Assembly: GCA_017504065.1 (NCBI GenBank)
Contig: JAFVRU010000176.1
Span: 1-48,333, forward strand
Direction of reading: 5' to 3'
DNA: 48,333 nt
Source of the DNA: Clostridia bacterium
GTDB lineage: Bacteria; Bacillota; Clostridia; Christensenellales; Borkfalkiaceae
Shown: one piece after another, positions 1 through 48,333 of the stretch
Layout of the letters: every line of letters begins with the position of its first letter
Numbering within the stretch: position 1 is the stretch's first letter
Notes under the pieces: model-generated
The model's input: the letters and a program-made list of their open reading frames with translations, nothing else
Told to the model about the DNA's origin: nothing
The model's database searches: none
Position numbers and translations under genes: made by a program

Positions 1-19
1 GGGTTTTCCCGGGCACAAC

Positions 20-1216
20 TCAATCGACCGCTTGCATGAAATTGATGATATTCACCATCGTCCGATAAGGCAGCGCCGACGTAATATCCCCCGCCACCGC
101 GTCTTTCAAAGTAGGACGGACGTTGGAACGGGAAAGTTCGTCCTGCCAAGTCCGTTTACCGCTCAATATATCCCCGTACCGCTGCACGAGTATTTGACCA
201 GCGCCGAGCATATTCGCAAGCTCCCCGATCTTTTTCGCGTAGGCGATCGGTTGATTGAACGGATAAGAAAAATGATGCGAACAAAGAATGGATACGTTGG
301 TGTTTTCCGTCTTTAAGTCTTTAAAGCTGTGCCCGTTGACGACGGCAAGCCGATCGTCGTAATTCTCCTGCGAAACAAACCCGCCCGGATTTTGACAAAA
401 AGTACGTACTTTGTTTTTGAATGGTAACGGATAGCCGATGAGTTTGGATTCGTACAACGTCTTATTCACCGTTTCCATAATCTCGTTGCGCACTTCTACC
501 CGTACGCCGATATCCACAACTCCTGCCGTATGCTCTACTCCGTACCGCTCGCAAACGCTCTCCAGCCAACCCGCGCCCCGCCTGCCCGTCGCAATGACGG
601 TATGCTTCGCAAAAATCTCCAACGTTTGGCTGCCGTCCGATTTCGTAACAGTTACGCCTTTGCAAACTCCGTCTTGTACGATCGGCGCGTTGCACTCGTA
701 CTCAAACAAAATTCCCACGCCGTTTTCCTGCAAGTACTTTTCGATCGCAAGATACAGCGCTTGCGCTTTCTCCGTCCCGATATGCCGTATCGGACAGTCG
801 ACGAGCTTGAGCCCCGCGCGAATCGCGCGTTTGCGGATTTCTTTGACTTCGTCGTTTCTATCCAAGCCTTCGATTTTCTCGTCCGCGCCGAATTCCAAAT
901 AGATTTTGTCGGTATATTCGATGGTTTCTTGCGCCTTTTCCGCGCCAATGAGCTCGGGCAGATCGCCCCCGACTTCGAAACTCAACGAAAGTTTCCCGTC
1001 CGAGAACGCGCCCGCGCCCGAAAACCCCGTCGTGATATGACAATAGGGCTTACAATCCACGCATTTGTTCGTTTTGTTCTTCGGACAACGCCGATTTTCC
1101 ACCGACTTGCCCTTTTCCACAATTACGATCTTCTTTTTACTGCCTTTACGCAGCATCTCGATCGCCGTGAAGATCCCCGCAGGACCTGCGCCTACGATGA
1201 CTACGTCCGTTTTCAA
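20..1216 (-). CDS. FAD-dependent oxidoreductase (COG2509-like, Cys-rich insert)
   Basis: 398-aa ORF. Rossmann dinucleotide motif VVIVGAGPAGIF, Cys cluster CPKNKTNKCVDCKPYC, then GFSGAGAFSDGKL. Apparent TTG start at 1214-1216 preceded by AAGGAG. Confidence 0.75.
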   Translation of the reverse strand: MKTDVVIVGAGPAGIFTAIEMLRKGSKKKIVIVEKGKSVENRRCPKNKTNKCVDCKPYCHITTGFSGAGAFSDGKLSLSFEVGGDLPELIGAEKAQETIEYTDKIYLEFGADEKIEGLDRNDEVKEIRKRAIRAGLKLVDCPIRHIGTEKAQALYLAIEKYLQENGVGILFEYECNAPIVQDGVCKGVTVTKSDGSQTLEIFAKHTVIATGRRGAGWLESVCERYGVEHTAGVVDIGVRVEVRNEIMETVNKTLYESKLIGYPLPFKNKVRTFCQNPGGFVSQENYDDRLAVVNGHSFKDLKTENTNVSILCSHHFSYPFNQPIAYAKKIGELANMLGAGQILVQRYGDILSGKRTWQDELSRSNVRPTLKDAVAGDITSALPYRTMVNIINFMQAVD

Positions 1217-1327
1217 AATCTATCCGCTCCTTTTTTTGTCTTTATTCTTGCATATTTGCATATTCAACGCATACCTGTATGCGCCTTTTAATTATATATA
1301 CCCCTTTTTTCGACTTTACAAACAAAA

Positions 1328-1350
1328 CGTCCGAACCTTACGTTCGGACG
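1328..1350 (-). terminator. Intrinsic terminator after the CrtO-like gene
   Basis: 9-bp stem CGTCCGAAC/GTTCGGACG with a 5-nt loop, followed on the minus strand by TTTTGTTTG. Confidence 0.6.
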
Positions 1351-1365
1351 CAGCATTTGTAGCGA

Positions 1366-1941
1366 TCAAGCCGCTATTCGGCTCTGTTTTTTTAAGTTGC
1401 TTTTGCGCAGGATCACGAGTTTGTAGGAATTGTACCGCAAAATGAACAGCGACGGCAAATTCATAAAGATATTGATGATCGCAACGGGAATAGAAACCGC
1501 AAACCAAATATCTGTCAAAGGATAAAAGAGTAGTAGCGTGAACCCGAGAAATACGCTGAAAAAGTGCCCGATTTCACCGTAACAGATTTCGAGCAAAAAC
1601 CGATCGAGATATTCCACGCTCTTGGGATCGACGATCTTGTTTTTCCGAAAGCCTGTAAATTGTCCGATTTCGGGAACTTTGTCCTTCCACTTACGAATTT
1701 TTAGTTTCTCGTAAAACTTCTTTTCTTTCGCGGAAACGGTGAACACTTTCGCTTCGTGCCTTGCGCACTTTTTCGGCAACAGTCGCGCAATCGTAGATAC
1801 CAACCCGTCGATCGCAATCACGATCACGACCGCAAGCGCCGTAAAACCGAGTACGTACAAATACCCTTCGCCGCTGGCAAACGATACGATAGGCGTAATC
1901 ACCATCACACAACAAAATATGATCAATAAGTACAATTTCAT
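1366..1941 (-). CDS. Small polytopic membrane protein, CrtO-like (glycosyl-4,4'-diaponeurosporenoate acyltransferase family) candidate
   Basis: I start the ORF at the internal ATG (MKLYLLIIF) at 1939-1941, which forms an ATGA overlap with the upstream stop. Motifs IRKWKDKVPE, EICYGEIGH and NLPSLFILRYNSYKL resemble S. aureus CrtO as I remember it. Confidence 0.5.
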   Translation of the reverse strand: MKLYLLIIFCCVMVITPIVSFASGEGYLYVLGFTALAVVIVIAIDGLVSTIARLLPKKCARHEAKVFTVSAKEKKFYEKLKIRKWKDKVPEIGQFTGFRKNKIVDPKSVEYLDRFLLEICYGEIGHFFSVFLGFTLLLFYPLTDIWFAVSIPVAIINIFMNLPSLFILRYNSYKLVILRKSNLKKQSRIAA

Positions 1942-2792
1942 TCCTGAGTTTCCTTTTCGGTGGTATATACGAGCGGAATTCCGTACACTTCTTCGTATTT
2001 CGCTTTGCACGCCGCGTACGCTTCGTCCCGCATCTTTTCCGCGCAAACTTTCGAACCCAAGCTTGGATCGGGATAAATCGGCGGCATAATATGCAAGGTA
2101 TGGCGTTGGAGCGGGAAACCGTCCCCGCCGATCACGTCGGAATCTTGCATGGTAATAAACATCGGTATAACGGGTACGTTCGCCCGAACCGCCATTTTAA
2201 ATCCGCCGAGCTTGAACGGACGGGGTTTCCGATAATTCCACCACATACCTTGCTCGGGATAAATCAAAATCGTTTCCCCACGCTGTAAAAGCGTGTTGCA
2301 TGCCGACATAAAGTTCACCATCGTGCGTTTGTTCGACGACAGGGGCAACGTATTGCAATGACGGAGTATAAAGCCCAAAAATCCGGGGAAATTGGTGTAA
2401 TTCCCTTCCCGAATGATCTTGTATAAATATTTTCTCGGCAAATATTTCCGAATGCAATGGAAAATGATATAGTTATCGGGCACGGCAAAGTGATTGCAAG
2501 TAATGATCGCGCCGTTTTTTAACGCTTCCAAATGTTCGATCCCTTGCGGCTGTTCAATCAGCACTTGCCCTTTCTTGATCATTTTCAAAAAGAACCGATC
2601 ACCCAAGAAATTCGCCCATTTCGTCGCGATTTTGCTCGACAACTTTTTGTTGAGATAATCGACCTGATCGGGCAACAGCTCGGGCGCGGGCGGATCGTTT
2701 TCTACGTCTTGATCAAACCAGCCCTTTTTCTCGTATTCTTCAATTTTTTTGAGTATCTCTACCCGATCGGGCGCAAGCTTCGTCTCGTCCAT
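1938..2792 (-). CDS. PlsC-family (lysophospholipid/1-acyl-glycerol-3-phosphate type) acyltransferase
   Basis: 284 aa. NHxxxxD acyltransferase motif as CNHFAVPD, followed by IYPEQG and a PVIP block. Confidence 0.7.
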   Translation of the reverse strand: MDETKLAPDRVEILKKIEEYEKKGWFDQDVENDPPAPELLPDQVDYLNKKLSSKIATKWANFLGDRFFLKMIKKGQVLIEQPQGIEHLEALKNGAIITCNHFAVPDNYIIFHCIRKYLPRKYLYKIIREGNYTNFPGFLGFILRHCNTLPLSSNKRTMVNFMSACNTLLQRGETILIYPEQGMWWNYRKPRPFKLGGFKMAVRANVPVIPMFITMQDSDVIGGDGFPLQRHTLHIMPPIYPDPSLGSKVCAEKMRDEAYAACKAKYEEVYGIPLVYTTEKETQE

Positions 2793-2823
2793 GCCTATCC
2801 CCTTTTCATTTTTTTCGTTCGTT

Positions 2824-3876
2824 TTATACGTTTCCGTAACGTTTTCCGTAGACCTTGAAATAACCGTCGACGCGGTCGATCTCGCTCTGCGCGAGCGCTT
2901 TCAAACTCGCTTCCTGCGCCTTGCCCTGTTCGACTCCCGTTTCATCAAAAGAATCTTTCATCGCTTTGATGATCCCGTAAAACTCCGTCTTTTCCGCGTA
3001 TTCCCAGAAATATTCCTGATAGGGAATATCGTCGTAGCACCAAGGCTTCCAAGACATCAAATAGTGCACGAGCCGCAAATCTTCTCTCGGCATATAGTCG
3101 GGTGCAACGGGCGTTTTGTTCCACGCGCGCGGGAGCTGCAATACCCGATCTTGACAAAGTACGTTGAGATAATCTTCGTCCTGAATGACGGTAAATTTAT
3201 ATTTCTTCAAAAGATCGGCGAACTGTTCGTAGAAATTCTCGTCGCGGAACGCTTTCAAATTCATCAAAACCACGCCTGCGTTAAAGAAATAATCGGGATT
3301 CAAACCGTCTACTTTGGTAACGTAATCCTTGTAAATTTGGAAACTGTTCACCCCTTCGCAAGGCGCACCTGCAAGCAGATTGTTTCCTAAATCAAAGGAA
3401 TACAGCTCGGTAATATCTCCTAAAATGACCGTATCGCTATCCAAATACAGCGCTTTATCATATTGGGGGAACATACCCGCAATGAAAATACGGAAATACG
3501 TCGTCGCCGTGTAATAATCGCGCATGTGCAAAAATTCTTTGATCGTTTGCAACCGTTCCGTAACGTCCACGAACGAAATTTCGAAGTTTTCTTCCGATTG
3601 ACGCAGAATCATTTCCATATAATCTTTTTGAATCCCTGAGTGTAACACGTGAATTTCATACCGATACTCTTTCGACGAGTTTTCCCGCAAAGACTTCAAC
3701 GCAATCGACATAAACGGCAAATAGTTGTTATCCGTTGCAAAAAACAAAGGAATTACTTGCCCTTTTCCCAACTTTTCATGACGAAGACTGGGATTGTCCT
3801 TTTCCGTCTGCGGCGTTAAAATCCTTACGTCCGCTTCATTCCAACCCCGTCTTTTCATACATTTCTTTTCGCTCAT
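2824..3876 (-). CDS. Glycosyltransferase family 8
   Basis: 350 aa. FFATDNNYLPFMSIALKSL, LYLDSDTVILGDITELY (DxD) and NAGVVLMNLKAFR are typical GT8 blocks. Confidence 0.8.
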   Translation of the reverse strand: MSEKKCMKRRGWNEADVRILTPQTEKDNPSLRHEKLGKGQVIPLFFATDNNYLPFMSIALKSLRENSSKEYRYEIHVLHSGIQKDYMEMILRQSEENFEISFVDVTERLQTIKEFLHMRDYYTATTYFRIFIAGMFPQYDKALYLDSDTVILGDITELYSFDLGNNLLAGAPCEGVNSFQIYKDYVTKVDGLNPDYFFNAGVVLMNLKAFRDENFYEQFADLLKKYKFTVIQDEDYLNVLCQDRVLQLPRAWNKTPVAPDYMPREDLRLVHYLMSWKPWCYDDIPYQEYFWEYAEKTEFYGIIKAMKDSFDETGVEQGKAQEASLKALAQSEIDRVDGYFKVYGKRYGNV

Positions 3877-4053
3877 ACCTTTTTACTCCTAATCGTTTTT
3901 GTCTTATAGACAAACCGAGTGTGTTTTTCGTCCGTAACTACGGGCGTTTTGACATTTTCCATCGGTTATTATATCGTATTTCCCAATAAAAGACAACCTT
4001 TTCTCTCCGAAATGCATTCCACTATCCAAAAAATCACTCTACCCACAATAGAA

Positions 4054-4082
4054 AAGCCACTCTACCGTGAGTAGAGCGGCTT
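4054..4082 (-). terminator. Intrinsic terminator after dtd
   Basis: Minus strand AAGCCGCTCTAC-TCACG-GTAGAGTGGCTT (one G-U/mismatch position), followed by TTCTATT. Confidence 0.55.
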
Positions 4083-4101
4083 ATTTTCAGACTTTTTTGG
4101 C

Positions 4102-4548
4102 TTATTTTCCGTCTGCATCCATTAAAATTGTAACAGGACCGTCGTTGTATTGTTCAATTTTCATATCCGCGCCAAACACGCCTTGTTTGACGGTTACCCC
4201 CTGTTCGCGCAGGCGCTCCGCCGCATATTCGTATAACGCTTCCGCCCGTTCAGGGCGTTCCGCAAGCGAAAAACTCGGCCGAGTGCCTTTCGAAGTATCC
4301 CCGTATAAAGTGAACTGCGACACAAGCAGCACTTCTCCACCCACGTCTTTGACGGACAAATTCATTTTCCCGTCCGCGTCTTCGAATATCCGCAAATTAG
4401 CAATTTTTTTCGCCAAATACTCCGCTTGAGATTCCCGATCTCCGACGCCGACCCCCAAGTACACGGTCAAGCCGAACGGAATTTCCGAAATCAACGTTCC
4501 GTCCACGGACAAAGACGTTTGTTTTACTCTTTGCACAACTGCTTTCAT
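4102..4548 (-). CDS. dtd: D-aminoacyl-tRNA deacylase
   Basis: MKAVVQRV... SQFTLYGDTSKGTRPSF ... is full-length Dtd-like. Start moved to the ATG at 4546-4548, which has GGAG 8 nt upstream. Confidence 0.9.
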   Translation of the reverse strand: MKAVVQRVKQTSLSVDGTLISEIPFGLTVYLGVGVGDRESQAEYLAKKIANLRIFEDADGKMNLSVKDVGGEVLLVSQFTLYGDTSKGTRPSFSLAERPERAEALYEYAAERLREQGVTVKQGVFGADMKIEQYNDGPVTILMDADGK

Positions 4549-4570
4549 AGTATTTTCTCCGTAGTAGAAC

Positions 4571-4598
4571 AAAATGCAGGACGTTGATCCTGCATTTT
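4571..4598 (-). terminator. Intrinsic terminator after efp
   Basis: 8-bp stem ATGCAGGA/TCCTGCAT, followed on the minus strand by TTTTGTTCT. Confidence 0.6.
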
Positions 4599-4624
4599 GC
4601 GCTTGTTTACAAATCCTTTCGAGA

Positions 4625-5188
4625 TTAAACTCTGCTCATGTATTCTCCCGTTCTCGTATCGATACGGATCGTTTCGCCTTCTTCTACAAACATAGGAACT
4701 TGGATCGTCGCGCCCGTTTCCACCTTCGCATTCTTCATAACGTTGGTAGCCGTGTTGCCCTTTACGCCCGGTTCAGCTTCGATAACCTTCAATTCTACGA
4801 AGTTTTCAGGTTCAACCGAGAACGCTTTGCCGTAAAGGAATTTCACCGTTACGCTGTCGTTTTCCTTGATGTATTTCAAAGCGTCTTCCACTTGATCAAA
4901 CGTAAGGTTTTCTTGGTTCCATTCTTCGTCTACGAATACGTAGAATTCTCCGTCGAAGTAGGAATACGTCATTTTCTTGGTTTCTACTTGCGCCGATTCG
5001 AGTTTCGTAGTCGGGTTAAACGTTTCGTTGGACAAGACTTGTCCCGTTACAACGTTCTTCAACGTCGCACGAACGAACGCCGCGCCTTTCCCCGGTTTTA
5101 CGTGTTGGAATTCGGTTACGGTGTAAACGCCGCTCTTGTATTCGAATGTTACCCCTTTGCGAATATCGCCTGCCAAAATTTGTGCCAT
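4625..5188 (-). CDS. efp: Elongation factor P
   Basis: 187 aa. The stretch [40 protein letters not shown] is canonical EF-P. Confidence 0.95.
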
Positions 5189-5225
5189 ACAGTTTTTCTC
5201 CTTGCTTTCTATTATTTTTTCTTTT

Positions 5226-6281
5226 TTATAAAATTATAAGATTTCTGTCCGTTTTGGACATAAAACTCTTTACTTTTCCGTTTTGTAAAGTGATCGTATC
5301 TTCAATGCGAATCCCAAATTCCCCCGCGAAATACACCCCGGGCTCATCCGAGAACACCATACCGTCTTTCAACTCGCTCTCGCCCATGGGGCTCACCGAC
5401 GGGCTCTCATGCACGTTCAAGCCGATGCCGTGTCCCAAAGAATGCGTGAATTGATCGCCGTAACCCGCGCTCTTTAAATACTCCCTTGCAATCGCGTCCG
5501 CTTCCTTGCCCGTCATGCCGCCGACGAGTTTTTCTTTCACGAGCTCATGCGCGGTCAAAACCGCTTGGTATGCTTTTTTGAATTCATCATGCTTTCCGTC
5601 GTCGCCAAACAGGAACGTACGCGTAATATCCGAATAATACCCATCTACACGACACCCGAAATCGATCAAGATCTCGTCGCCGAAACGGAGTTTCGTCATG
5701 CCCGTTTCATGGTGCGGAACAGCGGCGTGCGCGCCGAACGCTACAATCGTGGGGAACGCCAAGCCCTGCGCCCCGAGTTTCCGCATTCCGTATTCGAGTA
5801 GCGCGGCGACTTCCGTTTCCGTCATACCTTCCTTGATTTCGGGAAGCAGCGCTAAAAACGCTTCTTCCGCGATCTCGCAAGCTTTTTGAATACAGGAAAG
5901 CTCCCACTCGTTCTTCACCGACATTGCTTGCGCGAGCTCCTTGTCGATATCGACGGTTTTCACGCCCGCTTGGGCAAGCGTTTCGTACTCGCTATGGCTC
6001 GTTTGTTTATACGAAATCCCGACGCGGTTATATGCCGCCAAGCGTTTTAACGCTTCGTCGCGCTTATACAAAACCGGCGTTACGTCCGAGCCTTGGAACA
6101 GCTTCTCCGCCGCTTCGATATACCGTTTGTCGGTATACAGCGTCGTACCCGTTTCGTCCACTACGGCAAACCCGTTCTCCGCTTCGAAGCCCGTAATATA
6201 CCGCAATAAAAACTCACAAGAAACGTACACGGCGTCGCAGTCCACAAGTCCCAACACCTTTTTGCCGTTCGTATAAACCAT
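5226..6281 (-). CDS. M24-family Xaa-Pro aminopeptidase
   Basis: 351 aa. Creatinase-like N-domain plus an M24 catalytic domain with metal ligands in [29 protein letters not shown] and FSDEPGVY ... IRIEDT. Confidence 0.85.
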
Positions 6282-6382
6282 AATCTTTCACCTTTCTTTA
6301 CTATTTTAGCAAAATTTTTCTTGTTCGTCAAGTGTACGGCGCAGATATCCTTAAATTTTCCGACAAAGACGACAAGTTTTTC

Positions 6383-7228
6383 TCAAATACGTTCGTATAC
6401 CGTTTTCATTGCCAAAGCGTCTTCCGCTTGCGTACCCGACGATTCGCTGACGATATACGGCTGCAAACGCAATTCTTTCAAAGCAACTGCCAGCGGTTCG
6501 AATTCCGGTCCGTAAACCGTATCTTCAAACGTCAAGTGTTTGATCTCACCTTTCACGGAATACATGATCTTGGAAAAATGCACGTGGAAGTGTTCCATTC
6601 TTTCAAACCCAAGCTCGGCAATCAAATACTCGAGCAAGTTTTTATAATCCGCGACCGTTTTTAAGCTGCCCTGCTCCCGCGCGTTGACGTGCCCGAAATC
6701 GACGCACGGCGTATAGATCGGGTCAATCTTACAAAACCGCGCAATTTCTTCCACCGTGCCGATCTGCGCGAGTTTGCCCATCGTTTCAGGACAAAACGTC
6801 AACCCCTGCAAACCGTTTAAATACACGTAATCCCGCAGAATTTTCAAGCGCTCTACGGTTAAAGCTACCGCTTCTTCGCGACTTGCCTTCCCTTGTGCCG
6901 CGGGGTGGAATACCACCCGTTTTCCGCCCATAGCCTGCAAAATTTTCGCCGTATCGAGCACGTAGCCGTAGGATTTCGCTGCCATCTCGTCGTCGGGATT
7001 GGCAAAATTGATAAAGTACGGCGCGTGCGCGGAAATTTCCACCCCCGCGTTTTCAAACGCCGCCCCGATAGAAAGCGCCTTTTCCTGCGTCATGCGCACA
7101 CCGCGCCCGAATGAGTATTCAAAACAGTCCAAGCCCCGTAATTTTACAAACTCCGCCGCTTCTTCCGTATGCGAATAACCCGCCGCGTAAAAACTTTCCG
7201 AGTTCCCGCTCGGTCCAAATTTAATCAT
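6383..7228 (-). CDS. Xylose-isomerase-like TIM-barrel protein, endonuclease IV-like
   Basis: 281 aa. SAHAPYFINFANPDDE and VVFHPAAQG resemble the endonuclease IV (AP endonuclease 2) blocks. The 5' end overlaps the ribF stop by 8 nt. Confidence 0.55.
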   Translation of the reverse strand: MIKFGPSGNSESFYAAGYSHTEEAAEFVKLRGLDCFEYSFGRGVRMTQEKALSIGAAFENAGVEISAHAPYFINFANPDDEMAAKSYGYVLDTAKILQAMGGKRVVFHPAAQGKASREEAVALTVERLKILRDYVYLNGLQGLTFCPETMGKLAQIGTVEEIARFCKIDPIYTPCVDFGHVNAREQGSLKTVADYKNLLEYLIAELGFERMEHFHVHFSKIMYSVKGEIKHLTFEDTVYGPEFEPLAVALKELRLQPYIVSESSGTQAEDALAMKTVYERI

Positions 7229-8090
7229 TTTCCCGTACTCTCCTTATATCTTCCGTCAACTGCGCTTTGAGTTCTTCCGCGCCCCCGTATTTTCGGATCT
7301 CCCGCAAAAACCGCACGAACCGTACGCAGAGCGTACGCCCGTACAAATCCCCGTCAAATCCGTCCAAATACGTTTCCGTAACCACCGTCCGATCGTCGAA
7401 GGTCGGGCGAGCGCCGTAGTTCGTGATGCCTTTGTAGTCCTTTCCGTCCAACGTTACGCGCGTTTCGTATACGCCCTTTTTCAAGGCGTATTTCTCTTTT
7501 GGATAGACTATATTCGCCGTCGGGAATCCCATCATTCGACCGACTTGCCGATCGCGTACGACTTCCCCGATTAAGAAAAATTCTTCACCAAGCAGCGCAT
7601 TCGCTTTCTCCGTTTCTCCTGCCGACAAGTGGCGCTTGATCGCCGTCGAACTGACTTTTTCGCCTTGGTACTGCACAAGCGGATAACTTTCAACGCTTAC
7701 CTGCCCCTGCGCTTTCAACGTTTCAGGCGTACCCGCCGCCCCTGCTCCGAAACGGAAATCTTCTCCGCAAACGAACAGTTTCGGTTGAAATTCCCGAAAC
7801 AATACCCCCAAAAACTCCGTCGGGGTCAAGTCTTTTATTTCCGCGAACGGCAGCTCAAACACGAAATCCACGCCGTTCTCCCGAAAAATCTTTTCACGTT
7901 CGGAAAAGGTGAACAAATTCCCGTCCGATTTCCCGCCAACGATGGTCATAAGCCCCACGGGCAGTCCGCTCGCTTTCGCGCGCGACAATAGGAACCGGTG
8001 TCCCAAATGCAACCCGTCGAACCCGCCGAGCAGCATAGCCGTGCCCTGCGAAATATCCCGTTTTTCCGTCAGCCAAACCGTTTTTAACAT
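7221..8090 (-). CDS. ribF: Bifunctional riboflavin kinase / FMN adenylyltransferase
   Basis: 289 aa. GGFDGLHLGHRFLL nucleotidyltransferase motif and a C-terminal riboflavin kinase domain (GFPTANI, GITNYGARPTF). Confidence 0.9.
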   Translation of the reverse strand: MLKTVWLTEKRDISQGTAMLLGGFDGLHLGHRFLLSRAKASGLPVGLMTIVGGKSDGNLFTFSEREKIFRENGVDFVFELPFAEIKDLTPTEFLGVLFREFQPKLFVCGEDFRFGAGAAGTPETLKAQGQVSVESYPLVQYQGEKVSSTAIKRHLSAGETEKANALLGEEFFLIGEVVRDRQVGRMMGFPTANIVYPKEKYALKKGVYETRVTLDGKDYKGITNYGARPTFDDRTVVTETYLDGFDGDLYGRTLCVRFVRFLREIRKYGGAEELKAQLTEDIRRVREND

Positions 8091-8965
8091 AATTTCGTCT
8101 TTGTCTTCGCCTTTCCGTCCGTTACTTCCGCGAGCCCGTAAAATTGCCCGCCTTGATCGATCGTATACGTGCCGTCAGGGAACTCCGTCCGCACCGCCAT
8201 ACCGTTGAACAGTTTTTTCTCGTCGCTTTCCGATACGCAGAGTTTCGGGAACGGCAACACGCTTTCCGTCGGAATCAGGAAATTTTCTAGCTCCGCAAGC
8301 GACGGATCTTTTTCCAATTCCGCAAACTCGATCGCGTTGTCCAACGTAAATACTACGCTTTTCGTACGGAGCAATTTACTCATCACCGCGTTCGTGCCGA
8401 GCGCCGCAGCGAGATCGCGCGCAATCGAGCGGATATACGTTCCGCCCCCGCAACGGATCTTGAAATTGTAGGCGTTTTCCGTTTCCGCTTCGCCGAGCAA
8501 TTCCACGCTGTCGATTCGCACCGCTTTGGGCTGTAATTCAAACTCCACCCCCGCGCGCGCGAGCTCGTAACCGCGTTTGCCGTTCACGTTTTTCGCGCTG
8601 TATTTCGGCGGCATTTGCAAAACGTCGCCCGTGAGCGACGGCAAAACGGCTTGAATTTCTTGCGCCGTCGGGATTCTCCCGCCGTACGTCAGCTCGCCCG
8701 TGCTATCCAGCGTATCCGAAGCAACGCCAAACGTGAATTCCGCAACGTATTCCTTTTCCTTATTTAAAAAATAGTCGAACAGCCTAGTCGCGTTCCCCAC
8801 GCCGACGGGCAAAACGCCGCTCGCCAACGGGTCGAGCGTACCCATGTGTCCGCAAGGCACGCCCGTCAGCCATTTGAGCTTGTTTACGACCTTCGACGAA
8901 ACCATGCCCGACGGTTTATGGACGTTAAAGAACCCGAGTTTTTGTAGTTTTTCCGTTCGCTTCAC
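8084..8965 (-). CDS. truB: tRNA pseudouridine(55) synthase
   Basis: 293 aa. GHMGTLDPLASGVLPVGVGNATR contains the catalytic Asp motif. Confidence 0.9.
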   Translation of the reverse strand: MKRTEKLQKLGFFNVHKPSGMVSSKVVNKLKWLTGVPCGHMGTLDPLASGVLPVGVGNATRLFDYFLNKEKEYVAEFTFGVASDTLDSTGELTYGGRIPTAQEIQAVLPSLTGDVLQMPPKYSAKNVNGKRGYELARAGVEFELQPKAVRIDSVELLGEAETENAYNFKIRCGGGTYIRSIARDLAAALGTNAVMSKLLRTKSVVFTLDNAIEFAELEKDPSLAELENFLIPTESVLPFPKLCVSESDEKKLFNGMAVRTEFPDGTYTIDQGGQFYGLAEVTDGKAKTKTKLC

Positions 8966-8982
8966 TTCCAGCTCCTTACCAA

Positions 8983-11418
8983 TCAGCGGAGTTCCACGCC
9001 GAGCTTGAATTTGAGATTGCCCAAAATCTTCTTCACGAACCCGTCCAACGTTTCGGGCGTGAACGCCTTTTCTGCTTGCATATCGGGCGTAAACGTCAAC
9101 GTGAACGCCATACTCTTCTTACCTTCGGGTACTTGACCGCCGCGGTATACGTCAAACAAACGAGCCTTGGTTACGTACTTGCAGGAATGCAACAACACGT
9201 TCTCGATTTCCGCGCACGTGAGTTTCTCGTCGGCAAGCAACGCAAGGTCGCGCTCCACCGCGGGGAATTTCGGTAAGTTGGTATACCGCACTCCGTCGTC
9301 CTTTTGCAGCAATATTTCCAAATCCAACTCGCCAAGGTAAACCTTTTTGTCCAAACCGAGCGCAAGCGCGATCGCGGGATCGAGTTCACCAAACGCGCCG
9401 ATTACTTGATCGTCAAGCAAAACGTTCGCCGAAACGCCGGGGTGTAAATAGGATTTTTCCGCGCGCTCCAACCCGAACGTTACGTGGAAGTTTTCCGCGA
9501 CGCGTTCCACCGCGCCTTTCATATCGAAGAAATCGTTGTCGCCACCCCAAATCCCCAACACCAAACGCTTGCGTTCTTCGGGCTGCGCGTTCACGTCCGT
9601 CGGATTCGGGAAATACACGTTCGCAATTTCAAACTCTCTACCCACGTCGTTGCCGCGGCGGATATTCCGTACCGCGTTTTGCAGCATTGACGGAGCAAGG
9701 AAGGTACGCATCACCGATAATTCTTCGCTGATCGGATTGAGTATCTTCACCGCATTGCGTTCCGCCGCGTCGTCCGCAAGCTTCATCAAATCGAAGTCTT
9801 TCGGGGAATAGAACGAGTAGTTATACGCTTCGGAAAAACCTTGTACGCGCAACACATTCTTCAAATGCAGCTCGCGTTTTTGTTCGTCGGTAAGCCCGCC
9901 GCCCGTTACGCTTGCGCTATCCAAAAACGTCGGCGTAATATGCTCGTAACCGTACATACGAATAATTTCTTCCGCCAAATCGGGATACCCGTCCACGTCG
10001 TCGCGATATCCGGGGATTTCCACCGTCAACGTATCGCCGTCGATTTGCGGTTTGAATTCCAACCGCGTCAAAATCGCTTGAATTTCCACGTTCGGAACTT
10101 CGATCCCGAGCAACGCGTTGATCTTGGAAATGCTCGCCGTCATCATTCTCGGCGCAAGCGAAACCGCGCAAACGTCTTGGCAAAGCTCGGTTACTCTGCC
10201 GCAGCCGAGTTCTTCCATCAGGTGCAACGCGCGCGCCATACCCAAAGCGTTGGTGTACGCGTCCACGCCCTTTTCAAAGCGCGACGATGAATCGGACGAT
10301 TGCCCCAAAGCCCGCGACGTCTTCCGAACGTTATCCCGCGCGAATTTTGCCGATTCAAAGAACACGTTTTTCGTCGTGGATTTGATTTCGCTATTTAAGC
10401 CGCCCATAATCCCCGCAAGCGCAACAGGCTTCTTGCCGTCGCAAATCACGAGATTTTCCGTAGTCAGCGTGAATTCTTTTTCGTCGAGCGTAACGATCTT
10501 TTCCCCGTTTTCCGCGCGACGGACGACGATTTTCCGATCGCCGAGATCGTCCGCGTCGAACGCGTGCATCGGTTGTCCCATTTCCAATAAAACGAAGTTG
10601 GTGATATCGACGATGGGCGAAATCGAACGAATCCCCGAAATCGCCAAACGTTTCCGCATCCAAGCGGGCGTTTCCCCGCCCGTTATATTTTCGACGTAAT
10701 GCCCCACGTACCGCGGACAAAGATCGGGCGCAAGCACTTCCACCGCCACGGGCGCAGCCGTCGTTTTATGCGCGGTGTACGAAACGTCGGGTTGTTTCAA
10801 CGGCTTATGCAAAACCGCCGCTACTTCGCGCGCGATCCCGAAAATACATTGACAGTCGGGACGGTTCGCCGTAATCGAAATATCAAAAATCCAATCGTCC
10901 AACCCAACGATTTTGCGGATATCTTCCCCGACAGGCGCACTCTTATCCAAATCCAACAGCCCGTCCACTTCCGCTCCTGGATAGAAATCGTCGTTGATTC
11001 CGAGTTCTTCACCCGAGCAAAGCATACCGAACGATTCCACGCCGCGGAGTTTGCCTTTCTTAATTTTCTTGACCGCGTCGGGGTTTTTCGCCAACACGTC
11101 GGGGTTGCTTTCCACGACCGTGGAATTGTCGAGCGCACAGGGCGTTTTCATTCCCACGTATACGTTGGACGCACCCGTTACGATCTGTATTTCTCTGCCG
11201 TAGGCTTCGCCGCAATCCACGACGCAAATTTGCATGTGATCGCTATCGGGGTGCGGCGTTAACGCCTTGACTTCCCCAACGACAACCCGATCGATCTTGC
11301 TCCCGAGATAGGAGAGTTCTTCCACTTCAAACCCGCAAGAAAAGAGCTTGTTTGCCAATTCTTCCGCGGAAACGTCTATATCTACGTAATCTTTTAACCA
11401 ACTTAAAGGCGCTTTCAT
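8983..11418 (-). CDS. pheT: Phenylalanine--tRNA ligase beta subunit
   Basis: 811 aa. N-terminal tRNA-binding domain, B3/4, B5 and a C-terminal anticodon-binding (FDX-ACB) layout, immediately downstream of pheS. Confidence 0.95.
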   Translation of the reverse strand: MKAPLSWLKDYVDIDVSAEELANKLFSCGFEVEELSYLGSKIDRVVVGEVKALTPHPDSDHMQICVVDCGEAYGREIQIVTGASNVYVGMKTPCALDNSTVVESNPDVLAKNPDAVKKIKKGKLRGVESFGMLCSGEELGINDDFYPGAEVDGLLDLDKSAPVGEDIRKIVGLDDWIFDISITANRPDCQCIFGIAREVAAVLHKPLKQPDVSYTAHKTTAAPVAVEVLAPDLCPRYVGHYVENITGGETPAWMRKRLAISGIRSISPIVDITNFVLLEMGQPMHAFDADDLGDRKIVVRRAENGEKIVTLDEKEFTLTTENLVICDGKKPVALAGIMGGLNSEIKSTTKNVFFESAKFARDNVRKTSRALGQSSDSSSRFEKGVDAYTNALGMARALHLMEELGCGRVTELCQDVCAVSLAPRMMTASISKINALLGIEVPNVEIQAILTRLEFKPQIDGDTLTVEIPGYRDDVDGYPDLAEEIIRMYGYEHITPTFLDSASVTGGGLTDEQKRELHLKNVLRVQGFSEAYNYSFYSPKDFDLMKLADDAAERNAVKILNPISEELSVMRTFLAPSMLQNAVRNIRRGNDVGREFEIANVYFPNPTDVNAQPEERKRLVLGIWGGDNDFFDMKGAVERVAENFHVTFGLERAEKSYLHPGVSANVLLDDQVIGAFGELDPAIALALGLDKKVYLGELDLEILLQKDDGVRYTNLPKFPAVERDLALLADEKLTCAEIENVLLHSCKYVTKARLFDVYRGGQVPEGKKSMAFTLTFTPDMQAEKAFTPETLDGFVKKILGNLKFKLGVELR

Positions 11419-11437
11419 TTTTCTTCTCTCCTTGTCC

Positions 11438-12451
11438 TTAATTTTCGAATTGTTTCAAGAACCGAACGTCGTTTTCAAACAACGTTTTGATATTGTTGAT
11501 ACCGTATTTCAGCATCGCGATCCGTTCAATCCCCATACCGAACGCAAAGCCCGTGTACTTATCGGGATCTACGCCGCAGTTCTCCAACACGCGACGGTTG
11601 ACCATACCCGCGCCGAGCACTTCAATCCAACCCGTACCCTTACACAACCGACAGCCCTTGCCGCCGCATTCCGAACAGCTTAAATCGACTTCGACGCTCG
11701 GTTCGGTGAACGGGAAATAGGACGGGCGCAAACGCACTTTCGTAGACGACGTAAACATCTTCCGCGCGAATTCCGCCAGCATGCCTTGCAAATCGCAAAG
11801 CGTAATCCCTTTATCGACGACCAAACCTTCCATTTGATGGAACATCGGGGAGTGCGTCGCGTCGTCGTCGGAACGGAACACTCGTCCCGGCGAAAGGATC
11901 TTGATCGGGGGCGCTTCCTTTTCCATTACGCGGATTTGCCCAGCCGAAGTTTGCGTACGGAGCAACAAATTCTCCGCCAAATAGAACGTGTCTTGCATAT
12001 CCCGAGCGGGGTGGTCTTTGGGGGTATTGAGCGCCGTGAAATTGTAATAATCCGTTTCAATTTCAGGTCCTTCGAATACTTTGAATCCCATGCCCGCGAA
12101 AATATCGATGAGCTCGTTTTTGACAAGCGTGATCGGGTGCAACGCGCCCGCCGTATACGTTTTCCCGGGCATTGTAATATCGATACGTTCCTTGGCGTAT
12201 TTTTCTTCCATTTCCATTTGTCGAACCACAACCGCGCGCGCTTCGAATTTTTCTTCCATCGAGTTTTTGAACTCGTTGACGATCTTGCCGAACGTCGGGC
12301 GTTCTTCCTTGGGCAAATCTTTCATACCGCTCATAATCCCTTTGAGCTCGGTTTGGAATTTCACCTTTAATTCGTACAGCGCCCGACCCGTGGACGCTTG
12401 CTCCATCGCGGCTTCGATCGCCGCGCGTAAGCTTTCGATTTTTGCTTGCAT
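11438..12451 (-). CDS. pheS: Phenylalanine--tRNA ligase alpha subunit
   Basis: Class II motifs ([34 protein letters not shown]). Start moved to the ATG at 12449-12451 (MQAKIESL), which has GGAGG 5 nt upstream. The ORF-track N-terminal extension runs into the T-box terminator. Confidence 0.95.
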
Positions 12452-12755
12452 AACTACCTCCGAAGATTGATTTGTTTGATATAGAAAACGCCCTGCGTGT
12501 TTCCGCTCGGAAACACGCAGGGCGAATATTACCGCTGTACCACCTGCATTCACGCAGGGTTTACTCCCCGCGCCTTATTCGCGTATAACGCCACGCCCGC
12601 GGTCTTCCCTACGGCTTTCGCTTTCAAAAAGACAGCTCCCAAGTGAAATGGCAATTTTTCCTTTCCTACCCGCCTTTCAGCCTTGGACGGACTCTCTTTG
12701 AAGAAAGCTTTGAAAAACGCCTGCTTGTTCTTCGCTTTTCGTATTCTATTTTCTT
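12452..12755 (-). promoter_or_regulatory. T-box riboswitch leader (candidate UUC Phe specifier) for pheS-pheT
   Basis: Minus strand carries AGAGAG (about 12703-12708) and a candidate specifier UUC followed by A (12644-12647). The T-box sequence GGTGGTACAGCGGT is at 12531-12544. A 16-bp terminator stem (12489-12524) is followed by TTTTCTAT. Confidence 0.85.
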
Positions 12756-12761
12756 TTTTTC

Positions 12762-12790
12762 ATTATATCCGTTTTTGCAAAAAAAGTCAA
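12762..12790 (-). promoter_or_regulatory. Sigma-A-type promoter of the pheST T-box leader
   Basis: TTGACT (12785-12790), 17 nt, TATAAT (12762-12767) on the minus strand. Confidence 0.6.
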
Positions 12791-12810
12791 ACGATTTCTT
12801 CTATCTTGCC

Positions 12811-13458
12811 TTATTTGTTTTTCAATAAATCACGGATTTCTTCCAAAAGCCGCGTATTTGCCGTCGCCTTGGCTTCTTCTTCCGCTTTGGCTTTTGCTTC
12901 CGCTTCCGCAGCAAGTCGCATTTCTTCTTCCTTCTTGGCTTTCGCTTCCGCCTTTCTTTCTTCCACAATCGCCATCGCTTCCTTTTTCGAAACCTTCAGC
13001 TCCCGACGGATTTTATACGCTTCCTTTTTATCGTCGAGATCCCAGCCTTCGACCATCTTTTCTTGCGCCGCGTTAATGCGGTTAATCGTCCTTACGATTA
13101 AGAACAACACGAATGCGATCAACAGGAAGTTGATAATCGCGCTGATAAACGAGCCCCAATCGATATAGATCGAGTTCGCAAGATCGAGTTCTTTAATCAC
13201 CACGCCGTTGGAATCGACCGTTTCCGTATAGGACGCCGAAAGCATCGTAATTGCGCCGCTAAACCCGTCTTTTCCGAGAATAAACGCCAACAACCAATTG
13301 ATCAGCGGGCGAAGAATGAAATTCCCCATTCCGTTGACGATCGCGGTGAACGCGCCGCCAACGATAACGCCGACTGCCATGTCCAACACGTTGCCGCGCG
13401 TGATGAACGTTTTAAATTCGCCGAAAAACTTCTTAATACCACGTATTTTCTTTTCCAT
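12811..13458 (-). CDS. mscL: Large-conductance mechanosensitive channel with a long charged C-terminal extension
   Basis: N-terminus FKTFITRGNVLDMAVGVIVGGAFTAIVN is canonical MscL TM1. The protein is 215 aa, with an enlarged loop and an E/K/A-rich tail of about 80 aa. Confidence 0.85.
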   Translation of the reverse strand: MEKKIRGIKKFFGEFKTFITRGNVLDMAVGVIVGGAFTAIVNGMGNFILRPLINWLLAFILGKDGFSGAITMLSASYTETVDSNGVVIKELDLANSIYIDWGSFISAIINFLLIAFVLFLIVRTINRINAAQEKMVEGWDLDDKKEAYKIRRELKVSKKEAMAIVEERKAEAKAKKEEEMRLAAEAEAKAKAEEEAKATANTRLLEEIRDLLKNK

Positions 13459-13502
13459 AATGTTCTCCTTTCGCGCAAAAGCGCGCGTTTCATACGTGTT
13501 CT

Positions 13503-13532
13503 ATTATATCGTATTTCGTCGAACTTTGTCAA
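13503..13532 (-). promoter_or_regulatory. Sigma-A-type promoter of mscL
   Basis: TTGACA (13527-13532), 18 nt, TATAAT (13503-13508) on the minus strand. Confidence 0.55.
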
Positions 13533-13548
13533 CTAATTGTATATGCAA

Positions 13549-13577
13549 AAACCGAAGAAAGGTCGTTTCTTCGGTTT
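13549..13577 (-). terminator. Intrinsic terminator after the alpha-galactosidase gene
   Basis: 12-bp stem AAACCGAAGAAA/TTTCTTCGGTTT with a 5-nt loop, followed by TTTTTGC on the minus strand. Confidence 0.7.
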
Positions 13578-13614
13578 GTAAAATTTGCTTGTTTTTTGCT
13601 GATTTTTTTTGTTT

Positions 13615-15807
13615 TCAATTCTTTTTCGCGCGTTGTACCGCTTTTTTGAAAATTAAACACCGCGTAAACATACCGTTTGCCATGCGTTCGGGCGCAACGT
13701 CGCCGAGCAAATCCACGGGAATTTCGCCGTTGATAAGCGTTTCCCCGCTGACGGTGAATTTTTGCGGTTCGTCTGCGTAATTGCTCTGTTTGCGATAGCT
13801 TACTTCGTACATGGTAGCCGCGTCCAGCCCTTTAAACGCAATCGCAAACCGTTTTCTCGACACCTTGAAGTTTTCCAAAATCACCGTAGCGACGGCTTGT
13901 GTTTTACTCGCGTTGACGTACATAAAGCCGCCCAACTCCGCATTGGGGTCTTCCCCTAAATTCCCGAGCCGATACAAATCCCCGAATTGGAACGTTTTGC
14001 GGTATTTTTTAAAAAACTCGATCTGCGCTTTGACCGTTTCCCGCTCGGTTTCCGATAATTTGGAAAGGTCCATTTCGTAGCCGAACCCGCCGCAAGCCGA
14101 AACGTTGAACCGCGTTTCCAACGCCGCCGCATTCCCCGTTTGGTGATTGGGCGAAGCGGAAACGTGGCAGGAAATCGCGCTCGCGGGATAGCCGTACGAC
14201 GTGCCGCGCTGAATGTTTACCCGACATCTCGCGTCGGTGTTGTCCGAAGCCCAAATTTGCGGCATATAGCACAAAACCCCCAAATCGAACCGACCGCCGC
14301 CCGCAGCGCAGCCTTCGAACAAGACGGACGGAAACCGTTCCGTCAATTTCGACATAACGGTATACAATCCCTTGACGTATTCATGGAAATATTCCCCGCC
14401 GAAAAATTCTTTGGAGAAACAGTCCGTCATCGTGCGGTTGAAATCCCATTTCACGTACGCGGCTTTGGTTTCCGCGATCACGGCGGAAATTACCCGTACC
14501 AAATATTTTTGCACGTTTGAATCGGCAAGGTTGAGCATGAGTTGGTTGCGGATACGGAACGGCTCACGCCCGGGAATTTTCATCGCGTATTCGGGATGTT
14601 TTCTATACAACTCGCTGTCTTCCGAGATCATTTCGGGTTCTACCCAGATCCCGAATTTCAAACCGCGCTCCCGTACGGATTCCGCCAAAGCGGCAATCCC
14701 GCCCGTTTTTTTCTCGTAGTCGAACCAATCCCCGAGCGACGAATTGTCTTCGTCCCGATGTCCGAACCAGCCGTCGTCCAAAACGAACATTTCGACACCG
14801 AGCTCCGCTGCGGTATCGGCGATTTGTAAAATTTTCTCGCGGTTAAAATCAAAATACGTCGCTTCCCAATTATTGATCAGGATCGGACGTTCCTTTTCCT
14901 GCCATTTTTCGCGAATAATATGCTTCCCTACAAACCGTTGCATAGCAAGACTCGCTGCATCAACGCTCGGCGCGTAACACATCACCGCTTCCGGCGAACA
15001 AAAACTCTCCCCATAGCCGAGTTTTTTATCGAACATAAAGTCGTTCATGCCCACCATAACGCGCGTTTTGCCCGTGATGATCTTTTCCGCACTCTCTTTA
15101 TGATTGCCCGAGTACACGAGATTGAACGCGTACACGCTACCCGCTTTTTGCAGCATCACGAACGGATTCGCCGCGTGGGAGCTCGACCCGATACGGCTCT
15201 CGTTGACTAACACCGCCCCGCCCGTAACCGGCGTGGAGATCTTGTTTCGCTCGTTCGCCCATTCGCCGCGGAAAGTCGTAAACTCAAACCCGCCGCCCCA
15301 AACTTCCAACTGCAAGGACGGTAAATTTTTGACGTGTACGTCTTTTTTCCCGCCGTTATACAGCCGCGACGACACCGCGATCACGTCGCTATCTTCGAAT
15401 ACCGTGTAGTATAAAAACAGCTTGACTTTCGTCGGCTCGTCCACAAACTCCAAACAAAGCGTTTTACTCGATTTCTTCTCGCCTGCGCAAGCATACGACG
15501 ACGGCAACGGCGCAAGATCGGGCTTTTCCGTAATTTTTGCGCGCGTGAACACGAACCGCGTCGTATACGACCCGTCCGAAAATTGACACGCCACGCCCGA
15601 GCGGTGGCTCTCCCCTTCCCCAAACGAAGAAACTAGTTTAAGTTGCACGTTCTCGTATTCCCGTAGCGAGCGAAAAATTTCGTAATCCCCGCCGACGGAT
15701 AACCGTTTGCCGTAATATAAATATTCCGCGCTTTTCTCGTTCAATCCGATCAAAAGCGTCGTATTCGGGGTATCGAGCTTATAAATTTTGCCCTTGCATC
15801 TGATCAT
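13615..15807 (-). CDS. Alpha-galactosidase, glycoside hydrolase family 36
   Basis: ILINNWEATYFDFN, FVLDDGWFGHRDEDNSSLGDW, KFGIWVEPEM and YVKWDFNR are GH36 blocks. Start moved to the ATG at 15805-15807 (MIRCKGKIYKL), which has GGAGG upstream. Confidence 0.9.
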   Translation of the reverse strand: MIRCKGKIYKLDTPNTTLLIGLNEKSAEYLYYGKRLSVGGDYEIFRSLREYENVQLKLVSSFGEGESHRSGVACQFSDGSYTTRFVFTRAKITEKPDLAPLPSSYACAGEKKSSKTLCLEFVDEPTKVKLFLYYTVFEDSDVIAVSSRLYNGGKKDVHVKNLPSLQLEVWGGGFEFTTFRGEWANERNKISTPVTGGAVLVNESRIGSSSHAANPFVMLQKAGSVYAFNLVYSGNHKESAEKIITGKTRVMVGMNDFMFDKKLGYGESFCSPEAVMCYAPSVDAASLAMQRFVGKHIIREKWQEKERPILINNWEATYFDFNREKILQIADTAAELGVEMFVLDDGWFGHRDEDNSSLGDWFDYEKKTGGIAALAESVRERGLKFGIWVEPEMISEDSELYRKHPEYAMKIPGREPFRIRNQLMLNLADSNVQKYLVRVISAVIAETKAAYVKWDFNRTMTDCFSKEFFGGEYFHEYVKGLYTVMSKLTERFPSVLFEGCAAGGGRFDLGVLCYMPQIWASDNTDARCRVNIQRGTSYGYPASAISCHVSASPNHQTGNAAALETRFNVSACGGFGYEMDLSKLSETERETVKAQIEFFKKYRKTFQFGDLYRLGNLGEDPNAELGGFMYVNASKTQAVATVILENFKVSRKRFAIAFKGLDAATMYEVSYRKQSNYADEPQKFTVSGETLINGEIPVDLLGDVAPERMANGMFTRCLIFKKAVQRAKKN

Positions 15808-15896
15808 AAAAACCTCCGCGGTTTCCCGCAAAATCCATTGTGTTTTTATTATAGCATACAAGCCGCAAAACATGCAAGTATTTTTCGATATTTTCT

Positions 15897-16121
15897 TTAC
15901 TCCAGCGCCTGTTCTTTTGCGGATTTTTCCATCAAATCCCGCACGAGCGACATATCTTCCGTCGCTTCTTGGCACAGCCGTAAAAGCTCCTGTCGCGTTT
16001 CCTTACGAACGCAACGAGATAAGGCGGTTAAATACTCCCCAATTAAAGCTTTTTCCGTATAAAAAACATCCTTTAAACTGTCGTATTCGTTGAGCGTAAT
16101 CTCTCTTTTTTCCAGCTTCAT
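15897..16121 (-). CDS. Small helical protein, Coat F (CotF)-like candidate
   Basis: 74 aa. The pattern LNEYDSLKDVFYTEKALIGEYLTAL....R.ELL resembles the Coat F domain as I remember it. G-rich RBS; ATGA overlap with the upstream small gene. Confidence 0.4.
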   Translation of the reverse strand: MKLEKREITLNEYDSLKDVFYTEKALIGEYLTALSRCVRKETRQELLRLCQEATEDMSLVRDLMEKSAKEQALE

Positions 16122-16342
16122 TCTTCTCCCCCCGATTTTGTTTCCGATTTTCCGAGCGCCAACGCTTCCAATTTCTTCTTGCGTTTGGCATGCCGAGCCG
16201 ACAGTTCTTCCATGGCTTGCGCTATGGCAACTTCGGTCAACAACCGAGAATAGATTTTCGTCTTTTTCTCACCCAAATCTTCCACTTGCGCCAACGCGAA
16301 AAGCCAGCCCTTTTCTTTCTCTTGCACATCGCTTTTTTGCAT
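16118..16342 (-). CDS. Hypothetical small charged protein
   Basis: 74 aa. Strong RBS (GGGAGG, 7 nt, ATG). The stop overlaps the start of the next small gene. Confidence 0.45.
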   Translation of the reverse strand: MQKSDVQEKEKGWLFALAQVEDLGEKKTKIYSRLLTEVAIAQAMEELSARHAKRKKKLEALALGKSETKSGGEE

Positions 16343-16395
16343 AAAAAACCTCCCGTTTTACCCGCAGTATACGGAAATTCGGAAGGTTTTATACG

Positions 16396-17025
16396 CTATT
16401 TCTTTTTGTAGTAATCGCACAAATCCCGCAAGGTACAACCGTTGCAATCGGGGCGTTGGGAATGACACACCCGCCGCCCGTGGTAAATGAGCCAATGATG
16501 CGCGCTCGACCATTTGTTTTCGGGAATGGCCTTGCACAAACCTGCTTCCACAGCCAGCGGAGTACTCCCCTTCGCCAAGCCCAAGCGGTTGCTCACCCGA
16601 AACACGTGCGTATCCACGGCGATTGCCGCCCCGCCGAACGCGACGGAATACACGACGTTTGCCGTTTTCTTGCCTACCCCCGCAAGCGTCATCAAGCTTT
16701 CGACCGTATTCGGGACTTGCCCGTCAAACCGCTCGAGAATGTCTTTCGAAGCGGAAAGGATATGCTCGGCTTTCATGCGGTAAAAACCGCAGGAGAAAAT
16801 ATACTTTTCCAGCTCCTGTTGCGTAAGCGTAACCATCTGCTCGGGCGTGGAATACTTTTCAAAAAGTTTTTCCGTTACGATATTCACCCGCTCGTCCGTG
16901 CATTGCGCGGATAGAATCACCGCGACAAGCAGCTCGTACGCCGTTCGAAACCGCAGCGCGGGCTTCGCGCCTTGGTATAATCTTTCCAATTCGGCAAGCG
17001 CCTTTTCTTTGTCCGTCTTTTTCAT
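16396..17025 (-). CDS. nth: Endonuclease III
   Basis: 209 aa. HhH-GPD (LAGVGKKTANVV) and the C-terminal 4Fe-4S ligand pattern CHSQRPDCNGCTLRDLC. Confidence 0.9.
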   Translation of the reverse strand: MKKTDKEKALAELERLYQGAKPALRFRTAYELLVAVILSAQCTDERVNIVTEKLFEKYSTPEQMVTLTQQELEKYIFSCGFYRMKAEHILSASKDILERFDGQVPNTVESLMTLAGVGKKTANVVYSVAFGGAAIAVDTHVFRVSNRLGLAKGSTPLAVEAGLCKAIPENKWSSAHHWLIYHGRRVCHSQRPDCNGCTLRDLCDYYKKK

Positions 17026-17034
17026 AGCCTACTT

Positions 17035-17063
17035 AGTATACCACAAACGGACGGATTTTGCAA
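17035..17063 (-). promoter_or_regulatory. Sigma-A-type promoter of nth (near-leaderless)
   Basis: TTGCAA (17058-17063), 17 nt, TGgTATACT (-10 at 17035-17040). Only 9 nt separate the -10 from the ATG at 17025, and there is no usable SD. Confidence 0.5.
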
Positions 17064-17112
17064 CTCTCTTGAACGCTCGCCCCGCATTTCACCCCCTTTT
17101 TTCGTTTTTTTC

Positions 17113-17370
17113 TTACCGATACGGCGTTACCGACATTTTCCCGCCGATGAACTCCGTTTTATAAAATCCCTTAAACGAAGAATACTCCGCCGTTTTCAAA
17201 ATCGCCCGCGCCCGCAAAAACGACCGCGAATCAAAGCGTACGCACAACCCGCAACCGATCCGAACTTCTTTCGGAGTCGGCACGGTCGTCGCCGTTACGC
17301 CGTAGCGTTTTAACCGTTCCGCATAATCCAAGCTATGCGAACGGGAGCGGAACACCGCTAAAATCATCAT
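17113..17370 (-). CDS. DUF3343-like small protein (putative Se/S carrier-like)
   Basis: 85 aa. VPTPKEVRIGCGLCVRFD matches the conserved Cys-containing core of DUF3343 as I remember it. Divergent from a class-V aminotransferase gene. Confidence 0.55.
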   Translation of the reverse strand: MMILAVFRSRSHSLDYAERLKRYGVTATTVPTPKEVRIGCGLCVRFDSRSFLRARAILKTAEYSSFKGFYKTEFIGGKMSVTPYR

Positions 17371-17434
17371 ATCATAAGTGCCTCCTTTACGGAATACTAT
17401 ATTTTATGAAATCTTCCGAAAAAGGGGTACTTGT

Positions 17435-18562
17435 ATGATCTATTTCGATAACGCCGCAACGGGCGGCAGAAAACCCGATCGAGTCTTGACCGCAGTTTCT
17501 TCCGCGATAAAAGTTTGCGCCAATCCCGGTCGGAGCGGGCACAAGCTCTCGCTCGCTTGCGCGACCTTGGTACAAAATTGCCGATACGCTTTAACCGATT
17601 TTTTCAACGGCTACGGATTCGACCGCGTCGTATTTACCAAAAACTGTACGGAAGCGCTGAATATCGCCCTGTTCGGCGTACTCAAACAAGGCGATCACGT
17701 AATTACAACCTGCATGGAACACAATTCCGTGCTCCGACCTTTGGAATATTGGAAGCAGGCGGGCAAAATCAACTACGACGTATGCGCGATAGATACGCTT
17801 ACGCACAACCTTTCTCCCGAATCCATACGCGCGTTGTTGCGCCCGAACACACGGCTTGTCGCGGTTACGACCGCGTCCAACGTCAACGGCGCGATCCCCC
17901 CGCTAAAAGCGATCCGCAAAGCGTTGCCCGACGACGTCTTACTCTTATGCGACGCGGCGCAGGGCGGCGGACATATCCCTATCGATATGCGAGAAACGGG
18001 GATCGATTTGCTCGCCGTAGCGGGGCATAAAGGCATGTTCGGCATACAGGGCAGCGGCGCTCTGCTCTTTTCCGATCGAGTCGATCCGTCGCCTTTATTC
18101 TACGGCGGAACGGGCTCGATGAGTCTTTCGTTGGAGATGCCCGATTTCTACCCCGACCGTTTGGAAGCGGGCACGGTGGCGTATCCCGCGATCCTATCCC
18201 TGCTCGAAGGCACGCGGTATTTAAAAACGCGCTTGACGGACATTGGCGCGCGGGTAACCGAACTCACCGCGTACTGCGTAAAAAGGCTCTCCGCTTTGGA
18301 AAACTATCTCCTATATTCCGTTCCCAATCCCTGCGGAATCGTTGCATTCCGACACAAGAGCTTGCAATCGGAATACGTCGCTTCCGTGCTCTCGTCCGAT
18401 TACGACATTGCAACGCGCGGGGGCTTGCATTGCGCGCCTTTGATGCACGAAGCGTTGGGAACGCTGGACGACGGCTTGGTGCGCGCTTCCTTTTCCCATT
18501 TCAACTCCCCCACGGAGATCGACCGACTCATCGACGCGTTAGCGGCGATCGACAAGCGTTAG
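17435..18562 (+). CDS. Class-V aminotransferase fold PLP enzyme (cysteine desulfurase / selenocysteine lyase family)
   Basis: MIYFDNAATG start region, PLP-lysine context AGHKGMFG, and active-site Cys context TRGGLHCAP. Start moved to the ATG at 17435. Confidence 0.85.
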   Translation: MIYFDNAATGGRKPDRVLTAVSSAIKVCANPGRSGHKLSLACATLVQNCRYALTDFFNGYGFDRVVFTKNCTEALNIALFGVLKQGDHVITTCMEHNSVLRPLEYWKQAGKINYDVCAIDTLTHNLSPESIRALLRPNTRLVAVTTASNVNGAIPPLKAIRKALPDDVLLLCDAAQGGGHIPIDMRETGIDLLAVAGHKGMFGIQGSGALLFSDRVDPSPLFYGGTGSMSLSLEMPDFYPDRLEAGTVAYPAILSLLEGTRYLKTRLTDIGARVTELTAYCVKRLSALENYLLYSVPNPCGIVAFRHKSLQSEYVASVLSSDYDIATRGGLHCAPLMHEALGTLDDGLVRASFSHFNSPTEIDRLIDALAAIDKR

Positions 18563-18582
18563 CGGCGATCGACAGGCGTTAG
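18530..18582. repeat. 20-bp tandem repeat, about 2.7 copies
   Basis: The unit ATCGACRGCGTTAGCGGCG repeats at 18530, 18550 and 18570 (last copy partial). It spans the stop codons of both convergent genes. Confidence 0.8.
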
Positions 18583-18854
18583 TCGATGGCTTTGAGTTTC
18601 TCTACGACGACGCGGAGTTTTCGACGCTGCGCCCCGTCCAACATCGGCGCAAAGCTTTGGTAAAACCGTTCGATTTCTTCATTGGAAAGCGTGCCTGCGC
18701 GTTTGCTTTTTTCCGCTTCCGCCAAGATTTGGCGCAACATTTCCGCGTTGCTTTTCCCGTTATACGCAGCGGCGATCTTTTTCGTTAAATCTTCCGCCGC
18801 GCCCTGTTCCTGCGTTCCCGTCGGCTTGCTTCTCGTTTCCCTAAAACTTTTCAT
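18579..18854 (-). CDS. Hypothetical small protein
   Basis: 91 aa counted from the internal ATG (MKSFRETRSK), which has the RBS GGGGTGGAG. No recognisable motif. Confidence 0.5.
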   Translation of the reverse strand: MKSFRETRSKPTGTQEQGAAEDLTKKIAAAYNGKSNAEMLRQILAEAEKSKRAGTLSNEEIERFYQSFAPMLDGAQRRKLRVVVEKLKAID

Positions 18855-18941
18855 AGCTCCACCCCTTTCGGTTTTTAGTACATAGTATTCCCTTGCGCGA
18901 GTTTTCGACACTTTCTTATCCCCCGCGGCATACAATAGAGT

Positions 18942-19232
18942 ATGGAAATTTTTGTACTCGTTTTGTTATACTACCTTTCGCAAAACCCCAATTTCGCCGA
19001 GAGCGTGAAACCGCTGATGAGCAAGTTGAAGGATTCCGAGCAAATGCTGGGCTTTTTGAACGATCTATCCAAATTCTCGCAAACGTTCGGAGCGAGTCCG
19101 AACCCTGCGCCAAAAGGGGAAGCAGCGCAACCGAAATCGGACGAAGATAAAAAAACGCCGCAATCCCCGACTTCGGGAATTGCAGACGAATTCATCGAAA
19201 ATATTTTGGAAAATTACTTGAAAAAGCGTTGA
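18942..19232 (+). CDS. Hypothetical small protein (N-terminal hydrophobic segment, acidic/Pro-rich middle)
   Basis: 96-aa ORF filling the gap between two minus-strand genes. Weak RBS, with TACAAT only 5 nt upstream of the ATG. Confidence 0.4.
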   Translation: MEIFVLVLLYYLSQNPNFAESVKPLMSKLKDSEQMLGFLNDLSKFSQTFGASPNPAPKGEAAQPKSDEDKKTPQSPTSGIADEFIENILENYLKKR

Positions 19233-19234
19233 GC

Positions 19235-19933
19235 TTACGCGATGGAAAATCCGCCGTTGACGGGCAAATCGATCCCCGTTACGTATTCGTTTTCCACCAA
19301 GAACCAAACGGCTTCCGCAACGTCGCCGCCGCTACCCAACCGCCCGACGGGGATTTCTTCCCGAAGCGCGGAAAGCTCGTCCGTGGAAAACCGCGCGTTC
19401 ATCGGCGTATCGATCACGCCCGGGGAAACGCTGTTAACGCGTATTCCCGAATACCCCAATTCCTTGGCGAGCGCTTTCGTGAACCCGATCAACGCGGCTT
19501 TGGTCGAAGAATAGACGCTTTCACAACTCCCGCCGACTTCACCCCAAACGGACGCGATATTCACGATCGCGCCGTTTTGGCGCGCGATCATGCCTTTTGC
19601 GGCTTCTCGGCTACATAAAAACGCGCCGCCGACGTTGACCGCGAACAAGCGTTGCCATTCCGCGTACGTTACGTCTTGTAGCTGCTTAATTTGGGACAAG
19701 CCCGCGTTGTTGACGAGCACGTCCACTTTCCCGATTTTTGCAAAGAGCGCAACGACTTCGTCTTCCTTGGAAACGTCCGTTTTATACACTTCGATTCCCG
19801 CAAGACGAGTCTTTTCCGCGTTCTCATCGTCCTTGGAATAGGTTACGCAAACGCGGTATCCCGCGCCCAAAAATTTGTCCGCGATGCTGCGACCGATCCC
19901 GCGCACACCGCCCGTAATCAATACCGTTTTCAT
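19235..19933 (-). CDS. SDR-family oxidoreductase (FabG-like)
   Basis: 232 aa. TGGVRGIGRS cofactor motif, NNAG, and the catalytic YSSTKAAL (YxxxK). Confidence 0.85.
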   Translation of the reverse strand: MKTVLITGGVRGIGRSIADKFLGAGYRVCVTYSKDDENAEKTRLAGIEVYKTDVSKEDEVVALFAKIGKVDVLVNNAGLSQIKQLQDVTYAEWQRLFAVNVGGAFLCSREAAKGMIARQNGAIVNIASVWGEVGGSCESVYSSTKAALIGFTKALAKELGYSGIRVNSVSPGVIDTPMNARFSTDELSALREEIPVGRLGSGGDVAEAVWFLVENEYVTGIDLPVNGGFSIA

Positions 19934-19945
19934 ACCGCTCCGTCC

Positions 19946-20455
19946 TTACGCGTTTTCTGTCAACGCGACGATCTCTTTCGCGATCGTTTCAGGCGTTTTG
20001 CCGTCCACGTCCACGATATAATCGGCTACGTGCTCGTACACGGGCGTACGCTCACGGAGCAATCGTTCTAAACGCTGCCGAATATTCTCCGTCGAAGTTT
20101 GCAACAACGGGCGTTCCCCGTCCACTTTCAAACGCTTGGAGAGCGTGTCGAGCGTCGCGCGCAAAAATACGATCTTGCCGTTTTCCTGCAAAAGCGCGTT
20201 GTTTTCCGTTTTTAATACCAAACCGCCGCCCGTGGAAACGACGAGCCCGTCCTGTTTGACAAGCTCCTTGACGATCTCCGTTTCGAGTTTGCGGAAATGC
20301 GCTTCCCCGTAATATTCGAAAATATCGGAGATTTTTCCGTGTTTGTCCACGATCAAGCCGTCCGTGTCGTACCATCTGCGACCCGTAATTTCGGCGATCT
20401 TAATCCCGATGGTCGTTTTTCCCGCGCCCATCATACCGCATAAAATCAAATTCAT
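19946..20455 (-). CDS. aroK: Shikimate kinase
   Basis: MNLILCGMMGAGKTTIG Walker A. I prefer the ATG at 20453-20455 over the TTG at 20482, which lies inside aroQ. Confidence 0.9.
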   Translation of the reverse strand: MNLILCGMMGAGKTTIGIKIAEITGRRWYDTDGLIVDKHGKISDIFEYYGEAHFRKLETEIVKELVKQDGLVVSTGGGLVLKTENNALLQENGKIVFLRATLDTLSKRLKVDGERPLLQTSTENIRQRLERLLRERTPVYEHVADYIVDVDGKTPETIAKEIVALTENA

Positions 20456-20471
20456 GTCCGTATCCGTCCGA

Positions 20472-20912
20472 TTATTTTCCAAGCGCGGCTTTTAACCCCG
20501 CAATCGCGGCGATATAGCTCCCTTCGCCGAACCCGCAAACAACGCCCTTGCAGACTTCGGAAAGCACGCTCGTTTTACGGAATTCTTCCCGCGCGTGTAC
20601 GTTGGAAATATGCGTTTCCACCACGGGAATATCGATCGCGGCGATCGCGTCCCGCAACGCGTAGCTATAATGCGTGAACGCCCCCGCGTTGAACACGATC
20701 CCGTCGCAAGTTTTTTGCAAATACGCTTCGTGTAATTTGTCCACGAGTTCGCCTTCGATATTGCTTTGATAGAATTCGACCTGATCGCCGTTCTGTTCGC
20801 AATACGCCGCAATGCGCGCGTTGATTTCATCGAGCGTCGCGTTGCCGTAAACGCCCTTCTCCCGCTTGCCCGTCAAATTGAGATTGACTCCGTTCATCAC
20901 CAAAAATTTCAT
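20472..20912 (-). CDS. aroQ: Type II 3-dehydroquinate dehydratase
   Basis: 146 aa. MKFLVMNGVNLNLTGKREKGVYG and HISNVHAREEFR are canonical AroQ blocks. Confidence 0.9.
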   Translation of the reverse strand: MKFLVMNGVNLNLTGKREKGVYGNATLDEINARIAAYCEQNGDQVEFYQSNIEGELVDKLHEAYLQKTCDGIVFNAGAFTHYSYALRDAIAAIDIPVVETHISNVHAREEFRKTSVLSEVCKGVVCGFGEGSYIAAIAGLKAALGK

Positions 20913-21742
20913 GACCGTTCTCCTTTCGGTTGTTCTCTATCTTCCTGTAAATACCGCGCGTAAAGCGCTCTCGCCTGTGCTTCGTCCGCTGGGATTCCCA
21001 AATATAAGCAATCCGCGTAATAAGCTTGATAAAACAGCATCGCCGCGCCGTTGACCGTCTTTAACCCCGCCGTTTTTGCGAGCCGTAAAAACTCCGATTC
21101 CGCAGGTTTATAAATGAGATCGACCGCCACCGTTGCGCCCGCAAACGCGCCCACCGTAACGGGGGAAACGCCCACGCTGTCGTGCATGCCCACACCCGTA
21201 CAGTTGACGAGTAAATCATACCCGCCGCTTTCGGGATTCTCCGCCGCGCGCACGCCGAGCTCCGAGCAAAGCTCCCGCAGTTTGTCCTGCCGTCTTTGGT
21301 AAACGTATACTTCCGCGCCCGCCTTTTTCAACGCCGCCGCCGAGCTCCTGCCCGCCCCGCCGCCGCCGAGTACGAGTACGCGTTTCCCGCTTACTTCCAC
21401 CCCCGCGGCTTGCAGCATGAGTAAAAATCCGACCCCGTCCGTATTATAACCCGTTCGGGTTGCCGAAACGACGGTATTCACCGCGCCGAACCCGAATGCG
21501 TCGCCAGAAATATCGTCCAAATACGACATCACGTCCCGTTTGTAGGGAATGGTAACGTTAAAGCCGTCGAAATCCCCGAGCAAGCGTCGGATCACGTCGT
21601 CAAACGCCGCTACGTCAACGGAAATCTTTTCATACGCGCACTCTACGCCAAATTCCCGTAAAATAAACTTGTGAATGCGTTCGCTATCCGATTTGGAAAC
21701 GTCTTTCCCAACCAAGCCCAAACGCAATTTTTGCGGTTTCAT
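20909..21742 (-). CDS. aroE: Shikimate dehydrogenase
   Basis: NVTIPYK motif and the GGGGAGRS NADP fold. Start moved to the ATG at 21740-21742, which has GGGGG upstream. Confidence 0.85.
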   Translation of the reverse strand: MKPQKLRLGLVGKDVSKSDSERIHKFILREFGVECAYEKISVDVAAFDDVIRRLLGDFDGFNVTIPYKRDVMSYLDDISGDAFGFGAVNTVVSATRTGYNTDGVGFLLMLQAAGVEVSGKRVLVLGGGGAGRSSAAALKKAGAEVYVYQRRQDKLRELCSELGVRAAENPESGGYDLLVNCTGVGMHDSVGVSPVTVGAFAGATVAVDLIYKPAESEFLRLAKTAGLKTVNGAAMLFYQAYYADCLYLGIPADEAQARALYARYLQEDREQPKGERS

Positions 21743-21759
21743 CAAATACCTGCCCCCTT

Positions 21760-23016
21760 TCAACGTAATTTTACGTCCAATTTCTCAAAGAAATCGGGGA
21801 AGGAAATTTCACAGCATTCGGGCGTGTCGATCTCCCCGCCGTTTTCGGAAGCGATGAGCCCCACCGCGCCCGTCATGGCGATCCGATGATCGAGATAACT
21901 GCGTACCGCGCCGCCTGCAAGCGTTTTCTTACCGCGGATCACAAATCCGTCGGGCAAGGCTTCGCAATCCCCGCCGAGATTTCGAATCAACTCCGTCGTC
22001 GTCTGAATACGGTCGCTTTCCTTGACCCGCAATTCCTGCGCGCCGACGATACGGCTTTCCCCGTCCGCAAAGGCGCACAACAGCGCGACCAACGGCAATT
22101 CGTCGATCATGGACGGCGCGTCTTCCGCCGTCAGCGTGATCGCCCGCATATCCGATTTTTCCACGAGTATATCCGCCGTCGCTTCCCCACCCGAAATACG
22201 GGTGTTGCATAACGAGTATTTCACTCCCAAACGCTCGAACGCTTTCAAAATCCCCGTCCGAGTGGGGTTGATCCCCACGTTTTTACACAAAGTTTTTCCT
22301 TTCAACGCGCCGAGCGCCATAAAATACGCCGCCGAAGAAATATCCGACGGAACGCATACGTCTAACGAATGCAACGCGCTTCTGCGGATCGTCGCCGTAT
22401 TCCCGTCGATTTGCAAATCCGCGCCCATCGCTTTTAGCATACGCTCGGTATGATCTCGGGATTTGACAGGCTCGGTTACCGCGACTTCGCCGTCCGCGGA
22501 AAGTCCCGCCAAAAGCAACGCGCTCTTTACCTGCGCCGAAGCGATTTTTAAAGAAATTTCCGCGCCGTGTAACGCAGCGGGCGCAACGAATAACGGCGCG
22601 TGTCCGTCCGTCGTTTTTACGTCCGCGCCGAGCGCCGACAACGGCTCGGCAATCCGTCCCATAGGCCGAGCGGAAAGCGACGCGTCGCCGTATAATTTCG
22701 CGTCGATCTTTTTCCCCGCGACAAACCCTGTCAAAAGTCGCATCGTCGTGCCGGAGTTCCCGCAGTCGAGCTCCATACCCCGCCGAAACGCCGTCGCGCC
22801 TTTCACGCGCAGCGTATTCCCGTCCACGTCAATCTTCGCGCCGAGCGCGCGCATACAACGGCAGGTGGAAACGCAATCTTCGCCCATTAAGGCGTTCGTG
22901 ATCACCGCTTCCCCGTCCACGCCGCTATTCAGCATGATCGCGCGATGGGTAATAGATTTGTCGCCCGGCAATTCAAATTCGCCGTCAAACCGTTCTCTTG
23001 CCGAAATGCGTACCAT
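21760..23016 (-). CDS. aroA: 3-phosphoshikimate 1-carboxyvinyltransferase (EPSP synthase)
   Basis: 418 aa. LPGDKSITHRAIML, GNSGTTMRLL and the C-terminal DHRIAM are canonical blocks. Confidence 0.95.
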   Translation of the reverse strand: MVRISARERFDGEFELPGDKSITHRAIMLNSGVDGEAVITNALMGEDCVSTCRCMRALGAKIDVDGNTLRVKGATAFRRGMELDCGNSGTTMRLLTGFVAGKKIDAKLYGDASLSARPMGRIAEPLSALGADVKTTDGHAPLFVAPAALHGAEISLKIASAQVKSALLLAGLSADGEVAVTEPVKSRDHTERMLKAMGADLQIDGNTATIRRSALHSLDVCVPSDISSAAYFMALGALKGKTLCKNVGINPTRTGILKAFERLGVKYSLCNTRISGGEATADILVEKSDMRAITLTAEDAPSMIDELPLVALLCAFADGESRIVGAQELRVKESDRIQTTTELIRNLGGDCEALPDGFVIRGKKTLAGGAVRSYLDHRIAMTGAVGLIASENGGEIDTPECCEISFPDFFEKLDVKLR

Positions 23017-24080
23017 TATTTACCGTCCTTTACCGCTTTCAACAAAGCGGTTTTATACTCGTCGAAAGGCAACGCAAACTGCGCCCATTCGCCTTCCGTT
23101 TTCGCTACCGCCATACGGATTTTTCCGTCTTCTGCGTTCTTTTTATCCGACCGAGCCTTCTTCGCGTGCTTTCCAATCTCCGAAAAATCGGGCTCGGTTT
23201 GCGGAGTTAACGCAAGCGCGCGCTGCACGAGCCGTATCAATCGCTCCCCGTAGGCGCATTCGCAAACGCCCGCCGCGATCGCCATACGCGTTTCAAAAAG
23301 CATGCCGTACAACACGCTTTCGCCGTGAGAAAGCCCGCTCGTGAGCTCGATCGCATGCCCCGTCGTATGTCCGACGTTCAGCGATTTTCGCTCCCCCGAT
23401 TCCCTTTCGTCCGCTTCTACCACGCGCGCTTTGTGCCGCACGCAAGCTTCTACAAGCGTCGTCAAAAATTCCAAATCCGAAAGCGCGTCTACACGTTCTT
23501 CCAAAAGCCGCAAAATCTCCGCGTTAAGCGCGGCATACTTCACGATCTCCCCAACGCCGCATTTGATCTCCCGCTTTGGAAGCGTAGCCAAAAACGTGGG
23601 GTCTATGAGTACTTCACAAGGCTGATAGAACGCCCCGACGACGTTTTTTACTCCGCCGAGATCCACCGCCGTTTTCCCGCCGACGCTACTATCCACTTGC
23701 GCGAGCAAAGTCGTAGGGATTTGCACGCAGGATATCCCACGCATATACAAAGCCGCCGCCAAGCCGCCGATATCCCCGACTACGCCGCCGCCAACCGCAA
23801 ACAGTCTTGACGTTCGTCTCAACCCTGCCTGCGTCATTTTTTCTAAAATTTCATAAAGGGAGTGGAAATTCTTATGCGTTTCCCCCGCAGGCAACACGAA
23901 AAGTTCCGTATTCGGAAAATACGTTTTGAACCAATCCGCATACAGCGCGTACACGTTGGAATCCGTCAGAACGAAATTTTTCTGTCCTGCCGTCAAGCTC
24001 GGCAAACGCGCCGCAATCGCGTCGTTTCCAATATAGATTGTTCCCGCCATCGACGGCGTTTGTAACGTAATCTTCCGCAC
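23016..24080 (-). CDS. aroB: 3-dehydroquinate synthase
   Basis: 354 aa. GGGVVGDIGGLAAALYMRGI, DSSVGGKTAV and the metal-binding HTTGHAIE. GTG start with AAGGAG 6 nt upstream; 1-nt stop/start overlap with aroA. Confidence 0.9.
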   Translation of the reverse strand: MRKITLQTPSMAGTIYIGNDAIAARLPSLTAGQKNFVLTDSNVYALYADWFKTYFPNTELFVLPAGETHKNFHSLYEILEKMTQAGLRRTSRLFAVGGGVVGDIGGLAAALYMRGISCVQIPTTLLAQVDSSVGGKTAVDLGGVKNVVGAFYQPCEVLIDPTFLATLPKREIKCGVGEIVKYAALNAEILRLLEERVDALSDLEFLTTLVEACVRHKARVVEADERESGERKSLNVGHTTGHAIELTSGLSHGESVLYGMLFETRMAIAAGVCECAYGERLIRLVQRALALTPQTEPDFSEIGKHAKKARSDKKNAEDGKIRMAVAKTEGEWAQFALPFDEYKTALLKAVKDGK

Positions 24081-24090
24081 CGTTTACTCC

Positions 24091-25230
24091 TTATACCAAG
24101 CTTTGATAGCGAGATACGACTTCCTGCATAGTATCTCCGCCCAAGCGTTTTGCCACTACGTTTGCCAGCGTTTCCGCAACCACGCTCTCCGCGATGATCT
24201 CCATCGCAAAAATCGCGCAAACGTCGCTCCGTTCCGAAGCCGCTACGTCCTGTTCCCGAGTCAAAAAATCCACCGTTTTCAAACCTTTCATTAGCGTAGG
24301 AATGGGCTTCATCGCCACCCGCAAAACGAGTTCTTCCCCGTTCGACATACCGCCTTCGATTCCGCCCGCGCGGTTGGTTTGGCGGTAAAATCTTTTCTCC
24401 GAATCATAAGAAATCTCGTCGTGTACGTCTTTCCCGCTCCTTTCCGCAACGGCAAATCCGTCGCCGATCTCCACGCCTTTTACCGCCTGAATGCTCATTA
24501 AATTCCCCGCAAGCTGCGCGTCCAGCTTCTCCGCATACGTCATCATGCTCCCGAACCCGCTTTTCAAGCCTTTCACGCGGATCTCTACGACTCCACCCGC
24601 CGTATCGCCCGCTTTTTTCAGCTCCGAAATTTTTTCTTCCGCGCGTTGTTCCGCAACGGGATCGAGCATACCCACCCCCGTCGTTTTCGCGCGCGCGAGT
24701 TCGTTAAACGCATACCTGCCCGTGTCTTTTATACCGCAGACTTCTTTTACGTACCCGCCGATCTCTACGCCGAGCGCCGACAAATACTGCCGATAGATCT
24801 CGCCTGCCGCAACGCGAATCGCCGTTTCCCGAGCAGAAGCGCGTTCCAAAATATTCCGCGCGTCGGTTTGACCGAATTTCAACATTCCCGTCAAATCGGC
24901 GTGCCCAGGGCGTACGCGCGTTACGCTTTTTGCCCGCATCATGTTTTCGTCGCAAGCTTCCGCCGACATACAGGTTTTCCAATTCTCAAAATCCTTGTTA
25001 TAAATGCAAAGCGTAACGGGACTGCCGAGCGTTTCACCGTTGCGAATCCCCGTCAAAATCTCGACCCGATCCCGTTCGATCTTTTGACGTCCGCCGCGCC
25101 CAAACCCGCTCTGCCGCAATGCGAGCGCCGCGTTGATTTGTTCCACGTCGATTTTTAAATGCGCGGGCAAGCCTTCGATAATCGCCACCAACGCTTTGCC
25201 GTGCGATTCCCCCGCCGTCGTCAATTTCAT
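24091..25230 (-). CDS. aroC: Chorismate synthase
   Basis: 379 aa. MKLTTAGESHGKALVAIIEGLPA, GRGGRQKIERD and RPGHADL are canonical blocks. Confidence 0.95.
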   Translation of the reverse strand: MKLTTAGESHGKALVAIIEGLPAHLKIDVEQINAALALRQSGFGRGGRQKIERDRVEILTGIRNGETLGSPVTLCIYNKDFENWKTCMSAEACDENMMRAKSVTRVRPGHADLTGMLKFGQTDARNILERASARETAIRVAAGEIYRQYLSALGVEIGGYVKEVCGIKDTGRYAFNELARAKTTGVGMLDPVAEQRAEEKISELKKAGDTAGGVVEIRVKGLKSGFGSMMTYAEKLDAQLAGNLMSIQAVKGVEIGDGFAVAERSGKDVHDEISYDSEKRFYRQTNRAGGIEGGMSNGEELVLRVAMKPIPTLMKGLKTVDFLTREQDVAASERSDVCAIFAMEIIAESVVAETLANVVAKRLGGDTMQEVVSRYQSLV

Positions 25231-25247
25231 ACGCTTCTCCTTTTTCC

Positions 25248-27836
25248 TTAATATTCCCTATTCCCGTTTTGCGCCGAGAAAATATATTCCCCGTCCGCAT
25301 AATCCACGATCACTTTTTGCCCGTTACGGATACGTCCGAGCAAAATTTCTTCCGATAAACGGTCTTCAATCCGACGTTGAATAACCCGTTTCAAGGGCCG
25401 AGCCCCGTACTGCGGATCGTAGCCTTCCGAAACCAAACCGTCCAACGCCCGCTCGGTAACCGTCAACAAAATCCCGCGCTGTTCTAATAGCCGCTTAGCA
25501 AGCCCGTCGAGCATTTTCCCGCCGATCTTCATACAATCCGCTTGCGAGAGTTTGTGGAAAACGATGATATCGTCGATACGGTTCAAAAACTCCGGACGGA
25601 ATTTCTCTTTCAAGGCTTTGGTGATATTTTCTTTCATCGAGTCGTACTCTTTTTCCCCGACTCCGTCGCCGCTTCTTCCGTCGCTACCGAACCCGTATAC
25701 ACCCGTCCGTTCGCTTTCCGCAACCGACGCTCCCGTATTCGAAGTCAAGATGATCACCGCGTTTTTAAAGCTCACCGTCCTGCCCTTACTGTCCGTCAAA
25801 CGCCCGTCGTCAAGTATTTGCAACAGCAAGTTGAACACGTCGGGATGCGCCTTTTCGATTTCGTCGAACAAAATCACGCAATAGGGTTTCGTCCGCACCT
25901 TGTCGGTGAGCTGCCCCGTTTGTAAATCTTCGTAGCCCACGTATCCCGGGGGCGCGCCGATGAGTTTGGAAATGGACTGCTTTTCCATATACTCGCTCAT
26001 ATCCAAGCGAATCATTTGTTCTTCCGAACCGAACATCGCTTCCGCGAGCGCCTTACAAAGATCGGTTTTCCCGACCCCCGTAGGTCCTACGAAAATAAAC
26101 GAGCCGATCGGTCTTGACGGGTCTTTCAATCCCGCGCGAGCCCGCCGAATGGCTTTCGCTACGGCGTTTACCCCCGCATTTTGACCAATGATCCGTCTAT
26201 GCAAATCTTCTTCGAGCCGCATCAACTTCTCGCCTTCTTCCTGCGTGATTTTCAACAGCGGAATACGCATTCTTGCGCTGACGATCGCCGCCACGTGCTC
26301 CCGCGCGATCGCGAGCCGCCCGTCCGCCAACCGCTTGGGCGATTGCGCTTGTTCGAGCGCTTTGATCTTGTCGATCACTCGTTGCTTCTTTTTCAACGCG
26401 TCGTTCGCGAGCGCATACTCGCCCCGTTTTTCGTGCGTAAGCCGTTCCGCTTCGTAAATGCGTTCTTCTTCCAAAGCGTCCTGCATTTCCACGCTACCGC
26501 CTTCTTCGACGATCCGCACCCGAGCCGCCGCTTCGTCGATTAAATCGATGGCTTTATCGGGTAAAAACCGATCGTTGATATAGCGGGAAGAAAGCTTTAC
26601 CGCCGCTTCGATCGCTTCGTCCGTGATCACGATCCCGTGGTGCTGTTCGTATTTCGAACGCAAGCCTTTCAAGATTGCAACCGTGTCCGCTTCCGACGGT
26701 TCTTCCACGTAAACGGGCGTAAACCGCCGCTCTAACGCGCTGTCTTTTTCGATATATTTCCGATATTCTTCGATCGTCGTAGCGCCGATAATTTGCAAAT
26801 CCCCACGCGCAAGCAAGGGCTTCAAAATATTCGCCGCGTCCATACTCCCGTCCGCCGAGCCGCCTGCTCCGACAAGAGTATGAATCTCGTCTATGAACAA
26901 TACGATGTCGCCGTCTTTCATGACGGTATCCATCAGGTTCTTTAATTTTTCTTCAAAATCGCCGCGGTATTTCGTGCCCGCCAACATGCCCGGTAAATCG
27001 ACCGAAAACACCGTCTTGTTATACAACTGTTCGGGAACTTGTCCGTTGACGATGAGCTGCGAAAGCCCTTCGACAATCGCGCTTTTCCCCACCCCGGGCT
27101 CGCCGACGAGTACGGGATTGTTTTTCATACGCCGAGAAAGGACTTGTACGACCTTTTCGATCTCTTTTTTTCGACCGATCACCGGGTCCATTTTCCCTTT
27201 TCTCGCCCGTTCGGTCATATCCGTTCCGCATTCGGGCAGTTTTTCCGCGCTTTTTCGTGACGCCGTTTTCAGCGGCTGTTTGGTTTCCTGTTCTACGGCA
27301 ATCGCCGTTTGCACGCTCGTATCTTCCGCTCCGCCGCCCGTGGGATACTCGCTCGTCAAAGGATTGCATTGGCTATCCGTTTCTACAAGCTCCCCGCGTT
27401 TTTTCTTATACTGTAACGCATTCAGCGCAGACAACGTCCGTTCCTTTAAATCCCCGACGTTGACCATGCCCTTTAAAAAACTCACGGCGCAACAATCGGA
27501 CGCGCAAAGGATCTGATAGAGCATGTGCGCAGTACCCGCTTTCATATCCCGCTGTTCCGCCATAGCCACCGCGCGATCGAACATTTGCCGTGTGCGCGGA
27601 GTCAAGCCTTGCCCCGCATACGCTTTGTCTACTTTGCGCGTAAACAGAGCCCGATACGCATTCGGCTGAACGCCGACGCCGACTAGAATTTTATACGCTT
27701 CACACTCCGGCAAACCCAAAAAAGCGAAAACGAAATGTTCGCTGCCGACGAAGCTCGTATTGAGTTCCGCCGCCGTCATATTGGCAAGCTCCAGCGCCTT
27801 TTTGAAATTATCCGTTGTCTTAGATAAAAAATCCAT
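25248..27836 (-). CDS. clpC: ATP-dependent Clp protease ATP-binding subunit ClpC-type
   Basis: 862 aa. Clp_N repeats, two AAA+ modules ([14 protein letters not shown]; [16 protein letters not shown]), a middle-domain linker, and a position downstream of mcsA-mcsB. Confidence 0.9.
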
Positions 27837-27866
27837 CGTTTTTCTCCTACCGTGATTTTTCCAACG

Positions 27867-28895
27867 TTATCTCGTCCGTTTCCCGATCACGCGCACGAGT
27901 TCCGGCAACACGTTACATACCGTCTCCGCCCGCGCTTCGTCGCAAGCCCGTTCGCTCGCATCCTCCAAACCGTTGCTCTTTCTAAACGCAACGGGGCGCA
28001 TGTCGTTAATAAATTCGTCGAACCCCTTTTTATCCCGCGCTTTGAAATATCCGAGCGACAAACCGAGTTTTACGTCCGCAATCCCCGACAAGAACTCCTG
28101 CAAGCTCAAAATCGCGCAATTCGTCAACAGTCCGTAAGCTCGCAAACAGCGGTCGCGAATTTCCGTTTCCTTTTTCATTTCTTCGCGAGCCCGAAGCTCC
28201 AAATCGCAAAGCGTCATGGTCATACCCAGCATTTGTTCGAGTATATCCCGCTCGGAAAGTCCCAAAGTACGCTCGTTACTGATTTGATAGATATAGCCTT
28301 CCGCCCGCGTGCCTTCCCCGAACGCGCCACGTACGGTCAACCCGCCCGCTTTCAGCGTCGGCAGGAATTTTTTCAACTCCCCGTTCCATGCCAAGCCCGG
28401 TAAAAACATCATCACCGAAGCGCGCATACCCGTACCCAAATTGCTCGGACAAGCGGTGAGATAACCGAATTTTTCGTCGAACGCGAAATCCAGCGCCGCG
28501 CCCAAACCCTCGTCGATCCCGCTGATACGCTCGTACGCTTTATACAAATCAAAGCCCTTATAGATATACTGCTCCCGCAAGTGGTCTTCTTCGTTGACCA
28601 TCACGGAAATCGTTTTATCCGCCGAAACGAACACCGCGCCTTTCTTGCTTTTCATGAGCAAAGGACTGATGAGATACTGCTCCTGTAAAAACAACGCTTC
28701 TTGACGGTCGAGTTTTTCGATGTCGTAGCGTGTAAACTCGTCCAATTTCCGAAGTTCTTCCCCGACGAGATGCGCAACGTCTTCTGCGTGCGCGTCGCTC
28801 ATTGTCAGCGGGAACGGATACGCGGCAAAATTACGCGCCAAGCGGATACGTGTGGAAATTACGATCGTTTCGATAAACTCGGGCGCTTGCGCCAT
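27867..28895 (-). CDS. mcsB: Protein arginine kinase (ATP:guanido phosphotransferase)
   Basis: 342 aa. VISTRIRLARNFAAYPFP and CPSNLGTGMRASVM are phosphagen-kinase-type blocks. Confidence 0.9.
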   Translation of the reverse strand: MAQAPEFIETIVISTRIRLARNFAAYPFPLTMSDAHAEDVAHLVGEELRKLDEFTRYDIEKLDRQEALFLQEQYLISPLLMKSKKGAVFVSADKTISVMVNEEDHLREQYIYKGFDLYKAYERISGIDEGLGAALDFAFDEKFGYLTACPSNLGTGMRASVMMFLPGLAWNGELKKFLPTLKAGGLTVRGAFGEGTRAEGYIYQISNERTLGLSERDILEQMLGMTMTLCDLELRAREEMKKETEIRDRCLRAYGLLTNCAILSLQEFLSGIADVKLGLSLGYFKARDKKGFDEFINDMRPVAFRKSNGLEDASERACDEARAETVCNVLPELVRVIGKRTR

Positions 28896-29407
28896 ACGAA
28901 ATCCTCCTCCACTTCCGCCTTTTTTCTCATGCGGAGCAATTTATCCTGATACTCTTTCGCACCTGAAACGTCGCCGTCCTTCAACAGTTTCGCAATCACC
29001 GTTTCCAATTCATGGCATTGCTTTTTAAACCGAGCGCGTTTTTGAGCCTGTTGCGCATATTCGGGTTCATCGCAACCCTGGATGCTTGATTCTGTATCCT
29101 GATCGAGCGGCGGGCGCTTGCCTTTATGCGCGACGACGCCCTGCATTTTGATTACGGTCGGCATAACTTCGTCCGTCAGCGTTCGGTAGCAATACGCGCA
29201 ACCGACCAATTTTTTGTTACGGAATTCCGTTTTCGTCAACCCACAATACGGACAAGCGGAAAGCGATGTTTCGCCCCCCGCTTCTTCCGCGCTAAAAAAT
29301 AACCGATGATAACAGTCCAAGCAGTAATATTCCACCGATTTTTTGCCGTTTTTCATTTGTTCGTACGTTTTTGTCGCTTGATTTTGTCTACAATAACAGC
29401 ACCGCAT
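28859..29407 (-). CDS. mcsA: McsA-like activator of arginine kinase (CxxC zinc fingers plus UVR-like helix)
   Basis: 182 aa. CYC..., CLDC, CPYC and CAYC pairs, plus a C-terminal charged helix. The 3' end overlaps mcsB by 37 nt. Confidence 0.7.
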   Translation of the reverse strand: MRCCYCRQNQATKTYEQMKNGKKSVEYYCLDCYHRLFFSAEEAGGETSLSACPYCGLTKTEFRNKKLVGCAYCYRTLTDEVMPTVIKMQGVVAHKGKRPPLDQDTESSIQGCDEPEYAQQAQKRARFKKQCHELETVIAKLLKDGDVSGAKEYQDKLLRMRKKAEVEEDFVWRKRPSLSKRS

Positions 29408-29427
29408 ACGAATCCCTTACGCCGTTT

Positions 29428-30105
29428 TTATTCTTTGTTGCCCGTTTCAAACGGCTCTATACTTTTTTGAATCTCCGCTACCCGTTTTTTGTTCTTGCGG
29501 AACAAGGAGCGGAAGAACACCCACAATACTTCCAAAATCTGCAACGGTACGCCGACAAGGAATACACACCAAAGCCCGTCGTAATTGTTTCCCAAATCAA
29601 TGGAAATCGCGCGAGCCGTCAAATACGTCGCCACCAAAGATAGCCATATAAGCATTGTCGTTGCAACGAAACTGACGAAACGGTATTTCCAAATCGTGCC
29701 GTAAACTACTACGACCACGCAAGTCAGTACGCACGCGTAGATGAACGCCAACCACCATTCCCCGTCGGGTTTGAGTAGATGTAACGCCACAAAGAAGCAT
29801 ACCGCAACCAACCACACGATCCCGCAGGTAAGCAGCATGATCAATAAATGCAGTCCCGCCGTCTTCCGCTGTACCTGTACGGGCGTATCCTTGTCCAAGA
29901 ACGCGTTTAACGTTACGCCGAACAACTCCGCAAGCTGCACAAGCGTATACACGTCGGGCACGCCGTTCCCCGATTCCCATTTGGAGACGGATTTATCGGA
30001 GTAGTTGATCTTTTCCGCAAGCTCCGCTTGCGTCATTCCCGCCGCTTTTCGGTAATAGATTAAATTTTTGGCAATCTTTTGATTGATTTCGCTACTATTT
30101 TCCAT
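29428..30105 (-). CDS. XRE-family HTH transcriptional regulator with a C-terminal multi-pass membrane domain
   Basis: From the internal ATG (MENSSEINQKIAKNLIYYRKAAGMTQAELAEKINYSDKSVSKWESG) there is a Cro/C1-type HTH followed by about 4-5 hydrophobic helices. The ORF-track extension upstream of 30105 covers the promoter. Confidence 0.8.
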   Translation of the reverse strand: MENSSEINQKIAKNLIYYRKAAGMTQAELAEKINYSDKSVSKWESGNGVPDVYTLVQLAELFGVTLNAFLDKDTPVQVQRKTAGLHLLIMLLTCGIVWLVAVCFFVALHLLKPDGEWWLAFIYACVLTCVVVVVYGTIWKYRFVSFVATTMLIWLSLVATYLTARAISIDLGNNYDGLWCVFLVGVPLQILEVLWVFFRSLFRKNKKRVAEIQKSIEPFETGNKE

Positions 30106-30111
30106 AATACC

Positions 30112-30140
30112 ATTATACTGTTTTTTCAAGCTCCCGTCAA
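30112..30140 (-). promoter_or_regulatory. Sigma-A-type promoter giving a leaderless XRE-mcsA-mcsB-clpC transcript
   Basis: TTGACG (30135-30140), 17 nt, TATAAT (30112-30117). Only 6 nt (GGTATT) lie between the -10 and the ATG at 30103-30105. Confidence 0.6.
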
Positions 30141-30228
30141 GTATGTGGGGGATATTTCCCGTATTTTTCTCGCGAAACTGCCTGAAAAGCCCTTGATTTT
30201 CGGGAATTTTCACGATTTTCGGCAACAA

Positions 30229-30264
30229 AAAACGAACGGGTAAGGGCATCGCTCTTAGGGATTT
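30229..30264. repeat. Left inverted-repeat arm of the cassette
   Basis: Plus strand reads AAAACGAACGG-G-TAAGGGCATCGCTCTTAGGGATTT. Confidence 0.85.
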
Positions 30265-30278
30265 TTTAAGACATTATA

Positions 30279-30306
30279 AAAGAGTAGCAAAATATTGCTA
30301 CTCTTT
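30279..30306 (-). terminator. Hairpin/terminator at the distal end of the cassette
   Basis: Perfect 12-bp stem AAAGAGTAGCAA/TTGCTACTCTTT with a 4-nt loop. On the minus strand it runs into TTTTATAAT. Confidence 0.55.
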
Positions 30307-30379
30307 ACTTTTTGCTTTGCAAAACACACGACTTTCATTTGAAAGTATAGTGTGCTATACTTTTGATTGTAAAGTTTAA

Positions 30380-30853
30380 TTAGATTTGCAACAAAATTTC
30401 TTTTAACAATACTTTTGCTTGAATATCGTTGATTATATCAATTTCAGTGCCTGCATTATATTTGGTATTACATTGTTGCAAATTCGCTTTTGTATACCAT
30501 ATTATAGCTGTTTTATAGTGTCGTGATTTCTCTTCAACAAATTCTTTTGATTTGTCTTTTCCGTGCTTTTTATGACAACAAACTACAACTAATTCACAAT
30601 TATAGTAATCAAAAAATTCAAATGGATGTAGTAAATCTTTTTTCCTGTCACCAATAGAAGTTACACCAATAATATGTTTATTTATATCGAATATTGCAGA
30701 AAAATCTCCGTCATGGTTTTCTACATAATAGGCAACTCTTTTGTATGCAGAGCATAACTTTTGATACAATTTTGTTATAACCATTGTTTTGCCAACATTA
30801 GATTTGCCTTGTAATGCAATTATTTTAATCAAATTTATACTCCTTTTTTCCAT
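30380..30853 (-). CDS. Small orphan P-loop NTPase
   Basis: Walker A GKSNVGKT lies directly after an N-terminal beta-strand (IKIIALQ). The start is either ATG 30851-30853 or TTG 30830-32, the latter having AAGGAG 7 nt upstream. It overlaps the lipoprotein gene end by 8-29 nt. About 30% G+C. Confidence 0.55.
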   Translation of the reverse strand: MEKRSINLIKIIALQGKSNVGKTMVITKLYQKLCSAYKRVAYYVENHDGDFSAIFDINKHIIGVTSIGDRKKDLLHPFEFFDYYNCELVVVCCHKKHGKDKSKEFVEEKSRHYKTAIIWYTKANLQQCNTKYNAGTEIDIINDIQAKVLLKEILLQI

Positions 30854-32129
30854 ATCTATAATTATTTTGTTGCACAAAAGCAATGTTAATATCTTCAATC
30901 ATTAAACATTCTGTGATATTACCAAATTCATTTATATAATACCTATACCATCCTTGTGGGTTCTCAAATACAAAACTTTTAAATTCTGTACGATCGTATC
31001 CGTCCATAAATATTCTTGCATCAATGTATTCTACTTTTTCACCAATTATCACATCTGTTTTATTTGCCGGTAATCCTAGAAATGATGAACAATACTGCCA
31101 ACCATCACCTACAATATTATCATTAAATAAACCACAATTAATAGCGTTCCAGTGAATTTTAAATAATCTATAACAATTACTAAATGCATAAGGGCCTATT
31201 TTTTTTATACTGCTGGGTATAAAAATCTCTTCCAAACTATCACACCAAGAAAAAGCGTGCCCCTGTATTATTTCTATACCGTCACATATTATTACTTTTC
31301 TTAAAATTTTATCATCCTTAAAGGCGCTATTTCCTATTCTTACTGGAAATGAATTTATGAATGATGGAATGACCAGTAGGGTTTGTGTTTTATTTTTTCT
31401 TCCTGTTATTGTAGCTTCTCCGTTTGACACTTTATAATTAAAAACAGTTGAATCAGTTTTAATCCATTTTGCATAAATTGAAGAGCTTGTTTTAAAGTTC
31501 TGTTCTTTTTCCACAGGCAAACTACAATATTCATCAATAAACCAACCATAAAAGTATTTTTCAATATACTTATTTGTAGTTATGTCTTGTGGTTTTTTAG
31601 GTAATTCAATCTTGTAATTTTGTTTTTTACTTGTAAACAACGTAGCAAATAATTCACCATCCACATACGCTTTAATTTGAATTAATTTACTACCTTCATC
31701 AATAATTGTGTTTTGTTCAATGCATCCATATCTTGAACACAATGAGGTTTTTGTGCCATCTTTTTCAAAAGTAGCATTATCATCTGAAATATAATCATTA
31801 AAATCATGTCCTAATGCTGTTCCTAATTTTGTTTTAATATCCAAAGTTCCACAACCATTACCACAAATAGCTGTTTCCGTACCGTCAACTTCACACTTAG
31901 TGTCGTTATTATAGATATAATCCTTAAAGTCGTGGTCTAGTGCGTCAACGTAATCGTCAACGTAACTATCACCACAAGAGCAAGTATACGTTGTATATCC
32001 TTGTTCTGTACAAGTAGGTGCTGTAACACTAGTAGTATAACTATGCTCATGACCGCAAGCTGTTAAGCCTAATATAGAACATAAAGCCAAAGTTAACGTT
32101 AATATTGTCATTAAATGTTTTCTTTTCAT
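30825..32129 (-). CDS. Multi-domain surface lipoprotein: three Cys-rich modules, a Listeria-Bacteroides (Flg_new-like) repeat and BspA-type leucine-rich repeats
   Basis: The ATG at 32127-32129 has AAAGGAG upstream. Signal peptide with lipobox LGLTAC. Three H[ED][HF]...C...DGT.T..C..GC modules. YGWFIDEY...SSIYAKW. LRR_5-like IPSSIKKIGPYAFSNCYRL. Confidence 0.75.
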   Translation of the reverse strand: MKRKHLMTILTLTLALCSILGLTACGHEHSYTTSVTAPTCTEQGYTTYTCSCGDSYVDDYVDALDHDFKDYIYNNDTKCEVDGTETAICGNGCGTLDIKTKLGTALGHDFNDYISDDNATFEKDGTKTSLCSRYGCIEQNTIIDEGSKLIQIKAYVDGELFATLFTSKKQNYKIELPKKPQDITTNKYIEKYFYGWFIDEYCSLPVEKEQNFKTSSSIYAKWIKTDSTVFNYKVSNGEATITGRKNKTQTLLVIPSFINSFPVRIGNSAFKDDKILRKVIICDGIEIIQGHAFSWCDSLEEIFIPSSIKKIGPYAFSNCYRLFKIHWNAINCGLFNDNIVGDGWQYCSSFLGLPANKTDVIIGEKVEYIDARIFMDGYDRTEFKSFVFENPQGWYRYYINEFGNITECLMIEDINIAFVQQNNYRYGKKEYKFD

Positions 32130-32161
32130 AAATCTTCTCCTTTTTCTAGCAAAAATAAAAA

Positions 32162-32185
32162 GTGCGTCTACCGAAGTAAACGCAC
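32162..32185 (-). terminator. Intrinsic terminator inside the 5' leader of the lipoprotein gene
   Basis: Minus strand GTGCGTTTAC-TTCG-GTAGACGCAC (10 bp including one G-U), followed by TTTTTATTTTTGC. It lies about 20 nt upstream of the RBS. Confidence 0.65.
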
Positions 32186-32373
32186 AAAAACGCAAACTCC
32201 GATAGTCGCCAAACCAATTTCAAGCAAGTAAGGATAACCATACTAAAAACCTGATGGAATTTGCATTTTATCAAATTCATTGATTTTTAGTATGCTTAAA
32301 ATAAGTATAAATATCTCCCTAAAAAAGAAAATATCCCTACTTTTGCTTGTTATGAAATTGATTTGGCATAATT

Positions 32374-32402
32374 ATTATAACACTTATAAAAAATTTTATC
32401 AA
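32374..32402 (-). promoter_or_regulatory. Sigma-A-type extended -10 promoter inside the cassette
   Basis: TTGATA (32397-32402), 17 nt, TGtTATAAT (-10 at 32374-32379) on the minus strand, about 245 nt upstream of the lipoprotein ATG. Confidence 0.55.
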
Positions 32403-32424
32403 GCAGTTTTGTGTGGATAAAAGA

Positions 32425-32451
32425 AAACTCGACTTACCAAAAGTTGAGTTT
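32425..32451 (-). terminator. Intrinsic terminator downstream of proS (located inside the cassette)
   Basis: 11-bp stem AAACTCAACTT/AAGTCGAGTTT (one G-U), followed by TTTTCTTTTAT on the minus strand. Confidence 0.6.
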
Positions 32452-32467
32452 CAAAACTATTCAATTT

Positions 32468-32505
32468 AAATCCCTAAGAGCGACGCCCTTAATTCCGTTC
32501 GTTTT
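32468..32505. repeat. Right inverted-repeat arm of the cassette
   Basis: The reverse complement reads AAAACGAACGG-AAT-TAAGGGCGTCGCTCTTAGGGATTT. It ends 7 nt from the proS stop codon. Confidence 0.85.
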
Positions 32506-32512
32506 CTTTCTA

Positions 32513-33943
32513 TTAATAAGCTCTTGCGTAAACCAATACGTGTTCGGCTTTCTTGCCGCATACCGCGCACGTTTCCGCGCTTTCGCCTTCCGCGTATACA
32601 CGCGCCGTCGCCGCCGTTTGCTCCTTGATTTTATCTTCGCATTCACGGCAACCGCACCAGCCCGCTTTGACAAAATTCCCCGCTTCTACGCCCGCGAGAA
32701 TCCCTGCCATATCGTCCGCATACACAATCCGTTCGTCCCGACGTTTTCTCGCCGCTTCCAGCATATCCTTTTGCACCGTCTTCAGCAACGCTTTTACGCT
32801 ATCCGCAGCGCCTGCAAGCGGCAATTCCGTCTTTTCCAACGTATCCCGCCGCGCGCACAGCATCTTGCCCGCTTCAATATCGCGCGGTCCGAGTTCAATC
32901 CGTACAGGCACGCCTTTCATTTCCCATTCGTTGAACTTCCAACCAGGGCTATTATCACTATTATCGAGCGTTACTCGAATACCTGCCCCTTCCAATTCCG
33001 CTTTTAACGCTTCACAAGCTTCCACAACGCCGCCCTTTCTCGCCGCAATCGGAACGATTACGCATTGAATCGGCGCTACCACCGGCGGGAGCACCAAACC
33101 GCGTTCGTCGCCGTGCGTCATGATGATCGCGCCAATCAAGCGAGTGGAAACTCCCCAAGACGTCGTGTAAGCCGTTTTATGCGCTCCGTCGTTGTCCAAG
33201 AACTGAATATCGAACGCCGTAGCGAAATTCTGCCCCATATAGTGCGAAGTTCCGGCTTGCAAGCTCTTTCCGTCGCGCATCATCGCTTCCATGGTATACG
33301 TCGCAATCGCGCCCGCAAACTTTTCCTTTTCCGTTTTTCGACCCGTCATTACGGGAATTGCAAGACAATTTTCGGCAAATTCCTTATATACTTCGAGCAT
33401 TTGCAGCGTTTCTTCCTGCGCTTCTTCGGAAGAAGCGTGTACGGTATGCCCTTCCTGCCACAAGAACTCGCTCGTACGCAGGAACGGACGCGTCGTCTTT
33501 TCCCAACGCATAACGTTACACCATTGATTGACTTTCATCGGCAAATCTCGATAGGATTGAATCCATTTCCCGCACATCGTACCGATAATCGTTTCCGACG
33601 TAGGACGGATTGCCAAAGGCTCGGCAAGCGTTTCCCCGCCCGCTACGGTTACTACCGCTACTTCGGGCGCAAACCCTTCCACGTGTTCCGCTTCTTTGGT
33701 AAAATAACTCATCGGAATGAGCAAGGGGAAATACGCGTTTTCCACGCCTTGTTTCTTGAAACGGGTATTCAGTTCACTTTGAATACTCTCCCAAATCGCA
33801 TAGCCGTACGGACGAATGACCATCGTGCCTTTCACCGGTCCGTAATCGACCAATTTGGTCTTTAATACAACGTCCGTATACCATTGCGGGAAATCCGCGT
33901 TGATATCGGCAATTTGTTCTACGAATTGATTTTCTTTTGCCAT
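32513..33943 (-). CDS. proS: Proline--tRNA ligase (archaeal/eukaryote-like short type with C-terminal zinc-binding domain)
   Basis: 476 aa. FPQWYTDVVLKTKLVDYGPVKGTMVIRPYGYAIWE, class II motifs, and C-terminal CGCRECEDK...CAVCGK. Confidence 0.95.
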   Translation of the reverse strand: MAKENQFVEQIADINADFPQWYTDVVLKTKLVDYGPVKGTMVIRPYGYAIWESIQSELNTRFKKQGVENAYFPLLIPMSYFTKEAEHVEGFAPEVAVVTVAGGETLAEPLAIRPTSETIIGTMCGKWIQSYRDLPMKVNQWCNVMRWEKTTRPFLRTSEFLWQEGHTVHASSEEAQEETLQMLEVYKEFAENCLAIPVMTGRKTEKEKFAGAIATYTMEAMMRDGKSLQAGTSHYMGQNFATAFDIQFLDNDGAHKTAYTTSWGVSTRLIGAIIMTHGDERGLVLPPVVAPIQCVIVPIAARKGGVVEACEALKAELEGAGIRVTLDNSDNSPGWKFNEWEMKGVPVRIELGPRDIEAGKMLCARRDTLEKTELPLAGAADSVKALLKTVQKDMLEAARKRRDERIVYADDMAGILAGVEAGNFVKAGWCGCRECEDKIKEQTAATARVYAEGESAETCAVCGKKAEHVLVYARAY

Positions 33944-34006
33944 AATCGCATTACTCCTTTTTCTTTCGCTTGTTCTTCATTTTCCCCAAGCCAACTTCCT
34001 TTGCGA

Positions 34007-35500
34007 TCAATCCGCAAAAGGATCTTTATCAAAATCTACCAAACTGAACGGTTTCTTTTCTTCGACAACCTTATTCGACTGCGACACACCCGACTTTAAC
34101 ATCTTGCGGTTTTCTTTACGCAATTCGAACACGTTATTGCACGCAGGACAACAATGGTACGCCGAAGAATCCTTGACCGTCAACCGCTTTTTGCAAGTCG
34201 GGCAAAGAATTTGCCACTTGGAAATTTGCGTCGGCTTGCTTTCTTCTTTTTCTTCCACGACCGTTTCCACCAGGGGTTGCGGCTGCGGTTTCGGTTCTTC
34301 ACGGCTCGGCATCGGCAGTACGTAACAGGGTACGGGATACGGAGCGTGTACGTTCACAACCGGTGGCATCGGCATCGGATACGGCATATACGGGGGCATA
34401 GCCGGTTGCGGCAACGGTTGTTGTAACGGTTGTTGTGGTTGCTCCACCGCAGCAATTTCGTCCGTTTCGTCGTCCGACTTCTTCCAATTCGCCTTTAAAA
34501 CGCATTCCAAAACAAAGATTGCAAGCGCGATCCCCGCTACGATCAAGTACTCGTGGAAGTATTCCGCTTTCCCAGCTTCTTTTGTCTTCCACCAAATATA
34601 CCCGAAACACCCTGCGGCAAACAACGCCGTCAAAAGCGAGAATACTCGGAAATTCTTCATACCTTTTCCGTCTCTACCGAAGAAATTAAATTCCGTATTC
34701 GCCGTCGCGTGTTTCACGAGCACAAGCGCGCACAATACCGTTGCCGCTTGCAAGCCCAAATAAATCCATTCTTCCGTACTGCAAACCGTGAATTTGTCTT
34801 GGAGCATGACGGAATACACGTACAATCCGATATTGCTGATTTCCAAGAAGAAATACAAAATCCCGACAACCGCAGCAAGCTGCAATAAGTTCCCCAAGAA
34901 ATACAGGAATAACCCGTAGGGACGTGTTGCTTCTTCCACAGACGTACTGTTTTTAAACTTCCGAACTCCGCCGCCAACCAAGCCCGCGAGCCAATGCACT
35001 CCCAAGCCAACACCCAACGTCAGGTAGCCGAACAGCGTCAACTCCACATCCATAAACGCGTTCTCTTTCCAGCCAAAGAACAGGAAATACAGGAAATAGT
35101 AGATCACGTAGCACGCAAACGAGCCCGAGAAAATACTGCCCATTTTTTCCATTGCGTCGCGATTGCGATCCTTCCGAGCCATGGAGTGTTTATGTAAGCC
35201 CCCAAGACGGAATAAAGCTTTCAGAGCATTGAACAAAATTGCAATCAGGAACAACGATAAAAAGACGTAAAAATACGAGAATTTTGATACGTCAGGCAAC
35301 GCCTTGAAGAAATTCTTGTACCAATCTACGTAGTCTATTACCGAAAACGCTTCCCCATTAATTTTTAAGAATGGTAAAAACGCCAATACCGCCAAAGCGA
35401 TTGTGCCCAAGAAATAGATCCAACCGACGTTCCGCGCTTTATTCTGTTCCTTTCTGATCCGTCTTACCGCCATTTCACCGACCGATCCGTACGCTCTCAT
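34007..35500 (-). CDS. Paralog 1 of an uncharacterised polytopic membrane protein family; carries a Pro-rich linker and a C-terminal zinc ribbon
   Basis: 497 aa. Shares SIFSGSFA, GLGVHWLAGLVGG, GNLLQLAAVVGILYFFLE and LVKHATANTEF...GMKNFRVFS with the two upstream genes. Tail: PQQPLQQPLPQPAMPPYMPYPMPMPP, then CPTC-x14-CPAC. Confidence 0.7.
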   Translation of the reverse strand: MRAYGSVGEMAVRRIRKEQNKARNVGWIYFLGTIALAVLAFLPFLKINGEAFSVIDYVDWYKNFFKALPDVSKFSYFYVFLSLFLIAILFNALKALFRLGGLHKHSMARKDRNRDAMEKMGSIFSGSFACYVIYYFLYFLFFGWKENAFMDVELTLFGYLTLGVGLGVHWLAGLVGGGVRKFKNSTSVEEATRPYGLFLYFLGNLLQLAAVVGILYFFLEISNIGLYVYSVMLQDKFTVCSTEEWIYLGLQAATVLCALVLVKHATANTEFNFFGRDGKGMKNFRVFSLLTALFAAGCFGYIWWKTKEAGKAEYFHEYLIVAGIALAIFVLECVLKANWKKSDDETDEIAAVEQPQQPLQQPLPQPAMPPYMPYPMPMPPVVNVHAPYPVPCYVLPMPSREEPKPQPQPLVETVVEEKEESKPTQISKWQILCPTCKKRLTVKDSSAYHCCPACNNVFELRKENRKMLKSGVSQSNKVVEEKKPFSLVDFDKDPFAD

Positions 35501-35538
35501 AATATCTTCTCTCCCATTTTGGTTTTTTCTCTTTTGTT

Positions 35539-36651
35539 TTAAATTCTGCCTTCATAGCTGACGGTGTCAAAAATCACGCCCGTCCGCACTTTCTTTTTCT
35601 TACCCGTCAACGCGTCTTCGTCCGACGTCGCTTTCATATCCACGAAGAAATCGATCAAGAATCCCGCCAGCGCCAACGCCGATAAAACCGCAGGAATCCA
35701 AATTTTTCCGCCGTCAATCAGAGCCCAAACCGTCGCTCCGATCGCAACCAAGAACAGTAATACGGAATAACCGCGGAATTTCTTCGCTCCTTTCGCCTGT
35801 TTTCCCGCTTGATCGAATTCCCGATCCGACGTCGCATGCGAAACCAAGGCAAAGGTAAGCAACATCATCAAAACTTGCAACCCGCAATCGATCAAAAGCG
35901 TCTTATTTTCCAAAACGCCGTCCAAACCGCCCGCGACGAACGTTGCAATCGCTACGGGGAAGGAATTGCGCTCCAACAGCAAGAACCATACCGCCGCCAT
36001 AATACAAAGCTGTAATAAATTTCGGAAAAACGGCGCGATTCGTCCGATTTCCCGCTTGTGTTCTACGTAATCGGCTTTGGATACGTCGTAGCTAAACAAA
36101 CTCACTTTGCCGCCCATCAAGCCGCACCAGAAATGGAATACGAGCCCAACGCCGAGCGTTGCCGCGCCCAAAATTTGCATTTCCGCGTAGTCTTTGCCAC
36201 AGACCAAGAAAATCAATGCGTATAAGTTGCACACGCTCGCAAACGAGCCGGAAAAAATTCGCCCAATGCGTTTTAAATGCACGAAATTTTCGTTAAAACC
36301 GTGTTCCCGCGTTACCCGTTCCCGATACAGTCCGCCCCTTTGCGCAAAACAACGGAACAGATTGATGAGCAGCGTAGAGAGCAACAACGCATAGATACAA
36401 GCCGCGACAAACCCCGTCAAAGGCAGAGTTTGTAAGGGTTTTTGCCATTTCAACAAATCCCAAACGTGGAAAACGTCCAAAGCGACGTTCTTTCCATCGG
36501 CTACGTCTATTTTGACGAACGCAAACAGCGCCGCCAAGATCGGAAGCGCAATCACGCCCAACAAATATAACGTACCGACAATTTTCATTTTACGGTGCGC
36601 CGAACGGACTTTTTTCCGTAACGCAACCGCTTTCGAATTGGTTATCTGCAT
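35539..36651 (-). CDS. Paralog 2 of the uncharacterised polytopic membrane protein family (short tail)
   Basis: 370 aa. RIFSGSFA, GLVFHFWCGLMGGK, RNLLQLCIMAAVWFLLLE and LVSHATSDREF...GAKKFRGYS. Confidence 0.7.
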   Translation of the reverse strand: MQITNSKAVALRKKVRSAHRKMKIVGTLYLLGVIALPILAALFAFVKIDVADGKNVALDVFHVWDLLKWQKPLQTLPLTGFVAACIYALLLSTLLINLFRCFAQRGGLYRERVTREHGFNENFVHLKRIGRIFSGSFASVCNLYALIFLVCGKDYAEMQILGAATLGVGLVFHFWCGLMGGKVSLFSYDVSKADYVEHKREIGRIAPFFRNLLQLCIMAAVWFLLLERNSFPVAIATFVAGGLDGVLENKTLLIDCGLQVLMMLLTFALVSHATSDREFDQAGKQAKGAKKFRGYSVLLFLVAIGATVWALIDGGKIWIPAVLSALALAGFLIDFFVDMKATSDEDALTGKKKKVRTGVIFDTVSYEGRI

Positions 36652-36732
36652 AATTTTTCCCCATTATATCAAACGCACGCTCCCCCGAAGTTTGTCGGGG
36701 GAAACGCGCTCTTTATCGTTCGGTATGCCCAA

Positions 36733-38067
36733 TCAATAATTATATTCCATGTTGTTTTTTTGCGGATATCCATTCGGCTGACCCATAGGATATGCAGGGT
36801 TATAGTTCGCGGAAAGGAAATCGTCCAAATCCATTTCGTCGCTCGACATGGGAGCAGGCATAGGCTGTTCTTCCACCATATCCATCTTCCCCTTTATGCC
36901 CGCTTTTTTCAGCAGCTTTTCTTCTTTGCTGCGCGGCATGTTATGCATAATGAGTTCGATGATGAACATAACGAACGCAATCGCCGCGATGATCACGAAT
37001 TCCAAACTCGTATCCTTGATCGCTTTGATGAGTTCTTTTGCTTCGGAGAGTTTTTCCAACGGAGCCCACATTCCGAGAACAAATCCCGCTTCCCCGAACA
37101 AATATCTACAAGCGATTACGCCTACAACTGAGAGCACGGTGAAGAACGCGAATACGCGATAATTCTTCATTCCCGCGGCATGTTTGCCTTCAATACCGTA
37201 TTCCGTCGAAGCCGTCGCGTGCTTTACAAGCACCATAAGCCAAATAATCATAACGACTTGCACCGCCGTTGCGATGAAATAGAACATTTTGTCCTTATTC
37301 ATCACGTATTCTTTAAACGCGCCTTTTTGGAGCAACGGATCGATACAAACCGCAATCGTCGTCGCTTTCAAGAAGAAATACAGCATCGCGAACGCAGCCG
37401 CTACTTGCAACAAGTTCCGAATGAACGGCGCAACTCTGCCGCAATCCCGTTTTTGTTCGACGATTCCCACGCCTTCATGGATCACGAACAAGCTCGCCTT
37501 GCCGCCCCAGAGCCCGCAAAGGAAATGCACCGCAAGTCCGCCTGCGAGCACAAAAATCAACCATTTCACGTTTTCGAATTTCAACAATTCCAAGGGCAAG
37601 CCCGACAAAACGCAAATGACGAAATTGATCAAAATAATCACGGCGAACGAACCGGAGAAAATTCGGCTCAAATCTTCCATAGCATATACGTTACGGTTAA
37701 ACCCGTACGTTTTACTCGCCTTTTTCTTAAACAACCAGTTGAGTTTGGAAAGCGCCTTGAAAACGTTAATGAGCAACGTAAACAACAGCAACCCGTACAG
37801 GATGTAAGGTACGTAATGATAAATCCCCGCCGCCGTTTTCAAATTGTCGAGTTTCATACCTTTAAAGACTTTGTAAAATTCCGTTACTTGTAATTGGGAC
37901 AACGTGCCGATGTCCAAGAGCGGCAAACAAGCCGCCGCAGCCAACGCCATCGTTGCAAGCAAATACAAGATCCCGACGAACTTTGCGCGGGAACGCGTTT
38001 TTGCAATGCGCTTTTTTAAGTAAACGCTCTGTTTGGTCGGTACAGTTTTCACTTTGTACTTTCTCAT
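36733..38067 (-). CDS. Paralog 3 of the uncharacterised polytopic membrane protein family (extra helices, acidic/Pro-Tyr tail)
   Basis: 444 aa. RIFSGSFA, GLAVHFLCGLWGGK, RNLLQVAAAFAMLYFFLK and LVKHATASTEY...GMKNYRVFA. Confidence 0.7.
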   Translation of the reverse strand: MRKYKVKTVPTKQSVYLKKRIAKTRSRAKFVGILYLLATMALAAAACLPLLDIGTLSQLQVTEFYKVFKGMKLDNLKTAAGIYHYVPYILYGLLLFTLLINVFKALSKLNWLFKKKASKTYGFNRNVYAMEDLSRIFSGSFAVIILINFVICVLSGLPLELLKFENVKWLIFVLAGGLAVHFLCGLWGGKASLFVIHEGVGIVEQKRDCGRVAPFIRNLLQVAAAFAMLYFFLKATTIAVCIDPLLQKGAFKEYVMNKDKMFYFIATAVQVVMIIWLMVLVKHATASTEYGIEGKHAAGMKNYRVFAFFTVLSVVGVIACRYLFGEAGFVLGMWAPLEKLSEAKELIKAIKDTSLEFVIIAAIAFVMFIIELIMHNMPRSKEEKLLKKAGIKGKMDMVEEQPMPAPMSSDEMDLDDFLSANYNPAYPMGQPNGYPQKNNMEYNY

Positions 38068-38152
38068 AATATAGTCTCCTTGTTTTTTTGCCCTTATCCG
38101 TTTTGGAGATACGATCTTCGTCCTTTTTTACAAAAGATTTTCTCTCCTTTTT

Positions 38153-38181
38153 ATTATACATTTTTTTCTTTGTATTGTCAA
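38153..38181 (-). promoter_or_regulatory. Sigma-A-type extended -10 promoter of the three-paralog array
   Basis: TTGACA (38176-38181), 17 nt, TGTATAAT (-10 at 38153-38158), about 85 nt upstream of the paralog-3 ATG. Confidence 0.6.
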
Positions 38182-38244
38182 TATCCTTTCCGAAAAAAAA
38201 CAGGTATTTTCAAAAAAAGATTGTTTTCTTTCGGGAGTTTTTAC

Positions 38245-38781
38245 TCACTTGTGCTTTTTAAATTTCTTCTTATACGCGGCAATACATTTTTCAATGCATT
38301 CCATCGCTTCGTCGCGATGACAAATTTCCTTGACTGTCGTTTGTTTATGCTCCAAGGATTTATACACTTCGAAGAAGTGCATCATTTCATCGAATACATG
38401 CTTGGGCAATTCGTGAATATCGTAATAATTGTTATACGTAGGATCGCCGAACGGAATCGCAATAATTTTCTCATCAAGCGAACCGTTGTCGATCATTTTG
38501 ATCACGCCGATCGGATAACACCGCACGAGCGTAGTTGGATAAATCGTTTCTCCGCATAAAACCAAAACGTCCAAAGGATCTTCGTCTTCCGCGTACGTTT
38601 TGGGAATAAACCCGTAATTTGCGGGATAGACCGTGGACGTATATAATACCCGATCGAGCTTTAAGCAACCCGTTTCTTTGTCCAATTCATATTTTGTTTT
38701 GCAGCCTTTGGGAATCTCAATAAACGCTTCGAAACTTTTTGGCGTAATGCGATCCAAAGAAATGTCATGCCAAATATTCAT
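38245..38781 (-). CDS. ppa: Inorganic pyrophosphatase (family I)
   Basis: From the internal ATG (MNIWHDISL...): IEIPKGCKTKYELDKETG, YPANYGFIP and DPLDVLVL are family I PPase blocks. Confidence 0.9.
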   Translation of the reverse strand: MNIWHDISLDRITPKSFEAFIEIPKGCKTKYELDKETGCLKLDRVLYTSTVYPANYGFIPKTYAEDEDPLDVLVLCGETIYPTTLVRCYPIGVIKMIDNGSLDEKIIAIPFGDPTYNNYYDIHELPKHVFDEMMHFFEVYKSLEHKQTTVKEICHRDEAMECIEKCIAAYKKKFKKHK

Positions 38782-38812
38782 AGAGTGCACCTTCTTTTCT
38801 TTTGTTAGATAT

Positions 38813-38841
38813 ATTGTATCATATTTTACGTCGGATAGCAA
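38813..38841 (-). promoter_or_regulatory. Sigma-A-type promoter of ppa
   Basis: TTGCTA (38836-38841), 17 nt, TGaTACAAT (-10 at 38813-38818). Confidence 0.5.
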
Positions 38842-38976
38842 GAATTTTATAGGGAAAGAAAGGCTCGTTTTTTGTCTATTCTTGTTGCTTTTCTTCTCAT
38901 TAGTTTGCAAGTTCGAACTACTTCCACGCTAGGCGATCACTCCGCGCATGATGCCAATAGGGACACCAACGAGCCG

Positions 38977-39026
38977 CACCCTAACAGCAACGAAAGATAG
39001 AAAGACCTAGTCAAGGCGTTGCCTTG
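38977..39026. repeat. Direct repeat B, copy 1
   Basis: 50 nt, 46/50 identical to 39096-39145. Ends in the hairpin CAAGGC-GTT-GCCTTG. Confidence 0.85.
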
Positions 39027-39095
39027 TCGATTGATCAGATTCTATCACTTCGCTCCGCTCGTTCCAGAATGACAATATCGAAAACAAATAAGCAA

Positions 39096-39145
39096 CACCC
39101 TACCGACAACGAAAGATAGAAAGACCTAGTCAAGGCATTGCCTTG
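39096..39145. repeat. Direct repeat B, copy 2
   Basis: 50 nt, 46/50 identical to 38977-39026. Directly abuts repeat A copy 1. Confidence 0.85.
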
Positions 39146-39198
39146 CGCGCGAACCCGCGAAGAACTCGCGACATCGAGCGACCCACTCTAACGCCAAA
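39146..39198. repeat. Direct repeat A, copy 1
   Basis: 53 nt, 50/53 identical to 39289-39341. Followed immediately by a 14-nt copy of the tRNA-Ser 3' end. Confidence 0.85.
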
Positions 39199-39212
39199 GG
39201 CGCAGAAGACGG
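39199..39212. repeat. Duplicate of the tRNA-Ser 3' end (att-like core)
   Basis: GGCGCAGAAGACGG versus GGCGCAGAAGGCGG at 39374-39387 (13/14). Confidence 0.7.
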
Positions 39213-39288
39213 CATTACTCGCTTTCGCTCGTAGCGTCGCTCGTCCGATTGCTTTCACATCACTCTGCCCAATCGTGCGGAACTCGCT

Positions 39289-39341
39289 CGCGCGAACCCG
39301 CGAAGAACTCGCGGCGTCGAGCGACCCACTCCAACGCCAAA
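39289..39341. repeat. Direct repeat A, copy 2
   Basis: 53 nt, 50/53 identical to 39146-39198. Abuts the tRNA-Ser terminator hairpin. Confidence 0.85.
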
Positions 39342-39371
39342 AGAACGGATAGGCGTTGCCTATCCGTTCTT
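39341..39371. terminator. Bidirectional hairpin terminator immediately 3' of tRNA-Ser
   Basis: 14-bp perfect stem AAGAACGGATAGGC/GCCTATCCGTTCTT with a 3-nt loop, flanked by A-run and T-run. Confidence 0.7.
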
Positions 39372-39372
39372 T

Positions 39373-39464
39373 TGGCGCAGAAGGCGGGATTCGAACCCGC
39401 GCTACGGTTTTCCCATACTACTCCCTTAGCAGGGGAGCCCCTTGAGCCTCTTGGGTACTTCTGC
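39373..39464 (-). tRNA. tRNA-Ser (anticodon GCU), CCA encoded
   Basis: Hand-folded. Acceptor GCAGAAG/CTTCTGC, anticodon stem CTCCC/GGGAG with loop CTGCTAA, long variable arm, T-arm GCGGG-TTCGAAT-CCCGC, discriminator G, CCA. Confidence 0.9.
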
Positions 39465-39484
39465 ATAGCTCATAAAGCTATATT

Positions 39485-39513
39485 ACTATACCACATTTTT
39501 TGTCCGTTGTCAA
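39485..39513 (-). promoter_or_regulatory. Sigma-A-type promoter of tRNA-Ser
   Basis: TTGACA (39508-39513), 17 nt, TATAGT (39485-39490), about 20 nt upstream of the mature 5' end. Confidence 0.6.
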
Positions 39514-39582
39514 AGCTTTTTGCCTTGAAAACCAAAAATATTTCGGGAAAATGTATTCACACTTCTTCCCATAAAAAACATT

Positions 39583-39606
39583 CGGGTCGGACAACCGTCC
39601 GACCCG
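39583..39606 (-). terminator. Intrinsic terminator after the NCS2 permease gene
   Basis: 10-bp stem CGGGTCGGAC/GTCCGACCCG with a 4-nt loop. A T-run follows after 4 nt on the minus strand. Confidence 0.6.
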
Positions 39607-39629
39607 TTTGCTTTTACTCTTTTACGCGA

Positions 39630-41063
39630 TTAGTGCGTGAACAAGAACATCAACAAGAAGATTGCCGTCAAAACATACGTAGCAACGGAAACTTCTTTCG
39701 CTTTGCCCGTGAATACTCTGATAAGCACGTACGAAACAAGGCCGAAGCCGATACCGAACGAAATGTTGTAAGTAAACGGCATCATCGCAATCGTAAGGAA
39801 TGCGGGAAGCGCGATCGCAGGATCAGTCCATTCGATATCACGAACGTTCACCATCATCAAGATACCAACGTAGATGAGCGCCGTAGCCGTTGCGCAAGAA
39901 GGAATTAATTGCGCGATCGGCGAAAGGAACATTGCAGCCGCGAACAAAATCGCTACTACGTAAGACGTAAGCGCCGTCTTACCGCCTGCAGCCGTACCAG
40001 CCGAAGATTCAACGAACGTCGTAACCGTGGACGTACCGAGAACCGCACCTGCACAAGTTGCAACAGCGTCCGCCATCATCGCTTTGTTAAGGTTGGGAAC
40101 TTCGCCCTTTTCGTCAAGCAAGTTACCGCTCTTGCAAGCGCCGTACAACGTACCAAGCGTATCGAACATATCTACAAGACAGAACGCCAAGGACGCCGTA
40201 ACAAGCGCAAGGATAAAGTCAAACATACCGTTTGCATCGATATAATCAGAGAAATCAAACCCATCCGTGAATACTTTCGCGAAAGACATTTCACCGAAAT
40301 CCTTGAACGCGTTAATCGGGTTATCAAACGTAATTGCTTTGAAATATGCCGTGCATGCATCGTTTCCGCAAGCTGCGCTGACGCCCATTACCGCATAATA
40401 AACTACCGCGGAGAACAAGATCCCCCAAAGAATAGCGCCTTTCACGCCTTTCTTAGACAATGCCGCAATCGCGATTACGCCAACGATAACAACAAGCAAG
40501 GGAATAATATCAAACCAAGCTCTCGTTTCGCTCAACAGGTTCATACTCCCCATCGTAACGCCCGTCGAAGGATCAGCGATTACCAAACCTGCATTTTGCG
40601 CGCCGATGAAAGCAATGAACAAACCGATACCTGCGGGGATCGCTTTCTTAATGTCTGCGGGAATCGCTTCAAAAATCTTCTTACGAAGCCCCGTAGCGGT
40701 AAGCAATATAAATACAAGACCGTCGATTAAAATGAACACCAACGTATTTGCATACGAGAACCCAAACCCGAAACACATCGTGAATACGAAGAATGCGTTC
40801 AACCCCATACCGGGCGCTTGCGCCAAAGGCAACCCTGCCAAAAGCCCGATCAGCACCGTGCCGATAATCGCGGAAAGCGCCGTAACGATATACATCGCAC
40901 CGTAGGATACAACCCCAAGGTTTGCAAACATGTCTGCATTTACCATAAGGATGTAAACCATCGCCATGAACGTCGTTAAGCCGGCAATGACTTCCGTCTT
41001 GACGTTCGTTCCCTTTTTCGACAACTCAAATTTCTTGTCGAGAAAAGCATTGAAATTAGCCAT
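39630..41063 (-). CDS. NCS2-family purine permease (adenine/guanine/hypoxanthine, AzgA/PbuG-like)
   Basis: 477 aa. N-terminus FLDKKFELSKKGTNVKTEVIAGLTTFMAMVYILMVN and about 12-13 TM segments are typical of COG2252 permeases. Confidence 0.9.
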   Translation of the reverse strand: MANFNAFLDKKFELSKKGTNVKTEVIAGLTTFMAMVYILMVNADMFANLGVVSYGAMYIVTALSAIIGTVLIGLLAGLPLAQAPGMGLNAFFVFTMCFGFGFSYANTLVFILIDGLVFILLTATGLRKKIFEAIPADIKKAIPAGIGLFIAFIGAQNAGLVIADPSTGVTMGSMNLLSETRAWFDIIPLLVVIVGVIAIAALSKKGVKGAILWGILFSAVVYYAVMGVSAACGNDACTAYFKAITFDNPINAFKDFGEMSFAKVFTDGFDFSDYIDANGMFDFILALVTASLAFCLVDMFDTLGTLYGACKSGNLLDEKGEVPNLNKAMMADAVATCAGAVLGTSTVTTFVESSAGTAAGGKTALTSYVVAILFAAAMFLSPIAQLIPSCATATALIYVGILMMVNVRDIEWTDPAIALPAFLTIAMMPFTYNISFGIGFGLVSYVLIRVFTGKAKEVSVATYVLTAIFLLMFLFTH

Positions 41064-41137
41064 AAAAAAACTCCTTAAAAAATTTTTTGATCTGAAATCG
41101 AATCATTTATCAACGAAACTTTTTCAAACCTATCATA

Positions 41138-41166
41138 ATTCTATCATATTTGACAAAATTCGTCAA
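41138..41166 (-). promoter_or_regulatory. Sigma-A-type promoter of the permease gene, with the -35 overlapping a palindrome
   Basis: TTGACG (41161-41166), 17 nt, TAGAAT (41138-41143). The palindrome TTTGAC-N7-GTCAAA is at 41149-41167. Confidence 0.5.
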
Positions 41167-41246
41167 ACGTTTTAGAGAACTTTTCTCAAAAAGCCGTCAA
41201 GTTTTTCACTCCCCACAGAAAATCGAGTCCTTTTTCTTTCAAACGC

Positions 41247-41283
41247 TTGACTTAAAAACTCCGATAGAGTATAATACTATCGG
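41247..41283 (+). promoter_or_regulatory. Consensus sigma-A promoter of nagB with an inverted repeat across the -10
   Basis: TTGACT (41247-41252), 17 nt, TATAAT (41270-41275). The inverted repeat CCGATAG (41261-41267) / CTATCGG (41277-41283) brackets the -10. Confidence 0.6.
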
Positions 41284-41314
41284 ACATAAAATAAAAATTA
41301 GGAGAGCTATGATT

Positions 41315-42037
41315 ATGAAAGTTATTATCACGGAAAACTACGATGAAATGAGCAAAAAAGCAGCGGAAATACTCATTGACGTTGTGAAAAAGAACCCGAA
41401 TGCGGTGCTCGGTCTTGCGACCGGTTCTAGCCCTATCGGCACGTATCAAAACATGATCAAGGATCATGAAGAAAACGGCACGTCTTACAAGAACGTAAGC
41501 TCGGTAAACTTGGATGAATACGTTGGATTGACCGCCGATCACGACCAAAGCTACGCGTACTTTATGCGGACGAACCTGTTCGATTCTATCGATATCGATC
41601 AAGCGAACACCAACCTGCCTTGCGGTGCGGCTGCCGATTTGCAAAAGGAATGCGACAGATATAACGCACTTTTGGAAACCAAGCAACAAGACGTACAAGT
41701 ATTGGGGCTCGGCTCGAACGGACACATTGGCTTCAACGAACCCAACACGCCGTTTGATTCCGTAACGCATATCGTTGATCTTACGGAAAATACGATCAAA
41801 GACAACTCCCGTTTGTTCGCTTCCATCGACGAAGTACCCCGTCAAGCGTTGTCTATGGGGATTAAGAATATTATGCAAGCGAAATCCATCGTCATGGTTG
41901 TTTCGGGTAAGAACAAAGCGGCGGCGGTAAAAGGCATGGTCAAGGGCGAGATCACTCCCGCGCTTCCTGCGTCTGTTTTACAGCTCCACCCTTGCGTTAC
42001 CGTTATTTGCGATAAGGACGCTGCAAGTTTGCTGTAA
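41315..42037 (+). CDS. nagB: Glucosamine-6-phosphate deaminase
   Basis: MKVIITENYDEMSKKAAE..., LGLATGSSP, NLDEYVGL and GLGSNGHIGFNEP. Start at the second ATG (41315), 8 nt after GGAGAG. Confidence 0.9.
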   Translation: MKVIITENYDEMSKKAAEILIDVVKKNPNAVLGLATGSSPIGTYQNMIKDHEENGTSYKNVSSVNLDEYVGLTADHDQSYAYFMRTNLFDSIDIDQANTNLPCGAAADLQKECDRYNALLETKQQDVQVLGLGSNGHIGFNEPNTPFDSVTHIVDLTENTIKDNSRLFASIDEVPRQALSMGIKNIMQAKSIVMVVSGKNKAAAVKGMVKGEITPALPASVLQLHPCVTVICDKDAASLL

Positions 42038-42056
42038 TTGCTGTTAAGTATGAGAA

Positions 42057-42082
42057 AACGCCGTAACCTGTGTTACGGCGTT
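42057..42082. terminator. Bidirectional terminator between nagB and the zinc-ribbon gene
   Basis: 11-bp stem AACGCCGTAAC/GTTACGGCGTT with a 4-nt loop, flanked by an A-run and TTTTGTTTTTG. Confidence 0.7.
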
Positions 42083-42100
42083 TTTGTTTTTGCTTTATAA

Positions 42101-42337
42101 TTAGTTTTCGTATGTAGTTACGTAAGCTTCCGACGTGGGATACGAAGAAACGTCTTTGACCATCTTTTCCCCTTTGCGAATGCGTAATAACGTATTGCAA
42201 ACCGGACACATATAGGCTACGCCGCCCGTTTTCATATTCAACGCTGCGCCGCATTTCGGACAATTCACTACGTAGTTCTTTACTTCTTCCTGTGTTTGTA
42301 CGGGCGTTGCCGCAACTTTTTGTTTTTTCGCTTTCAT
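42101..42337 (-). CDS. Free-standing small zinc-ribbon protein, homologous to the tail of membrane paralog 1
   Basis: 78 aa from the ATG at 42335-42337 (RBS AGGTGGAG). CPKC-x14-CPVCN-x5-RK matches CPTC-x14-CPACN-x5-RK in the 34007-35500 product. Confidence 0.6.
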   Translation of the reverse strand: MKAKKQKVAATPVQTQEEVKNYVVNCPKCGAALNMKTGGVAYMCPVCNTLLRIRKGEKMVKDVSSYPTSEAYVTTYEN

Positions 42338-42368
42338 AATTTCTCCACCTTTAGGCTTTCTTGTTATT

Positions 42369-42397
42369 ATTGTATACCTATTTCGGATTTTTGTCAA
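42369..42397 (-). promoter_or_regulatory. Sigma-A-type promoter of the zinc-ribbon gene
   Basis: TTGACA (42392-42397), 17 nt, TACAAT (42369-42374). Confidence 0.55.
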
Positions 42398-42442
42398 GAA
42401 CTTTTCACGATCTTACGCAAGAGTATTTGATTTTCCGTAAAA

Positions 42443-42472
42443 AAAGTTGCGAAACAACCGTTTCGCAACTTT
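42443..42472 (-). terminator. Intrinsic terminator ending the opp operon
   Basis: 13-bp stem AAAGTTGCGAAAC/GTTTCGCAACTTT with a 4-nt loop, followed by TTTTTTTAC on the minus strand. Confidence 0.75.
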
Positions 42473-42476
42473 GCTT

Positions 42477-42731
42477 TTAAAAGATATTCCCCCCGAGCAA
42501 CATCAGTAGGAAATACAGCGCCGCCAAAACCAACAACACGACGCACATCGGGAAAACCATCATCTTTACCGCATTCCAATACGTGCGCCATTTTTGCCTG
42601 CCCGTCGACTTACGCCGCGGTGGCGGCGGCGGTTGCGGCGTGCCCTGGCGGTTCACGCTCGACATATCCGCAATCGTGGAATTGTCGTCGTAATAAATGA
42701 CCTTTTCCTTTTTTTGCTTCTTTCGAGCCAT
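42477..42731 (-). CDS. Small single-pass membrane protein translationally coupled to the last ABC ATPase gene
   Basis: 84 aa from the ATG at 42729-42731. The AGGAG RBS overlaps the oppF-like stop. Lys-rich N-terminus, PQPPPPPRRK, and one C-terminal TM helix. Confidence 0.5.
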   Translation of the reverse strand: MARKKQKKEKVIYYDDNSTIADMSSVNRQGTPQPPPPPRRKSTGRQKWRTYWNAVKMMVFPMCVVLLVLAALYFLLMLLGGNIF

Positions 42732-42733
42732 AC

Positions 42734-43927
42734 TTACTCCTGTTCGTAACAATGACAAGCTACGAAATGCCCGTCTTCATACTCCTGATATTTGGGAGCG
42801 ATATGTTGACAGATCTCCATCGCTTTCGGGCAGCGCGTATGGAATTTACAACCCTTCGGCGGGTTTGCGGGGGACGGAATATCCCCTTTCAACAAGATAC
42901 GATCCACCTTTTCGTTGGGATCAGGGTTAGGAACAGCGGAGAACAACGCTTGCGTATACGGGTGCAAGGGTTTGTCGAAAATCGCTTGCTTGCCGCCGAA
43001 TTCCACCATCGAACCGAGATACATAACGCCGATTTTATCAGAAATGTGTTTTACAACCGACAAGTCGTGCGAAATGAACAAATACGTGAGTTGACGTTCC
43101 TGTTGCAATTTCTTCAACAAGTTGATGATTTGCACTTGAATCGACACGTCGAGCGCGGAAACCGGCTCGTCGCAAATGACGAGTTTGGGCGCAACCGCCA
43201 AAGCCCGCGCGATACAAATACGTTGACGTTGCCCGCCCGAGAATTCGTGCGGGTATCTTTCGTAATAGTAATCACGAAGACCGCATTGTTCCATAATCCC
43301 CAATACGTATTCCTTGACTTGTTCGGGTGGAACAATCTTATGTACTTTTACGGGTTCAGACAAAATGTCGCCAACCGTGCTTCTGGGCGGCAACGAAGAA
43401 TACGGATCTTGGAATACAATCTGCATTTTCGTACGCAACGCGCGCATTTGCTTGGAGCTAAACCCCGCGATATCCTGCCCTTCAAAGAAAATTTGTCCTT
43501 CCGTCGGCTGATGCAGCTTTAATATCGTTCTGCCCATCGTAGTCTTTCCGCAACCGGATTCCCCTACGATCCCGAGCGTTTCGCCGGGGTGGATTTTGAT
43601 AGAAACGTCGTCCACCGCTTTCAGCGTCGAAAGGGGTACGCCCATCAAAGTCTTTTTCAACACGAAATGTTTCTTCAAATGGCGAACTTCGAGCAAAGCG
43701 TCGGGATCGGGCGGAAGCAATCTATCCGCGTCGATCTGCGCTTGGCGCTCCGCTTCTTCTTTCGCTTGTTCGGCTACGTCGTCGAATGCAACTTCCGTTT
43801 CCACGGCTACGTTTTCCGTCGTCGGTTCTACCGTTTCCGCAGTTTCTTGGATTTCGTTGTCAACCGTCGCGCTCGCTTCACCTTGAAGCGTTACGTCCGA
43901 TTGTACTTCTACGTCTTTTTTCTTCAT
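42734..43927 (-). CDS. Oligopeptide/dipeptide ABC transporter ATP-binding protein (OppF-like) with an acidic N-terminal extension
   Basis: 397 aa. Walker A GESGCGKTT, signature FSGGQRQR, Walker B LVICDEPVSALD and the C-terminal oligo_HPY region. The first 80 aa or so are E/T/V/D-rich low complexity. Confidence 0.85.
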   Translation of the reverse strand: MKKKDVEVQSDVTLQGEASATVDNEIQETAETVEPTTENVAVETEVAFDDVAEQAKEEAERQAQIDADRLLPPDPDALLEVRHLKKHFVLKKTLMGVPLSTLKAVDDVSIKIHPGETLGIVGESGCGKTTMGRTILKLHQPTEGQIFFEGQDIAGFSSKQMRALRTKMQIVFQDPYSSLPPRSTVGDILSEPVKVHKIVPPEQVKEYVLGIMEQCGLRDYYYERYPHEFSGGQRQRICIARALAVAPKLVICDEPVSALDVSIQVQIINLLKKLQQERQLTYLFISHDLSVVKHISDKIGVMYLGSMVEFGGKQAIFDKPLHPYTQALFSAVPNPDPNEKVDRILLKGDIPSPANPPKGCKFHTRCPKAMEICQHIAPKYQEYEDGHFVACHCYEQE

Positions 43928-43928
43928 A

Positions 43929-45275
43929 TCAATCTTCCTTCGATTCGTCGTATAAATGACAACTTACGAAATGCGTCGGGCTTACCTGAATCATCTTCGG
44001 ATAATCGCCGGAGCATTTGCCGATGCATTGCGCGCATCTTTCCTTAAAGTAGCAGTTGTTGGGCATATTGATTGGATTGGGTACGTTCCCGGGAATATTG
44101 AACAACTTATCCCCCGACGACTTCATCGTCGGTTTGGATTTTTGCAAGCCTTGCGTATACGGGTGCAACGGGTTGTGGAAAATTTCCGCCGCCGTACCCT
44201 GTTCAATAATTCGTCCCGCGTACATAACCACGACGTAATCCGCCATTTCGGCAATAACGCCCAAGTCGTGCGTGATCAATAAGATCGAACCGTTAATTCT
44301 TCTCTTCAAATCGTTGAAAAGGTCCAAAATCTGCGCTTGAATGGTTACGTCGAGCGCCGTAGTCGGCTCGTCCGCGATAATCAAACGGGGTTCGCAAGCC
44401 AATGCCATTGCGATCATAACACGTTGACGCATACCGCCCGAAAGTTCGTGGGGATAGGAAGCATACACGCGTTCCGACATTGCGATTCCGACCATGTCCA
44501 ACATTTCAATAGAACGTTTTTTCGCGTATTCTTTCGTCGCGCCGGGTACGTGCAACAACGTTACTTCGTCCAACTGATTCCCGATCGTGAATACGGGGTT
44601 GAGCGAAGTCATCGGTTCTTGGAATACCATCGACATTTGTCTACCGCGCAAACGGTACATTTCGCGAATGGGCATTTTTGCGATATCGTATACGGTTTCT
44701 TCCTTTTCGAATACGCCGATGCCGTTTTCGTCCTTGACCTGTTTGGGTCTTGTCAAAGGCTTACCCGCTTTGTCCAATTTCGGGTTGCCCTTTCTATCTA
44801 AAACGGGTTCTTGAATAATTTCGCCGTTTTCGTCCTTTTCGTATACGGGAATATAATTCCCCTTTTCGTCGCGTTTGAAATCGTTCGTCTTGAATCGGAT
44901 CGAACCTTCTACAATCTGTCCCGAAGGACCTTGCAAAAGGCGCATAACCGACATTGACGTTACCGATTTCCCACAGCCCGATTCCCCTACGACGCCTACC
45001 GTCGAGTTTAAAGGAATATTGAACTGCACGCCGTTGACCGCTTTTACGACCCCTTGATCGGTAAAGAAATAGGAATGAAGATTTTCGATTTCCAAAATAT
45101 TGTTATCGTCCTTCATTTCCGTTACGTATTCCGAACGGGGCGCTTTGCGTTTTTTTGCTTTTTCAAGGCGGCGCATTTCTTGCGCGTTCGCTTTCGCGAT
45201 CGCCTTTACTTCTTTCCCTGTGAGATAATGCTTTTTCGCTTCCGCTTTTGCTTGATCTTTCTTAAACAACGCCAT
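43929..45275 (-). CDS. Oligopeptide/dipeptide ABC transporter ATP-binding protein (OppD-like) with a basic N-terminal extension and an internal insertion
   Basis: 448 aa. GESGCGKSV, LSGGMRQR and LIIADEPTTALD. Lys-rich N-terminus of about 55 aa. About 117 aa lie between Walker A and MVFQEP. Confidence 0.85.
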   Translation of the reverse strand: MALFKKDQAKAEAKKHYLTGKEVKAIAKANAQEMRRLEKAKKRKAPRSEYVTEMKDDNNILEIENLHSYFFTDQGVVKAVNGVQFNIPLNSTVGVVGESGCGKSVTSMSVMRLLQGPSGQIVEGSIRFKTNDFKRDEKGNYIPVYEKDENGEIIQEPVLDRKGNPKLDKAGKPLTRPKQVKDENGIGVFEKEETVYDIAKMPIREMYRLRGRQMSMVFQEPMTSLNPVFTIGNQLDEVTLLHVPGATKEYAKKRSIEMLDMVGIAMSERVYASYPHELSGGMRQRVMIAMALACEPRLIIADEPTTALDVTIQAQILDLFNDLKRRINGSILLITHDLGVIAEMADYVVVMYAGRIIEQGTAAEIFHNPLHPYTQGLQKSKPTMKSSGDKLFNIPGNVPNPINMPNNCYFKERCAQCIGKCSGDYPKMIQVSPTHFVSCHLYDESKED

Positions 45276-45278
45276 ATC

Positions 45279-46352
45279 TTATCTCCTTTGCTTGGGATCA
45301 AGTGCGTCGCGCAACCCGTCGCCGATAAAGTTAAACCCAAGCACGGCGATGATAATACAGATCCCCGGAGGGCCCCATACGTTGAAATAATTTTGCAAAA
45401 CGTAGTTGTTGCCCGAAATAACCTGTACCATCGAACCCCAAGAAGCATAGGGAATCTGTACCCCTAATCCGAGATAGGACAACGTCGATTCGTACAAAAT
45501 CATGCTCCCGAGCGACATAGTCATGGAAACGAGAATTTGCGGCAATACGTTGGGCAACAAATGCTTAAAGATTCGTCTCGGCGTGGAATACCCCATCGCT
45601 TCCGCAGCGACCATGTATTCCTGCTCCCGCAAGAACAAGATCTGACCGCGTACGAGCCGCGCCATGCCCGTCCATGAGAATAGCGATAATATCCCCATTA
45701 GCAAATATATGTAATATTCCGATGGTACGTTGTTTGCGTCCAATACCGTACCGATAATCAACATCAACGGTAGCGTTGGCAAGCACATCAAGACGTCGCA
45801 TATACGCATAATGACGTTATCGACCCAGCCGCCGTAGTAACCCGCTATGCCGCCCAAAACAATCCCGATTGCCGACGTTAATAGAACGGCAAGGAAACTG
45901 ATGGTGAGCGACAGTCTGCCGCCGTACATCAAACGAGTAAATACGTCCATACCCTTTTCGTCCGTACCGAGCAAATGCCCCGCAGACGGTTCGGCATACA
46001 GGTTGATACCCTTGTCGGTAACAATGACTTGCATAAACGGATCTTCTTCCGTTCCCGCTTCATATTCTTGGTATACAACACGTCCCGTACGGTCCGTTTC
46101 AATTTCGCCCCAACGGTGATATACCGTCGGACCGAGCCAACAGAACAAGAACAACGTTACAAGCATTACAAGCCCTACAATGGACAACTTCGAACGGAAA
46201 AACCGACGGAGCACCATACGCGTAGGCGACATCAGCCGTACGTTTTTATCTAAAGGCGTTTCCCCGTCTTCCACGGCAAGCGCGGCAAGCGCGGCAACCG
46301 CCGTTTCTTCCGCTTCTACGGGTTCTGCGCCTAATTCTTTCTTTTCTTCCAT
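45279..46352 (-). CDS. ABC transporter permease (OppC/DppC-like)
   Basis: 357 aa, multi-TM BPD_transp_1-type with an N-terminal OppC-like region. Position matches an opp operon. Confidence 0.85.
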   Translation of the reverse strand: MEEKKELGAEPVEAEETAVAALAALAVEDGETPLDKNVRLMSPTRMVLRRFFRSKLSIVGLVMLVTLFLFCWLGPTVYHRWGEIETDRTGRVVYQEYEAGTEEDPFMQVIVTDKGINLYAEPSAGHLLGTDEKGMDVFTRLMYGGRLSLTISFLAVLLTSAIGIVLGGIAGYYGGWVDNVIMRICDVLMCLPTLPLMLIIGTVLDANNVPSEYYIYLLMGILSLFSWTGMARLVRGQILFLREQEYMVAAEAMGYSTPRRIFKHLLPNVLPQILVSMTMSLGSMILYESTLSYLGLGVQIPYASWGSMVQVISGNNYVLQNYFNVWGPPGICIIIAVLGFNFIGDGLRDALDPKQRR

Positions 46353-46364
46353 CTCTTTTCTCCT

Positions 46365-47354
46365 TTACGCCAGCTTGACGCGCGGGTCAACGACCGCATA
46401 CATCAAATCGGCGAGTAAAACACCCATAACCGATAGGAACGCCAAGAACATATTATACGTCATAATGACGGGGATATCCCCTTGCATCATCGAATCCAAC
46501 GCGTACTGACCGATACCGCTCAAGTCGAAAACTTCTTCGGTAATCATCGCGCCCGAGAACAAGGACGGAATCAAGCCCGCCAAACCCGTTACAACGGGAA
46601 TGAGCGTATTACGGAACGCATGCTTATAAATGACTTTGCCTTCCGACAAGCCTTTCGCGCGCGCCGTACGGATATAATCGGAGTTCATAACTTCGAGCAT
46701 GTTCGTTCTCGTCATTCTCATACGTCCGCCAATGAACAGAATGACAACCGTCAACACGGGCAAGAACATGTGTCTTGCGTAATCCATAAACTTCGCAAAC
46801 CCTACGTAGGTACGAGATTCGTCGCTCATACCTGCAGGGGGGAACCAGCCCAATTCGATTGCGAAAATGTTCTTCAACATTTGTCCGAAGAAGAAAGACG
46901 GCAAGGAAATCCCGATCAATACGAGTATGGTAACCACGTAATCGCGTACGGAATATTGATGCGTTGCCGCGGTAATCCCGAGCGGGATCGCGATCAAAAA
47001 TTCAAAAATTGTCGCGATCGCCGCAATCATAAAGGAAGTACCGAGTTTATCTGCGCTGAAAATCTCCGAAAGAACGTCGCGTTGATTGACAAAGCTCTTC
47101 CCAAAATCCAAAAGGCAGAAGTTACTCAACCAATCGTTATATCCTTCGATAATATTGCCGTCTAACCCATACGTTTTATACATGAGTTGTTTAAATTCTT
47201 CCGTAACGCCTTCCGGGGTAGACTGTTGAAATTGTAAAATTTTAGAGTCTACGAAGTCCGTCGGCATGCAACGGAGCAATGCGTACAGAAGAAAGGAAAC
47301 GCCCAGCAAGATTAAAACGGAGATTCCCAATCTTTTTAAAATATACTTAAACAT
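46365..47354 (-). CDS. ABC transporter permease (OppB/DppB-like)
   Basis: 329 aa. MFKYILKRLGISVLILLGVSFLLYALL N-terminus and the RTARAKGLSE EAA-loop region. Confidence 0.85.
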   Translation of the reverse strand: MFKYILKRLGISVLILLGVSFLLYALLRCMPTDFVDSKILQFQQSTPEGVTEEFKQLMYKTYGLDGNIIEGYNDWLSNFCLLDFGKSFVNQRDVLSEIFSADKLGTSFMIAAIATIFEFLIAIPLGITAATHQYSVRDYVVTILVLIGISLPSFFFGQMLKNIFAIELGWFPPAGMSDESRTYVGFAKFMDYARHMFLPVLTVVILFIGGRMRMTRTNMLEVMNSDYIRTARAKGLSEGKVIYKHAFRNTLIPVVTGLAGLIPSLFSGAMITEEVFDLSGIGQYALDSMMQGDIPVIMTYNMFLAFLSVMGVLLADLMYAVVDPRVKLA

Positions 47355-47388
47355 TTTTACTCCAAGTGTAGATAATTTTTATCAAAGA

Positions 47389-48333
47389 TTAAGCCAATTC
47401 CAACTCCCAAACTTTTTCAAGCGGCGAAGTATAGGAATTTACGATCCCGTCGGCAGACGCCGTCAGACCTTTGATCGCCTTGCTGTTGTAAGCGTACAAC
47501 GTCATACGTTGATATACGGGCATTTCTACTGCCAAATCCAACACCAAGCCCATCGCTTGTTTATAAAGCGCTTTTCTCGTCGGTTGTTCTACAATCGAAC
47601 GCGCGTCGTCAATGATCTTACTCAAATTGTCAATGATATCAAATTCTCTGTAATACAAGGTGTCGTTTGCTTTAATTTCTCTATACCCCCAAGCATATAC
47701 GGACGTCGCCGTGGAATCCTTGTGGTATACTTGATACATATCGGGATCGATCGTCGAACCCCAAGCAGCCGCCCATACTTCGAGCGAGCCCGTCGAAAGC
47801 TTCATCAACGCTTGAGAGTCCGCTTTGACTTCTACCTTCCAACCCATTTCGTTCAAGAGCTCTGCCGCTTGCTTGAATACGTTGTACGTCGGGTGTTCGG
47901 TAATGGACGCGCCTGCGATCGTGAATTTGATTTCGAAATCCGTTTCGCCTTCCGCTTTCGCCAAGTCCGTATATTTTTGAATCTTGGTTCTAGCCGCGTC
48001 CACCGACGTCCATTGCATATAATCCTTACCGTTGGGCGCAGACGTTACGCCGTCGTCCCCGTACGGATATGCCCAGCTTTCCATGGACATAGGCCAGTCG
48101 ATATTCTTACAAGTACCGTCTTCATAGTATTCGAGCGCAAGACTCGTTTGCATAGCCGACATAATCGCTTTACGCGTGTTGATGTTCTTAACTTTCCCTG
48201 CGTTGATACCGATATAACCGTAGCCGAGCTGCCAGCCTTTCAGCATTTCGTAGCCCTTACTCTTCAAGCCGTCCAACCGATCGAAGTTTTCCGACGTGAA
48301 TTGCGGCGTAATATAGTCGACTTCCCCGTCCAC
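47389..48333 (-). CDS. ABC transporter substrate-binding protein, family 5 (OppA-like), N-terminus beyond the window edge
   Basis: The ORF is open to the window end. 314 C-terminal residues in an opp-operon position upstream of the permeases. Confidence 0.8.
   Translation of the reverse strand: MDGEVDYITPQFTSENFDRLDGLKSKGYEMLKGWQLGYGYIGINAGKVKNINTRKAIMSAMQTSLALEYYEDGTCKNIDWPMSMESWAYPYGDDGVTSAPNGKDYMQWTSVDAARTKIQKYTDLAKAEGETDFEIKFTIAGASITEHPTYNVFKQAAELLNEMGWKVEVKADSQALMKLSTGSLEVWAAAWGSTIDPDMYQVYHKDSTATSVYAWGYREIKANDTLYYREFDIIDNLSKIIDDARSIVEQPTRKALYKQAMGLVLDLAVEMPVYQRMTLYAYNSKAIKGLTASADGIVNSYTSPLEKVWELELA

Follow-up and report, generated by a model that had tools for sequence, protein, structure and literature searches.

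Between proS and the promoter of the XRE-mcsAB-clpC operon, the stretch of DNA analysed here (48,333 nt in all, hereafter the window) carries a segment of low G+C content that is bounded by inverted repeats and holds two overlapping genes, and the question raised by this locus is what such a segment is and how it came to lie there. A first-pass annotation, made from the letters alone, had described repeats of 36/38 bp, a switch in composition at their inner edges and the lack of any transposase or recombinase, and had offered two readings, either a horizontally acquired non-autonomous cassette moved in trans or an invertible segment of the Gin/Hin/Cin kind. The features on which the answer depends are as follows.

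30112-30140, minus strand: host promoter of the XRE-mcsA-mcsB-clpC operon, TTGACG-17-TATAAT
30227-30240, minus strand: 3' half of the split proS terminator, host DNA, C + CCGTTCGTTTTTT
30241-30264, plus strand: left terminal inverted repeat, TAAGGGCATCGCTCTTAGGGATTT
30265-30372, plus strand: left-end module, a bidirectional terminator hairpin, a conserved block and a second hairpin
30380-30853, minus strand: cargo gene 2, a small P-loop protein, overlapping gene 1
30825-32129, minus strand: cargo gene 1, a 434-aa lipoprotein with lipobox LTAC and a BspA-type leucine-rich repeat
32130-32373, minus strand: structured 5' leader of the cargo operon, with a terminator-like hairpin (32185-32162) and a competing alternative pairing
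32374-32467, minus strand: right-end module, an inward-facing terminator-like hairpin followed by the cassette promoter
32468-32491, minus strand: right terminal inverted repeat, TAAGGGCGTCGCTCTTAGGGATTT read inward, its first TA a possible duplicated target
32492-32494, minus strand: AAT, former loop residues of the proS terminator
32495-32505, minus strand: 5' half of the split stem of the proS intrinsic terminator, host DNA, AAAACGAACGG

The cassette comprises 2,251 bp (30241-32491) with a G+C content of 29.4% as compared to 49.7% in the rest of the window, and it forms the deepest and longest low-G+C stretch in the 48 kb, in keeping with the composition switch first noticed. The repeat of 36/38 bp is present as described, but it is not a single unit, being a composite of 24 nt belonging to the element and of host terminator halves. 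The element's own repeat is confined to the inner 24 nt, TAAGGGCRTCGCTCTTAGGGATTT, and its two arms, at 30241-30264 on the plus strand and 32468-32491 on the minus strand, are 96% complementary (23/24 positions matching); two arm matches are observed in the window, against none in dinucleotide-preserving shuffles. Outward, the match continues across an indel of 1 versus 3 nt as AAAACGAACGG, found at 30229-30239 and 32495-32505. The layout at the locus is likewise as first described, with the promoter, the structured leader, the two overlapping genes and the hairpins at both ends all in place. The extended right arm ends 7 nt past the proS stop codon (32513-32515), the hairpin that now terminates proS (about 32427-32449) lies inside the cassette in the right-end module, and the distance of about 90 nt given between the left arm and the promoter of the XRE operon measures 89 nt to the -35 box at 30140. 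This promoter was left intact by the insertion and is conserved in cassette-free relatives. The junction between proS and the cassette was found in three separate assemblies (L001, L002 and L003).

Judged by the sequence, the outer 11 nt together with the indel are the two halves of a pre-existing host proS terminator, AAACGRACGG-loop-CCGTYCGTTTTTT, and the indel arises because the AAT residues on one side belonged to the loop of that terminator. Joining of the two halves gives the reconstructed empty site AAAACGAACGGAATTACCCGTTCGTTTT, whose rebuilt loop AAT(TA)C measures 6 nt, the same length as the loops AAATCA and TTATAT of relatives. Such empty sites between proS and the XRE gene do exist in the close relatives L023 to L026. 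At L023, L024 and L025, whose ProS is 94-95% identical, proS is directly followed by XRE-mcsAB-clpC without the cassette and the proS terminator is intact (AAACGGACGG-6 nt-CCGTCCGTTTTTT); the terminators at empty sites have folding energies of -15.7 and -16.3 kcal/mol, with z about -4. The cassette is also absent from L026 (89%), where the hairpin differs, and no empty allele was found in the same species. The empty sites hold the terminator alone, without any arm-like sequence. The cassette thus sits exactly within the loop of the proS terminator hairpin.

This arrangement is not peculiar to proS. At each of five independent sites (that shared by the window and L018, and those at L008, L017, L035 and L011) the element is flanked by the complementary halves of a stem, together with an A-run and a T-run. 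The stems are unrelated in sequence from site to site, and the empty sites reconstructed for four of these loci have the fold of a terminator whose loop contains TA. Among 22 element ends, 21 are preceded by AAAA and 6-11 nt, as compared to 8.4% of all TA sites at the same loci (P about 5e-22), and the distance between the TA and the A- or T-tract varies within these 6 to 11 nt in an asymmetric manner. The 5' flanks of the ends are variable except for the TA, which is found at both junctions in each of the four complete elements whose arms are both standard; the fifth site, L011, has a variant arm without TA. Both orientations of the element relative to its targets are seen. Absence of a target-site duplication, as first stated, holds for any longer duplication, but a 2-bp duplication of TA is possible given its presence at both junctions. 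The TA may then be either such a duplication or the tip of the repeat; the one observation in favour of duplication is that the rebuilt loops then measure 6 nt, the length that is natural in the relatives. Duplications of 3 or 4 bp (TNA, TTAA) were rejected, since the two flanks disagree at their third and fourth bases. In gut Clostridia the family hence seems to seek out the loops of terminators.

Further copies of the arm, which the first-pass annotation had proposed to look for, are present in at least 13 other genomes, and 24 ends of elements at other loci carry the conserved 24-mer, with a variant form GCGCTCTTCCCRTAGGGAWTT. In a strain of the same species (L018), whose flanks are 98% identical, a different element of 810 bp occupies the identical loop position; its cargo is a 144-aa membrane protein and its arm variants differ from those of the window. 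This element is 97% identical to that of L017, which lies behind an unrelated transporter gene in another organism, and in the same way the window element shares 93.4% identity over 2.25 kb with that of L035, which lies inside another terminator in a host with 31% G+C. The same element is therefore found at unrelated sites in other organisms in two cases, window/L035 and L018/L017. In most members the genes span from 0.5 to more than 5 kb, and across the family they encode surface proteins, a nitroreductase-like protein, a DnaB_C-like ATPase and WYL-like and HsdS-like proteins, while L011 is a decayed, non-coding copy of MITE size (~320 bp). The copy number is about one element per matching genome, which is unusual for actively transposing elements. 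Arms are absent from the copies L033 and L042 and truncated in L039 and L040, and the gene pair therefore occurs also as ordinary resident DNA. Several contigs end just inside the arms, as expected, because the ends are repeated and the content is variable. A match in Geobacteraceae (L010) was discarded, since it lacks both a conserved inner flank and an A-run, its G+C is normal, and about one match for 20 specified bases is expected by chance in the collection searched.

The two ends are of different build. On the right, the hairpin at about 32427-32449 is followed by a T-run and now lies 3' of proS, and the cassette promoter, TTGATA-17-TATAAT with an upstream TG, extends from 32402 to 32374 on the minus strand; the position and most of the sequence of this module are kept in elements with other cargo (L009, L012, L017, L018, L020 and L035). 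On the left, about 135 nt are conserved among elements with unrelated cargo, comprising the bidirectional terminator hairpin (30279-30306), for which three stem variants are known that are fully compensated, the conserved block CTTTTTGCTTTGCAAAACACACGACTT (30308-30334) and the second hairpin AAAGTATAGTGTGCTATACTTT (about 30341-30362). These comparisons show the ends to be modular, with an inverted repeat, an inward terminator and a promoter on one side and, on the other, a block of 135 conserved nt that includes a bidirectional terminator.

Between these ends the cargo operon begins with a leader of 248 nt (MFE -80.9 kcal/mol, z = -8.1), whose structure is conserved over three homologous leaders with eight compensatory pairs; Rfam searches of the region and of the whole window returned nothing for the leader or the ends and only one tRNA. 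Cargo gene 1 matches Pfam LRR_5 (E = 1.4e-12). Cargo gene 2 may start with TTG at 30832 (150 aa) or ATG at 30853 (157 aa), and its product belongs to a family of small P-loop proteins that forms 12 clusters and follows a surface-protein gene wherever the neighbouring gene was read. Its AlphaFold model has a pLDDT of 88, and a role as a helper ATPase of transposition is unsupported, with no fold match in the PDB at E below 0.01.

No gene for a mobilising enzyme accompanies the cassette. Absence of a transposase or recombinase, noted at the outset, was upheld by Pfam searches of the cassette and of the other ORFs tested, covering nearly the whole 48-kb window, and no transposase or recombinase was found by Pfam in the cargo ORFs of other family members. 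Nor was an arm-flanked transposase present in 14 genome loci, four metagenome loci or viral, plasmid and phage collections when searched with near-exact arms. The arm pattern, exact or degenerate, gave 0 matches in IMG/VR viral contigs, and the whole small element and a hypothetical joined-end palindrome gave no meaningful match in plasmid and phage collections. A match of 35 nt in the phage contig MT836745.1 was set aside, as what it shares is no more than a promoter/leader motif, and no arm lies close to it.

Taken together, the segment 30241-32491 is probably a non-autonomous element of the mobile-insertion-cassette type, which entered the proS terminator at a TA of its apical loop and belongs to a family with interchangeable cargo. 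With arms that recur, empty sites in relatives and copies at unrelated sites, the mobility of the family is established and the first of the two initial readings is supported; movement in trans is what we infer by analogy, because the searches gave no autonomous element whose ends match. An enzyme encoded elsewhere would recognise the repeats and insert the cassette specifically into the loops of A-tract/stem/T-tract terminator hairpins, and the cargo would be exchanged between shared ends made of the 24-bp repeats, the right-end module and the left-end module of ~135 nt. Since each end brings a terminator of its own, termination of the upstream host gene would be restored and the cargo would be transcriptionally insulated. 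As to the chemistry, our best guess, offered tentatively, is cut-and-paste transposition by a DDE enzyme with duplication of TA, of the IS630/Tc1-mariner kind. Enzymes of the IS630/Tc1 type are not known to require hairpins, and the target preference is hence not explained by their chemistry. That the mover reads DNA structure and not sequence, in the form of an extruded or single-stranded terminator hairpin or of the A-tract/dyad/T-tract shape, is a rather speculative extension of this model.

Mobilisation of the same type of cassette by a site-specific recombinase instead of a DDE enzyme, likeliest a serine recombinase (IS607- or Tn4451-like), is improbable, as is the route that it implies, in which the ends of an excised circle would be joined into a perfect palindrome of ~50 bp centred on TA, which then recombines at the TA of the palindromic terminator. 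The TA that is invariant at both junctions in the four complete elements whose arms are both standard would fit a 2-bp crossover dinucleotide, and the joined ends would have the same order of parts as the target (A-tract, dyad, TA, dyad, T-tract). Crossover at a palindromic TA could also take place in either orientation, as observed, and would agree with two different elements at an identical position in one species. However, the cargo ORFs and the window ORFs tested yielded no recombinase, there is no sequence in common among the target stems, and the variable, asymmetric distance from TA to the tracts poorly fits a dimer reading fixed half-sites. Furthermore, long conserved terminal inverted repeats along with a MITE-sized derivative (L011) are more typical of DDE elements.

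Two further explanations fare worse. Insertion could be random or AT-targeted, with the location in loops arising from purifying selection for harmless sites or from homologous recombination between strains, and it is true that only fixed insertions are visible in assembled genomes, a survivorship bias, and that the copy number is low. Yet loops of 4-6 nt make up a tiny share of neutral intergenic DNA, the terminator fit holds at 5/5 complete sites and 21/22 ends, including those in hosts with 30% G+C that are rich in TA, the same TA was struck by two different elements in one species, and recombination through the flanks cannot explain the spread of one element between unrelated flanks in different organisms, which together make this account very unlikely. 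Less credible still, to the point of being nearly dismissed, is the second of the initial readings, that the repeats are the crossover sites of a Gin/Hin/Cin-type invertible segment with its recombinase elsewhere. It draws on the bounding inverted repeats, but these surround unrelated cargo at unrelated sites, the relatives have a clean empty site, and the junction on the proS side is in one orientation in L001, L002, L003 and the strain L018. No recombinase gene was present among the ORFs tested across nearly the whole window, and flipping of a segment with its own promoter and with terminators at both ends would have no regulatory effect.

A mobile cassette family of this build would spread accessory genes in a compact and self-insulated form among uncultured gut Clostridia of 30% and of 50% G+C, while sparing host genes and the termination of operons; genes for adhesin-like surface proteins and for redox enzymes are among the cargo seen, as are defence-like genes. 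Insertion at a TA within a bidirectional terminator loop, apparently the rule here, with stems unrelated in sequence, is a narrowly defined target preference of an uncommon sort, and it points to a transposase or recombinase that chooses its target by structure. Such cassettes are overlooked in metagenome-assembled genomes, where contigs break at their ends and annotation pipelines see no mobile-element gene. If a structure-reading enzyme indeed exists, this would amount to a natural 'safe-harbour' gene delivery, in which the cassette brings its promoter and replaces the terminator that it splits, and to an exchange of chromosomal cassettes in gut Clostridia parallel to that of integrons.

Among known elements, the Correia elements of Neisseria and RUP of pneumococcus are MITEs with a TA duplication derived from IS630/Tc1-mariner. 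They share with the present family terminal inverted repeats of ~24-26 bp, TA flanks, a non-autonomous nature and possible promoter or terminator activity of the ends, but they are short, non-coding, present in high copy and not known to be confined to hairpin loops, whereas the window element, with 2,251 bp and two genes, departs from what defines a MITE (under about 500 bp, non-coding, many copies). Extragenic hairpins are targeted, as in this family, by IS1397 and ISKpn1 (REP/PU loops) and by IS1630 of the IS30 family, but all of these, like the IS110/IS1111 elements, are autonomous insertion sequences, and IS1630 duplicates the whole target inverted repeat/terminator, whereas here the hairpin is split with half a stem in each flank and without such duplication. 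Elements of IS110/IS1111 land in REP sequences (PMC12288879). IS110 elements select a specific sequence by means of a bridge RNA, in contrast to the unrelated stems found here. Integron cassettes and pdif (XerCD) modules are, like this family, small cassettes without their own recombinase that use hairpin-forming sites, with various cassettes at one site. However, integron cassettes have a single attC, are usually promoterless and need attI and IntI, as opposed to two inverted arms and a promoter of their own, and neither an integrase nor an attC array was found by the window cassette among the ORFs tested; pdif modules need an existing dif-like site, whereas the empty sites here are a terminator without arm-like sequence. 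A group IIC intron was rejected, given no Rfam group II intron match, no RT domain and an insertion within the loop and not downstream of the terminator, as was a PATE of the IS200/IS605 type, given true inverted-repeat ends, an internal 7-bp hairpin of the arm that is lost in variants and 5' flanks that vary save for the TA.

The closest relation is to mobile insertion cassettes, which are defined as passenger genes that are bracketed by two terminal inverted repeats, have no transposase among them and are presumed to move in trans (PMC3913671). While this kind of element is already known, targeting of terminator loops by it seems to be without equivalent in the literature searched. MIC231 of Bacillus cereus, mobilised by the IS231A transposase, and the 'mic' elements of qnrD/qnrS2 share with this family the bracketing repeats, the lack of a transposase and the occurrence of different cargo between the same ends. 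Differences are that for this family no parent insertion sequence with matching ends is known, that it has no long direct target duplication but at most TA, and that it resides on chromosomes of uncultured gut Clostridia, where it targets strictly the loop of intrinsic terminators and carries terminators and a promoter built into its ends.

A cassette of 29.4% G+C, against 49.7% outside it, lies at 30241-32491 of the window, and the features ascribed to it by the first-pass annotation were all found to be present. The local gene order, entirely on the minus strand, is proS, cassette, XRE regulator, mcsA, mcsB and clpC.

32513-33943, minus: proS
32468-32491, minus: cassette arm
32402-32374, minus: near-consensus cassette promoter
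32125-32372, minus: leader (248 nt) upstream of the surface-protein gene
30380-30853, minus: second cargo gene, small P-loop protein, overlapping the lipoprotein gene
30241-30264, plus: cassette arm
29428-30105, minus: membrane-anchored XRE regulator

The arms are 24 nt long with 96% complementarity, their pattern occurs twice in the window and 0 times in 100 shuffles, and hairpins are located at both ends of the cassette. As noted from the sequence earlier, no transposase or recombinase is encoded: Pfam revealed none in the cassette or in the other tested ORFs, which together span almost all of the 48 kb. The proS/cassette junction was recovered in three separate assemblies.

Elsewhere in the window, three consecutive ORFs of 497, 370 and 444 aa without a Pfam match are located upstream of proS (34007-38067, minus), the first two being conserved in the relatives L018, L023 and L024. 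The 497-aa ORF has a stretch rich in proline and, at its C terminus, a CxxC...CxxC motif. The only tRNA gene (39376-39464) is adjoined by an inverted repeat (39335-39377, CGCCAAAAGAACGGATAGGC / GCCTATCCGTTCTTTTGGCG) with a perfect 20-bp stem, unusually long for a terminator, and a 3-nt loop. Two more G+C dips (0.32-0.34), at 37801-38900 in the pyrophosphatase gene region and at 40901-41500 in the intergenic spacer preceding the permease gene, lack inverted repeats resembling the cassette arms.

The inverted repeats of 36/38 bp initially proposed are real, but do not constitute a single unit. Outward of the arms, past a 1-vs-3-nt indel, AAAACGAACGG matches on both sides, and the minus strand of the window reads AAACGAACGG-AAT-[TAAGGG...CCCTTA]-C-CCGTTCGTTTTTT. 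The empty proS/XRE intergenic sites sought by that annotation exist in relatives: in L023, L024 and L025 (ProS 94-95% identical), the XRE operon directly follows proS and the proS terminator is intact, as AAACGGACGG-TTATAT-CCGTCCGTTTTTT in L023 and AAACGGACGG-AAATCA-CCGTCCGTTTTTT in L024 and L025, folding at -16.3 and -15.7 kcal/mol (z about -4). L026 (89%) is also cassette-free, with a different hairpin at the same spot. Comparison with these intact terminators identifies the outer 11 nt of the proposed repeat as two host stem halves; the element hence owns 24 nt, and the indel is the leftover of the host terminator loop.

Strain L018 belongs to the species of the window, with 98% nucleotide identity across proS, 4 kb upstream and the XRE-mcsB region, but there the very same position in the loop is occupied by another element, 810 bp long, whose arms are different variants. 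Over its full length, the 810-bp element is 97% identical to one found in a different organism (L017) behind the gene for an EamA-type transporter. Similarly, the window element shares 93.4% identity over 2.25 kb with an element inside another hairpin (L035), whose contig flanks have 31% G+C, and this accounts for the low-GC composition of the cassette in the window. Of the two readings offered initially, empty sites in relatives and closely similar elements at other loci bear out the insertion cassette, and nothing was found in favor of an invertible segment. Terminal inverted repeats delimit this cassette, which is mobile and non-autonomous.

Insertion is targeted to the loop of a bidirectional intrinsic terminator. 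All five independent sites have complementary flanking stems, one side bearing an A-run and the other a T-run, and their stem sequences are unrelated.

Flanks of the insertion sites (left; right)
Window and L018, proS terminator halves (window, minus strand): AAACGAACGG-AAT; C-CCGTTCGTTTTTT
L008: AAAAAGACAAGG; CCTTGTCTTTTTT
L017: AAAAAGCCGT; ACGGCTTTTTT
L035: AAAAGACTC; GAGTCTTTTTTT
L011: AAAAACGCCC; GGGCGTTTTTT

Reconstructed empty sites of window/L018, L008, L017 and L035 give terminator folds with TA in the apical loop. AAAA followed by 6-11 nt precedes 21 of 22 ends, as compared to 8.4% of all TA sites at the same loci (binomial P about 5e-22, with the ends not fully independent). Host transcription enters at the right end in the window and L035 and at the left end in L017, hence both orientations occur; an inward-facing terminator is present on both ends of the element.

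Arm copies elsewhere, anticipated in the first-pass annotation, were retrieved with the query TAAGGGCNTCGCTCTTAGGGA. Scanning one genome per species yielded 14 loci, 13 of them in Christensenellaceae, Candidatus Scatosoma and unclassified Clostridia MAGs, with several arm-bearing MAGs derived from animal-gut samples; the metagenome scan added four. The 14th genome locus (Geobacteraceae) was rejected, as the other features are absent and about one chance match is expected. True matches are conserved for ~100-135 nt inward of the arm, and the outward flank differs every time. The ends are modular and conserved, and of three kinds. The left type comprises the arm, a bidirectional terminator hairpin, CTTTTTGCTTTGCAAAACACACGACTT and then AAGTATAGTGTGCTACACTTTTG, the hairpin having three fully compensated stem variants (GGATAGC/GCTATCC, GACTAACG/CGTTAGTC and GAGTAGC/GCTACTC). 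The right type comprises the arm, the hairpin ACTCGACTT/AAGTCGAGT with a T-run and a promoter at a fixed position, and a second right type has the arm with a different terminator hairpin. A ~320-bp non-coding relative (L011, 5265-5584) contains at least six consecutive short GC-stem hairpins with 4-nt loops; its variant second arm, GTCGCTCTTCCCATAGGGAAT, is also present in L034, suggesting a wider family missed by exact-pattern scans. Many metagenome contigs (L012, L014, L020, L021, L022, L029, L030, L031 and L034) end a few dozen to ~250 nt inside the arm or within the leader, which looks like assembly-graph forks between conserved ends and variable content, and hence assembly of the family in MAGs is probably incomplete.

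Cargo varies from element to element, and no transposase is encoded in the members examined. The window element encodes a 434-aa lipoprotein with BspA-type LRR (Pfam LRR_5, E = 1.4e-12) and the small P-loop protein; LRR_5, Big_2 or Flg_new surface proteins, each with a P-loop gene, are carried in the window, L029, L030, L031, L034 and L035. Other cargo includes a 144-aa membrane protein (L013, L017, L018), a TM1586-type nitroreductase-like protein (L007), a DnaB_C-like ATPase (L008), a WYL-WCX protein with a 336-aa protein (L016), an HsdS-like fragment (L005) and a P-loop kinase-like protein (L012). The small P-loop family is very small (12 clusters, P0131-P0142), its gene lies directly downstream of a surface-protein gene wherever the neighbour was read, and its confident AlphaFold model (pLDDT 88, pTM 0.86) has no fold match with E < 0.01 among PDB chains. 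The leader, without an Rfam match, folds at an MFE of -80.9 kcal/mol (z = -8.1). Homologues are located at L035 2925-3166 and L033 6880-7108, and the three compared retain a long closing stem, the invariant hairpin AUGAAUUUGAUAAAAUGCAAAUUCC and 8 compensatory pairs; in the 3' part, a predicted terminator and a competing alternative pairing resemble the expression platform of a riboswitch or attenuator. The same leader precedes LRR_5/Flg_new and P-loop gene pairs at the arm-less loci L033 and L042. Leader, LRR_5 and P-loop units without arms (L033, 6700-9320) or with the arm shortened to AAATCCCTAAGAG (L039, 1740-1930; L040, 1105-1300) are either decayed insertions or an ancestral resident locus donating cargo.

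Mechanistically, an enzyme supplied in trans would bind the 24-bp repeats. An internal 7-bp hairpin of the arm is not preserved among arm variants, which argues for an enzyme that recognises double-stranded DNA. TA is present at both junctions in all four complete elements with two standard arms, suggesting that 2 bp (TA) are duplicated, as in IS630/Tc1-mariner, and the window loop rebuilt with TA duplicated is 6 nt, the same length as in the relatives. The main alternative is a serine recombinase, with a TA crossover joining the palindromic junction of a circular form to the target, itself palindromic. Near-exact arm searches of genome, metagenome, viral, plasmid and phage collections did not retrieve the mobilising enzyme.

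Full-text literature searches returned no description of cassettes homing to terminator loops. The element differs from MITEs in size, coding content and copy number, and from IS110 elements in REP sequences by having no sequence-specific target. No recombination site pre-exists at the empty site, in contrast to integron cassettes and pdif modules, and neither a ribozyme (no Rfam match) nor a reverse transcriptase is present, in contrast to group IIC introns. IS1630-type terminator targeting duplicates the target hairpin, whereas the element described here splits it. Mobile insertion cassettes by definition have two inverted repeats and passenger genes but no transposase (PMC3913671). The same constitution is found here, though with neither a known parent IS nor a clear direct duplication. 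The target rule is unusually sharp, and in one species different cassettes occupy the same site.

Follow-up and report, generated by a model that had tools for sequence, protein, structure and literature searches.

The stretch of DNA that was analysed, hereafter the window, spans 48,333 nucleotides and carries on its minus strand three consecutive genes for polytopic membrane proteins, designated here paralogs A, B and C. Paralog A (36733..38067; 444 aa, ORF call) occupies the first array position, has the ribosome-binding site AAGGAG upstream of its ATG, and comprises an eight-transmembrane (8-TM) core with a 67-aa acidic, Tyr/Pro-rich cytoplasmic tail (about 36736-36936). Paralog B (35539..36651; 370 aa) has an 8-TM core and a short 33-aa tail, while paralog C (34007..35500; 497 aa, ORF call) joins its 8-TM core (residues 1-337 of 497; 34490..35500) to a cytoplasmic low-complexity linker that is first acidic and then Pro-rich (residues 338-432; 34205..34489). 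The linker leads to the motif CPTC-x14-CPAC (residues 433-454; 34139..34204, or about 34112-34216 with flanks), which fits the C4 zinc ribbon pattern CxxC-x(11-18)-CxxC and is taken as a predicted C4 zinc ribbon; the whole 160-aa tail of linker and ribbon is 16% proline. An earlier note, made by reading the DNA, had described three diverged copies of one membrane family standing in tandem, with differing tails. The tails do differ as it stated, and pairwise BLASTP comparisons bear out the paralogy. A matches B at E 2e-36 (28% identity over 386 positions), B matches C at E 1e-32 (31% over 349) and A matches C at E 5e-42 (32% over 371), a degree of sequence kinship well outside what chance would give. 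The note's four conserved blocks are invariant in A, B and C and nearly so over 111 family members, and its gaps of 81, 38 and 63 nt (A-B, B-C and C-proS) agree with the ORF coordinates.

Nothing above noise was matched by the membrane core in Pfam, NCBIfam, PADLOC, PHROGs or, by sequence, the PDB; the Pfam scans took in paralogs A, B and C at E<=1 and the 111 family members at E<=0.1. The profile libraries thus yielded no confident match to any characterised family, in keeping with the description of the family as unrecognised. An exhaustive profile search of 1.84 billion representatives returned about 220-260 matching clusters, and the named matches belonged to 'Candidatus Scatosoma' or to gut Clostridia MAGs without classification, and to no others; the family is restricted to one uncultured group of gut Clostridia. 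Absence of the array from close relatives had been named as an outcome that would count against a conserved system; instead, 58 species genomes carry it, with 1-4 tandem copies per locus. A tree of the core sorts the copies by array position, with first-position copies such as paralog A clustering together, and the window's three copies represent three ancient subtypes in fixed order.

The promoter preceding the array (38153..38181, minus strand) consists of TTGACA (38181-38176), a 17-nt spacer and TATAAT (38158-38153), matching the consensus at 12 of 12 positions. The extended -10 element once ascribed to it was not found, as the TG abuts the hexamer. Because a promoter matching at 10 or more of 12 positions lies between ppa and the first copy in 45 of 52 related loci, and in none of 70 gaps inside arrays, we take the array to form one transcription unit. 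The A-B gap holds a GC-rich stem-loop (36675..36709, minus strand; -25.6 kcal/mol) that lacks a U tract and is followed by TGATATAAT (36671-36663); its RNA fold has a z-score of -4.68, and 0 of 200 shuffles were equally stable. This element does not appear in the earlier note, and hairpins occur in the equivalent A-B gap of two other loci (L003 and L001).

Upstream of the array lies ppa (38245..38778, minus strand), which encodes a family I inorganic pyrophosphatase (Pfam Pyrophosphatase, E 4e-59) and is its own transcription unit. Downstream, 63 nt after paralog C, is proS (32513..33943, minus strand), encoding an archaeal/eukaryote-type ProRS (Pfam tRNA-synt_2b, HGTP_anticodon and ProRS-C_1). 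No gap contains a hairpin with a U-run, so the proposed lack of a canonical terminator ahead of proS holds, and in the window the C-proS gap contains neither hairpin nor promoter. Read-through from the array into proS is therefore probable in this genome, judging by the DNA. For the window, the suggested co-transcription with proS is plausible; among relatives it is not conserved: a separate TTGAAA-17-TATAAT promoter stands between array and proS in 14 of 45 related loci, and many loci have hairpins at that point. The unit may end at an AU-rich hairpin followed by a U run (32424..32452, minus strand; 60-90 nt past the proS stop), a weak candidate at -9 kcal/mol and z -1.5.

Across the 58 loci, ppa is immediately upstream of the array in nearly all and proS also adjoins it in most, the order being fixed. 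The note had asked whether linkage to both genes is conserved; ppa is indeed a near-invariant neighbour, but three loci (L004, L005 and L026) have no proS within 5 kb downstream of the array. Such proximity, along with the probable read-through in the window, could point to a small-solute transporter that takes up or exports proline for ProRS or handles pyrophosphate or phosphate together with ppa. However, synteny across the clade extends over the entire block xanthine permease-ppa-array-proS-HTH-mcsB-clpC, and adjacency to ppa and proS consequently says little about function. In addition, ppa is a separate unit, proS can have its own promoter or be missing downstream, and the proteins display neither a charged or polar substrate site at mid-membrane nor a known transporter fold. 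A transporter tied to these neighbours is already weakly disfavoured, and we consider it improbable.

The neighbourhood also raises the idea that the last copy's Pro-rich tail, whose linker always belongs to the gene beside proS, senses Pro-tRNA supply during translation and so tunes proS expression in the manner of an attenuation leader. The Pro-rich stretch, however, stops about 200 nt short of the stop codon, with a conserved folded ribbon after it, the 63-nt gap has no terminator/antiterminator pair, and the Pro-rich, ribbon-bearing last copy is kept where proS has its own promoter. That this copy also persists in the three loci without a downstream proS essentially refutes the idea, which we regard as extremely unlikely.

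Both the hydropathy profile and an AlphaFold2 (AF2) model give eight TM helices, at the lower end of the eight or nine previously counted by eye. The sum of Lys and Arg is 28.7 on the proposed inside versus 7.2 outside, indicating an N-in/C-in topology in the inner membrane; the Cys4 ribbon at the C-terminus was counted among the topology evidence. With near-invariant positions taken from the 111-member family and segment boundaries from the hydropathy analysis, 33 of 35 such positions fall in cytoplasmic loops or cytoplasmic helix ends. The cytoplasmic side bears a conserved polar cap to which three elements contribute: the TM2/TM3 hairpin, which is extended (FNRNxYAMEDLGxIFSGS), a beta-hairpin with the sequence E.KR..GR..F.RNLLQ, and the loop between TM6 and TM7 (KHATAxTEYN..G..GMKNFR). 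All conserved polar residues are kept in A, B and C, few polar residues lie at mid-membrane, and the outer loops are poorly conserved.

A conservation pattern of this kind resembles that of interfacial membrane enzymes, and the proteins might be, for example, hydrolases or transferases working at the cytoplasmic interface, where the substrate would be a lipid-linked precursor or the head group of a lipid and the active site would be drawn from H173, H272, E278, Asn/Arg and S134/S136. Every candidate catalytic residue is retained in all paralogs, the neighbouring gene encodes a pyrophosphatase, and the consensus promoter implies housekeeping-type expression. Nevertheless, no enzyme family was matched by sequence or fold, HExxH, HxxxH and PAP2 motifs are absent, GxxGGKxS is not a Walker A, and for isozymes to stand in tandem in a fixed order, as many as four of them and with scaffold-like tails, would be odd. 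An enzymatic role is thus unlikely in our estimation.

The full-length AF2 model of paralog B is confident (pLDDT 89.6, pTM 0.88) and shows two 4-TM halves. The N-terminal half (N-module; residues 1-183; 36103-36651, minus strand; model pLDDT 90.3) runs in the order TM1, two outer beta-strands, short interfacial helix, TM2, TM3, third strand and TM4, with strands predicted at residues 46-50, 54-57 and 156-158 and the helix at 60-67. In the second bundle (TM5-8), the modelled outer loop is helical and a beta-sheet is absent. When the N-module was compared with the PDB by Foldseek, the best 50 matches were all claudin-fold proteins (GARLH4, TARPs, claudins and LetA), led by GARLH4 (E 3.2e-3, probability 1.00) and with LetA at rank 6 (E 0.029, probability 0.85). 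TM-scores range from 0.42 to 0.51, no match reaches E 1e-3, and the matches are individually borderline with a predicted model as the query. The modelled N-module has the structural hallmark of the claudin fold, a 4-TM N-in/C-in bundle with an outer sheet formed from loops 1 and 2. We conclude that the family is new, with a sequence recognised by no library and an N-module that, as modelled and with borderline fold statistics, belongs to the claudin/TARP/LetA fold class. The whole protein, as the Foldseek check of the full-length model showed, has no significant match to a characterised fold in the PDB or BFVD (best E 0.16). The claudin-like match concerns the N-half, and the internal duplication suspected from the two halves is not detectable in sequence (hhalign of N-half versus C-half, probability 0.5%).

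The features shared with animal claudin-fold proteins (claudins, TARPs, LHFPL/GARLH4, GSG1L and PMP22) are the N-in/C-in 4-TM bundle and the outer beta-sheet contributed by loops 1 and 2. Sequence identity with the N-module is 5-16%, and the Pfam claudin, PMP22 and LHFPL models were absent from the matches of the three paralogs at E<=1 and from the 25 most-matched families of the 111-member scan; the PDB sequence search at E<=10 likewise brought up no such family. In the family consensus, the W-GLW-C-C loop signature is absent and loop 1 lacks a conserved Cys pair. Three strands make up the sheet as compared with 3-5 in TARPs and claudins, and a fused second 4-TM bundle, a conserved cytoplasmic cap and a bacterial host distinguish the family from its animal counterparts.

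The closest analogue is LetA, yet most LetA-defining features fail. In Proteobacteria, the lipid transport systems LetAB and PqiABC have LetA and PqiA (PF04403), respectively, as their inner-membrane parts (PMC13017536). LetA consists of two consecutive tetraspan-like modules with zinc ribbons, and its conserved cytoplasm-facing cleft, marked by the motif GRWSM-psi-D-psi-F, holds a phospholipid (PMC13017536). Both proteins are bacterial and polytopic, and two consecutive 4-TM halves are modelled for the family as they occur in LetA; the N-module and the LetA module alike comprise four TM helices along with a single interfacial helix and an outer beta-sheet of three strands; and in both the C4 zinc ribbon (CxxC-x11-18-CxxC) lies on the cytoplasmic side and the best-conserved motifs face the cytoplasm. 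PF04403, however, did not match the three paralogs at E<=1 and was not among the 25 most-matched of 97 families in the 111-member scan at E<=0.1. In an hhalign comparison with a shallow LetA+PqiA alignment (PqiA together with LetA orthologs sharing at least 77% identity), ribbon aligned to ribbon alone (33 columns, probability 30.7%), with no similarity between membrane domains. The family ribbon is single, C-terminal, on a 60-700 aa tether and confined to one subtype, whereas LetA has a ribbon N-terminal to each module, the two packed together. The LetA halves, which form a pseudo-dimer, are about 25% identical, whereas those of the family are not detectably related. The GRWSM-psi-D-psi-F motif is absent from the family consensus, and no MCE-domain partner (LetB/PqiB) was found among the 30 window proteins or the called genes of two related loci (L001 and L002). 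The family occurs in Bacillota as 1-4 tandem copies, as opposed to LetA in Proteobacteria, and its poorly conserved outer loops argue that there is no counterpart of LetA's functionally important periplasmic pocket.

The tails vary widely, from 18 to about 770 aa across the family and, where a ribbon is present, from 83 to about 770 aa; in relatives, linkers homologous to that of paralog C reach, as tandem repeats, a length of about 700 aa. Of 254 representatives, 136 carry the ribbon, which sits at the very C-terminal end beyond a low-complexity tail. Among 43 multi-copy arrays, 38 have it on the last copy, and one of 70 non-last copies carries it. Its four Cys are invariant in 131 aligned ribbons (consensus V.CP.CgK.L.v.....YHRCP.CgKVF), the non-Cys positions are 71-95% conserved, and many Pfam Zn-ribbon models give weak matches (best E 8.3e-5 in the 111-member scan). 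Non-Cys ribbon residues of LetA, in contrast, tolerate mutation (PMC13017536).

Long, length-variable tails that end in so conserved a surface, which suggests a specific partner, would suit a membrane organiser or adaptor comparable to tetraspanins, claudins and TARPs: the core would be a lateral scaffold, the cap a docking surface, and the disordered, subtype-specific tails together with the tethered ribbon would recruit cytoplasmic partners. Long P/Q-rich linkers are used in this way by ZipA and FtsK, in which a membrane anchor carries a long, variable P/Q-rich cytoplasmic linker and a small terminal domain. The family matches this description of an anchor, a low-complexity Pro/Gln-rich tether and a small terminal domain, but there is no homology, and its terminal domain is a Zn ribbon and its anchor a conserved 8-TM core. 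The N-module matches are claudin-fold auxiliary-subunit or adhesion proteins, and three subtypes with different tails, fixed order and variable outer loops also fit an organiser. A dense invariant polar set (two His, Glu, Arg, Asn, Gln and Ser) at the membrane interface, however, is unusual for a pure scaffold, no co-varying partner gene was found in the array neighbourhood, and the ribbon is missing in 7 of 17 single-copy loci. We view an organiser as a doubtful though credible explanation.

Our preferred, still tentative reading is that the array's products form a hetero-oligomer for handling a lipid of the inner leaflet or some other amphiphile. The three subtypes would be made from one strong promoter and assemble side by side in the membrane; their fixed order is what suggests hetero-oligomerisation. 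The working site would be the polar cluster at inner-leaflet level (N97, S134, S136, H173, R210, N211, Q214, H272, E278 and K290 in paralog B numbering), which, by analogy with the cytoplasm-facing cleft of LetA, may bind the head group of the lipid or amphiphile and move or present it. The tethered ribbon, with its conserved surface, would be an assembly or regulatory/recruiting element outside the pathway, and the place beside ppa and proS a positional legacy of the clade with no functional coupling. LetA and the scramblase XKR8, the two top-ranked though non-significant matches to the full-length model, speak for such a role. Against lipid handling stand the borderline fold scores, the poorly conserved outer loops, the few mid-membrane polar residues, the missing MCE partner and the lack of a sequence tie to LetA/PqiA beyond a generic ribbon match; moreover, eukaryotic claudin-fold proteins are mostly organisers rather than transporters.

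More broadly, though we think it rather unlikely, the family could constitute, within Bacillota, a second and independent lineage of prokaryotic proteins with the claudin/tetraspan fold, one that shares the LetA plan of a double 4-TM body, cytoplasm-facing conserved site and Zn ribbon and works without an MCE tunnel, either as a free-standing lipid/amphiphile scramblase or transporter or as a new bacterial class of membrane organiser with three co-expressed subtypes. XKR8 and XKR4, phospholipid scramblases of similar size with about eight TM helices, rank 2, 17 and 21 in the fold search with the full-length model (E 0.3-1.3, TMq 0.29-0.36, non-significant) and provide a lead.

Three minus-strand genes, A (36733-38067; 444 aa), B (35539-36651; 370 aa) and C (34007-35500; 497 aa), form the array and are followed 3' of C by proS (32513-33943, minus strand), with spacings of 81 nt (A-B), 38 nt (B-C) and 63 nt (C-proS); these positions and gaps agree with the earlier note. 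Pairwise BLASTP confirmed that their products are paralogs (A-B, E 2e-36; B-C, E 1e-32; A-C, E 5e-42; 28-32% identity over ~350-385 residues), and the four conserved blocks previously described are invariant across all three. Downstream of the shared membrane core the tails differ as claimed: that of A is acidic and Tyr/Pro-rich, that of B is short, and that of C comprises a Pro-rich linker and a C4 zinc ribbon (CPTC-x14-CPAC). The proposal that the family is unrecognised by sequence also held, as the membrane core of A, B and C returned only noise from Pfam, NCBIfam, PADLOC and PHROGs, profile searches of PDB sequences gave no match to it, and, of the 97 Pfam families matched by 111 aligned members searched singly, the 25 most often matched were limited to weak, generic zinc-ribbon models.

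A single-sequence search recovered 6 relatives and a profile built from the three paralogs 155, while exhaustive HMMER searching of 1.84 billion cluster representatives yielded 405 matches at E<=1e-3, 259 at <=1e-10 and 217 at <=1e-30, whose source names were solely 'hypothetical protein [Clostridia bacterium]'. Among one genome per GTDB species (185,579 species) we found 58 loci, so that the array is present in relatives, all of them 'Candidatus Scatosoma', a genus placed by NCBI in Clostridia incertae sedis, or unclassified Clostridia/Clostridiales MAGs, the sources, where given, being deer, sheep, goat or faecal samples. No description of the family was found in the literature, where 'Scatosoma' appears solely in taxonomic and microbiome surveys. 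The array family is a real, strongly conserved and clade-restricted gene family. A defence origin was rejected on the lack of a PADLOC match, and a phage or plasmid origin because neither tblastn (phages and plasmids) nor megablast (plasmids) found a match, the PHROGs match was restricted to the ribbon and led to a family of unknown function, and the viral structure library gave nothing significant for the whole B model.

Related loci carry one (17 loci), two (18), three (23, including the window) or four (3) copies, all on one strand. In 38 of 43 complete multi-copy arrays the ribbon belongs to the final copy; a ribbon occurs in just 1 of 70 non-last copies and in 10 of 17 single-copy loci. 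As the core sequences cluster largely by array position in a distance tree and the order is fixed, the A, B and C types are old subfamilies rather than recent local duplications. One locus (L033, 1-2911) has a mirror-image layout, in which a minus-strand family copy and ppa face a plus-strand second ppa and a normal array, and is the only one with a ribbon copy not last in the listed order.

The array is preceded by a perfect TTGACA-17-TATAAT promoter (38181-38153, minus strand); the consensus proposed by the earlier note stands, though not its extended -10 element, since the TG directly abuts the hexamer. Promoters matching at least 10 of 12 positions were found in 45 of 52 ppa-to-array gaps but in none of 70 intra-array gaps, and the array is therefore a conserved unit: three subtypes in fixed order, with a promoter of its own. 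The array-to-proS gap is more variable, with a TTGAAA-17-TATAAT promoter in 14 of 45 loci, strong hairpins in ~20, and neither in 24, including the window and its closest relative, L003. Given these mixed gaps, and as proS was not found within >5 kb downstream of the array in L004, L005 and L026, read-through is not a property of the system. Co-transcription with proS is thus likely in the window, where the gap has neither hairpin nor promoter, and is not conserved across loci.

Within the array, a very stable GC-rich stem-loop lacking a U tract (36675-36709, minus strand; -25.6 kcal/mol, z -4.7) occupies the A-B gap, immediately followed by TGATATAAT, ~12 nt before the B start codon; comparable hairpins lie in the A-B gaps of L003 and L001. 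It may set the mRNA level of A relative to B, C and proS; its candidate roles are stabilisation or processing of the mRNA, leaky termination, and an internal promoter giving a near-leaderless transcript. Strong GC-rich hairpins recur in the gaps of other species (e.g. L025, L056, L017, L044, L013, L008): the best 45-nt window reached <=-15 kcal/mol in 36 of the 44 gaps between array and proS and in 22 of the 65 gaps inside arrays. Most have no clear U run, and these candidate weak terminators or stabilisers share no obvious common sequence. A weak hairpin with a U run ~60-90 nt 3' of proS (minus strand) may end the transcription unit.

Since ppa immediately precedes the array in nearly all loci, and proS immediately follows it in most, the family could be read as a solute transporter tied to these two genes; adjacency by itself carries little weight, however, because synteny extends over a larger block (xanthine/uracil permease, ppa, array, proS, HTH, mcsB, clpC), and we rank this improbable reading fourth. 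Fifth, and very improbable, is that the Pro-rich tail acts as a Pro-sensing leader or attenuator for proS, an idea that we rejected because the tail is retained in loci that lack an adjacent proS or have a separate proS promoter. Nor did Rfam reveal a structured regulatory RNA around the operon, its only match over the window being a tRNA (39376-39464), with no T-box or riboswitch.

Hydropathy profiling of the family gave eight TM segments (27-46, 82-100, 135-153, 161-178, 211-229, 253-270, 295-308 and 319-335; B numbering, as for all residues below), in agreement with the AlphaFold2 model, and so settled the earlier count of about 8-9 at eight. The N-terminus, loops 2-3, 4-5 and 6-7 and the post-TM8 segment together hold a mean of 28.7 Lys and Arg residues, against 7.2 in the other loops, a contrast that places both termini, and hence the tails and ribbon, in the cytoplasm. 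Of 35 near-invariant positions, 33 lie in cytoplasmic loops or cytoplasmic helix ends and none in outer loops, so the conserved site is cytoplasmic. A, B and C share a conserved polar set (N97, N120, R121, N122, S134, S136, H173, E197, R200, R210, N211, Q214, H272, E278 and K290), which could also belong to an interfacial membrane enzyme, an unlikely reading that we rank third. The GxxGGKxS motif was rejected as a Walker-A, having the wrong spacing and sitting at the end of a TM helix. We infer that the family functions at the inner leaflet, and that its subtypes assemble as hetero-oligomers.

The AlphaFold2 model of B, from a 111-sequence alignment, was confident (pLDDT 89.6, pTM 0.88). It predicts TM1 (helix 6-42), strands 46-50 and 54-57 and helix 60-67, TM2 (78-108) and TM3 (121-151), both reaching into the cytoplasm, strand 156-158, TM4 (160-180), a cytoplasmic beta-hairpin (185-198), TM5 (205-228), an outer helix (231-248), and TM6 (250-273), TM7 (291-313) and TM8 (318-339). 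Searched with Foldseek against the PDB, the full-length model had no significant match (LetA first at E 0.16, XKR8 second, TMq <=0.36), and neither this model nor the family core has a confident match to a characterised family. When the first 4-TM half (N-module, residues 1-183) was modelled alone (pLDDT 90.3), every one of its best 50 PDB matches was claudin-fold: GARLH4/LHFPL4 (E 3.2e-3, probability 1.00), many TARP gamma-2/5/8 chains (TM <=0.51), claudin-3, claudin-4, GSG1L and one de novo designed claudin fold, with E. coli LetA at rank 6 (E 0.029, probability 0.85). As the list is wholly uniform in fold and no individual score is strong, the predicted N-module fold is of the claudin class with borderline statistics. 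The internal duplication suggested earlier was rejected at the sequence level, since hhalign of the two halves gave a probability of 0.5% (E 0.13, 17 columns).

By sequence the family is new, and by its modelled fold it is claudin/tetraspan-like, with LetA as the only prokaryotic precedent. To our knowledge, before the LetA structure of 2026 the claudin/tetraspanin superfamily was considered an innovation of eukaryotes, and LetA-like proteins have so far been discussed only with the MCE tunnels of double-membraned bacteria. LetA, whose partner is the MCE tunnel LetB, consists of two related modules, each a zinc ribbon and a tetraspan-like TMD, and the hydrophilic cleft formed by its TMDs opens to the cytoplasm, carries a conserved motif and has a phospholipid bound (PMC13017536). 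In a LetA module, loops 1 and 2 supply a three-stranded outer sheet that accompanies four TM helices and one interfacial helix (PMC13017536), and the order of these elements is the same as in the N-module. Unlike LetA, the array family has just one ribbon, attached to the C-terminus by a long tether, halves without a detectable relation to each other by hhalign, no cleft motif and no MCE gene near the array (30 window proteins and the called genes of L001 and L002 covered); against an alignment built from E. coli letA and pqiA, hhalign aligned the ribbons only, and LetA/PqiA membership was rejected. As the membership tests mostly failed, LetA is the closest analogue and not the family. By this analogy, LetA-like handling of lipids or amphiphiles is a tentative reading that we rank first.

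Joining a claudin-fold module, a second 4-TM bundle and a tethered zinc ribbon, and occurring in Bacillota MAGs only, with no MCE partner nearby, the family would widen the claudin/LetA picture and could help to distinguish whether the 'double tetraspan plus ribbon' plan serves generally to handle lipids or generally as a scaffold. Confined to one narrow uncultured clade, it is relevant to a very recent structural result and defined well enough to be followed up, and it gives a structural handle on ~250 conserved, apparently strongly expressed clusters of 'hypothetical proteins' from widespread but uncultured animal-gut Clostridia.

The second-ranked reading, somewhat doubtful, is a tetraspanin/TARP-like organiser whose tails recruit partners. 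After TM8 a basic stretch precedes acidic Pro/Tyr/Gln-rich low-complexity sequence, 18 to ~770 residues in total, the longest linkers being tandem repeats (e.g. PPINVHVPKQ) or Q-rich coiled-coil-like stretches. Of 254 representatives, 136 carry a ribbon, with the consensus V.CP.CgK.L.v.....YHRCP.CgKVF and conserved non-Cys positions (P 99%, L 92%, R 93%, V 87%, F 95%); set against LetA, whose ribbon tolerates mutation at such positions (PMC13017536), this conservation points to a specific partner. A short acidic motif of the tails, defined post hoc, was enriched (26 of 252 sequences versus 1.2 in shuffles) but was not relied on because it was tuned on the same data. In six members of 823-1146 aa (P0208, P0211, P0158, P0164, P0199 and P0143) the core-ribbon linker has grown to hundreds of residues, either Q-rich and coiled-coil-like or made of near-perfect tandem repeats (e.g. 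units of the PPINVHVPKQ and TPIVVNVPKQAKAE types), and linker length is therefore evolving rapidly; Pfam found no extra domains in these members.

A free-standing ribbon protein (42101-42337, minus strand; ~78 aa), NCPKCGAALNMKTGGVAYMCPVCNTLLRIRK, is a paralog of the tethered ribbon (E 1.7e-9 to the ribbon part of the family profile; best PHROG phrog_4875, unknown function, E 7.8e-7) and could be its partner or competitor. Relatives occur in L003 (2550-2879), L013 (2787-3311), L011 (3901-4209), L046 (1054-1656) and L030 (4420-4827), with ORFs of 136-201 aa in some. Between its gene and the opp ATPase genes lies a 93-aa ORF (42477-42758, minus strand) with a basic N-terminus, a PPPPPP run and one C-terminal TM helix.

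Other features of the neighbourhood were also observed. The tRNA gene, on the minus strand between ppa and the xanthine/uracil permease gene, is long (89 nt). In L006, proS (9346-10776) lies in two adjacent ORFs (9346-9942 and 9946-10776), which is a frameshift, an internal stop or a MAG assembly error. Between proS and the HTH-mcsB-clpC genes of the window, an island of 31% GC among neighbours of 46-50% GC holds a gene (30825-32195, minus strand) whose product is a leucine-rich-repeat protein of the BspA type and has a lipoprotein-like signal peptide, with a promoter-like site (32402-32374) and a hairpin (32162-32185); it looks like a recent foreign insertion, because in L001 the HTH gene directly follows proS with no BspA-type gene between them.
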